Below, one piece after another: positions 1 through 64,000 of a stretch of DNA of 64,000 nt; the first letter of the stretch is position 1; every line of letters begins with the position of its first letter. The DNA is taken from the NCBI GenBank assembly GCA_964016885.1, contig OZ024742.1, positions 261,020,001 through 261,084,000 on the forward strand, in the 5' to 3' direction. This stretch comes from Eledone cirrhosa. Its lineage: Eukaryota. The notes under the pieces were generated by a model, which ran no database searches, was not told the DNA's origin, and was given only the letters and a program-made list of their open reading frames with translations. Position numbers and translations under genes: made by a program.

Positions 1-159
1 AACAGGCGCTGTTGTGATTGGGTTTAGTATTCTCTTCACCTCGTGAGGATGCAGCTCTGTGGAGAGAAGAGAATCCCAGATGCATTCCTGATAGTGATGG
101 GCCTGTGATCTGTCCTGGGAAGTGTGGGATGGATGCACAAAGATTGCACATCCTGAGAC

Positions 160-290
160 CCCAAACCATAACAATTAGAACCTGGAACATCACCCTTACA
201 GGTAAGGAGCAGGAACTAGTGGAGGAGATTAAATGCTACTGGCTAGATATAGTTCGGGTTTCTTCAAAGTTTCTTGGTTCTGGCATTGAG
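160..290 (+). pseudogene. LINE (RTE-like) apurinic-endonuclease N-terminal fragment
   Basis: TWNITLTGKEQELVEEIKCYWLDIV resembles the start of an APE domain and matches the copy at ~6750. Confidence 0.7.
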
Positions 291-1185
291 TAAAAATATT
301 TAATTTAATTATTTCTTGATTACAACATTCTATGTAAAGATGTGTAACAAATAGATTTGGTTGTTGGTATGATGGTTTTGATGAAAAGAATAATGCCAGG
401 ATTGTGTTGTTACAATGTTTATTTTACAATAACAATATTCAATTTGAACATTGAATGATAAAATCTATAACATGAAATATTCGTACAATAAGTTGGTGGC
501 TCTTTGAGCCACGTAAATGCAAGTATCAGAGAATACGATATAATATAATTTGTATTGTATCTGAAAGATACAATATGACAAATAGAAAGGGTGAGTGTAA
601 AATGCAAACAATATGAACTTACTATGTGTGTGTGTGTGTGTGGGCGTATTAGTATACGTTCTTGTCTTAGTAGCAGTAGTATTCAATCAGCCAGGTGGCA
701 ATTGTATGTGAGAAATTAGTGGACAGACTGGTTTTTCGTGAAGGGAGATTTAACAGCATTAGTGAAACCTCCTCTCTTGTCTGTATTATCACTTCTCTCC
801 TGGGCATAAAAAATCCTTGTATTCATAATCTTGTTGAAGTTAGAAGGATGGATATATGATCTGATCTGTGGTTAGCATCTCCCAAGAGGTTGGGGTCACA
901 GGTCAAATGGAATGTCATCCATCATTGTTGACAGGACAAAGGCGAAAATTTCCAACTACGGCTTGTCCCAGATGCAGGGAAAGCTCAGATTCGGTTTCGA
1001 ATCTTCACCGGTAAAATGTATGAGTATTCCGTTATAGATGCTTGAATTCTCCATTTTCCTGTTACTCCAACCATTACCATATTTCATTTTACAATCATTT
1101 AAATGAATTACAATAATTTTCTTTCATATTTTCATTAATAATTATACATACACACATGCATATGTATAACACCTTTTATTAATAG

Positions 1186-1250
1186 CTCCTTGATTGCTGG
1201 CTGTATATCAGACATAATTCGAAGACGGAAGCCTGTTATTATATTTGGTG
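1186..1250 (+). CDS. MFS transporter, internal exon
   Basis: aatag|...|gtaag; encodes SLIAGCISDIIRRRKPVIIFG (MFS motif A-like GxxSDxxxRR); ends in phase 1. Confidence 0.85.
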
Positions 1251-1774
1251 GTAAGTTTGAGCTTTATCTTCTGAAATGCAAGTCATTTCAGTAAGGGTTA
1301 TTAATAGTTGACTAAAAAATCTGCAGTGAGGTGGGAAAAGAATAATATAAGTCTAATTACTTACATTTTTCTTGCATGTAGTTCTGTTGATAGAGACAAA
1401 CCAGTACAGAAATACAAGTGGGGTGGGGGGAACTGTTTAAAATAAAGATTTCTAATTTAGACATATGGCCTGAGATTTTGGGGTATGGGTATAACTGTCT
1501 ATGATTGAATACTGGCTGTGGTAAGAAAATTCTTAACTTATTCAATACTTAACCCTGTACTTTATCTCTGAAATATTTAAAATGTCTAAAAACAGGTTCA
1601 TTAATTCAAAGGACAGCTTTTTACTGTGGTATAATCATAGTGCTGTTTTGTACTTTTTGAGAATGTCTTGTTAATATGGTTTTACGTGGTACTTGACATT
1701 AAGATTTAATCAACTGTGTATGATCTTTGTTTTTTTCTTTTTCTTTTTTTATTTTAACCACTATCAATCTGTAG

Positions 1775-1864
1775 GGGTTCTAATGATGCTTCCAGTTGTT
1801 GGATTGCTCTTGATACATGGGCCAGCTGCCTTCTATTCTGCAGTGTTCCTCTCTGTGGTATTTG
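1775..1864 (+). CDS. MFS transporter, internal exon
   Basis: polypyrimidine tract and tag| acceptor, |gtaagt donor; phase 1-1; hydrophobic GVLMMLPVVGLLLIHGPAAFYSAVFLSVVF. Confidence 0.85.
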
Positions 1865-2721
1865 GTAAGTACCATACCTTGTCACTCTCTCTTACACACA
1901 CACTATAAACTCACTTTAGATTTCTTAGGGTTGAGAAACAAATTAATTATAAATGTACCCATATTTAATAGCAGTTAATTAAGAACATGCTAACAGGTTG
2001 AATAAGTAATGCTAATTTCAATCTCCATGTTGCTACCAGTGTCTCCAGTAATGCTCTCCTCAAATCAATAATCAATGTACAAAAAACAAACAAGAAAAAC
2101 ATTACCCATTGTTTTCTTCTCTATACATTTGATACACTATGTCTCTGTAAGAAACTATATAGTATCTGTTATGTTATTGAGATAATCTTTTCTTTGAATC
2201 ACAAAGATCTATGAATCTGTGCTTCTCTTTTTTCCTCTTGCTAAGATAACGAAAGATAACTCACCTTCTCTAGGTTTTCTTACAAGTGGAATTCCTCTCA
2301 GCAATGCAAGCCAAGAAACAACCCATCAGGTTCTCCACTCGCAAGAATGAATTATTCATCTCTTTACCTATTTATATCTAAGTTGAGTCATTTGTTGGAA
2401 GTTACCATATTTTATGGTGTCTGAGTAAACATTAACAAACCAGATACTTCAACTTTCCATCTCAGACTCAGTTGATATTTCATATATGCTATCAAATATG
2501 GTAAGTGCTGCCACTGTAGACACAATGTCAGTAATAGAAATACAGAAAAAAAGTTAATTCCAAACCTCCAAGTAATATTTGAACTAGAGATGTGGATATT
2601 GTTAGATATTTAGTCTTTCATGCTAGTTTCTACCACTCTAGCCACAATTATATTGTTATTTAAAAAGTTGTCAGTAATATAGAAATTCAAATGCTATCAT
2701 ATACACTCTAGTCGTGCTATT

Positions 2722-2766
<45 letters not shown>

Positions 2767-2853
2767 AAACAATTCTATTTGATGCTCCTGATCCTATTGG
2801 TATGGGACATGACAATGGTTCTGATATCTTTCCCCCATACATTTTTCTTCAAG

Positions 2854-3125
2854 GAATTGGATTTGGAGCCTATCAAGCTGTAGACTTTGCATTGGTTATG
2901 GATGTTTTACCAGATGAGAAAGGGAAAGCTAAAGATATGGCTGTATGGCAACAAGCTATAGTTCTGCCACAAGCTCTAGCTACTCCAACAGGTGGTATCA
3001 TCCTTGACTTGTTTGAACAGGTCAATTGTCAGATAGGACTTGGTTACATTATAGTATTTGGGCTCAGTGGCTTCTATTTTCTACTTAGCAGTGTTTTCGT
3101 AGTTAAACTAAAAGGTGTTAAATGA
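2854..3125 (+). CDS. MFS transporter, terminal coding exon
   Basis: ttttcttcaag| phase-1 acceptor; GIGFGAYQAVDFALVMDVLP...KAKDMAVWQ...KLKGVK* with TM helices; AATAAA near 3433. Confidence 0.88.
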
Positions 3126-3539
3126 ATGAAGTCAGTCGAAAGTAACTATTCCAAGTTTTAAATCACTTACACTTATGTTATTCAGAAGGAGTCATATGTT
3201 TTCAATGTTTCAAATCACCCACACCTATTTCAGAGTTGTACTAGTTTAGCAAGTAACTTGATCTGAGACTATGTTGAAACAAAAGTAATTACACACAGAA
3301 GAGTCATTAGAACCATTCAAAAAACATAAAGACTGAACCTCATTTTCATTTTATCATTTATTTCGTTGTGCCAAGTGGAACTGGGTCAGTAACAAGGTGG
3401 CAAATGGTGCTACAAAAAAATTGATACCAAGAAATAAATAAATGATAAATATAAAGTAAAGTTTTGTGTATTTTTGAATGTTTAAATAACTTGTTATTCA
3501 GAAATAACACCTATGTTATTTAGCTCCCATTATTAAAAG

Positions 3540-3720
3540 GATTGGCAGTATCGGTAGAGGGTCGGACGCCATGCTTTCCAGCATAGTTATGTCCCTTTAC
3601 GGTCTGAGTTCAAATCCCGCCGAGGTTGACTTTGCCTTTCATCCTTACGGGGTCGATAAAATAAAGTACCAGTAATGCACTGGATAATTGTTGGCCTTGT
3701 GCCTAAAGAAGAAACAATTA
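3540..3720 (+). mobile_element. tRNA-derived SINE (Meta/MESC-like central domain)
   Basis: B box gagttcaaatccc followed by gactttgcctttcatccttacggggtcgataaaataaagtaccag; related copies near 4090, 23690(-), 24950(-), 48630(-), 53700(-). Confidence 0.75.
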
Positions 3721-5561
3721 TTAAAACACCCATTAAACATCTTATGAGATATGACTTCATAAGAGGTCGGCTAAACCTACATAGGTGAGTTGTAACAATT
3801 CAGAAGTTGTACATTTTCCATGTTTCAAATCACTGACATATTATTCAAGAGTTATACATTTGATCTAAGATTATTTTCTATAAAATAGAAAAGAGGGAGA
3901 TGAAACTGAAATATTCTTTTATTCTTTTACTGGTTTCCACCATTAGACTGTGGCCATGCTGGGGCATGAGAAAATAATCCAGTCAATTCATTACTGCTCA
4001 TTAAATATTTTTCCAGCAACACTATATTTCTAACAACCCCAATGCAGTTTATTGTACTTATGTATGATAGAAGGGAAATAGCACATTGATTTGGCAGACT
4101 TGTTAGAACAACGAACAAAATGCTCTGCAGCTTTTTACATAAGTTCAGATCTCACCAAAGCCAACATTACTTTTCTTCCTTCTGTGTTCAATAAAATAAA
4201 ATACCAGTTAGGTAGTGGCACTGGTATAATTGATCCTCACCCAAATTGCTGGCCTTGTAACTAAATTAGAAACATTATTGTTGTTGTTGTTATTATTTAA
4301 ATCTTAAAATTACGAAAACTTGTGAAATTCTCTATATCATGAAGGTAATAAAAGAATTTGGATTTTAAAAATAAAATGAATTTAAAAAGAACAACTGGAA
4401 AAATTTCTTTATTTTTCATATTTGAGGTCAAAGTCTGTATGAGATGTCAGAACAAAAACCACCATTTTGTTTAACTCTTAATGGCAATCCATCAGCTCAG
4501 AATGACTCTAAATAATTGTTTCTACTTTTGGCGCACTATCACATTGAATGTTGGTCTCCAGACAATTCAGTATCTAGAAGTGTTCATTGATGCTTGTCAT
4601 TGCACATTGGCCTGTTTTGATTTTGACAAATGTTTGCAATGGAGTATCATCTCCCGGGCCATATTCATTGCCCTTTGCTCCCTCCAAAACTGCAATAATA
4701 TCATCATCAAATGAGGGAGAAGTGTGATCATATGGTGTGTCAACCTCTACAAGATAGTTTGCATCAGCTCTACCATTGCTTGCCTTGACACCACTCCCTA
4801 CTACATCACCTTTCTCGCCCTGGAACAGCTCGACTCCTTCTTTTCCCCTACACTCAATTCACTTCTTCTATATCTATCACTTCTGTCAACTTCATTTCCA
4901 TTGACCACACCCACATCTATTATCATCATCTTTGTCTTTTTCAAGCCCACCTCATCTTCACCTCCTCCCATACTAAACACTCCACCCCTTCTCCTAATTC
5001 CTTTCCTTCAACCACCATGATTTTGAGACTCAGGCTCAAAACAGAGTTAGATTTTCACTCAGTGTGAACACTTCCTAACCAGGTATAAGCTGCTCTTACT
5101 TGTGCCTTTGGAGCTTACCCACCTCATGACCCACTTCATCTCTTCCTACATGAGTCACAGACAGGCATAGAAAGATCCTTTCCAACATTCACTGAGATTC
5201 CTATTGGGCAGACCCCTTGAAAATGGACAGTTCATCCAAAATATAGGGACTAATAAATATTTCCAAGATAACATTTTGTTGCTTCAATATTTACAACACC
5301 ACCTGCAATGTAGCAGCTTCCAAAACATTACCAATTTTTGTATTCCACAATGCTTCAAGCAAACTACAACACTCTCTTATATATATATATTATTATTTAT
5401 TTATGTTCGTACATGGAACAAGGGTGCTACCCAAGGTTTCAAGGCCCTTGTTCCATGTATGAACCAAGCATAAATAAATAATATATTTCTGCTCTCTTCC
5501 CTATTGGGCACTGTTTTCCTTTTTCCTTTTCACACCTACGGATCTTGCTACACACACACAC

Positions 5562-5619
<58 letters not shown>

Positions 5620-5789
5620 ATATATATATATACACAAACACACCGTGTTACATCCATTCTTCCACGCTAGCATGGGTTAGACGGGTTGTCCTGTTGTGGG
5701 CAGTGTCTGGTCGGCTGACCATGCCTTGCTCACACAAACACACACACATATATATACATATACATATATATACATATATATATATGTAT

Positions 5790-5869
<80 letters not shown>

Positions 5870-5883
5870 TTATATATAAATGT

Positions 5884-6110
5884 AATCTGAGTTTTTCGAA
5901 TATTAATAATAACATTCGATTCGTTTGCAATTATACAAACAAGCCTAATTTTTATAGCCATGTTAATAGAATGAACCTTTCATTCTTGCTCTTGTGTTGG
6001 CAGAGCAAGAATGAAGGGTTCATTCTACTGACATGGCTATAAAAATGAGGCTTGTTTGTATAATTGCAAACGAATCGAATGTTATTATTAATATTCAAAA
6101 AACTCAGATT
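5884..6110. repeat. fold-back palindrome between (TA)n tracts
   Basis: ~108-bp near-perfect inverted arms with a ~10-nt loop. Confidence 0.9.
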
Positions 6111-6205
6111 CCATTTATTGTATTCAGCCATGTAGCGCAAACATTTTTTTATTTTTATTATCATTTATATATATATATATAATATATATATATATTATAT
6201 ATATA

Positions 6206-6270
<65 letters not shown>

Positions 6271-6474
6271 TGGAAAAAGGGAAAGAAAGTTAGACCTGTC
6301 AGGCTTTTGCCCTACTTCGGGAATACAAAAATAGATAGGATCACAAAGAATAGATACAGAAAATAAAATGTAGTCCAAGTAAACAAAATCGAAAATATTG
6401 AGCGTAGTAAACAAGACAAACCGTTAGGCAGTCTCGGTAATGATTTAGGAACGTGTGTATGTATATATATATAT

Positions 6475-6557
6475 AAGTAGTTCCACAACAGTTAATTCAC
6501 CATTTCTGAGAACAAATTGTTCTCGGAAATGGTGAATTAACTGTTGTGGAACTACTT
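6475..6557. repeat. short fold-back palindrome
   Basis: aagtagttccacaacagttaattcaccatttc...gaaatggtgaattaactgttgtggaactactt, ~41-bp arms. Confidence 0.9.
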
Positions 6558-6744
6558 CTACTAAACTCGTCTCATGGACTGAGTGCTCTACTACTATGGA
6601 TATAACCCACCAGTGTTCTATCTGATATATATATATATATATATCATCATCATCATCATCACCATTTATCATTTAATTTTCATGCTTGCATGGGTTAGAC
6701 GGCATGTAGTGGAACAAAGAGTGGTCATAAGGGAGAAAACGTTA

Positions 6745-8580
6745 ACAATATATAACTGGAATGTTATAACCTTTACAGATAAGAAGCAGGAACTAGTGGA
6801 GGAGGTCAAATCTTACCAGCTAGATATAGTTGGGGTTTCCTCAACAAAGTTCCATGGCTCTGGTCCTGTAGATTTCGATGGAGGATGGAAACTCTACTAT
6901 TCAGGTGTGGTGTCAGAAAGGAATGCAAAGGCAGGAGTGGGGATATTCACAAGTCCTCGACTGTTAGAATGTGTTATGGAATGGATTGCATTGGGAGTAA
7001 GGATTCGCCTCTTGATGTGGCAAATCAGGATGTTAAAGATCTAGGCACAGGAGGTTTACAAAACATGGCTTGGAAATAAGTCTTCCTTCTTATACTCATC
7101 GTACAAGCAGCTGAGTAAAGTCACTGCAGAGATGGTAAAAGTGTCCAAGGTTAAGACATGAGAAGACTTTAAGGTTAAGCTGGAATTCCACTTTAGATAG
7201 GCAAATAAAGTATTCTAGCAGACCATCTGGCAACTTAAGAAGTCCCACCTAATGCTGGCTATCATAAATTTAACTGGAGTTCTTTTCTCTGAAAAGAGGT
7301 GCATTCTCGTAGGTGTAGAGAATTGTTGACTTCCTAAATCTGGTCACATCTTCTGAATTACATGAGAAAGAGGCTGATGTCACCAGAGCAATTAAAGTGA
7401 TCAAATATGGCAAGGCCTTGACAGGATGAAATTCGGCCTGGAATATTAAAGGCCTTAAGTGGATAAGGTATGCTCTTGCTGACTCGTGACCTGGATCTCT
7501 GGAAAGGGACCAAAGTAACGACAATCAGGAGTGATAATCTCAATTTTCAAAAAAGGAAATGAGAGAGATTGCTCTAATTATAGAGAAATCTCCTTCTTCA
7601 ACATCCCCTGTAAAGTCTATGCTAAGTGTCTAACAATGAGATGTAGGGATATTGTTAAGCCCAAGCTAGCTGACAAATAGTGTGGTTTTCACACAGTCGA
7701 CCAAATATTCATATTGTAGCATGTCTTCGAAAAATTGCAGGAGTGTATTTGTTCAGTGGACCTTGAAAAAGCAAACAACCATGTACCATGGAATTTGTAG
7801 TGGAAGATTCAGCAGAAGTATGAGATTGAGGGACAGCTTCTTGTTGCCTTGAAATCCTTATATGGATGACCTAGTACCTGTTTAGATAAATGAAACCATT
7901 CAATGTGGGATTCGGACCCTGTTAAGTGTGCATATTGTCTCCTCTTCTGTTTGGAGTCTACATGAACAGGATTGACATGTGCAGTTGGGTGTAGGATGAG
8001 CTGACTGATATTTGCAGTTGACATGGAGCTGCTTCATTCATTGGAAGGTAATCTCTGACATGTATTGGATAGGTTTGCTGCCAAGTGCTGTACAGCAGAA
8101 ATGAAAATCAATGCTGCGAAGACTGAGACATTTGTAGTCTTGAGAAAGTTTGTGTATTGCACTCTATATGTGAGTCAAGTTACACTGAAGCAGGTGGAGA
8201 GGTTCAAGTATCTCAAGGCTGTTTTCACAAATGATGGAAGGTAGGAGGCTGAATTAAATGCATGAATTGTTGGAGCTGGTGCAATAATGCATCAACTTCA
8301 GCACTCAGTCATCAACAGATTTGTAGGTGTAGTAAAAGTAAAATTCATTATTTTCAATCCAGTGTTTGTGCCTAGCCTTACCTATGGTCGTGAATCTTAG
8401 GTAATGATTGAAAGAATGCAATTTCGGTTCCTTTGAAGGGTGTTTGGAGTAATGTGAATTGATAGGTTGTGTAGCTCAGAAACCAAGGAGTTGCTCCACA
8501 TAAAACCACTAATACTCTGCAGACAGAATGTTTATGGAAAGAAACGATGGACAGAGGTAGATCATTGAGCAGGATGGTTG
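6745..8580 (+). mobile_element. degenerate RTE-clade LINE (APE + RT), family A
   Basis: YNWNV...LDIVGVSST, GVGIF; downstream RT remnants (NYREISF, VDLEKA, VERFKYL) with many stops. Confidence 0.85.
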
Positions 8581-8589
8581 GATAACATC

Positions 8590-8967
8590 TATAACAAAAT
8601 ACTGGTGTGTATGAATATAACAAGAGACGTGGGTTGTGTGTATAAAGTTTAATTAACAAGTTGAAGTTATGTAGAATAGAATTGTTGACATGTCCATGGG
8701 TAGATGAAAGAATGAAGTAAAGTTATTTGTTACCATTTTGAAGTTAGCTCGCAAGAGACCATGTTAGGGTTGCCAGGCGAACGCGCCTGGCCGAAGGGCC
8801 AGGCTAGTTAGAAGAGAGTGAGATCGCCCTGAGTATCCCTTTTATAGGGTCCCAGGACGGAAGTGACAAAAAGGGTTCTGCCACCCCAACGGGAAGTAAC
8901 TCCAGCTACCTCCTGTCTAGAGAGCGGTGATGTGATTGTCATAACAAGGGAGGCAACTCTTGCTACA
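8590..8967 (-). mobile_element. 3' LTR of a non-autonomous Gypsy-type element
   Basis: direct repeat of 10498-10769; preceded on the - strand by PPT ctggcgggggataa; termini TGTAGC...TATA. Confidence 0.85.
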
Positions 8968-10497
8968 TTATCCCCCGCCAGATTTTTAAAATATAAAAAT
9001 CGAATGAACCATGTATGGAGTAAGATGGCGAGCATGTAACACCAAAGTCCAGGCATGAAAATTAACGAAAAAAATAATGTTTGCAATAAAAGGAAAACAA
9101 CAAAATATATGCATGCAAAAATCAATGATAGATATCAAGGTAGCCAACCGCTCTTGGCCAGAGAACATCTATCTATCTATCCATCACCCAAAGATACAAT
9201 GTAATCAAACTAAAAGAAGAGGTCAAAGTTCAAAATACAGTTCACCGGTGTGCAATCACATGACAGCAGGAAAGAAAGTGTGTCCTCCAGAGAATGTATG
9301 CAGGTGGTCTCTAGACTGTGGTACAACGTGAAATTCGGTTGGATTTTCTCTCAGGAAGAGTGCTGCAAAAATAAATTCTCTGTTTTGTTCTGCTGGTTTT
9401 GGTTGTTGATGTTGTTGTCTCGCGGAGTGAGCGTATTCGATGTTGTTTCCGTTCACAGTGAAATTTTTCCCAGAAAAAAAATGAGTTGCGCAAAGTGCTA
9501 GAAATAACAGCCAAAGTTGATGGTCGATGTTGAGAATGCGTTGACCTGGAAGGGTCAAGAGGCCAGCGACCAAAGAAATAAGCATTCTGAATAAATGCGC
9601 AGTTTTCAACGGCAAATTTACGAGGTAAATTTTTAAACCGGCAAATAGGAGAATATAGCTTAAGGCTGGAGAATCCTTGGCAAGAAACATTATCTATGGC
9701 GTGTGTTATCTCAGTGAGTCGAGATGTGTGCTCCCCACACGTGCCGAAACAAGGTTAAAGTCAAGTTTAAAAAAAAAAATTTCTATTGCGCGAGAAAATG
9801 GCGCGAAAATGATAGTGCAACAGGTCGTTGGCAGCCATTTTGAAAAATTTGTGTGAACGTGATAATATGATGAAAAAGAAAGAAAGGCTTCACTTGGTAT
9901 AACAAATATGGCGAGTTCAATTTTTTTGTGAACGATGAAAAAAAACTTGGCGGAAAGAATAAGCAATAATTGAGATTCAGCAAAAATAAATGTTCATGTT
10001 GAAATGTGTAAAAAAAAAAAAAATCAAATTTCTTTTTTTTTCTTTTTTAAATGTTCGTTGTAAGAAGAAACGAAAAACATATATATACATCCAGTGAAAT
10101 GCGACACAGTTGATGTACGACACGTGCGTGAAATTTTCTGTTTATTTTGCTTGCTGAGAAAAAATTTCTTTTTTTTTTCCTTTTTGATGTGTTCGTTATA
10201 AGACTGTATGCGGAGAGAAATCCATGTCTAAGGAGTTCGGAGGGATTTCTTAGTCCGAAAAAAAATATGACGTTAGGTGAGAGAAGAAGAGTCTGTCTGA
10301 ACGAGAATTTCACATGTGCGTGTGTTCGTTTCTGTGTCTGCGTATTTTCCCTAGTTTGTTACTAAAATTTGCTGCGTATTCGAAATGTTGGTCCACACTT
10401 TCCAACGAAAATGGGGTACTGCTAATTTATTTTCTTTTTTCCATACTCACACAACACCAGATTGTCATTTTTTCTTACTTTTTTCGGGGTCACCACT
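8968..10497 (-). mobile_element. internal region of the non-autonomous LTR element, with PBS
   Basis: PBS TGGTGACCCCGA at ~10485-10496 (complementary to the tRNA-Trp 3' end); no gag/pol ORF, only a weak integrase C-terminus-like remnant near 9260-9500. Confidence 0.75.
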
Positions 10498-10769
10498 TAT
10501 AACAAAATACTGGTGTGTATGAATATAACAAGAGACGTGGGTTGTGTGTATAAAGTTTAATTAACAAGTTGAAGTTATGTAGAATAGAATTATTGACATG
10601 TCCATGGGTAGATGAAAGAATGAAGTAAAGTTATTTGTTACGGTTTTGAAGTTAGCTCGCAAGAGACCATGTTAGGGTTGCCAAGCATACGCGCCTGGCC
10701 GAAGGGCCACGTTAGTTAGAAGAGAGTGAGATCGCCCTTAGTATCCTTTTTATAGGGTCCCAGGACGGA
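10498..10769 (-). mobile_element. truncated 5' LTR
   Basis: near-identical to 8590-8860; ends abruptly at the junction with Gypsy pol. Confidence 0.85.
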
Positions 10770-12719
10770 CTTCCCGAGAAAGTAGAAGCTATCCGTAGTT
10801 TTCCCGCATCTACATCACTTCGGAAACTGCGTGAATTCCTCGGTCTGGTGAATTTTTATAGGCGTTTTATCCCTCATTGTTCCGATGCAGCCAGACTCCC
10901 CACGGACCTTCTTCGTAACCGGACTCGCAAAAACGAAGAGATCACTCTAAACGAGGAAGAATTAACATCTTTTAACCGCCTGAAGGAAATGTTGGCAAAC
11001 GCTTCCATGCTCGTTTTCCCCAGGTCTGGCGCTCCTCTTTCGCTGCTAGTGGACGCATCAGACACGGGGGTTGGAGGCATCTTACAACAACATGTCGACG
11101 GCGTGTGGCAACCCTTATCCTTCTTTTCTAAGCGGTTGCAACCGGCAGAAACGAAATACAGTACCTTTGGCCGCAAACTCTTGGCAACCTATCTTTCGGT
11201 TAAGCATTTTCGGCACATGCTCGAAGGATCAGATTTCGTGATCTACACGGACCATAAACAACTAGTTTATGCGTTCCGTACCAAACCTGATCGACATTCA
11301 CCAAGAGAACTCCGATACCTGGATTTTGTCTCCCAATATTCAACTGATATTCGGCATATCAAGGGATCAGACAACGTAGCAGCCGACGCCCTGTCCCGAA
11401 CCCAGCTGAACGCAATATATGTGCATTCAGGCATCGACCTTCAACAGATCGCAGCTGACCAAGAGACTGACGAAGAGTTTATCAAGCTCCGAGATTCGCC
11501 ATCCCTCAAGTTTCAGCAAGTTCCCATTCCTTCTTCTCCGGGACAAATTTGGTGCGACCTTTCTACCGGTCATGAACGACTTTACGTACCACAGATGCAT
11601 CGTCGACAAGTTTTTTCTGCGTTACACTGCTTGTCTCACCCAGGAATCCGGGCTACACAGAAACTCGTCTCTGCTCGTTTTGTGTGGACTAACATTAACA
11701 AGGACGTGCGCGACTGGTCCAGGAGCGGCATTGCCTGCCAGAAAGCCAAAGTCCACAGACACATCAAAACTCCACTCGGCACATTCGCGCAACCTGATGC
11801 ACGTTTTCATCATGTGCATATCGACATCGTCGGACCTCTACCACCATCACAGAACTACACACACTTGCTCACCTGCATAGATCGATTTTCTCGTTGGCTT
11901 GAGGCTTTTCCCATAAATGATACCTCAGCGGAAACAGTCGCTAAAACTTTGGTTTTACACTGGGTATCACGTTATGGCGCCCCAGCGAAGATAACAACGG
12001 ACAGAGGACGCCAATTTGACTCCCACCTCTCCGGGGAACTGACTCGCCTGTTAGCATGTAAACACATCCGCACGACAGCTTATCACCCGCAAACTAATGG
12101 TCTCGTGGAAAGATTCTATCGCCAATTGAAAGCTGCAATAAAAGCATATCCAGACAAGACCCATTGGTTTGAATACATGCCACTCATCCTTCTGGGCATT
12201 CGATCCACCGTTAAGGAGGAATTTGGACACACACCTGCAGAATTAGTGTACGGCACCACCCTGGTTCTACCTGGTCAGATGGTTGCTCCCATCTCTCCTC
12301 AGGATGTTCCAGACCCAGGATCATACGTACACCGTCTTCGACAATATATGTCTCACCTTGCTCCTGCAAGCACCCGTCAACAGAACACGGCCACACATGT
12401 ACCTTCAGACATTAAAGATTGGACACACGTTTTCGTTCGAAACGACACCATCTCAGCTCATCTTCGACCTCCATATTCTGGCCCTTATCGTGTTCTAAAA
12501 AAATATCCGAAATATTTTATTCTCGATCTAGATGGTAAACAGAATTCTGTCAGCGTGGACAGATTAAAAAAAACCATCATGGATACTGTTACAGTCTCAA
12601 CACCAGAAACTCCAACAGATTGCTGTCCCAGCGAGCCACCTGTTTCCTCTCCAGTCACGAGAAGTGGACGACGCGTCCATTGGCCCGCCAAGTTGACACA
12701 ATATGTGAATTACCGTTAA
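10770..12719 (+). CDS. pol: Ty3/Gypsy pol, 5'-truncated (RT C-terminus, RNase H, integrase)
   Basis: [45 protein letters not shown] / TDRG / VERF DDE triad, GPY motif; conserved ELLA appears as KLLA and the first zinc Cys as G. Confidence 0.95.
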
Positions 12720-13382
12720 CCTCAAGTAAGTTTCTTAATCATTCTTCTTGCAAAACATTCCCATTTCCCTTGTGTTTACTATTTCCAGTTTCAAATACAA
12801 TGAACTTTCTGCTTGAACAATTGCAATTTTTAGTGACCATGTGCTCATGTCACGAAGAACATTATTTATTATGAACATTATTTAGTACAAACACTATTTA
12901 AGAACAAACATTGTGTATAGCATTGTGTATAACATTTTTTTTCTTCTCTCTCTTGTTTTGCAAAAATTTGTATTTTTCTTGTTCTGTAACATTGATTGTG
13001 TAATTGCCATAATTTTTATATACATACAAGGCCTGTACATATTCTGTTTTTCATGCACACTACAAAACCACGTTTGTTTCACCTTTTGGTTCATACACTG
13101 AGCAATAGATATTTGTGTCCCTCTAACTCTTACACTACAAAATGTTTCACTTTGATCACGCATTTCACAAATCGCATTTTATACTTTATTTCTTTTTTCT
13201 CTTCCTGACACAAACATCTTGCCATATCATCTCTACATCGACTCTGTCCTGTACTCGATGATCACAAAATTTCACAACGTGCTGGACACTCCTGGGGCTA
13301 TTGTCATGACAAATGCACCACTGGCCCATTACTATACGATATTTCGCTCTTCTGTTGTACAAAAGATCTGGCAGGGGGCTAA

Positions 13383-13742
13383 TGTACAGCCACCGGAAAT
13401 AACATCTGTGAAATATACAGTGCCACCTACCTGTTAGCTAGCTACCTCACCGTGAAACAAAACAACCCTTAGAAGCTACTAGAATAAACGCCTACACAGC
13501 GGCTAAACATCAAACGATTATTTCTGTATAAATAGAGTGGTTCCAAACACTTCGCCAGTCGACATTTGGCAGAGTCAACCCGCGTATCGTTGTCCCTCGC
13601 CTCTGCCACGCTTTGTCACTCACACACGCCTTGTACCTTGTATCGTCGCTTCATGTGAAAATAAATAGCTGATCGAATTTACATCTCGCCTTGCTTCGTC
13701 CTTTCAACTTGTGCTTTCGTCTGTCCATCCTCACCGGTGACA
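13383..13742 (+). mobile_element. Gypsy 3' LTR
   Basis: PPT ctggcagggggctaa, then TG...CA; TATAAATA at ~13527 and AATAAA at ~13660. Confidence 0.8.
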
Positions 13743-13878
13743 ACAGTTCTTTTAAGGGCTACCTTCAGATCTGATCAGACCGTATGCGACAACAGTTCTT
13801 TTAAGGGCTATCTTCAGATCTGATCAGACCGTATGCGATAACAGTCCTTCTCAGGGCTGTTCTCAGATCTGATCAGAA
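13740..13878. repeat. 49-bp tandem repeat, about 3 copies
   Basis: acaacagttcttttaagggctaYcttcagatctgatcagaccgtatgcg. Confidence 0.85.
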
Positions 13879-14133
13879 GTAGTGACCAGACTGACTAACC
13901 ACGTTGCTACACATCCATAAGCTCGGTTGGTCTTGTTCGGGGACCTAGTGGGATCATTTGGAAACAGCTGTGTCTGATAGGACCCTCTGGATAGCATGTC
14001 TGAGGACTCTGCCTCCACAATTCCCTCAGGAATATATGTGGGTAGAAGGTATATATATATACAAGCGTGCTGTTTATCTACTGGATGCACGTCCATGGCC
14101 ACCGGCCATAACACAATGATTGCATAACTGCAT

Positions 14134-14208
<75 letters not shown>

Positions 14209-14228
14209 CAGTGACTGCTTGTTGCCAG

Positions 14229-14276
<48 letters not shown>

Positions 14277-14428
14277 AATAGGGAGACACAAAGCAAGCTT
14301 CATTAAGAAACGGCTAGCGAATTTGAAAATTATGTAGTAACATGTGCTTACGCCATATTTGACTAAATAGAATCAGTCTGTTAGTTGGGATTTTAAACAA
14401 CTCTCTGAATGGAAAAAAGGATGAGTAT

Positions 14429-14499
14429 TGATGTTCATGGGACACGAACCAACATCTTTGGTTTGCCGGACCAATGTGTTACCATTACACCAACACGCC
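14429..14499 (-). tRNA. tRNA-like cloverleaf (anticodon GGC), repeat-embedded
   Basis: reverse-complement copy of 14951-15020. Confidence 0.6.
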
Positions 14500-14950
14500 A
14501 CCCATGCTTTGTTCCATTCAATTAAAAGCTATGTAACCATAGCAGATATTTATATGTATATAAATAGGGAGACACAAAGCAGGGTTTTTTTTACAAACTG
14601 CTAGCGAATTTGAAAATTATGTAGTAACATGTGCTTATGCCGTATTTGACTAAATAGAATCAGTCAGTTAGTTGGGATTTTAAAAAACCCTCTGAATGGC
14701 AAACCAAAGACGTGGATTTGTGTCCGTGTACGTCAATACTCATCCTTTTTTCCATTTAGAGGTTTTTTTTAAAAATCCCAGCTAACAGACTGATTCTATT
14801 TAGTCAAATATGGCGTAAGCACATGTTACTACATAATTTTCAAATTCGCTAGCCGTTTCTTAATGAAGCTTGCTTTGTGTCTCCCTATTTATATATATAT
14901 ATACCTGCTTCAGTTACATAGCTTCTAATTGAATGCAACGAAGCATGGGT

Positions 14951-15020
14951 GGCGTGTTGGTGTAATGGTAACACATTGGTCCGGCAAACCAAAGATATGG
15001 GTTCGTTCCCATGTACGTCA
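14951..15020 (+). tRNA. tRNA-like cloverleaf (anticodon GGC), repeat-embedded
   Basis: acceptor GGCGTGT/GTACGTC, D stem GTGT/ACAC, anticodon arm TTGGT-CCGGCAA-ACCAA, T arm ATGGG-TTCGTT-CCCAT; A and B boxes; T-run follows. Confidence 0.65.
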
Positions 15021-15119
15021 ATCTTTTTTCCATTCAGTGGGTTTTTTAAAATCTAACTAACAGACTAATTCTATTTAGTCAAATACGGAATAAGCACATG
15101 TTACTACCTAATACATATA

Positions 15120-16732
15120 TCTTCTTCTTTGCCCACTTATTCCTGTGAGAGTCATGGTGGAAGAGTCCTCGAACACTACTTCCAGCAGGTTTTGTTGGAA
15201 GCAACCTTCTCCAACTGATCCGGCTGGATCCGCAAGCAAGACAAGCCAAGCTCATGGATGTTATCCAACCATCTTGCTCAGGGTCCCCCACCTGGGTCTC
15301 CTGCCAGTTGGTTTTGCTCGTAAAATTTGTCCAACGATTCTTTTCCGAGACATTCTAAGCAGATGCTCATAGTATCGGAGCTGTGATCTCTCAATTTCGA
15401 TAAGTACTGGCTCTACATGGTGTGATTTTCTGATCCCTGAGCTATGCACGCTATCGAGAAACATTACTCCAAAGACCCTTCAGAGGAAACCCATTTTGGC
15501 AGTTTGTATTCACGATCATATTCTTTCGGTCATTACCCAAGATTCATGACTATAGTTAAGGATTGATATGAATACCAAATTGCAGATAGCTAGTTTGGCT
15601 TTTATACCTACCTCCATTCTTCTGATTACTGAATACTGAAGCTGGCACATTACTGCACCAGCTCCTGCAATTTTTGTACTTAATTCAGCCCCCTCATGAA
15701 CATGGCCTCAAGATATGTGAACTTCTCTACCTGCTTCAGTGGAAGTCCATTTACATGAAGTGTGCACTGCACAGGCTTCTTTGAGAAGACAAACGTCTCA
15801 GTTTTTACAGCACTGATTTTCATTCCAGCCATGCAGCACTCGGCATCAAACCTATCGAGTGCATGTCGGAGATCACCTTCTGTCAATTTAAGTAACACAA
15901 TGTCATCTACAAATTCCAGCCGACTGATTCATGATACAATTTCCAACCCAGCTGTGCATGTCAATCCTGCTCAAGTAAATAATGAACAGGAGAGGTGACA
16001 GTACGCACCATTGGCGGATCCGACTCCCACATTGAATGGTTTTGATTTAGCACCATTTATTCGAACACAAATACTTGGGTAAGGAGCTGACCATCAATCT
16101 CATATTCCTGCAGAATCTTCCACAGCAGGTACCAAGGAACGCAATCATATGTCTTTTCAAGGTCGACAAAACAAGAATATGCCTCTTGGCAATACTCCCA
16201 CAATTTTTCAAAGACCTGTTGTAATGTGAATATTTGGTCGGCTGTGCTGCATCCGGGGTGGAAACTACACTGTTAATCAGCTAGCTTAGACTTGACAATC
16301 TCTGTACACCTCTTTGCCAGGCACTTAGCATAGACTTTACTGGGGAGGCTTAACAAGGAGATCCTTCTCTAATTGGAATAATCTCTCTTGTCTCCCTTTT
16401 TTGAAAATTGGAATTATCATTACTGATTGCCATTGGTTAGGTGCCTTTCCAGAGATCCAGGCACCTGGCACACACAAGTTAGCCAGAGAATACTTCTCTA
16501 TTTAAGGCTTTTAACATCTCGGGCAGGTTTCCATCTTCCCCAGTGGCCTTGCCACATTTAAGCTTTTTAACTGTTCTTGTGACCTTAGACTCTAAGAGAT
16601 TATTCATCACTCCCATATTCACATTGTGTACATCAGAAGATGGTGTTGTGATTGGGCTTAGGAGATCAGCAAAGTATTCCCTCCACCTTGTAAGGATGCA
16701 CCTCTCTGAAGAGAGAACGCCAGACGTGTTCT

Positions 16733-16735
<3 letters not shown>
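15120..16735 (-). mobile_element. degenerate RTE LINE, family A (RT to 3' end)
   Basis: LKQVEKFTYL, IERSQLRYYEHLLRM...GRRPRWG, FVDLEK. Confidence 0.88.
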
Positions 16736-16788
<53 letters not shown>

Positions 16789-16899
16789 CGAAGGAAATGT
16801 GGTAAAGAACCAGAATTAGCCGTCGAAATGGCTTGAGCTCAGCCGTCGGGGTCCTACTCGTTCCTATATATATATATATACAGCTTGGCACCAGTGGCG

Positions 16900-17040
16900 G
16901 CACAATTCATTTCTACAGCTAGTATACTAGGGCAACCTGAAATAAAGTGTTTTGCTCAAGAACACAGAGCAAAGCCCAGTCTGAGAATTGAACTCACAAC
17001 CTCACAATTGTAAGTCCGACGATCTAACCACTAAGCCAAT
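16900..17040 (-). mobile_element. CORE-like tRNA-derived SINE
   Basis: reverse complement: tggcttagtggttag...gagttcaattctcagac...tgtgttcttgagcaaaacactttatttc. Confidence 0.7.
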
Positions 17041-17054
17041 ATATAAATACATAT

Positions 17055-19900
17055 ATTGGCTTCAAATTACTAGAATTCTGCGACGCAAATGACCTATCTA
17101 TCTATAACATGAACTTCAGAAAAGTCGAAAGCCACCTAATCACATATAGATCAGGTGACTTCACCAGCCAAATTGATTTCATTGTTACTAGAAGACGAGA
17201 CAGAGTGACTGTTTGGAACACAAAGTCCCTCCCCAGTGAATAATGCACCTCCCAAAATAACTTAGTAGTTAGCAGTCTTATAGTCAGGGCTGGAAGAAGT
17301 CGACAACAGAAGCCAACCTGGAGGAGACAAGTATAGAAGTTAAAAGACCCATCAAGCAGTAACAAATTTAGAAGTATGTTGACTGACACCTTCAACAGCA
17401 AGGAAGAGCAAATAGAGACATATGATATAGAGGAGCAGTGGGAGTTCCTAAAAGATAACTTACTGAAGGCGACAGATAAAATCTGTGGTTGGAGTAGGTC
17501 TCTAGGGAGTTGGAGAGGGACTCGGTGGTGGAATAGTAAAGTAGATGAGACAATTAAGGCCAAAAGACAGGCTTTGAAAGATTGGCATAATGAGGGTAGC
17601 AGAGAAGTTTACCAGAAGGCTAGAAGAAAAGCTAGACAACAAGTTTACCTCGCGAGAAGGGAAGCAGAAAAGAAAAAATTTATGTATGTTTTGCAGTGTG
17701 AGGATCAAAAGCGTGTGAGGTGCTCAGGATTGCTAGACAGTGTGTCAGGGAAAATTGTGATGTCGGTGGGGAGAAGTGTGTCCAAAATGATTTTCGCAAA
17801 CTTGCCCTCACTGATGCTGAAAAGAAGGTAGCATGGAAGTGCCATTATGAAAAATTATTGAATGAGGAGAATGCATGAGATAAAGACAGTCTGTCACACA
17901 TCGACCCAACAGAGGTACCGGCTGTACAAGTTAGCAGTAGTATAGTAAGTAAGGCAATCAAGGATATGAAATCAGGCAGGGCAGCTGGTCCCTCAGGGAT
18001 AGTTACTGAGATGCTGAAAACTTCATGTATGATGGGCCACACCATAGTTTCCCACATTGTAAACCAAATTATACAAAATGGTGTCATACCCAATGACTGG
18101 TGTAGCATCATCATGGTAAACTGCTTCAAGGGCAAAGGAGATGCTCTAGATAGAGAAAACTATTGAGGCATTAAGATGGTTGACCAGGTTATGAAGGTCA
18201 CTGAAAGAGTCATAGCTTAGCTGATTAGAGAACGTGTTAACATAGATGAGATGCAGTTTGGATTTGTCCCAAGTAAGAGTACCACAGATGCCCTCTTCCT
18301 TGTAAGACAACTGCAGGAGAAGTACCTAGCTAAGAGTAAGCCCCTCTACTTGGCTTTTGTCAACCTTGAGAAAGCTTTTGACAGAGTCCCCTGTTCCATT
18401 ATCTGGTGCGCTCTTAGGAAACTAGGAGTTGATGAATGGCTTGTGAGGGCAGTTCAAGCAATGTATACAAGAACATCCAGCAAGGTCAGAATTAACAATG
18501 ACTATAGCGAAGAATTTAGCATGCTGGTTGGTGTCCAACAGGGCTCCGTTCTTAGCCCTCTCCTGTTTATTATCGCTCTGCAGGCAATAACAGAGGAGTT
18601 TAAGATCGACTGCCCATGGGAACTTATGTATGCTGATGACCTAACCCTTATAGCCGAATCAATAGCTGAACTATAGATGAAATTCCAAACCTGGAAGCAA
18701 GGCCTAGAATCTAAAGGTCTTAAAGTCAATCTGGCAAAAACTAAAGTCCTAGTAAGTAGAAGTGTGCAGAAAAGGAATAGGTAGAAATTCCATTCTATGT
18801 ACCAAATGCAAGCAATGGGTACACAAGAGATGTAGTGGAATCTCAGGCTAACAAAGAATGTAGGTTTTACTTGTGGCCGGTGCACAGGGACAGTAAGTAG
18901 CAAGAACCCTCAGGATACAATCTCCTTCAAATGCTCAGAGGGCTCAGTTGAAGTGATAGATAGTTTCTGTTACTTGGGAGACCAAATCAGTAGTGGGGGA
19001 GGGTGTTCTGAAAGCACAGTGACCAGAGTGAGATCGGGTTAGAGAAAGTTCAAGGAGCTACTACCGTCATTAACTTCAAAAGGTTTTTCCCTCAAAATGA
19101 AAGGCAGACTGTATGATGCATGTATACGAATAGCAATGTTGCACAGCACTGTGTGTTGAGGACCTGTAAAGATTGGAAAGAAATGAAGCCGTTATTCTTT
19201 GTTTGGTGTGCAATAGCAATATATGTGAACGGCAAAGTATAAATGTACTGCGTGAGAAATTAAGCATAAGAGGGTTCAGTTGCTGTGTGCAGGAGAGAAG
19301 ATTGTGTTGGTATGGACATGTGATGTGTATGAAAGATTACAGGTGTATAAAAAGGTGCAGAGTGCTCAAAGTCGATGGTAGCCGTGGTGTGGACAGGCCT
19401 TAGAAGACTTGGGATGAGGTAATAAAAGCTGACCTTGCACAATTACACCTCTCAAAGGCAATGACACAGGAACGCGACCTATGGTGCAATGCAGTATTAC
19501 AGAAGACCCACCTTCTATTATTCTCAGGCTGAGGCTTATACCTAGTAGGCAACACCTTCCTCAACCTTCTGCCCTCTGATACACCTCCCTTTGCGGTAAT
19601 CATCCCTCCCCTATTATCTGTGTCTGCAATTTACCCAAGCCCCCCCCCCCCCGTTCCCAAGCAAAAGTGCCCAGTCCCCACTGTAATGTGGTCGTGTAGG
19701 TGGCATGACAAAAAAGTACCCAGCACACACTGTAAATGTGGTTGGCAGTAGGAAGGGCACCCAGCCGTAGAAACGAAGCCAAAATCTGCCCTGGGTGAGC
19801 TAAACATGGTCCTCTGACCTGATTTTCTCCCTAAGGGTCAATTCGTCCTACCCATGCTAGTGTGGAAGATGGACATTAAACGACAATGCTGATGATATAT
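17055..19900 (+). mobile_element. degenerate RTE LINE, family B (APE C-terminus, RT, 3' UTR)
   Basis: QIDF, RWWN, QFGFVP, VQQGSVLSPLLF, YADDL; (GAT)n-like tail; several stops. Confidence 0.92.
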
Positions 19901-19929
19901 ATGTGTATATATATGTATGATATATGTAT

Positions 19930-19931
19930 AT

Positions 19932-19964
<33 letters not shown>

Positions 19965-21900
19965 GTTTAACGTCCATCTTCCACGCTTGCATGGGTTTGG
20001 ACGGGAGTTTTCCCACTTGAGGCAAGATTGGTTGTCCTGCTCATATAGGACTGTCTGGCGGGTTTTCTATGGCTGGATGCTCTTTCTAACACCAACCACG
20101 TTTACAGTGTGGACTGGGAGGTTTTTACCGTGTTACCTACACAGCCACATTACAGCGTGGACTGTGTGTTTTTTTGTTGTGACACCTACACGACCTCATT
20201 TGTTTCGGACTGCTTGTTGTGGTAACAACATAACTTCACATTGAAGGGGGGGAGTAGTGGGACAGGGGTGTATTTTTGTTAGAGGTGCCTACTGACAGTA
20301 GGTTTCGCTCTGTACTTAGGCAAGGCGGGTCTTCTGTATTACTGTGTAGCGCCAAAGATCTCGGTCCAGTGACATTGTCTTCGAGAGGTGTAAGTGTGTG
20401 AGGTCGGAATTTATCAAGTCGTCCCAGGTTTTTCTGGGTCTGCCTACTCCGTGGCTACGGTCTATTTTTATCGCCCTGCACTTTTTTATACAGCTGTCGT
20501 CTTTCATGCGCATCACGTGACCATACCAACGTAGTCTTCTCTCGAGTAAACAACATCTCATCCCTCTTATTCCTAATTTCTCCCTTAGTTCGTTTATGCT
20601 TTGCCGTTCACGTATATTACTATTACACATCCAGCGGAGTATGCAAGCTTCGTTCCTCTCTAGTCTGCATATATCCTCTGCACCCAATGCCCAGGTCTCA
20701 CTGCCATGTAACATTGCTGTTCGTATGCAGGCATCATACAGCCTGCCTTTCATTTTTAGAGAGAACCCTTTAGCGGCCAATAGTGGTATAAGCTCTCTGA
20801 ACTTTTTCCATCCCGTTCTGACTCTAGCTACTGTACTTTCAGAGCACCCTCCCCCACTGCTGATTTTGTCACCCAGGTAACGGAAGGCATCCACTATTTC
20901 TATAGAACCATCTGTGCAATGGAATGAGCTAGTATTCTGTGGGCACTTGCTGCTAGTTATTGCACCAGAGCACCGGCCACATGTAAAATCTATATTCTTA
21001 GTTAGCTTACCTGTGATCCCACTACATCTTTTATGTACCCATACTTTGCATTTGGGACATAAAATGGAGTTTCTGCCTACTCCTTTCCTACACACTGAGC
21101 ATGGCCATTTCCCAGATGGGACTGGTGCCCTATTTTCCTTCCTACAAACTAGAACTTTAGTCTTAGACAAGTTAACTTTAAGGCCTTTTGATTCTAGGCC
21201 ATGTTTCCATGTTTGGAATTTCTTCTCTAGTTTAGCCATTGATTCAGCTATGAGCGTTAGATCATCTGCATATAGTTCCCATAGGCAGCCAGTCTTGAAC
21301 TCCACTGTTATAGCCTGAAGGGCAATAATAAATAGTAGGGAGCTAAGAACGGAGCCCTGATGAACACCAACTTTTACGCTAAACTCTTCACTATATTCGT
21401 TGTTAATTCTAACCTTGCTGACTGTTTCTTTATACATGGGTTGTATAGCTCTCACAAGCCATTCATCAACACCTAGTTTTCTAAGAGCCCACCAGATAAT
21501 GGAGCGGGGGACTCTGTCAAAGGCTTTCTCCAAGTCAACAAAAACTAAGTATAGGGGTTTACTTTTAGTTAGGTACTTCTCCTGTAGTTGTTGTACAATG
21601 AAAAGAGCGTCTGTGGTACTTTTACCTGACACAAACCCGAAATGCATTTCATCTAGATCAATTCGTTCTCTGATTAGTTGCACTATTACTTTTTCTGTGA
21701 CCTTCATGACCTGGTCAATTAATTTAATGCCTCTATAGTTACCCCTATCTTAGGCATCTCCTTTACTCTTGTAGCATTTAATGATGATGCTGCTACGCCA
21801 GTCCTTCGGAACGGCCCCATTCTGTATGACTTGGTTTACTATCCGGGTGACCATAGTGTGTCCCACCGTTCCAAATGCTTTCAGCATTTCAGCAACTATT
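19930..21900 (-). mobile_element. 5'-truncated RTE LINE, family B (463-aa ORF 20316-21707)
   Basis: FVDLEKAFD, HQGSVLS, LYADDL, Cys-rich PHD-like insert, (GAT)n tail at ~19932-19965. Confidence 0.95.
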
Positions 21901-22274
21901 TCCAAATATATGGTATATGTATAGGTAAATGTATATGTATAGTATATGTATGTACATGCAAATATATATGTATATATATATATATATTATGTTGGTACAG
22001 CAAAATATCCAGCCCTCACTGTAAAGTGGTCGTGTAGGTGTCATGGCAAAAAGAACCCAGCCCACACTGTAAAGTGTTTGTGTAAAAAGCAAGGCAAAAA
22101 GCACTCAGCACACACTGTAAATGTGGTTGACATTAAGAAGGGGATCCAGCCGTAGAAAACCAGCCCAAAACAGGCCTATATGAGCGAGACACGGTCACCC
22201 GACCCAACTTGCCTCTAAATGGGACAAATCCATCTAAGCAATGCTTAGATGTTAAATGATGATGATGATGATGA

Positions 22275-22575
22275 TGGCTTAGGGGTTAGGGTGTGAGTTT
22301 GATTCTTGGACCGGGCTTTGCATTGTGTTCTTGAGCAAAACCCTTTATTTCAGGTTGCCCCAGTTTACCCAGCTGTAGAAATCAGTTGTGACGTCACTGG
22401 TGCCAAGCTGTATCGGTCTTTGCCTTTCCCTTGGGCAACATCAGTGGCGTGGATAGGGGAGACTGGTATGCATGGGCGACTGCTGGTCTTCTAGAAACCT
22501 TACCCGGACTTGTGCCTCAGAGGGGAACTTTCTAGGTGCAAATTCCATGGTCATTCGTGACCGAAGGGGGGGGGG
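22275..22575 (+). mobile_element. CORE-like SINE
   Basis: tgtgttcttgagcaaaaccctttatttcaggttgccccagtttacccagctgtagaaa; similar copy at 32375-32520. Confidence 0.7.
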
Positions 22576-24002
22576 ATCTTTATCCTTTATATATAGTATA
22601 TATGATATATATATATATATATATTCAAAAACATTATTTAATGTCTATATATTATTGAAATGCTTAGAGGTTGTAAAGTCAATTTAACAAATACAAACAT
22701 ATGTTTGAGGAGAGAGACATAAACTGCTACTTATCATGGCAAAAAATAAATAATTTCTATATCTAATTAGGAGGCACTACAAAAACACACTGAAATGCTA
22801 AAGAGCTAAAATATCACAGCTGTGCCAAAACTAAAACTTAAATGTTAAGTGCTACTAAAAATGTACCCAATCTGGTGCATTTTGCTCTAAATTGGCAACA
22901 CTGATCATAAGGACTAAGCTGTGTGTATCGAGTTTAGAATTAGTAGATCGTATCCCTGCTTGTCTATTTATCAAAGATGTTCCAACTATTATTTAGACAG
23001 TGCATCCAAAGACCAATGGGGTGTAATTAATTAAGTGTACATGTTTTCTGTTGTTTTTTTCTTTCCCCCCTTTTCTCTGATTAATTTCTATTGGTTTGTT
23101 TCTTTTGTAAATCATTTTCACCATATAAGTTGTTTATATGTAAATAAAATTGTACCTGTATTTCCATTTTTAATGCAATCTAGCTGCTACTTTTAGCTGG
23201 TCAAATGGTAGTGTCAAATCCTCTAGACATATTGTTTAGTCCCATGTCAACCCTAATCAAGGAGATCTATAATCAGAGACATTCTAGTCGTGGCAAACAC
23301 CGTCTTTTTTCTATGTAGAGGGAACCAAGATCAACATTAGTCAAAATGTTTATTTAAAAAATTTTGGTAGGGTGTAATTTGAAGATGTGACTGCTATTTC
23401 TAGCAAATTGATAATTAGATAGAGGCTCCCTGATTTTGCTCGTTCTTGTAGCAATTGTTGTTGTTAGGTGTGATAGTTGTTGTTAGGTGTGATTGTACAT
23501 GTAGAAGAAACTAAGTTTGAGATTGTTTATATTGAGTGTTTATGTTTCGTTGAGGTACTGTTCGCTATTGTAATACTTTTATTTGGGTATAATCCCCTAA
23601 AGGTAAGTTTTGCATTACTTTATTTAGGTATGAAAGATAATTTATTCAACATGCAAATGTATGTATTAAAAAAAAAGAGAAAAGAAAAAATTTGGGGGAG
23701 GGTAAAGTCGATTAAATCTGGCACTTTATTTTATCGACCCCGTAAGGATGAAAGGCAAAGCTAACCTCAGCGGGATTTGAAATCAGAACGCAAAGGGCTA
23801 TAACTCTATGCCGCGAAGCATGTTGTTCAATGCTCTATCGATACTACCAATAACTGATCGAACGAATGTTGTGTTGATGTTGCTGAATTTAATATTCAGA
23901 TATTACGGGGAATCCCATTTACGCTCACCTATCTGGCTTTTAATAATTGTTTCTACGTTAGGCACATGGTCGTAGTAGTATCCCTGTCTCTCTAGTCGGT
24001 AA

Positions 24003-24010
24003 TGACGTCA
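24003..24010 (+). promoter_or_regulatory. CRE site (TGACGTCA) in a probable promoter
   Basis: perfect palindrome ~190 bp upstream of a candidate first-exon ATG. Confidence 0.4.
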
Positions 24011-24195
24011 CTTTTTAGAACATCATTCATCACCATCACTCACTCTCGTTCTCTTCTCTTCTCTCTCTCTCTCCTGTCATGACACACAAACAAAGACTCT
24101 CTTCCCACACTCACAGCTACTCTCTCTCTTTATACACACAGTCACTCTTTTTTTTTTTCCAACGCAAACACAGTCTCGCTGTAATATAAATAACT

Positions 24196-24256
24196 ATGGA
24201 TAGCGAAGAGGAAACTCTTAGTCTCGGACTTTCCGACATTATCATAAATACTCCAG
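24196..24256 (+). CDS. candidate first coding exon of an unknown host gene
   Basis: MDSEEETLSLGLSDIIINTP, CCAG|gtaagg donor, phase 1 compatible with the exon at 51709. Confidence 0.6.
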
Positions 24257-24399
24257 GTAAGGGAAACATATATCGTTTTTTCTTCGCTGTTTTATTTCTT
24301 CCACCTCTTCAAGACTTACTATTACAGCCTCACACACTTGTACCTTTACTGAAAGACAGTTTTCGCAGCTTCCGTTTACCAAACTTTACTCATACACAC

Positions 24400-24477
<78 letters not shown>

Positions 24478-24790
24478 GTGTATATATATATATATATATA
24501 TATATTATGAAGGCTAAATAGTGAGTCAAGTTACTCTGGACTTTCGCATGTTTCATCAGAGTAACAAAACTCACTATTTAGCCTTAATAAAATGAATATT
24601 AAAGCTCTACTTCGGTCTTGAGTACTCTTTTCTCTCAGCCGTCAACCACTTAGGGATATATATACATAATATTTGTAAATCGAATTTTAACTGCAGTACA
24701 TACATGTGTTTTGAGGCAATCACAGAGCATTCAATGGATCGAACATTAAAAACAAACATCACGTCCAAAGACACCGTAGTTATAAAATTT

Positions 24791-24827
<37 letters not shown>

Positions 24828-25074
24828 GTATTTATTTTATTCACTGTTGTATAAATAACATTACAAATTGTTCATAATTCTTTCCAAATGAAAATATAAA
24901 CACATAATAAATACAATTAACTATTGCTAGGAAACTCACAAATATAATCGTTTCTACTTTTGGCACAAGGCCACCAATTATCCCAGTGTATTACTGGAAC
25001 TTTATTTTATCGACCTCGGCGGGATTTGAACTCAGATCATAAAGGGCCGTAACCCTTTTCCGCAAAGCATGGCG

Positions 25075-27250
25075 TCAAAATATACGACCAGAGCGAGAGA
25101 AAGAAAAAAGGTAAATAAAAGCGACCATTATTTCACCACCAACTGCGACAATAGGTCGCGCATCACAAGGGTCAACGGAAACTTTTGAAGCAACCCAATA
25201 CACTCGCAGCATTACTGCGGGTGATGGTGAGGCTAACGCACTGAAACAACCAGACACGCGCACGGACGTCACTTGAAACCTCAGTAAGGCAAGCTGCTAA
25301 CGATGATAAGGACTTCACTGTCAGCAGTCCAATTCGAACAAACAGGCTGGAAAAAATAATTGTGTCAGGTGAAGCAACCAGCATTCAGGCAGCAGGATAA
25401 ACCATGGAGACCTGTGAAGTCGAGGGAACTACTACAGTGACATCTCAGACCCTCACAGACATCAGCTTGCACTAGGAGTTCAATGGAGATGCGGAGCTAG
25501 TCCTGACTGAGAAGACCACCAATGTTGGCCCCAAGCAGGGCACCAATCCAGCTCCCCAAGAATTTTGTGCTTGCAGAAAGTAAGCGGGACCTAGAAAATT
25601 GATAAGAATGACCAAACAGAGTTAAACGTTTCGCTCGAATGTAGATTGTTCCATACTCTCTGCTTCCCTCTATCCTTGTCAGTATCAGGAACTGACAAAC
25701 CCAGCTCTCTCTACTGTAGTAAAGCTTCATCCATCTCCCTGGTGGAACTAGTCCTTGTTGAAAGGAGAGGATGTCACCCACTAAAGTAGAGCAAGCATGG
25801 ATGGAGGAAAGAAAGTAAGGTAGAGACAAAGACGAACGTTTATGCAGACCAAAACCACGAAACCGTTTAGGCAAAGCATCCTGGTCGCAGGACTCTGGAG
25901 AGTCGGACATTGACCAGGCCCTCGATCTCACTGAATATTAAGTCGTCAAAGCATTGGAGAGATGACAAGAATTTGAAGAGGGACTAACTAAGGAAATATC
26001 ACAACTTAGGAATTGACAAATAATTCCTAAGTATAAAAATCCTTGGTGAGGCTCAATGGCTTCAAGGTTTTTTAAAACTTAGATCGAAAGATGGACTCGA
26101 AGGCTTAGTCACTAATTGGGACTCCAAGGGGGCACCATGCTGATGAGGGAGGAACTGCGATAGAGGGGAAGGACTGTTGACCTAAACATGTCAACAGTCT
26201 GCTGAAATGAAGCTGGGTGGTTGAGAGGCCAGAGCTTACATTTGGAACTTGACATGAAGGCCCCTACAACCAAGTTCCTCAATCATCATCTTTGCAGTTG
26301 CAAAGACCTTATCTGGAGGAACCCCCAAACAAGCATCATTCAGATACCAGACATTCAAATCCAGGTCAGCTCCCATCCTGGTGACATCATCAATGCCCAG
26401 TGTGAAAAGAGCAGGTCACTATGTTGGCAGATAGGATGAAATGGTTACTGAAGGCGAGGTAGGAGGGTTCCTGTTAGGCTTGCCAAGCAAAGTGGTAAAG
26501 CTAAGGAGCCCTCTCCTTTACTGAACAGAGGATGACATCCTGACTGATGGAATTGAAAGCATTCCTGAGATCTAGCTTGAGGATAACCTGAGGTGTTTTA
26601 GAAGGCAAGTTGGTAAATGTTCTGGTGGCATGAGCAGCAGCCTCACAGCCCAGCTTGGTACCCACTCCTAGCTGAATAGGGGAAAATTCAGTGGTCAGGC
26701 AGTCTGAAATCAAGAACAGACATAATTTCGCAGTGAGCTGTCGCAGTGTACATTCAACTGTTATGCGGCGGAGGTCACCAATGAGCTTTGTGAGGCCAAA
26801 CAGTTTAGCTCCCCCAAAACAGGGGGCGAATATAAGGGAGGATCTCGATGAGAGCAGGTTAATGAACTGGGTAAAGTCCTCCAAGACCTCAAGGCTGGCA
26901 TCTCTGTCTGAGAAGAGTACACCATCCTTGAGGTGCTGAAGTCATAGATCAATCCCTGTACCAGAACCTGCAGGAAAGGATATAATCACCTTCCTGATGT
27001 TATCTAGGGTGAAGACAGGTTGTAAATAACTTGGTGGATGGGGCCAGTGTATGTGGTCATCTGGAGGAGCCAGAGGATGTTTCTCCCTCAATCAACTGAT
27101 TGAATCAGTAGCACACTGGGTAAGGGATGACAGAGAGGAGAGGAGGTGAACAGCCCCTTTAATGTCAAATTCATTGAATTTGGCATTGACAATCTTCTAT
27201 AAGTTCGGTGATCGTCCATTAATATGAACTGAGTTGATCATTGACCTGAG
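25075..27250 (-). mobile_element. degenerate CRE-clade (RLE) non-LTR retrotransposon
   Basis: GAKLFGLTK..GDLRRITV, PIQLGVG..GCEAAAH, LKLDLRNAFNSI; RLE remnant near 25200. Confidence 0.85.
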
Positions 27251-28229
27251 ATGAGTAGTATATATATAAAAGTACATATAAACCTGTGGAGCAAATATTT
27301 ATTATTAGAATAGATTAAAGTTTAAGGAAAGAATTTCTGCTTTCACCCTATACAGAATCTTCTGAAACTGAGAAAAATCAATCTGTAGCCGTAGAAGTAA
27401 ATATTTTTAAAAACGTTACAACCAAAAAGATAACAGAGAGACATAATGGTGGTACGTGAAGACATTCTCTTGCGATGGGTGAAAAATATGTAAGGATAAT
27501 TATGTCATGTGGAGCAAGAACAATTTCTTGCTATGAAAATATCCAGGAGACTAATATTCTTTTTAGAATAACCGAATGATTTCCAGTTACCATGTATGGA
27601 AAATGATGTTAATAAAAGTAAAATGATTAAATGAAAAAAATCTGAAGTTGTTAATAATAGTAAAAGTAATAATAATGAGAGCTTTAATAGTAGTGGTATA
27701 TGTTGACCTGTGTGGATGCATGGGTAAGCAAGGATATAGTGTATAAAAACATGTACATATACACATGTACATGTGTGCATGTACACATGTAAGCACATGT
27801 ATGTTTATATGTGCGCACACAAATGTATACATACATATTCGCATATATTATACATACATGCGTGCATCTATGTATATACATTTGCATAAATATTCAATAT
27901 ACACATACACATACATGTGCATTCACCTACTTACAAATGATATGCATAATGCATATATATAGATATATCAAAGGTATATATTGAGTTAGGAACTCAAAAT
28001 AGTCTCTTACAACAAAATAGCTCTAAGAAAGAGATATTTCCGAGCCGTATATTATAATTGAATATAAAAGAAAAATGAACACAGATATATACATATATGT
28101 GTTCAAATCGCAAGGGACCAGATTCGCTAAGGTAAAAAGAATACTAACTATAGACAATAGGGTTTGCCAGACTCAATTTAAGAATAAATCAAGAAAATAA
28201 ATACAAACCGGAATTGTGGTAACTACCAA

Positions 28230-28310
28230 TCACCCAGACAGCGTTTGGCTATACTGTTTCACAAAATTAATTGTGAAGAGGAATACCGATTCTTGCTCAT
28301 CAGTGGGTGA
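28230..28310 (-). ncRNA. type I hammerhead ribozyme
   Basis: tcaccca CTGATGA gcaa..ttgt GAAA cagt..gctg TC tgggtga. Confidence 0.85.
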
Positions 28311-28704
28311 AGAATATTAGTATCCTGGACACTTCTAAGTATATTAAAAAACTGAATAGTGTGCATATATAATAACGCACATGGTATCTGAACTTAGCGT
28401 GTCTCACAAACTTACACCACTAAAACTAGCAGCCAGGTTTACTCGACATTTGAATTAGCTCAACAAATTAACGGAGCCGAATATATCAAAGGTATATATT
28501 GAGTTAGAAACTCAATATATATCAAAGGTATATATATTGAGTTAGAAACTCAAAATAGTCTCTTACAACAAAAGTTCTAGGAAAGAGAATTTTCCAAGCC
28601 GTGTATTATAATTGAATATACGGCTCGGAAAAATCGTTTTATTATATATAGCACACTATTCAGTTTTTTAATATACTTAGAAGTGTCCAGGATACTAATA
28701 TTCT

Positions 28705-28784
28705 TCACCCACTGATGAGCAAGCATCGGTATTCCTCTTCACAATTAATTTTGCGAAACAGCTGACCAAACGCTGTCTGGGTGA
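28705..28784 (+). ncRNA. type I hammerhead ribozyme
   Basis: tcaccca CTGATGA gcaa..ttgc GAAA cagc..gctg TC tgggtga; canonical core, GUC triplet, all three stems. Confidence 0.92.
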
Positions 28785-29026
28785 TTGGTAGTTACCACAA
28801 TTCCGGTTTGTATTTATTTTCTTGATTTATTCTTAAATTGAGTCTGGCAAACCCTATTGTCTATAGTTAGTATTCTTTTTACCTTAGCGAATCTGGTCCC
28901 TTGCGATTTGAACACATATATGTATATATCTGTGTTCGTTTTTCTTTTATATTCAATTATAATAGATATATATGAAAAGATTCAGGACCCCAATGGCTGA
29001 GCTCCGGCTGTTTTGACAGCTAGATC

Positions 29027-29080
<54 letters not shown>

Positions 29081-29358
29081 ATGTAAAAGAAAGATGTTTA
29101 TTGGTTGGTTGGTTGGCTGGTTGGTTGAATCACATGAAAACTACACAGACACACACATACACAAATACATACACACACATCTAAAGTTAGAGAGACATAG
29201 AGGGAGAGGCAGAAATAGAGAGATAGGCCGTTATACAGAGAGAGAGAGATACAATTAAAGTGTTAGATATTCAGAGAGAGAGAGAGAGTAATGTCCCATG
29301 AAAGTTTAGCAACAGCTTAAACTATAGATCCTTTGATCTATAGGTAGATTTAACAATA

Positions 29359-29396
29359 CTAGCAGAAAAACCACCCTTCGGGTGGTTTTCTGCTAG
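29359..29396. repeat. palindrome resembling Helitron 3' ends on both strands
   Basis: ctagcagaaaaaccaccc-ttc-gggtggttttctgctag. Confidence 0.55.
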
Positions 29397-30229
29397 CATG
29401 TGTAGTGTGCATATTAATATTAGCCTTGCCATCACCCGAGGTAACACTGCAAGTGTGCTGGCTTGCCCCAAAAAGCATTAGAGAGGTTGCCCAGTACTCC
29501 TCACTGCTGTCTTTTGCTCTGGTGGCGGCTCAGTTGTTTACCCCTTCCTTTACATTTTCTTTAGTATTGCAACATTAAAGGAATATATCCTCCTTATAGA
29601 ATCGCAAGCAATTTATAATGTTATCTAAGCATTTGTAATGTTATTTATGTATATATTTAAAACATATTTGTTATGTTATTCTACTGTAAATTTATTTATA
29701 TGCTTTGTATATATCATATGTGTTCATATTTTCACTCCCATTTGTAACGTTATTTAATAAAATAAAAATATATATGCATGTAGATATACATCAAATAAAA
29801 TCGTAATTGACAATATACTCAGAAATTGAACGGAGACTGTGTTACACTCTCTTATGTAATCAGTAACGTAATCCATGATACATTAAAAAAAGAGGATATT
29901 ATATATAAACTGCATTAGGATATAATTAGTGACGGAAATATATGAATGTTTATTTAAACGATTGCTAACCGGAAGTGTTGAGATTTGAAAATTTTAAAGA
30001 AGTGAATCTTTAAATAAACAATAAAATATATTTAATCAACAGCTACGAAATTTAGTAGATAAATTATGTAATATTCATTCATTATTTATTCAAAGTAATC
30101 CGACTTATTTTACGAACTGGATTAAAAGACATAAACCGTACACAGTCCCGCACTCCTTACTTTATTATAGTTTAGATTGCGTTAGCTTTTACAAAGTCGT
30201 TTTAGTCTTTGATTTTTTAGAACAAAGAA

Positions 30230-30589
30230 AAATTGATACTATTTGAAATTAATCTACCCTCCAGCTTTTATCCATAAACTACTCACAGTCCGTATTAATG
30301 AAGCAACAATTCAGAAACAATGTTATGCGGCATATTGCTGTGTTTCAGATGACATCCTTTGGAGCTGAAAAAGATCATACTGACTATGGTTATTTCCCAT
30401 TTAAAATCCAAGGCCAATGTTACCATTTAATTGGCAGTTTACTCCCCCAGCCTAACAAAGAAGTTTTATGAGTTTTTTTATGTCTCTCTCTTACACACAC
30501 TCACATTACTATCTCACCTCATACCAGACAACACATCCAATACAGTCGTTTTCTCAGTTCTCCCAGGCGAAGCCGGGTATCTCAGCTAG
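30230..30589 (+). mobile_element. internally deleted Helitron
   Basis: 30310-30469 encodes FQMTSFGA...FKIQGQCYHLIGSLLP (Helitron Rep N-terminal motif); 3' hairpin cccaggcgaagccggg plus CTAG; 5' end not defined. Confidence 0.8.
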
Positions 30590-30604
30590 TATATATATAT
30601 ATTC

Positions 30605-31125
30605 TTTTTCAATGTGGTCTAGCCTTCGTGGTAGGGTCCGTACCGTAGATAGAACTCTATGTAACCTGATAGTGAGTAATCCAGTGAAATCCATAGAAAG
30701 GTTCCGTGTTCCGCTTCTTCAGAAAGATTGTTTCCGAAGAAGGCAGTCTGATCGGACCTGTATATTATGTCTGATAGTATACAGTTATATAACTGCTATT
30801 GATCAGTCAATATGTCAATACGATCAACCCTTCGAAACGATTGTAAAACAATGATATGAATAGGTAAAATAACTTGACTTTGTTATTATTTTCATTGTTA
30901 GATTTATATATATATACTTTTCAATGTGGCCTTCGTGGTAGGGTCTATACCGTAGAAAGTACAAAGAACTCAATGTAATCCATTAGCGAGTAATCCAGTG
31001 AAATCTATTGAACGGTTCCGTGTTCTGCTGAGTCAATCCTTTAGATACAGAGTCTGATATATAAGATATTATTTTAACAATGAAAAATAACTTGACTTTG
31101 TTATTGTTTTCATTGTTAAAATAAT
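30605..31125 (+). mobile_element. retrozyme-like partial tandem repeat (~310-bp monomer)
   Basis: blocks repeat at ~30605/30918 and ~30866/31084; (TA)n flanks. Confidence 0.7.
30727..30852 (+). ncRNA. type I hammerhead variant with long stem II
   Basis: attgttt CCGAAGA ...tgatcg...cgatca... GAAA cgattg TA aaacaat; perfect 7-bp stem I. Confidence 0.7.
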
Positions 31126-31676
31126 ATCTTATATATATATAAGGTAAACGAGATATCATTTTGGGTTACCTTAGCTCAGGTTTAGAGAAATCTGTACTGA
31201 GAAGTGTTTCAGCGTACGGTGGTAGTTGACTCAACAAGATGTTTACTATGGTAGGTTGGTAGAAGGGTAGTTCCATGCTTTGCTCCGTGATCAGTGGTTC
31301 TTGCAGTAGTTACAAGAGGTCGATAAGTAACATTTCCGAGACAGTTATGGGTGGAAGGGAGTGGACTGAAAAAAATGTATATTTTTTATTTAGATGTCTG
31401 CTCCCTTCTAAATTTCAGAACTTCCTGACAGCTCTACACAGAGGTGTGGGTGGCTGACCACTCAACCACCACCCAGAATACTACTAACCTTATTTGTTCT
31501 CTCTAGCTACCAGTCCCCCACCACTTCAGCCAACAACACTATACAGTCAGTGGGAGTTCAATTCAGCCAAATTAGAAATTTTAATATAACTTATTAAAAT
31601 GGAATAACTAAAAAGCTCTGTAGCCTACAGAGAGCACTCTCTTTTCCTTTACCCTTCCTATGGAAATACTTCACTT

Positions 31677-31830
31677 ATGTCTCTCCACCACTCCCCTACA
31701 CCCTTTTCCTTTCGCTATATGTCTCTCCACCACTCCCCTACACCCGTTTCCTTTTGCTATATGTCTCTCCACCACTCCCCTACACCCGTTTCCTTTCGCT
31801 ATATGTCTCTCCACCACTCCCCTACACACC
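31677..31830. repeat. 39-bp tandem repeat, 4 copies
   Basis: tatgtctctccaccactcccctacacccgtttcctttcgc units. Confidence 0.9.
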
Positions 31831-31858
31831 CTTTGAACTCTGTTCCCACACACTTCTC

Positions 31859-31890
31859 ACCTGAGGAAGGGCTTATGCCCGAAACGTCGT
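31859..31890 (+). ncRNA. minimal Penelope-type hammerhead motif
   Basis: CTGAGGA A GGGC ttat GCCC GAAA CG TC; stem I only 2 bp. Confidence 0.65.
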
Positions 31891-31979
31891 TCCCCACCAC
31901 CACCCCCACTCTCCAGAGCGTGAAATTAATAAACATTCGTTGTACTGCCTCTCTGTTTTGTTCCTGTTCAAATTTTTCC

Positions 31980-32023
<44 letters not shown>

Positions 32024-32228
32024 ATTACCAATATGCTATGCCTTCCTCAGACAAAATACAATATAAACAGTCTACAACCAAATCAACCTTCTCAAATGCA
32101 AGTAGATGTTGTTACGGTATGTCGAATATGTCGAGTATGTCGGTGTGTCGAGTGTGTCGAGTGCTTTTATATCAGTTATAAATATTTACTAGTTGTAACA
32201 CAACAATTTAAATATAACTTTCCATATA

Positions 32229-32374
<146 letters not shown>

Positions 32375-32805
32375 GAGGCACATGGCTTAGTGGTTAGAGC
32401 ATTGGCCTTGCAATCGAAAGGTTGTGAGTTCAATTCTCAGACCAGGGTGATGTGCTGTTTCCTTGAGCAAGACACTTTATTTCACATTGCTCCAGTTTAC
32501 TCAGCTGTAGAAATGAGATGATAGGGACTGGGGTCCCTATCATTCCACTGCAAAGTGGTTGTGGAGCTGCCACGGCAAAAAAGCATCCAGCACTCGCTGT
32601 AAATGAGGTTGGTGTTAAGATGGGCATCCAGTTGTAGCAATCAAGTCAGAATCAGTTCCCGTCCCACCCTTGCAAGCAGGGAAAAGCGGACGTAAAATGA
32701 TGATGATGATGATATGAATATATATATATAAATATATGAATATATATATATATATATGAATATATATATATATATATGAATATATATATATATATGAATA
32801 TATAT

Positions 32806-33305
32806 CATCATCATCATCACCGTTTTACGTCCGTTCTTCCACGCTAGCATGGGTTAGACGGGTTGTCCTGTTGTGGGCAGTGTCTGGTCGACTGACCATG
32901 CCTTGCTCATAAAGGAACTGATTTGGCTTGATTTCTACAGTTGGATCCCATTCCTAACACCAACCTCATTTACAGTGAGTGCTGGGTGCTTTTTCGTGGC
33001 GCCTACACGTCCACTTTACAGTGTGGGCTGGGTGCTTTTTTGCCGTGGCACCTCCACGACGACCTTGCAGTGGGAGGGTGTGGGGGCATATTGTCTATAT
33101 GCTTCAGCTTGTACCCATGGGAGGTCAGGTACTCTGTATTACTGCGTGACGCCAGAGGTCACGGTCGTGTGTCATCGCCTTTGAGAGGTGTAATTGGGTA
33201 AGGTCGGCTTTTATCACCTCATCCCAGGTCATCTTGGGTCTCCCCACTCCGCGGTTTCCATCGACTTCTAGTGCTCTGCACCTTTTTATGCAGCTGTCAT
33301 CCTTA
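32806..33305 (-). mobile_element. RTE family B 3' fragment
   Basis: KDDSCIKRCRALEVDGNRGVGRPK; (GAT)n tail. Confidence 0.8.
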
Positions 33306-34639
33306 AAATACGTAGTTAATAAAGCCACAACAATGCAGAGGGAAATCTCGAGGTAGGAAGTGAAAGATAGATAGCAAAAACAGGTGAAAGTGAAAATTGA
33401 GAGAGACAAAGATGAAAACAAAACAAAGGTAGAAGGGTTACCGTAGTGGAGATTTAATCCCAATATTTCGGGCTCACGCCCATCAACGGGGGAAAGTTCC
33501 AAAAGGGGGGGAACAGGCCAAGCGGAGAAAGTTGTGATGTCGTTAAGACAGGAATGCCGTTATGGGGAGAAAATTATTTAAAATTTAAACGAGGGAAAGA
33601 ATGCGCGTGCGCGTGATAGGCTGTGGCAAAAGCTACTGACCAAATGGGTTAAATCAAGAGGGTGCGCTAGCGTGTGAAAGCCGTAAGATATGTGTGTGTA
33701 AGTATATATGTGTGTGTAACTGTGTGTGTATAAGCGTAAGTGTGTATATGTGTGTGTGTGTGTGTGAAAGATAGTGGGCTGTAGAAGCTGGAAATCAAAG
33801 GGTGTGAAAGGTGGTAGGTTGTAAGACATGTGTGCGTGTATAAATATAGATGTGTGTGTGTAAGCGTATGGGTATACATGTGTGTGTAACTGTGTGTGTA
33901 TATGTGTGAGTGCGTTTGTGTGTGAAATATAGTGGGCTGTAGAAGCTGGAAATCAAAGGGTGTGAAAGGTGGTAGGTTGTAAAAACATGTGTGCGTGTAT
34001 AACTATAGATGTGTGTGTGTATGCGTATGGGTATGCATATACGTGCGTGTGTGTGAAGATAGCAGGCCGTAGGCTGTGAATGGTCACTATGGTTAAGTTA
34101 GCCATGTCAGCTCATTTCTCTCAGCCCGGTTGTTAAGTGGGGGTCTGAGGTTCTTAATAACAAGTGCTTCCTTTATCCTTAAGGATCCGATGCTGCGTTC
34201 AGTCGCTAGGACTGTGACCAAGGGTATACCCTGTGGGTTTCCGCATTTAAGGATGTGTTTACGGAAGGAAGATGCGTTGGTGTTGATATGTTCCTTTATG
34301 CGAACATGTAGGGGTCGGATGGTGCTACCTATGTAAAACTTGTTACATTTATCGCATTGAATCTTATATATGACATAGGTGCGTAGGCAATCTGCCCCCC
34401 GTATCGGGCAGTTGCTGAGGGAACACGTCCCATCTGACTCGTCGGGTTTGTTGGAGAGGCATCTTCGCAGCGAAGGTCCTGTGTGGGCCAAATGTATGTC
34501 AAGTCCCTCCGTCCGTATGGCCCTGCGGATGGCGTTCGTGGTATATTCACTCAGGTGGGGATTTTAAAGAAGCACCTGCTATTATTTAATTTTCTAGTGG
34601 GTGTCTGTCTATTGGGTCTGGGGTCTCTAATTCCGTTAA

Positions 34640-34640
<1 letters not shown>
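33306..34640 (-). mobile_element. Penelope-like element 3' fragment (GIY-YIG and 3' UTR)
   Basis: ORF 34093-34491: YVIYKIQCDKCNKFYIGSTIRPLHVRIKEH...KEAL..PPLN. Confidence 0.9.
33458..33493 (-). ncRNA. minimal hammerhead with mutated core in the PLE 3' UTR
   Basis: tccc CCGTTGA t gggc gtga gccc GAAA ta TT ggga. Confidence 0.6.
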
Positions 34641-38285
<3,645 letters not shown>

Positions 38286-38858
38286 ATCATCATCATCATT
38301 ATCATCAGGTTTAGCGTCCGTGTTCCACGCTTGCATGGGTTTGGACGGGGGTTTTCCCACTTGAGGCAAGAGTGGTTGTCTTGCTCGCATAGGACTGTCT
38401 GGCGGGTTTTCTACAGTTGGATGCCCTTCCTAACACCAACCACATTTACAGTGTGGGGCTGGGAGGTTTTTACCGTGTTGCCTACACGGCCACATTTACA
38501 GCGTGGACTGTGTGTTTTTTTACGTGACACCTACACGATCTCATTTGTTTCGGCCTGGATGTTGTGGGACCAACATAACTGTACATTGAAAGGGGCGGTG
38601 TGGATGGGGTGGAGGTGGTGGGACGGGGGGGTGTTTTGATAGATGCCTACTGACTGTAGTAGGTTTTTACTTTGTATTTAGGTAAGGCGGGTCTTCTCTA
38701 TTACTGAGTACCGCCAAAGGTCTCGGTCCAGTGACATTGTCTTGGAGAGGTGTAAGCGTGTGAGGTCGGAATTTATCAGCTCGTCCCATGTTTTTCTGGG
38801 TCTGCCTACTCCGTGGCTACCGTCTATCTTTATTGCCCTGCACTTTGTTATACAGCTC

Positions 38859-38860
<2 letters not shown>
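38286..38860 (-). mobile_element. RTE family B 3' end
   Basis: [19 protein letters not shown]...EKTRLT*, 3' UTR, GAT tail. Confidence 0.9.
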
Positions 38861-39500
<640 letters not shown>

Positions 39501-39501
39501 T

Positions 39502-39683
39502 CACGGTAAAAACCTCCCAGCCCCACACTGTAAATGTGGTTGGTGTTAGGAAGGGCATCCAGCTGTAGAAAACCCGCCAGACAGTCCTATGCGAGCAAGA
39601 CAACCACTCTTGCCTCAAGTGGGAAAACCCCCGTCCAAACCCATGCAAGCGTGGAACACGGACGCTAAACATGATGATGATGA
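39502..39683 (+). mobile_element. RTE family B 3' UTR, inverted relative to 38286-38480
   Basis: near-identical reverse complement; GAT tail. Confidence 0.9.
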
Positions 39684-39950
39684 TATATATATATACACAT
39701 ATATATATATATATACATATATATATATCGTTTCTGAATTTGTTTAGCAAGATTCTTTATCTGAAATCGTGTGTTGAAACCGATATTGTTATACTTTGGG
39801 AGGGTCATGTTGCCAATAAGAAACACACGCACCAGTTGCTTTCACTTCAATTTATTATATATTTATAAATTCATAAATTTACAAATCTACAAACTTATAA
39901 ATTTCTGGTTGGTTGGTTGGTTCCACAACCAGATAGTTGTCTATATATAT

Positions 39951-39995
39951 AGTCATAGTCCTTTCGTCACACACTCTGTGACCTCTTCAGTGACT
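39951..39995 (-). ncRNA. minimal type I hammerhead in the PLE 3' UTR
   Basis: agtca CTGAAGA g gtcaca..tgtgac GAAA ggac TA tgact. Confidence 0.8.
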
Positions 39996-40304
39996 GGGGA
40001 TTCCTTTCTTCGTTTCTGTGCCTTTCCTTTCTTCTATCCTACGCCATTTTGTTTCTGTGTGTGTGTTGTGTGCTCAGTTTGCGCATGCGCCACATCCGGG
40101 TGTCTGTGTGTGTTTGTGTTCATTTTTAAATTTTTCTATTTATATTTTTCTATTTGTTTATTTATTTATTTATTTATTGTTGGTTGGTTGTTTGTTCTAT
40201 GTGTGTGTGTGTGTTTTCATTTTGTCCTGTGTGTGTTTTCATTTTGTGTGTGTTTTCAATTGTAAGTTGTTTGTTCTATGTGTGTGTGTGTTTTCATTTT
40301 GTCC

Positions 40305-43007
40305 TTAATTGTAAGTTGTGATGTTGCTGTTCCACTCATATTTTCTATTTAATTTTGGTTTTAATTCTTTTATGCTTACTGCCTCTGTAATTTGCCTAAA
40401 CATTGCGTCTTTTCTGTGTGTGGATTCTATTTTTATTTCTATGCTCTCTAATCTACCCCCGTGTTCTATCTTAGCATGTTGGTAGAGCACAGATGATTCT
40501 TTATTATCTTGGAGGTCTCGCCAGTGTTCATTTATTCGTTCCCCTATACTACGAGCTGTCTCACCTATGTACACTATATTTTTGTTTCTACATTGTCCTT
40601 CAGTACATCTTATGCTATACACTACATTTCTAGTTTTACAGTTAATATGGGGGCTTATTTTACAGGTTATACATTTCTTATCTATACATGAGGGTCTTTG
40701 GAACGGGTATGTCTTGCTAATAAGTGTTTTTACGGAGGTACCAGGTCTTTCTACTATCTTAATATTGAGATTATGTTTATTTAGGGCCCTTCTAAATTTG
40801 TAGGCTAGTTCGCCTCTAGGGGTTGTATTGATGAACATTACACTCTGGTATTTATTGCTATCATACCATGAGTTTATTCTATTGGCCTTGTTCCTAGTTC
40901 TTTCTATTCTATTCCAAAATTTGCTCCTATACAAGGGGCAGGTCCCATTTATGTCATTATTTACCATTTTTTCCCATTTGGTTCTGGCTCCTTTATACAC
41001 TCTGATTCTATCTCTCTGATTGTAGCCAGAGAACTGCATACGGTGGATGAAGTGTTGTATGTATCTCTCTAGTTCTTCGGGGTTGCACATGCGGGACATA
41101 TTTCTCATCACCCGTACCAAATCCGCAATCAGTATGTTGATTTTGGTATGGTCCGAAATGGCCGAGTTTCGGTGGATCAGATGTTTGGAAGTCATGGGTT
41201 TGGCATAATGGGAATGGAGGATTTTTTTTTGGTTGTTAATGGTATCTAACCAGAGCTCTGTGTCTAGTACAGGTAATCGATGGTTGGGGTGTCTACTTGG
41301 GTAGTCTATAGTAACTCTAATGCTCTGGTGGATGGAGTTTGCTATTTGCTGGATGCTTTCCATTGTGTTTTTCTCTAGTTCCTGACTGTTCTTTAGTGGG
41401 GGTGTCTTAACTACGATGTTTATATCATCTACGTAGCGGGAGTACATTATCAGGGTTAAGCTGTCTTCTAATTGTTCATTAAGTTTTTGTTTAAGTCTAC
41501 TGTCCCACCATACCATGAATAAGTTAGCTATGTCGCCTGCAATGCTAACACCAATGGCTGCTCCTTCCTCTTGGGCATATGTTTTACCATTAAATTTGAA
41601 CATATGTTCCTTAAGGGTTAATTTTATGCTGGTCCCTACCGCATGTGCAATCATTTTCTTCAGTTCATCGTGGTTTTCGGGTGTCCGTATGGCTCTGGTC
41701 CACCCGTTCCATCTATCTGTGTGGGTTTTCTTGGCCATTGAGGTAATGGTAGGTGGTCTGCCTCTTGCTGGTCTTGTAGGGCACAGGTTGCTAAGGTCAT
41801 AAGTGTCTAGGTAACTATTACTATGGGTAAGCTTAAGTAGAAGTCCCAGCTCACTGGTATCAATCCCACGGAACTCAACCTTGCTCTCGCTGATCATTTC
41901 TACGCATTTCTCCACAGCAAAATCCACGTCAATAGATGGATACAGAGACACAACATCCATACTGCCTATTATGCAGTTTGTTAGGTCCCCAGATCGGTTA
42001 CTCACGCCGATTCTGCTGAGGAGGTCCTCCGTGCTGTCACACACATCTGGGGACATCTCAATGATGGGGCGCATGATCAGGGAGAGGAAGTAGGACAGTC
42101 TGTAGTTACTAGCAATGTTAGCCCCACAGACTGGCCGTGTTGGTGGTCCCGCGACAGGGTCCCAGCCCGTTTTATGGTCTTTTCGGAGCCCATACAACGC
42201 CGGCACGTCATTGTTCCAGGCCTGGAAGTTGTTGGCAGTCCTTTTGTTGGGCTGCATTATATTCGTCCACATCACCATATGGGCATTGAGGGCTTTTTCT
42301 CTATCCCCATGCTCCTGTGGTGTTACCTCTCTTGTGTTAGTGATGTGGGGTTGCATTGCCTGGATGTAGTTTGGCAGGCTGTCAACCGACATTCTGCCAG
42401 ACTTGTCTGTTGGAAAACATGCTATCTCTCCACTACGCGAGCGCTGCATGAGCTTACGCAAGCCATTTGCAGATTCTTCTCCCAGTTGCTGGGCCTCTAT
42501 TCTATTATGCTTCTTGCTATACTGTTCTATAATATTTCTAAGTTCGGCTTTAGCTATACTAAATTGTGCTTCTGTTTGTTCATCGACCTGCGACGGCAAC
42601 TGCATGCGTTTGTTAAATGGCAAAGTCGTGGCGTGGACTCGTCGTAGGTCGAATGATTTATCGGAGGGGTTATAAAACGGAGAGTTCCAGGCTGCTGCTT
42701 TATGTGTACTAGTGCTATTATTATTGTTAGTTGTGTTGTTTCTATTTCCACCAACAGCCTCAGCTTCATGATTGTTTCTATGTCTCTCATAATTACTCCT
42801 GTCTCTTTCCACTGGCTCAATGTTGTTATCTACCCTATTTTGTGTGTCTGTGTGTTCGTCTTGGTTATTCTCTTTGTCCTTAGTCTCCCATCTCCTTTTC
42901 CTTTTAATCCTATTACTTTCTCTTATTTCTCTGATTTCTGTGCTACTGTCATTACTTGTTTTCTGTGTCTGTGTGTTTGTTAAGATTGTGGTGGTGGTGA
43001 GAGGCAT
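40305..43007 (-). CDS. PLE polyprotein: RT plus C-terminal GIY-YIG endonuclease
   Basis: TDKSG, LYGLRKDHK, DVVSLYPSI, QEEGAAIG, RYVDD, LPVLD, Cys linker, VVYSIRC...YIGET.R....R..EH. Confidence 0.95.
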   Translation of the reverse strand: MPLTTTTILTNTQTQKTSNDSSTEIREIRESNRIKRKRRWETKDKENNQDEHTDTQNRVDNNIEPVERDRSNYERHRNNHEAEAVGGNRNNTTNNNNSTSTHKAAAWNSPFYNPSDKSFDLRRVHATTLPFNKRMQLPSQVDEQTEAQFSIAKAELRNIIEQYSKKHNRIEAQQLGEESANGLRKLMQRSRSGEIACFPTDKSGRMSVDSLPNYIQAMQPHITNTREVTPQEHGDREKALNAHMVMWTNIMQPNKRTANNFQAWNNDVPALYGLRKDHKTGWDPVAGPPTRPVCGANIASNYRLSYFLSLIMRPIIEMSPDVCDSTEDLLSRIGVSNRSGDLTNCIIGSMDVVSLYPSIDVDFAVEKCVEMISESKVEFRGIDTSELGLLLKLTHSNSYLDTYDLSNLCPTRPARGRPPTITSMAKKTHTDRWNGWTRAIRTPENHDELKKMIAHAVGTSIKLTLKEHMFKFNGKTYAQEEGAAIGVSIAGDIANLFMVWWDSRLKQKLNEQLEDSLTLIMYSRYVDDINIVVKTPPLKNSQELEKNTMESIQQIANSIHQSIRVTIDYPSRHPNHRLPVLDTELWLDTINNQKKILHSHYAKPMTSKHLIHRNSAISDHTKINILIADLVRVMRNMSRMCNPEELERYIQHFIHRMQFSGYNQRDRIRVYKGARTKWEKMVNNDINGTCPLYRSKFWNRIERTRNKANRINSWYDSNKYQSVMFINTTPRGELAYKFRRALNKHNLNIKIVERPGTSVKTLISKTYPFQRPSCIDKKCITCKISPHINCKTRNVVYSIRCTEGQCRNKNIVYIGETARSIGERINEHWRDLQDNKESSVLYQHAKIEHGGRLESIEIKIESTHRKDAMFRQITEAVSIKELKPKLNRKYEWNSNITTYN

Positions 43008-43224
43008 TGAATGCGTGTGTGTTGTTGATGTGTGTTGTTGTTGATGTGTGTTGTTGTTGTCTCCGTGTGTGTGTGTGTTATCGTTGTTGTGTGTGTTGTT
43101 ATTGTTGTTTGTGTCTGCGTGTCTGTTGTTGTATCTGGGTATGTTGCTATTGTTGTTGTTGTTGTTGATGTGTGTGTTGTTGTTATTGTTGTCTCCGTGT
43201 GTGTTATCGTTGTTGTGTGTGTTA

Positions 43225-43712
43225 TTATTGTTGTTTGTGTCTGTTGTTGTTGTATCTGGGTATGTTGCTATTGTTGTTGTTGTTGTATCTGGGTATGTTG
43301 CTATTGTTGTTGTTATTGTTGTTTGTGTCTGTGTGTCTGTTGTTGTTGGGATGTGTGTTGTATATGTGTGTGCGTATATTGTTGCTTTTGTTTTTGATGC
43401 TCCAGCGTAGTTTTGTAAATGATTTTTCTATTTCTGACAGACAACTAATCATATTTACCTTCTTGAATGTCGCAAATTTGGGTGGCAGACGTAACACAGA
43501 CATTTCATTATTATCTATTTCCGTGTTTCCATAAATGTTGGTATTTTCGTTGTTGAACTCTTCAGATAATGAGGTGTCGGCCATGTTGATACCGTCAATT
43601 TTGTCGGGATATCTATTGGTATACTCTATAGTATCCCGATTTTGCTTTGCCTGTTTAAGCCACTTTAATTTTCTGTTAAAGTGCTTATCACATTCTTGAG
43701 TAATGTACTGTT
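43225..43712 (-). pseudogene. frameshifted N-terminal part of the PLE ORF
   Basis: EMSVLRLPPKFA...KLRW resembles a PLE N-terminal motif; out of frame with the 900-aa ORF across an Asn/Thr-rich repeat. Confidence 0.75.
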
Positions 43713-44319
43713 CTGAAGGACAATGTAGAAACAAAAATATAGTGTACATAGGTGAGACAGCTCGTAGTATAGGGGAACGAATAAATGAACACTGGCGAGA
43801 CCTCCAAGATAATAAAGAATCATCTGTGCTCTACCAACATGCTAAGATAGAACACAGGGGTAGATTAGAGAGCATAGAAATAAAAATAGAATCCACACAC
43901 AGAAAAGACGCAATGTTTAGGCAAATTACAGAGGCAGTAAGCATAAAAGAATTAAAACCAAAATTAAATAGAAAATATGAGTGGAACAGCAACATCACAA
44001 CTTACAATTAAGGACAAAATGAAAACACACACACACATAGAACAAACAACTTACAATTGAAAACACACACAAAATGAAAACACACACAGGACAAAATGAA
44101 AACACACACACACACATAGAACAAACAACCAACCAACAATAAATAAATAAATAAATAAACAAATAGAAAAATATAAATAGAAAAATAAAAAATGAACACA
44201 AACACACACAGACACCCGGATGTGGCGCATGCGCAAACTGAGCACACAACACACACACAGAAACAAAATGGCGTAGGATAGAAGAAAGGAAAGGCACAGA
44301 AACGAAGAAAGGAATCCCC

Positions 44320-44364
44320 AGTCACTGAAGAGGTCACAGAGTGTGTGACGAAAGGACTATGACT
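44320..44364 (+). ncRNA. minimal type I hammerhead in the inverted pLTR
   Basis: same motif as 39951-39995. Confidence 0.8.
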
Positions 44365-44524
44365 ATATATATAAACAACTATCTGGTTGTGGAACCAACC
44401 AACCAACCAGAAATTTATAAGTTTGTAGATTTGTAAATTTATGAATTTATAAATATATAATAAATTGAAGTGAAAGCAACTGGTGCGTGTGTTTCTTATT
44501 GGCAACATGACCCTCCCAAAGTAT

Positions 44525-44922
<398 letters not shown>

Positions 44923-45070
44923 ACTTAGGTTAATAGGAGTTAGGTATTGTATACCCGTGTCCCATTAAGGTATTGGCAGCATAATAATTAGCTCTATGCT
45001 TTGGAGCAGAGCCGTATATATGATAAAGAACACAAGAGCGTCTACAACATCAAAAGATTTTTATTGGCTT

Positions 45071-45112
45071 ACAATATTTCTTCCTTACGTAACCATAAGA
45101 TTCGTCAGAGCT
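45071..45112 (-). ncRNA. degenerate hammerhead-like motif
   Basis: CTGACGA a tcttatg..cgtaagg aa GAAA ta TT; stem I poor. Confidence 0.4.
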
Positions 45113-45616
45113 ATAAAAGGGGTTTGATTGGTGTTATGGACTCTACCAACCAAACATTCAAGAACAAAGAGTAAAGAGAGTAAAGAGCAAAAGCAGGGGA
45201 CGATAAGTCTAATTTTGGTGCGGGAGGGTGGGGTGTGGGTCCTTGTTTACTAGCTGTGGTCATATTCATTCCCGGGAGTCGAGTGGTTAGTTGAGCCATA
45301 GATGGGGTGGCGTCGATAGTAGGGTGCAGAGGGTGTGCAGAGGCTACACACACACAAAGGGCATACAATATATATATAACGGAGGAGAAAGTACATGAGG
45401 TAATTAGAAATGGAAAAAGAGTAATAATCTATAATTAATAATGTATAATAAGGCATGGGGAAGATTACACTATAATAAGATATAAAAGTAAGAATAAGGT
45501 AAAATATAAAGGAGGATAAAAGTGAAAATAAGAATAAAGATAAAAAAATATATATATATAAATAAAAAAAATATATAGAGAATATATAAAGAAATATAAG
45601 CAAGTATTAGAAAGTG

Positions 45617-47665
45617 TCACTACGAAAGGCTACTAAATGAGGAGAATAAATGGGAGAAAGACAGTCTCCCCCACATCGACCCAATAGAGGGACCAGCAGT
45701 GTTAGTCGAAGGTAGTATAATAAGTAAGGCAATCAAAGATATGAAGATGGGTAAGGCGGCTGGGGCTTCGGAAATAGTTGCTGAAATGCTGAAAGCTTCT
45801 GGAACGCTGGGACACACCATGATCACCCAGATAGTAAACCAAGTCATACAGAATGGGGTTGTTCCCAAGGACTGGCGTAGCAGCATCATCATTAACTGCT
45901 ACAAGGGTAAAGGAGATGCCCTAGATAGGAGTAACTATAGAGGCATTAAATTAATCGACCAGGTCATGAAGGTCACAGAAAAAGTAATAGCGCAACTAAT
46001 CAGAGAGAGAATTGATCTAGATGAAATGCAGTTCGGGTTTGTGTCAGGTAAAAGTACCACAGACGCTCTTTTCATTGTACGACAACTGCAGGAGAAGTAC
46101 CTAGCTAAAAATAAACCCCTATACTTAGCTTTTGTCGACTTGGAGAAAGCCTTCGACAGAGTCCCCCGCTCCATTATCTGGTGGGCTCTTAGAAAACTAG
46201 GTGTTGATGAATGGCTTGTGAGAGCTATACAAGCCATGTATAAAGAAACAGTCAGCAAGGTTAGAATTAACAATGAATATAGTGAAGAGTTTAGTGTAAA
46301 AGTTGGTGTTCATCAGGGCTCCGTTCTTAGCCCCCTACTATTTATTATTGCCCTTCAGGCTATAACAGTGGAGTTCAAGACTGGCTGCCTATGGGAACTC
46401 CTATACGCAGATGATCTAACGCTCATAGCTGAATCAATGGCCGAACTAGAGAAGAAATTCCAAACATGGAAGCATGGCCTAGAATCAAAAGGCCTTAAAG
46501 TTAACTTGTCTAAGACTAAAGTTCTAGTTTGAAGGAAGGAAAATAGGGCACCGGTCCCATCTGGGAAATGGCCATGCTCAGTGTGTAGGAAAGGAGTAAG
46601 TAGAAACTCCATTTTATGTCCCAAATGCAAAGTATGGGTACATAAAAGATGTAGTGGGATCACAGGTAAGCTAACTAAGAATATAGATTTTACATGTGGC
46701 CGGTGCTCTGGTGCAATAACTAGCAGCAAGTGCCCACAGAATACTAGCTCATTCCATTGCAGAGTCAGCTAGAGTCGGAACGGGATTGAAAAAGTTCAGA
46801 GAGCTTATACCACTATTGGCCGCTAAAGGGTTCTCTCTAAAAATGAAAGGCAGGCTGTATGATGCCTGCATACGAACAGCAATGTTACATGGCAGTGAGA
46901 CCTGGGCATTGTGTGCAGAGGATATACGCAGACTGGAGAGAAACGAAGCTTGCATGCTTCGCTGGATGTGTAATAGTAATATACGTGAACGACAAAGCAT
47001 AAACGAACTAAGGGAGAAATTAGGAATAAGAGGAATCAGATGTTGTTTACTCGAGAGAAGACTACGTTGGTATGGTCACGTGATGCGCATGAAAGATGAC
47101 AGCTGTATAAAAAAGTGCAGGGCAATAAAAATAGAGGGTAGCCACGGAGTAGGCAGACCCAGAAAAACCTGGGACGACTTGATAAATTCCGACCTCACAC
47201 ACTTACACCTCTCCAAGACAATGTCACTGGACCGAGATCTTTGGCGCTACACAGTAATAGAGAAGACCCGCCTTACCTAAGTGAAAAGTGAAACCTACTA
47301 CAGTCAGTAGGCACCTCTAACAAAATACACCCCCGTCCCACTACCCCCACCCCATCCACACCACCCCTTTCAATGTAAAGTTATGTTGGTACCACAACAT
47401 CCAGGCCGAAACAAATGAGGTCGAGTAGGTGTCACGACAAAAAAACACACAGTCCACGCTGTAATGTGGCCGTGTAGGCAACGCGGTAAAAACCTCCCAG
47501 CCCCACACTGTAAATGTGGTTGGTGTTAGGAAGGGCATCCAGCTGTAGAAAACCTGCCAGACAGTCCTATGCGAGCAAGACAACCACTCTTGCCTCAAGT
47601 GGGAAAACTCCCGTCCAAACCCATGCAAGCGTGGAATATGGACGTTAAACGATGATGATGATGAT
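45617..47665 (+). mobile_element. 5'-truncated RTE LINE, family B
   Basis: RT ORFs 45699-46532 and 46786-47280; one TGA and an internal deletion at ~46762; GAT tail. Confidence 0.95.
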
Positions 47666-47794
47666 TACTATCCACATCTCACCTAATAGCCACCTTTCCT
47701 ACATACCCACCCCATTAAAAAAAAACACATTTCCCACTTCTCCCATCCTGGGTCTTCCACTATTTACAGTGTGTCTATGTCACTGAACATTATT

Positions 47795-47839
47795 TTGTTT
47801 GATGATTCTGAGTACACAGATGAAACCCATATGTAACAA
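47795..47839 (+). ncRNA. degenerate hammerhead
   Basis: ttgt TTGATGA t tctg..caga t GAAA c..g TA acaa; uncompensated C3U. Confidence 0.5.
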
Positions 47840-48624
47840 GACTCATCACTTATATATATATATGTAATCAGGTGGCTGGACAATTTCTTGAAGTTAATGT
47901 TGCATATTCATTTGCATCACAAAATTCTAGGAGCTTTGTTCCATCTTCATTTCTCACGCCATAACTATAGCCACCATGTACTCCTGTGTAGCCATCTTGG
48001 TGCTGCCCAATATGTCCACTGAAGATGCCAGCCAGAATGAAGAGGTTTCAGTCATATAGGTCTATATCTACTTCTTTTCGATATATTGAGCAAAGCCTCT
48101 TCCCTGATAGGATCAGGGTCTTGTTCATTTTCCTACTTACTAACACTTTGGTCTTTGTTAAGTTTACTTTGAGCCCTTATGATTCAAAGTTCTGTTTCTA
48201 AAATAGGAATTCCTTCTCTAGCTCTTCTACAGATTGAGCAATAAGAACCAGGTTGTCACCATACAGAAGTTCCCATTGTTTTAATTCTAGTTATGGCTTG
48301 GAGAATTATGATAATCAGCAAGAAAACGATTTGCTATGTAATACAGAAGACTTGAGTTCCTGCAGGTACAGGCCAAAGCTGAAGCATATAGACAATATAA
48401 CGCCATGCCCCTCCCACTGTAAAGTGGTTGTGTAGGTGTCACAACAAAAAGTACCCTGTCCACACTGTTGAGTGGTCGTGTAGGCGCCACGGTAAAAAAA
48501 GCACCCATTTTTCCTCCTACCATAGTACCTAATATATTCTACTTTATCACTTTATCTACTTATAAACATCATCTGCAATAATCTCCATTATAGTCCTGGC
48601 AAAATTTATAACCCTAAGTAATAA

Positions 48625-48935
48625 TTGTTTCTACTTTTGGCCAGCAATTATTCCAGTGTATTACTGGTGCTTTATTTTATCAACCTCATAAAGACGAAAG
48701 GCAAAGTTAACCTTGGTGGTATTTGAACTCAGACCATAAAGGGCCGTAACTCTTTGCTGCACAAGGCCAGTAATTTGGGGAGAGGGGAAAGTCGATTAAA
48801 TCGATCCCAGTGCGTGACTAGTATTTTATTTTATCGACCCCGTAAGGATGAACGGCAAAGTTAACCTCGGCAGGATTTGAACTCAGATCATAAAGGGCCG
48901 TAACTCTATGCTGCAAAGCATGTTGCCCGACGCTC
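48625..48935 (-). mobile_element. two tandem tRNA-derived SINE copies
   Basis: two ttttatcRacc...ggcaaagttaacct...atttgaactcaga blocks. Confidence 0.75.
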
Positions 48936-50999
48936 GGAGTGAATAATAATTGTTGACATTGAATTAGTTAAAATGAATGTGTCTTACTATGGGTACCATT
49001 AAACTAATCTATCGCAATGAAAGTATTATTCTAAAAAGCTAAAGGGGAAGCTTCTTTAATTTTGGGTATAAGCCTATCTAAATTTTTTTACTAAGCCCAC
49101 CTATATCAGATTTAGTCTAATAGATGGATTGTTGTAAAAATCAGGTTTGTGATTCTCCAGTGTAAAGAGAGAAGCAATAGGATTCAGTGTTTCTGTCTAA
49201 TCCTGGATGTTTAGATTGGAAACAGTCTTAAGACCTGAATTATTGATATCATTCATCACACTCCAACCAATTTCCCCGTAATTTTTTATGATGGCATTAG
49301 ATAAAAATTTGTGGTTAGAACTCCTGTCATATAATGTAGATTACTACTTTTATCAGAATGGGCATGCACATCATTGGGATCCTTTATCTTTCTAATCCTT
49401 TTATATCAATCTTGTAGGAAGAGAGTACTTCTTCTGAATTTGATATTCTGGATGAGTTAAAATAATTCCTTCTTAAATAGTATTAAAGCTGGTTTGGATT
49501 CAGTGCCTCATTTTAATGAAAGCTTCTGTTTTTTGGATGTGAATTTTCAAATATATCTTTGTGTTTGGAATAGCAATATTTTTGTTATTCTGCATGGTGA
49601 TTTTATGTCTGAAGAGTGCACTGGTTAAGTACAAAGTTAAAAAAACAAAATCCAGAGAGGATGCAATAAAAGTTATATATATATATAACCATAGAGCAAA
49701 TATTTATAATTTATACAGATTATAGGCTTTAGTACAGAATCTTTGCTCTTTGCTTTCGTTCTTTCCAGAGAACTTCAGAAATTGTGATATTCTAAAATCT
49801 GTGAACACAGATATATACATTTTAAGATATTACAAGCAAATGTCATATTCAAAACTCAGAAAAACATAAAGGATGCATGACAGAATGTGCAATAGAACTT
49901 CAGAACATGCAATAGAACTTCAGAACGTGCAATAGAACTTCAATATATGTATGAGTATGTATACTGCCCACATACATACAGTCTTATATTTTGATTATTT
50001 TCTGTATTTCTGAATTACTCTTTAGGGCTAGGGAATTCCTCAGTTAGTGATCTACAGGTCATCCACCTCTATAAGACACACATTTGAATACTACTTACAT
50101 ATATAGCACAATACTGTTGCTGCTCACACTGACACTCTAGACCACATCTAGGAGGTCATTTGACTGATTGGCAATGATTCACTTACCAACATACTCCAAC
50201 CTCCAACCTCATGGACAAGCTATTTCTTCTCTCTGACTTTTCTATCAGTTACTAGAATGGTTTCTGTGTCTCTGGACCAGCTTGTTACATGTTATATATT
50301 CTTTCCACTCTGGCCCACTTGGCCCACTTTATTCTTTTTTACCAGCCACTCTAAATATATTTAACCTCTTACTCTACACTTCAACTGATTTTTCTTCTCA
50401 GAAGTGACTCTAACCCACTGGAATTCTCTCCTTGCCAATGCTTTTCCTGCTAACCTTAATGTTCAAATGTTTAAGCTGAATATCAACTATATAATTCTGA
50501 CCAATGTAGGAGGGCCTACAATGTACATTCAAACAGCACTGTTTTTCTTGCATTAATTCTTTATGTTCTGTACCACATGAAACTGCATTAGCAAAACATT
50601 CCTGCAGAGTACAAAACAATGCTCTGACTGCATCACATCTATCTAATTTATTAAAGCTGGTGTATCTGTAGTGTATAAAGTCTGTAATGCTGGAAAAGGG
50701 ATGATAAGCATGTTTATGTGACAGAGAGAGAGATGGTGGTGGTGGTAGCAGGAGCAACACCGAAATTTTTTTAATCTCATGTCATTGTGGGAAGGGGATG
50801 GTAAAAATGTGTGTGTGTTAGAGAGAGAGAGAGCAAAATAAGGAATTACTTTGATGAAAAATATTGTTTGTCCTCATAGTTTCAGTCAATTGTTAAATTT
50901 ATTCAATTTATTTTGTTGCAAACAGCATTTGGTCATAGTGTATATATGTAATTATATTATTTGTATATATATATATATATATACATCACATATATAGGT

Positions 51000-51450
51000 A
51001 CAAAAGGACGACTATATGACACCTGTGTGCAAAGTGCAATGCTGCATGTGTGAAACATGGGAAGTGACTGCAGAAGACATGCATAGACTGGAGAGAAATG
51101 AAGCAGGCATGCTTCATTGGTGGTGCAATGTAAATGTGCGAGAAAGGCAGAGCTTGGAAAAACTGAGGGAGAAGCTGGGTTTAAGAGGAATCTGAGGTGG
51201 TGTGCAGGAGAGAAGACTATGTTGGTACGGACATGTGATGCACACGAATGATGATCAGTGAAGTGAAAGAAAAGCTGCAGTAGAGGTAGACCAAAAAAAG
51301 ACTTGGGTAGAGGTGGTGAGAGCTGACCTCAAATCGCTGAGAATCACAGATGAGATGACGAAGAGACGCAGTGAGTGGAGAGATGCTGTGCTGAAAAGGA
51401 CCCATCCAACCCATACAAGAATGGAAAAACGGACGTAAAAATGATGATGA
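51000..51450 (+). mobile_element. old RTE 3' fragment
   Basis: RLERNEA, QERRLCWYGHV; GAT tail. Confidence 0.8.
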
Positions 51451-51708
51451 TATATATGTTAGAAATAAAACATTTAAAATGCTTTAACAACATAGTGGTG
51501 GTTTCTAATTAAACTGTGGAATTTCAATGGAGTCTTTACTTAAATACTGCAAATTTTCACAATCTATCCACTAATAAATGTACTATAAACATTTGAATTA
51601 ACAAGCCCATTTTTTAAAGACATTTTCAACTAAACCATTACAGCATGTTAACAAATTTATAAATAGAATAAATGGATATTTTGTTTTTTCTCCTCATTTT
51701 TTACGCAG

Positions 51709-52030
51709 AAGAAATGATGGAAAAAGAATCATCATCACTTACTGATATTGAGCTCACAGAAGCCTACCTTTATTGCACCCTTCCCTCTATTGTTACATCT
51801 GACCCTGAAATGAATAAAATTTATGCTAAGACTCTGCCAGTTAGAAAACGACACACAAGCTCTAACTCTGATGGCAAGGCCCGGAGTTACAGCACCTCTG
51901 TAAAACTGGGGGATGTTATGCTTGAAGCTCTCATAAACCCCACTGACTCTAAAGAACCAGCAACAAAGAGCTTCAAAAGGAGTACTATTCGTTTTCTACC
52001 AAAAAGTATGACATTTAAAAAGAAACTGTG
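51709..52030 (+). CDS. host gene coding exon (unknown protein)
   Basis: strong acceptor ttttttacgcag|, donor |gtaagt; open, non-repetitive EMMEKESS...FKKKLW; phase 1 to phase 2. Confidence 0.75.
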
Positions 52031-54431
52031 GTAAGTGATACATTTTATTCTGTTCTATTGGTCTTTTGTCAGTTTTCTCTTCATTTCCTGGTTTCAGACT
52101 GCAACTATGCTGGGGCACCACCTTGAAAGGTTTAGTCTAACATATATATCTCACTTATTTTTTCTAGTCAGGCACTTATTTTATTGAACTCTTTTTTTGT
52201 CTAAGCTGTCGGACATAAGTACAGATACAAACATAAGTGAAAACACAGACACGGAGACATGTGTGTGTGTGTGTATACATATATATATATATGATGGGAT
52301 TCTGCCGTTTCCATTTACCAAATTTCACTCAAAAGGCATTGGTCTACTCAAAGCTATAGTAGAAGACACCTGCGAAATGTACCATGCAGCTAGACTGAAC
52401 CTAGGACCATGTGGTTGCGAAGTGAATTCCTTAACTACGTAAATTTGTCTGCACCTGTTTCTAATATTTTTTGTTTTTCTATTTCTTTATTTGCGTTGGG
52501 TATCATAAGAAGTGACTTAACACTGCTTCTAAAAAGACCCTATGGATAGTATGAAGTCTATTAAGGGGTCCGCATTGATAATGCCTTCTCAAAAGGCTTA
52601 TTGTATTTGGGTGTATCAAAGTGAATAATTCTCAAGAAATTGTAGACTGTTTAGGGGAAATGACCTTATTTACTGAATTTTCATTATTTCATTCTACTTT
52701 CTTCTTGGGCAATCTATAAAGGTCTAGAGGATGCTTTAGTCATGTCAATAACTTCCTAGTGCTTTTGAAAAATGATAAAATGCACCCAGTACACTCTGAA
52801 GAGTGTAGTAATGTATGTAAGCAGGATGCAGCCCCTGGTCCATCTGTAAGGTCAGTAGCCCTGACTGAGTATTGGCTCGGTCTGTGACAATCCATCTAAT
52901 CCATCTAACACCTCATGTACATCAGATGTTGTTGTGACCAGATTTAGGAGATCAACAAAATATTCTCTCCACCACACGTGGGATGCACCTTTCTTCAGAG
53001 AGAAGAACCTAAGATGAGTCCCTGGTAGCAGGTGTAGAAGGGTCTTCTTATTAAAAAGTCAGTGGATGACTGCCAGAATACTTTATTTACTGATCTAAAC
53101 TTAGATTCCAGCCAAACCCAGAAGCCCCCATGCTCTAATCATGATGCCCTTTACTGTCTTAGCTGCGATTTTATGCGCCTATTTTTATCACTAGTGCATG
53201 AAGGAAGACTTATTTTCAAGCCAACCTTTGTAAGCCTCCTCCTTTGCTCGGATGGCATCTTGAACCTCCTGACTAAACCAGGGGTCCCCTCTCTATTTTT
53301 AATTATCTATATTTCTATTTTATGCCATGCTGATATCTATAAATACCTGTTTAGAATAAATTTTCCAATGTAGGCACAAAGTGCACCAAAATATTTTTAG
53401 TTGTTCGAAAGTAAAAAATGTTTTGGAACCACTGGCGTTGGTTCATTCAAAAGAACATTATATAAGGGAAAGAAGTGAGTAAATAGAAGACACAAGGGAG
53501 ATAATTTGGTAAATTTACAAGGGAAATAAGCATGAAAATACAATAAACTAAGGGAAGTAGTCTCGAGGGCGAGAGAATTGTAAGACTTTTTTTAATCGCT
53601 ATTTCTGTTCATAGAGTACGAAACGTCAACATATTTTAGTTGGTATTTACAAATGTTCATGATCGCTGTTTTAGATCAGGAGGTGGATATATATCAGAAC
53701 GTAAAGAGCGGAAACAAATACCATAAAACATTCCATTCGATTCTTTAACAATTCTACTAACCCACCGGTCCTGGATAGTTACTTATTTATCAACCACAAA
53801 AGAATGAAAGGCAAAGGTGACCTCAGTTACACTGTGTTTTATCATGCAATCAGCACTGAAGATATTGTCTTTGGCTATATTAAACTTTCCTTTCTACCCT
53901 CCGTTTGTAATTGGTATTACTGCCTTTGGATGTAACCTGTGGAGTCCACATTTCGTTTATACCAACTGGGATATCTTTGACTGTAGATATACCGGATCGG
54001 GACTGAACTACTACTGTACATTTCTGTATGTTGGATTTCCGTCGGTTTCGTCAACGAGTGGTTTCATCAACGGAATAGCATACCCATGAAATTAACGTGC
54101 AAATCGCTGCGCATTCCACAGGCACGTGTACCCTTAACGTAGTTCACAGAGAGATTCAGCATGACCCAGTATAATTTTCAGCTGTGTGGTCAAGAGAAGC
54201 ATGAAATAAAGTTTCTTGCTCAAGAACACAGCGCGCAACTGGAAATGAAACGATGACCTTACAACCATGAGCCGAACACCTTAACCTATAAGTAGTATAC
54301 TTTCATCTGTGTTTGGACTGAATTTAGTTTATTTGGTGGCGAATTAACAATAAATCTTTCTTACGTTAACATAAACGTAATCTACACCTATGAAAACGTC
54401 TTACTGCAAAATTTAATTTTAAAATGTTTTA

Positions 54432-55037
54432 TTAGCCCTTTCGTTATAATTTTCAAATCCTTTTGAAAACAATGAAGTCTTTGGAGAGATTTAGTAATAA
54501 CTTTCTCGTTATTAAGCTGTTGTTTGCAACTTAACAAACGTACTTACCGCATATATTCGAATTTAAGTCGATCCAAATATATCCGATCCTTATTTTATAA
54601 ACCCTGTTTATAAGTCGAGGTAGTCAATCAACACATTATGTTTAGATGGCATGCATGTGTAGGGGATATATATGTATAAAATGTTCAAATTATAAAAAAA
54701 TTGTTGAAATGTTTTCAAGGGAATGCATAAATAACACCAATGACGATGTAGTAAAGGTAGAAAAACTGTTTTACTATAAAATAATCACTTCAAATATTTT
54801 AGCACCTAATTTACGTAGAATTTGAAGCTGGTGAAAATTGGCAAAAATATTGACTTTGTATACAAGTTGACCCCATTTTACCATCGATTTTTTTTTTTGT
54901 CACATATTCCTCGACTTATATACGAGTATATACGGTACATACAATTATGATGAATTTTTTAAAAGAAAAATATAAACATTTGAAAATAAACAGCTTTGTT
55001 TTGTAGAACCAGCCTCTACCCTGCCGGTTCCAGGCAG
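54432..55037. mobile_element. piggyBac-like MITE remnant (interrupted)
   Basis: ends ttagccctttcgtta... and ...tatctaaagtgttaa resemble TTAA-CCCTTT termini. Confidence 0.45.
54547..54935. mobile_element. Tc2/pogo-like MITE
   Basis: TIRs ccgcatatattcgaatttaagtcga / tcgacttatatacgagtatatacgg with TA TSD. Confidence 0.75.
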
Positions 55038-55781
55038 TTTCGTATCTAAAGTGTTAATGTATTCATGTCATGTTATCTGTCAGATCAATGTTCTGAGTGA
55101 GGTCATTAGGTGTCTAGTAGGACTATATCTCACCGTTCTGTATATCAATGCAAGCAATATCTATGTCATCTGCCCAGAAAGTGAGAACAGGATACTGCAG
55201 TTAACTCAGCATGACTGATCAGCCAGCTTATTTTTGTTCTTTATTATTATTTTGTATTTTTGTTAGTTTCATTTTAAGCTTTATTCTTTTGATATGTATT
55301 TATGCAGTGTCTGACTGGCTCTTGTGTATTTGTCTTTGTATCCAGTGTGTATGTATCTGTATCTTTATTTCTATCGGTGTCAGTATGTGTCAACGTCTCT
55401 GTGTGTGTATGTTGCATTACTGTTGTCATGAAAGTATGTGACTTAGCAGTTAGGGTGTTCAATTTCTGGCAGTAAAATGTGTCCCTTTGCAAGACACTTT
55501 TTGAGGCAGTTTTACTGCCGGATGCTCTTCTCGACTCTAATCCTTTTAGTTTCTTCTTATGATATATATATATAATAGAACAAAGAATCAGTGTTGCATC
55601 ATTTAATTACATATTAAATATGTTTCACTGTCGAGCAGCTCGAGGAACGATCGATTAATGATTGATCCTGACTCTTAATTTGCACCTTTAATACATATAT
55701 ATATATAGAGAGAGAAAAAAGATGAAATCGAAAATGCAACTGGAGTCTTTTTTTTTTTAAATATATATATTTATTTGGTTC

Positions 55782-55817
55782 CTTTACCTGTTTCGCAGTT
55801 CTTCTGCTTTTCAAAAG
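55782..55817 (-). ncRNA. minimal hammerhead, U3-A8 variant
   Basis: ctt TTGAAAA gcag..ctgc GAAA cagg TA aag. Confidence 0.65.
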
Positions 55818-55924
55818 TAGAGTTGAGATTTTGGCATTTCGAGCCACTTTTTCCATATAAAACAAGTAACATTCAAAGACCAACCAGATGTGAGAAAAAC
55901 CACAGACCCTCCATCTCAATTCTA

Positions 55925-55960
55925 CTTTTGAAAAGCAGAAGAACTGCGAAACCGGTAAAG
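55925..55960 (+). ncRNA. minimal hammerhead, U3-A8 variant
   Basis: ctt TTGAAAA gcag aagaa ctgc GAAA ccgg TA aag; palindromic stem III ACCGGT. Confidence 0.72.
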
Positions 55961-56087
55961 GAACCAAATAAATATATATATTAAAAAAAAAAGACTCTAG
56001 TTGCATTTTCGGTTTCATCTTTTTTCCTTATACTTTCACTCGTGTAGGACACCTCGGTTATTTTTCATTTTGTAAAAAAAACCTCAC

Positions 56088-56126
<39 letters not shown>

Positions 56127-56403
56127 AAAATTTTAAAAATTAAAAATCAACTTACTTACTAAAATTTTCACTCCAACTAAATAATAATTCAGTGGATGGA
56201 AAGAAGCTAGCGTCGACTAAATTCCGGAGCACTGAAAAAATTTCACTGCCTCTGGTCAGTGGCAGATTCTAAAGAATCAATCACGTGACACTGAGGTTAA
56301 TCAGTTAGGAGCGGGGTGGTATTATGACAAGAGCCTACTACTACCATGAAACAGCAGTAAATTTTGGCCAGTTTTGCTCAACAAATAATTTGGAGATAAA
56401 TAT

Positions 56404-56556
56404 AGAGAATTAGTACATCTACCAACATATGTGTACAGATGTACACTCATGCTAGCAAATATATAAGTTATGTCTTAGTACCTTAGTACCTAAGACATAA
56501 CTTATATATTTGCTAGCATGAGTGTACATCTGTACACATATGTTGGTAGATGTACT

Positions 56557-56564
<8 letters not shown>
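56404..56564. repeat. perfect fold-back palindrome
   Basis: ~75-bp identical inverted arms around a short loop. Confidence 0.92.
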
Positions 56565-56651
<87 letters not shown>

Positions 56652-56654
56652 TAG

Positions 56655-57280
56655 TACGGGATGTTTGTTTACAAACACACCGAGCATTGTAATAAATGTT
56701 CGGTGAATCCATACGTACATATATATATGTGTGCATGTATGTATATATATATATATACATACTACTGTACGTCTGTATACATATATGTATGTACGTATAC
56801 ATACTTATATTTAAGTAACAGCCGTATTAAGAGTGGGAAATGAAATTTCGTTTCATTTTTTCCGTTTATCGTTTTCGATGCACCCGGCCGATTAACCCAC
56901 TCGATATGCAAATTGGGCTTCTCAGCTGTTAATATGCGTTCAACAATCTGGCAGGAAGGTATACGTTGCTGACGATAGCTAATAAGCTTGAAACTAGTAC
57001 AGCGTTCCTTTGTCAGTGTTGAACAAACGAGCAACGATGGTTGCTGGACACTACGGCTTAATACGGGATGTTTGTTTACAAACACACCGAGCATTATAAT
57101 AAATGTTCGGTGAATCCATACGTACATATATATATGTGTGCATGTATGTATATATATATATATATATACATACTACTGTACGTCTGTATACATATATGTA
57201 TGTACGTGTACATACTTATATTTAAGTAACAGCCGTACTAAGAGTGGGAAATGAAATTTCGTTTCATTTTTTCCGTTTAT
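56655..57280 (+). mobile_element. non-LTR retrozyme-like element (407-bp monomer, ~1.5 copies)
   Basis: direct repeats start at 56655 and 57062; hammerhead lies between them; (TA)n flanks. Confidence 0.85.
56963..57005 (+). ncRNA. minimal type I hammerhead
   Basis: acgttg CTGACGA t agc..gct t GAAA ctag TA cagcgt; palindromic ACTAGT. Confidence 0.82.
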
Positions 57281-57529
57281 ATATATATGAAAATATAGAA
57301 ATTAATGTGGGCAAGAAGCCAACAGTATTTCATAATATATAAGTGACTATAACGTCAAAATGGAAAATAATTAACGTAAGATATGGGAAAATAATTCAAA
57401 CTCAATTAAAAAAAATCAAAAATTTTATCCACAGATTTTGTGAAATCCAGGGAAAAAAACCAATAGAGTCTTAACTCAGAATAAAATAAAGTTTAAATAC
57501 TCATCCTTCAATTTGGAATAACTACAAAT

Positions 57530-57604
57530 GCTCTATATAAAAATACTATTTCACGAAACTTTTCAGTGGTATTAATCACAGTAGGAATCGTTCCTCAGTA
57601 GAAC
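57530..57604 (-). ncRNA. type I hammerhead candidate
   Basis: gttcta CTGAGGA acga..tcgt GAAA tag..tta TA tagagc. Confidence 0.7.
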
Positions 57605-57628
57605 TCAACACGATAACCAAATCCACTG

Positions 57629-58176
57629 CCAACGGGTCACGGGTGGTCTAGTATACTACTAAAACTATGTGATTGCTTGCTTGTCTGTAATGTAATACAG
57701 CCAAAAGGGTGCACAATGGGAAAATACTTTAAAAGGAAGTTGTCCCTGAAATGGGGATACAAATGGAATAAAACAAGTTTCGTGTAAATTGGAGCACGGC
57801 TTCCCGAGATATGGGTTTTTTTCCGGATACAAAGAGAGAGAAAGACAGAGAGGAAGAGATAGTGGTTGTGAGAGAGTAGATTGAGAGAGAAACATAGGGA
57901 GAGAGAAGGAAAATAGAAGAGTGACAGAGAGAGAGAGCTGGTGGTGTTGTTGAATGAAATTACAACCAGTGACTTCAGAGAAACGAATATAGCATTACTG
58001 TATCCTGATAAATAGAAAGTATTTTTGTGTGTGTTTCTGTTTGTGACCGGTGTATGTCACAGACACACGCACACAAACATACACACATATACATTATATG
58101 CATGTCTGTCTATATTTTGATTATTTAAAAAATTATTTTAAAGTGAACGTGACCCAACGGGTCACGGGTGGTCTAG
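57629..58176 (+). mobile_element. non-autonomous Helitron-like element with duplicated 3' end
   Basis: hairpin cgtgaccc-aac-gggtcacg plus ggtggtCTAG at 58148-58176; same terminus at 57629-57651. Confidence 0.65.
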
Positions 58177-58649
58177 TATATATATAAAGTTATCTCGAAT
58201 ATCGAGTTTGAAACGCGACTGTATTAGAATTCGTAGGATAATGGGAAGAACTCAACGCAAGGATGCTGTTCAAACAACAAAATGCCGTCAAAGACAGCGT
58301 CGGGTCAAATTTACCTCAAAAGATAGAAATCAGCGGCTAGAAGTGTGTTGGCTCGCAGAAGTGATAGGAAGAAAGGAGAAAGGGAAGAAAATGGACGAGA
58401 TGAGATCACACAAACATTTAAATACACTCGTCAGCTTTTAGACTGCCTGTGGTTTCGACGATTTCACTAAAAGTACCACGTAAGATAGACGGCTCGTAAC
58501 AACAAAGAAATAAATATCTCTGTTGGTATAATATCTTCTTCTTCTTCTTCTTCTTCTTCTTTTTTCTTCTTCTTTTTTTCTTTTTTCTTTTTTCTTTTTA
58601 TTCTTTTTCTTATTTTCGTTTTCTTTTTCTTATTTTCGTTTTCTTGTTC

Positions 58650-60470
58650 TTCTTCTTAAGAGGGTCTTTGGAGGAAGAGTCCTCAAACACTCCTTCCAGC
58701 GGGGCCTGTCAGAATCAACCATCTTCAAATAATCCGCTGGATCCTCAAGTAAAACTAACTCTGCTTATGGATCTTATCCAACCATCTTGCTCTGGTCTGT
58801 GCCAGTTGGTTTTGCCCGTAAAATCTGCCCAGCGATTCTTTTCCGAGACATTCTAACCACTTGCCCATAGTATCGGAGCTGTGATCTCTAAATTAGGAGA
58901 AGTAGCGGCTCTACCTGGAGTGAATCTCTCCAAAGACCGCTTGTATTCGCGATCATATTCTTTCAGTCATTACCCAAGATTCATGACCATAATTAAGGGT
59001 TGTCACGAATACCGAAATGAAGATAGCTAGTTTGGCTTTACGCCTACCTCCCTTCTTCTGATTACTGAATGCTGAAGCTGGCACATTACTGCACCAGCTC
59101 CTGCAATTCTTGTACATAATTCAGCCTCCTGCTTTCCACCACTCGTGAACATGGCCCCGAGATACTTGAACTTATCTACCTGCCTCAGTGGGATTCCATT
59201 CACATGTAGAGTGCATTGCGCAGGCTTCCTTGAGAGGACAAGCTCTAATTTTCATTCCAGCCATGCAGCACTCAGCATTTATCCTATCGAGCGCAAGTCG
59301 GATATCACCTTCTGTCGAGTTTAGTAGCATCATGTGGTCTGCAAATCCGAGCCGACTGTTTTTACTACCTCCAGTCATCATACCACTTCCAACTCGTCTG
59401 CGCATGTCAACCCCGTTCATGTAAATAATGAATAGGAGAGGTGACATAATGCACCCTTGGTGGAGTCCGACTCTCACATTGAATGGTTTCGATTTAGCAC
59501 CATTTATCTGAACACAAATACTTGGTCATTCGTATAGAGACATTAGGGCAGCAAGAAGATGACAATCGGTCCCATATTCCTCGAGAACCTAACAAAGCAG
59601 GTCACAAGGAATGCGGCCTTTTCAAGGTCAACAAAACAAGAATATACCTATTCTCAATACTCCCATTTATCGAAGACCTGCAGCAGTGTCAGTATTTGGT
59701 CGGCTGTGCTGCGTTCTGGTCGAAAACCTCACTGTTCTTTAGCTATCTTGGACTCGACATTCTCTCTGCATCTCTTTGCCAGACACTTAGCATAGACTTT
59801 ACCGGAAGGAACAATGTTTCTCGTCTCCCCGTTTGAAAATTGGGTTTATCACTCCCGATTGCCATTGCTTAGGTGCCTTTCCAGATATCTAGACCACCAG
59901 GCGTACACAAGTCAGCCAGAGAATACCTTCTCTATTTAAGACTTTTAACATCTCGGGCTGGATTTTATCTTACCCAGTGGCCTTGTCACATTTGAGCTAT
60001 TTAATTGCTCTTGTGACCTCAGCCACTGAGAGATTAGTCATCACTTCCAGATGCACCTCGTGTACATCAGAAGATGCTGTTGTGATCGGGTTTAGGCGAT
60101 CAGCAAAGTAATTTCTCCACCTTGCGAAGCTGGACCTCCCTGAAGAGAGAACCCCAGACGCGTTCTTCATAGCAGGTGTGGAGGAGGGCTTCTTATTTCG
60201 AAGTCGGCGGATGGTCTGGCAGAACACTTTATTTGCTGAACTGAAGACGGATTCCAGCTCAACCCCAAAGTCCTCCCATGTCTAGGGTTCTCTCTTGAGA
60301 GAGGTGCCGTCTCGCAAGGTGGAAAGATTACTTTGGACGCCTTTATTGTCTCTGCTGCGATTCTTCCTGCCTTCTTGTACCGCAAGTGCAAGAAGGAGGA
60401 CTTATTTCCAAGCCAAGCTTTGTGAGCCTCCTTTGCTCGGATGGCATCTTTGACATCTTGATTGAACCTG
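58650..60470 (-). mobile_element. degenerate RTE LINE, family A
   Basis: GLHQGCIMSPLLF, FADH, CQTIRRLR; homologous to 15120-16735. Confidence 0.88.
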
Positions 60471-60640
60471 CAGTATTTAACACTGCTTATTTATTTTATC
60501 ATACTCTAATTGTCGATCTATTAAGTTTCAAGACCAACAAATAGTAAATGTAAACATAGATATGGACAAACGCAGACACATGCGCGCACGCATCTCCTGT
60601 TTTCTCTCTCTCATAAATTATTTCTATTGATCAAACGCTC

Positions 60641-60991
60641 TGTAGCGGTTGTCTCCCTTGTTGTGACTCACAACCCCAATAGATTAACAACATCTAGACG
60701 GGAAGTAGAACCCTTTCTGTAACTTCCGGCAGAGCCCTATAAAACGAATAGCCTTCGGCTCTCTCCCTCTCATTTGCCCTTCCGGCGCCTGGCCTTAGCC
60801 AGGCGTCTTCTGCCAGCCGCGTTTGCCTGGCAATCAAAACGGTAACTACTAACTTTGCTTCATTCTATCATCTATTTCTTTGACATGTCAACTATACTGT
60901 TCTATATATATATCCATGATTGTTAATTAAATATTATACACACAAACCATGTCTTTTTGTTACATTCATACAACCCAGTATCTTCGCTATA
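60641..60991 (+). mobile_element. solo LTR with 4-bp TSD (GCTC)
   Basis: gctc-TGTAGC...GCTATA-gctc; related to the LTR at 8590-8967. Confidence 0.85.
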
Positions 60992-61314
60992 GCTCTTTTT
61001 TCTAAAATCTCTTATTAACATTTGCCTTTCTTTTTTTGCTTATCAATTGTCCTGTCCCTTCTCCCTCTCTGCTTCTCTCTCTCTCTTACTTCTCTCTCTC
61101 TCTTACTTCTTCTCCCTCAATCATATTAACCCTCTTTCTCTGTTTTACTCATTCTCTCTTACTGCTTCTTTCTCTCTCTCACTGCCTTTCCTATATCTTT
61201 CAATCATATCAACTTCTCTTTCTCCCTCATATTAATCCTCATTTCACATCTCATGTGCTTAATTAAATAGCTCTGTTCTATACATAGAGCACTCTTTTTT
61301 TCCTTTGGAATTAC

Positions 61315-61389
<75 letters not shown>

Positions 61390-61822
61390 TACTATATTTC
61401 CCTCTTACTACATCTCTCTTACTGTATCTCTCATACTATATCTCTTTTACTATCTCTCTTACTACATCTCTCTAACAGTCTCTCTCATTTTCTTTCTCCC
61501 TTACTTTCTCATATTCTCTTGCTGTCTCTCTCACATTTGTACCTTTTCTCTTACTTACCCTCATCCTCTCCTGTTACTCTTAACCTTCTTTCTATCCCTT
61601 ATCTATTACCCAACACTCACTATTTTGAACTTTTTCTCTCTGTCCTTTATTTTTCTTTGTTACTGATTTCTACCTGGAATCTATTTGAGCTTCCTTGTGT
61701 TATTTATTAGAGCATATCAATTGCGTTTATTTCAGAGGAGTGAAATAACGTATTTTATATCTCTGATATAGACTGATAGGTAGGGCAGTGAGAGAGAGAG
61801 AGACACAGAGAGAGAGAGAGAG

Positions 61823-61874
<52 letters not shown>

Positions 61875-62100
61875 CGAGAGAGAGATATTATTTCTACTTT
61901 AAATCGTGTTATTCTATTCGCTTGCTTAGTGTTCATGCAGTTACTTGCAGTTTAGTTATACAATAGTTTATCTGCCTAGCTAAATGTGTGTGTTAACCCA
62001 CATCTGAGCAATATTAGAGAACAAACAAGAAGGCCACGGCACAATCTCTCTGTACTGGTCACCACAACTAGCTTCTAATCTACCCTTTCTTTTATTCATC

Positions 62101-62456
62101 ATGAGAAGCAGTAGAGACTTTGAACAAAAACCGATTAATTCAGAATACGATGTTAACTTTGGACATGTTAACCATGGATATACCGGTGAGCCCTATTATC
62201 CCACCAATTATTCATACCCTAATGAGGAAATGGTAACCGATAGAAGAGATTTCGGTTCTGATCCACCGAATGCGATTCCCCATAACCGTTTCCACATTAA
62301 TAAATCGTATGTGGAAGATGAACCAGTATCACCTAGTAACCATTACTTTAACAGACAGCCTGCTATAAAAATGAAACGGACATACAAAGAGCGGATTAAC
62401 ATGCTCATTAAGAAAAATGTTGACATTACCCCAATTCATCTCGTCAAAATTCTTAG
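62101..62456 (+). CDS. host gene coding exon, probable alternative first exon
   Basis: ATG-initiated non-repetitive ORF MRSSRDF...LVKILR; AG|gtatgt donor; phase 2. Confidence 0.7.
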
Positions 62457-63189
62457 GTATGTGTCATTTCATCAATTTTACTCTCTTGACCATTTTAAAT
62501 ATACTGAATTATTTTTCGTTTTTACTTCGTTTTGTTTATTTGTTTTGCTGTGATTTAAAAAAATATTTTGTTGTGGATTTATTATAGTAATGAGCTTCAA
62601 TGTTAGAATAAAGGATATGATCAAAGGTGAGCTCGATCGTAGCTGACATGGGGCTAAATTACAACTAGTGGTAGAGGCAGACACGGAAGCACGGGGAGTG
62701 TTTGAACAACTGTAGCATTTATAATAATTAATCCTGTGTCAAGCATATCACACCAACATTACCACCTCAAACCAACCTCCCAAGGAATGCCTGAGCTCTT
62801 CATCGGCTGGTAATAGTAGCCAAATCTCCCTTAAACAACACTTTTTTTTAAAAAAGGACACATTTAAATATTTTATAACTAAAGAAAAGTAAAAGGACGG
62901 GATAATGATACATAGAACACCTTTGATCATATTTCAACTTGATCAAGGCTGACATTAAGGCTAAACTGCTATAACTATTATTTAGCGTGTTACAAAGATC
63001 GTCAACAGCATCAACACCACTAACATTCTTAGCATGATACCTGTAGAGATATGCATTACAATTGAAGATGTAAGAAAAATGTAAATATATCTGAAGAAGA
63101 AGCGATCTTTTAAACGATTCAGCGAATGAAGGACATTTCCTTTTAAGTGATAACTATTTAGTGGGTGGAGAGTCGACACCAATATCGGA

Positions 63190-64000
63190 TTAGTACTTTA
63201 TTTATTGGCCTGATACGCAATAGGGCCCACCCACAGACCCGGCGGACAGAATGGAGAAGGCGTTTCCCTGGAGGACGGCAAGGGACATGCGCTGGAAAAG
63301 CCACTCTAACTCGCGGGGCTCACACTTGCGGCTGGCGAGCTCAGCGCCTATGGTGGTGAATAAGGAGGTAGCCCTGGGGCTGAGGATACCAGAAGTCTCC
63401 ACTGCCAGGGGTACGACCGCAAACCTGTCGAAGAGCGACCAGTATTTGAGGAGTTTGGCCTCCTCAGCCCGACGTGCAGCAGAACCTGGGTCAGTCGCAG
63501 ACTGCACCAGGTTGCGGCTGCAGAAAGTGTTGGTGCAAGTGGCATCCCAGACGAGGTGTTTGCCACCGCGGAACGGGAAGATGGTCATGCCATCTGGCCT
63601 TTTGCCAGCCCCTTGATCCAGCCCCACCGGCTCGAGCTGGGAAGGGAAGCCTTCAGCTTCCAAGCCATACTTACTGACCTTGTTGAGGGCAGCATGGCGT
63701 GGAATGCGGCCGGCACTGTGGCGACAGGAAAGCGGGTGGAGGCCGAAAGAGTCCACAGTGGAACTGCAGTGACATTGGTGTAGTGTCATTAAGATCTCGG
63801 TATCTTCAATCCCTAGACTGCCGTTTCCCTCCTTCCAAATCAGGAGGGCATCATGCCTCTGGAAAACAGGAGCCCCGTAAAGTGGAATGACTGATGCTGC
63901 AACTGATAGACCTGGCTGTTTTCCACGGCAATGCTTTTGCCATCATATCTGCAGGACGCAGCTGAGATACACTATCCAGCCATGAAGGACTGCCGTCCGA
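63190..64000 (-). mobile_element. CRE-clade non-LTR retrotransposon 3' end (CCHC + RLE endonuclease)
   Basis: CHC....D..GLHPLSC, RH, KRPDG, WDAT, PLAVETSG, QRMSLAVLQGNA. Confidence 0.92.

Follow-up and report, generated by a model that had tools for sequence, protein, structure and literature searches.

Animal non-LTR retrozymes are non-coding repeats with low-GC units of 150-450 bp, each of which bears a type I hammerhead ribozyme (Cervera and de la Pena 2020, PMC7229834), and it has been argued that they derive from Penelope-like elements (PLEs) (Li, Clavereau and Pollet 2026, bioRxiv 10.64898/2026.07.22.740005). PLEs themselves are described with partial tandems, inverted truncated arms, an optional tail of 30-40 bp and a bias for (TA)n targets (PMC8557442). 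This tail lies between two reverse transcriptase (RT) start sites in a stem-loop—an arrangement called unique to PLEs—and the hammerhead is not needed for PLE insertion in vitro (PMC11167929). The element described here, from a window of 64,000 nucleotides (the whole stretch of DNA that was analysed, G000:C3:261020001-261084000), bears on the question of whether PLE mobility depends on hammerheads and circles (PMC8557442, PMC11167929). We consider it probable that this element is a non-coding repeat built around a tRNA module, with no detectable ribozyme, which the RT and endonuclease of a Neptune-type PLE insert into TA microsatellites, likely from a circular or multimeric RNA.

Like non-LTR retrozymes, the element ranges from monomers to long tandems, has no LTR, PBS or PPT, and is a proposed non-autonomous PLE derivative. 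Where retrozymes carry a type I hammerhead, however, it carries a tRNA fold closed by a long stem, and circular RNA, putative here, has been shown for retrozymes. It works like a non-LTR retrozyme but does not belong to them, as it has no hammerhead. A tRNA module in a retrozyme unit is not mentioned in the searched text of PMC7229834 or of bioRxiv 10.64898/2026.07.22.740005, and in that of the latter the term "tRNA" does not occur at all. Neptune-type PLEs and their pLTRs (PMC8557442, PMC11167929) share with the element partial tandems, an inverted 5'-truncated arm, a two-site tail and the (TA)n target; in contrast to them it has neither an ORF nor a hammerhead, and no long match to the PLEs sampled. 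The MRC1-type elements of Chlamys are likewise non-autonomous and pLTR-forming, frequently with several copies arranged head-to-tail, in a clade that mostly lacks hammerheads, but they live in green algae, have 3' ends that resemble those of their partners, and are not described with a tRNA module in the part of PMC8557442 consulted.

Small-RNA genes also occur within other mobile elements. The TRIMp3 elements Helenus, Ajax and Cassandra (PMC10886601) hold such a part in a non-autonomous element that is not a SINE, with a tRNA unlikely to decode. They differ by two LTRs, a PBS, a PPT, target duplications of 4-5 bp and their dependence on LTR elements (PMC10886601), a layout not seen here, where copies are permuted single-unit tandems without an internal region; the name Penelope does not occur in the searched text of that source. 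The hammerhead-bearing SINE-like repeats of Schistosoma (PMC6765202) are tandem, with a Pol III-type promoter part and multimeric transcripts, but there the hammerhead—absent here—releases monomers. Finally, tRNA-derived SINEs share a tRNA part with A and B boxes, a length of about 300 bp and thousands of copies. The present element differs from them in having no fixed tRNA 5' end, no regular target duplications, permuted and inverted copies and, as compared within the window, no LINE-like tail. Judged by titles and abstract beginnings, the literature searched describes no PLE dependant that bears a tRNA and lacks a ribozyme; Repbase or Dfam may hold the family under another label.

The copy in the window

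The element is a two-armed insertion at 14263-15112 with a unit of 286 nt and about 1.5 units per arm. An initial annotation of this DNA had described a 286-bp monomer in partial head-to-tail tandem with an inversion at about 14698, and this is confirmed by spacing and unit mapping: the tandem spacing is 285-287 nt and the arms are inverted, far beyond chance. The arms are joined 5'-to-5' at 14697/14698, and both 3' ends lie in TA-rich DNA. On the minus strand, the left arm runs from about 14697 to 14263 and comprises unit positions ~134-286 followed by one whole unit that reaches (TA)n. On the plus strand, the right arm runs from 14698 to 15112 and comprises positions 83-286 followed by 1-221. 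Hereby, the left arm ends at site 2 and the right arm at site 1 of the two 3'-end sites of the family. Two details of the annotation had to be changed: the (TA)n tract, from which the element was thought to start, is its 3' end—the insertion target—in the tRNA sense, and unit mapping moves the right boundary from 15105 to 15112. The features of the locus are:

14232-14272, no strand: (TA)n target of the left-arm 3' end, in a tract that spans 14232-14280 (family 3' ends precede TA/CA runs)
14263-14697, minus: left arm, partial tandem of ~1.5 units ending at site 2 (~14273); 94% to the subfamily majority
14310-14356, minus: covarying stem with a large loop that holds 3'-end site 1 (14329), a putative RT start element
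14406-14426, minus: trailer strand of the outer stem, including a T6 tract (subfamily comparison)
14429-14499, minus: tRNA-like cloverleaf, whole copy 1 (Rfam RF00005, 38.5 bits)
14500-14520, minus: purine-rich leader pairing with the trailer over ~20 bp including G-U pairs (duplex of -24.5 kcal/mol for the subfamily majority)
14549-14559, minus: head-to-tail unit junction with a short TA run (tandem mapping)
14697-14698, no strand: inversion point, 5'-to-5' join of the arms (unit mapping)
14698-15112, plus: right arm of ~1.5 units, stopping exactly at site 1 with a short AT-rich remnant beyond; 90% to the majority
14698-14735, plus: 3' half of a 5'-truncated tRNA-like module (unit mapping)
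14810-14856, plus: site-1 stem-loop of the first unit of the right arm (subfamily comparison)
14930-14950, plus: leader strand of the outer stem, whose trailer partner is 8 nt shorter in this copy (alignment)
14951-15020, plus: tRNA-like cloverleaf, whole copy 2, with the loop CCGGCAA (Rfam RF00005, 52.4 bits, E 2e-8; ARAGORN)

No ORF of at least 150 aa lies over the element, and its unit matches no other repeat inside the window. An empty site or a target duplication was not found at this locus, whose flanks are unrelated or inverted repeat fragments. To the left of the insertion lies a 49-bp tandem repeat of 2.8 copies (13739-13877), and further left a Gypsy-like RNase H/integrase frame of 667 aa (10716-12719) with a 272-bp direct repeat near it (8590-8861 and 10498-10769).

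A family of four subfamilies

DNA searches of the 3.0-Gb animal assembly gave 1838 and 1341 first-look candidates, 40 of each being scored, and sister subfamilies were found by following divergent matches; samples of this kind favour long, well-kept copies. Four subfamilies were distinguished—A with a unit of 286 nt (this window), B with 258, D with 270 and E with 289 nt—which are 72-92% identical pairwise. Their units are non-coding, have ~37-38% GC and occur as anything from monomers to arrays of up to 17 units, most copies having 85-97% identity to the majority sequence of their own subfamily and showing CpG decay. A 16-mer from the tRNA D arm is found exactly 452 times and its one-letter variant 1508 times (48 and 0 for the reversed-pattern controls). 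As the exact 16-mer is found in just 34 of the 61 sampled subfamily-A modules, the true unit numbers exceed these counts, and the family amounts to about two thousand tRNA-bearing units or more in the genome.

The family is also present in contigs of a second organism. There, contig depth is ~tenfold higher over the tRNA part only (window 14420-14510, run X4), and the abundant relative has, by column-wise differences, the loop CTGGTAA with U33 and a GGT anticodon. Four 16-nt motifs of the family are absent from one supplementary file of PMC8557442.

The tRNA module

Rfam model RF00005 matches the stretches 14951-15020(+) and 14429-14499(-) with 52.4 and 38.5 bits, respectively, and ARAGORN reports the former only, as Ala(GGC). 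Of the cloverleaf that the initial annotation saw in each monomer, two whole examples stand, whereas the third (14698-14735) is a 3' half only. The A and B boxes fared similarly: a good A box is present, but A58, which is near-invariant, is missing from the B box of the window's subfamily A. The description as fully paired holds for subfamily A, with three G-U pairs in the acceptor stem; the minimum free energy fold of the isolated 72-73-mers differs from the cloverleaf.

That the element has no hammerhead is borne out by core and Rfam searches. Within the window element the hammerhead core has no match, and with one mismatch allowed the four circular majority units contain two antisense, unconserved matches only. 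Among 150 of the 184 Rfam matches in the window there is no ribozyme family, and at E<=5 two arrays returned the tRNA plus two weak unrelated matches.

The weight that had been put on tRNA-Ala(GGC) and C33 is not supported. The anticodon loop reads CCGGCAA in A, CTGGATA in two subfamilies and CATGGTA in one, and hence GGC and C33 both vary; in view of this variation, the idea that GGC is a meaningful "forbidden" anticodon was rejected. The frame is nearer to host tRNA-Gln, which among the sampled Gln, Thr and Ile genes is the closest with 45-49 of ~72 positions identical (38-43 for Thr/Ile). A tRNA-Ala would be expected to show U33, A58, G3-U70 and a stable anticodon; a functional gene of this type was rejected, as subfamily A has C33, no A58 and C3-G70, and the loop varies by subfamily. 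A tRNA-Thr donor via a GGT subfamily was likewise dismissed, with only scattered variants in this genome, and a search for a phage tRNA donor yielded nothing significant. The host tRNA-Gln genes form a tandem cluster (G000:C1:168211720-168275586, L216-L226), one member of which has a CTA anticodon and is called "Pyl" by ARAGORN; clusters of tRNA-Thr lie at L125 and L127.

Of the 64 tRNA columns that remain when the anticodon loop is set aside, 54 do not vary among the four subfamilies, compared with 74 of 152 columns elsewhere (Fisher p 8e-7); within the loop it is 3 of 7. Pairing was assessed in 41 natural copies—the window copy plus the ten best of each subfamily—in which 93% of the 1098 cells of the cloverleaf and the inner part of the outer stem are paired, with 1 of 500 shuffles as high. 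Base changes in the stems are mostly one-sided, from G-C or A-U to G-U. Two-sided changes occur at five stem pairs (42 of 500 shuffles as high), including one clean change from U-A to C-G in subfamily E. In 29 of the 41 rows the uppermost pair of the anticodon stem is unpaired. The covariation score of the module is reached by 17 of 500 shuffles; with only four lineages compared, we regard these data together as moderate evidence. In the tRNA sense the unit folds better than its shuffles, with z between -1.8 and -3.2, and better than in antisense, where z lies between +0.5 and -2.3. It is likely that the module serves as a folded RNA rather than for decoding.

This conservation might also reflect mere ancestry. 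In such a scenario a decayed pLTR or retrozyme would have captured the head of an old tRNA-SINE, the tRNA being carried along as a passenger, and the PLE enzymes would read the 3' stem-loop only. PLEs and the non-autonomous Chlamys elements do spread without hammerheads (PMC8557442), the subfamilies differ by just 8-28%, and copies decay neutrally with CpG loss. Against this, no region is better conserved among the subfamily masters than the tRNA part, and the outer stem is maintained through different sequences, so that we regard a passenger as quite improbable and a folded, acting tRNA module as the better reading.

The outer stem and transcription

The cloverleaf is closed in all four subfamilies by a leader-trailer stem of ~18-21 bp with -15.6 to -24.5 kcal/mol. 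It is kept via differing sequences, and its G-U pairs work on the tRNA-sense strand only. This stem and the U5-6 tract are features that the initial annotation missed. In the DNA of each subfamily, the latter is a T5-6 run that comes ~10 nt after the tRNA and lies upstream of both 3'-end sites; each unit bears two or three runs of T4-T6, the one just past the tRNA being the first. Further downstream, a stem of 7-9 bp with a loop of 22-27 nt accommodates 3'-end site 1 in that loop, and both sides of the stem co-vary between subfamilies. By analogy with the stem-loop described in PMC11167929, this stem is likely the RT start element of the family.

A Pol III promoter had been proposed as one role of the tRNA mimic. 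The A box is invariant across the four subfamilies and the B box is canonical in B and D, which favours a PLE-dependent element whose tRNA serves as an internal Pol III promoter only and whose template is the read-through, uncut multimer. Nevertheless, transcription by Pol III should terminate at a T run and thus before the RT start sites. As the T5-6 run follows the tRNA and precedes both 3'-end sites in all four subfamilies, a simple promoter role is argued against, and Pol III becomes a doubtful source of the mobile RNA. In addition, the B box has no A58 in A and E, 5' ends do not pile up at the expected start, and the acceptor, anticodon and outer stems are kept, although a DNA promoter could do without these stems. 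Precedents that favour this reading exist in transcripts of Cassandra that run from the 5S part of one LTR into the next (PMC10886601) and in the Pol III multimer transcripts of the Schistosoma elements (PMC6765202). On balance we consider a promoter-only tRNA unlikely and prefer a module that acts as folded RNA.

Copy ends and inversions

For the analysis of ends, 141 loci were split into 246 segments after duplicate loci had been dropped. Their 5' ends are scattered round the unit. At the tRNA start (unit positions 38-55), 5/105, 2/49, 1/33 and 3/36 of them are found in the four subfamilies, with 6.6, 3.4, 2.2 and 2.2 expected. The initial annotation had named two observations that would speak against it: copies starting mostly at the tRNA 5' end with target duplications and tails, as in an ordinary SINE, or stems without covariation. 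As 5' ends at the tRNA start occur at about chance level and the stems are kept across subfamilies, the annotation is not refuted, and its view that this is not an ordinary SINE is supported. In subfamily A, 5' ends cluster at the TA junction, which we read as annealing to the target because B and D, without TA there, show this cluster weakly.

The 3' ends fall into two intervals, drawn after the data were seen, in 79/105 segments of A, 38/49 of B, 28/33 of D and 28/36 of E (expected 14.7, 5.7, 2.1 and 5.4). The two sites are spaced by ~36-37 nt in B and D and by ~56-60 nt in A and E, and TA/CA runs follow the 3' ends of 71/105, 43/53, 28/37 and 22/36 segments in the four subfamilies. Subfamily B has a base-precise second 3' end, beyond which its unit goes on without TA. 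Neighbouring segments on opposite strands face each other 5'-to-5' in 80 of 83 cases in the 141 loci and in all 19 cases in the first 100 pattern matches; 15 of 26 pattern-picked loci are inverted.

A few observations could still speak for a tRNA-SINE moved by a LINE (for instance RTE), in which nested insertion in TA tracts, twin priming or later DNA rearrangement made the tandems and inversions. The tRNA is near the 5' side if the unit is opened at its TA junction, the window has many RTE-like fragments, and two of the 26 pattern-picked loci look like plain, uninverted monomers starting at unit 43-46, one of them (L068) with a 10-nt flanking repeat. Scattered 5' ends, two discrete 3' ends, outward arms and arrays of up to 17 units speak against it. 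Moreover, unit junctions in B and D contain no TA, and the tandems are therefore not SINEs nested in each other's tails. Flanking repeats of at least 6 nt that are not microsatellite occur in just 9 of 55 single-segment loci, with one convincing case, TA targets being able to hide duplications. The end and arm patterns have already largely refuted this reading, and we hold it to be highly improbable.

The link to Penelope-like elements

The family combines the partial tandem, the inverted 5'-truncated arm, the two 3' ends and the (TA)n target of PLE type. The earlier suggestion of a PLE-mobilised, non-autonomous element is thus supported by scattered 5' ends, outward arms and two fixed 3' ends, and very probably a PLE enzyme mobilises the family by nicking (TA)n and starting reverse transcription at site 1 or 2.

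The likeness to the hammerhead elements of the window also holds: inverted arms with outward 3' ends recur at 28050-28964 and 39683-44626. The first of these has TA-rich outer ends and, at 28257(-) and 28712(+), a hammerhead-like core whose stem II is long. The second is a PLE with a 1040-aa RT/GIY-YIG frame (40305-43427, minus), an inverted pLTR, hammerhead cores at 39962(-) and 44325(+), and two 3' ends ~57 nt apart.

A direct contact between the two kinds of element is seen at locus L011, where the end of a PLE ORF and its 3' UTR up to the hammerhead core pass directly into subfamily A at unit position 99. Both parts are on the same strand with no PLE remainder behind, and the PLE part has 72% identity to the window PLE over 761 nt. 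This join is no assembly error, since 28 raw reads of run X5 show it; an insertion followed by a deletion could be an alternative origin. Among 85 free 5' junctions there are one clear and one ambiguous PLE fusion. A subfamily-D piece at L252 was rejected as a fusion, being an inverted insertion.

GIY-YIG loci are abundant, and where they were translated, the majority showed a Neptune-type cysteine linker (motif name as in PMC8557442). The search for a partner covered 30 + 20 GIY-YIG loci, of at least 150 among 10596 candidates. In one Neptune-type family, the final 11 nt ahead of TA are also those of the site-2 end of subfamily A. Because of this shared end and the abundance of such loci, the autonomous partner is likely a Neptune-type PLE, as yet putative. 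Beyond the 11-nt end, none of the 52 PLE stretches compared—the 50 GIY-YIG loci and the two window PLEs—shows a significant long match or contains a tRNA. A match of 17/19 between the end of subfamily D and a Neptune 3' UTR (E 0.49) was not counted. Another observation concerns an abundant Neptune-type family (L180, L183, L196, L199 and related), whose 3' UTR bears, by eye, a hammerhead-like core that the strict motif misses for its changed first base.

Template and proposed mechanism

Segments often exceed one unit, and in B and D two units. An array of 17 B units starts mid-unit and ends at site 1 plus (TA)n. It lacks a distance gradient (adjacent units 13.3%, far units 12.7%), and two variants are common to 15 units—as expected of a concatemer that would have been made in one step. 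Derived bases are shared 2-5x more within a locus than between loci, and about equally within and between arms. Together these patterns would fit a circle, but also a homogeneous multimer. The window locus is uneven: one unit pair shares 7 derived bases and the other five pairs 0-2. An array of D units (L177/L178, G000:C4:61009638-61012409) has a two-unit period, with units at even distances 2.0-2.8% and at odd distances 2.9-3.8% different, apart from one pair at distance 8 that differs by 4.1%. This period hints at a dimer template, and a single monomer circle would not be expected to give either it or the unevenness of the window locus. That the template is a closed circle of one or two units, rather than an uncut multimer, we rate at slightly below an even chance.

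Long tandem arrays and a two-unit period in one of them could also call to mind a DNA-level satellite or a rolling-circle element of Helitron type. The variable 5' ends, the fixed 3' ends into (TA)n, the strand-specific G-U pairs and the fusion with a PLE 3' UTR leave this hardly credible, and an RNA template copied by PLE enzymes is preferred.

How might such an RNA arise? A host nuclease that reads the tRNA shape would cut a read-through multimer once per unit, either as RNase P at +1 or as an anticodon-loop nuclease. The leader-trailer stem of 18-21 bp and the acceptor stem would hold the ends of the monomer together for ligation, and the PLE enzyme would roll round the resulting circle, copying it into (TA)n. 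The tRNA module would hereby fill the job that the hammerhead has in retrozymes. The initial annotation had suggested cuts by RNase P/Z; cutting by both cannot yield a whole unit, because the tRNA would be removed. An RNase P cut would require a 5'-phosphate ligase, and pairing of U(-1) disfavours nuclear RNase P; in the family module, U(-1) is able to pair with the trailer. For retrozymes, closure of the monomers by RtcB has been shown (PMC7229834), and this would suit an anticodon-loop cut. The cutting step may even be dispensable, since PLE insertion in vitro proceeds without a hammerhead (PMC11167929). The full chain—one host cut per unit, clamping by the outer stem, ligation and rolling reverse transcription—is tentative and, as a whole, rather unlikely to be right in every step. 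Equally tentative is a ribozyme-free class of circular-RNA retroelements in which a tRNA mimic might recruit host nuclease and ligase and Penelope enzymes copy the circles.

Significance and related repeats

As a non-autonomous dependant, the family gives PLEs a SINE-like parasite—the missing counterpart of SINEs for LINEs and of TRIMp3 for LTR elements. Its short unit, two precise 3' ends and covarying stem make it a compact substrate for studying recognition by PLE enzymes. If the tRNA fold does replace a ribozyme, this would be a new route to circular RNA in animals. Repeats of this type would be classed as SINEs or tRNA pseudogenes, inflating counts of tRNAs with odd anticodons.

A different AT-rich repeat of ~1.7 kb also carries a tRNA. 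It is young (93-96% identical; L126, L128-L136 and L210-L212, at G000:C4:143422500-143428300 and others); its ends are fixed and lie in TA, it starts with a hairpin, and a segment inside it is inverted. Its tRNA is near-perfect (up to 71.5 bits), in another frame, mostly with a GGC anticodon loop and, by eye, with leader-trailer complementarity; this repeat makes up 10 of the 16 RF00005 matches listed.
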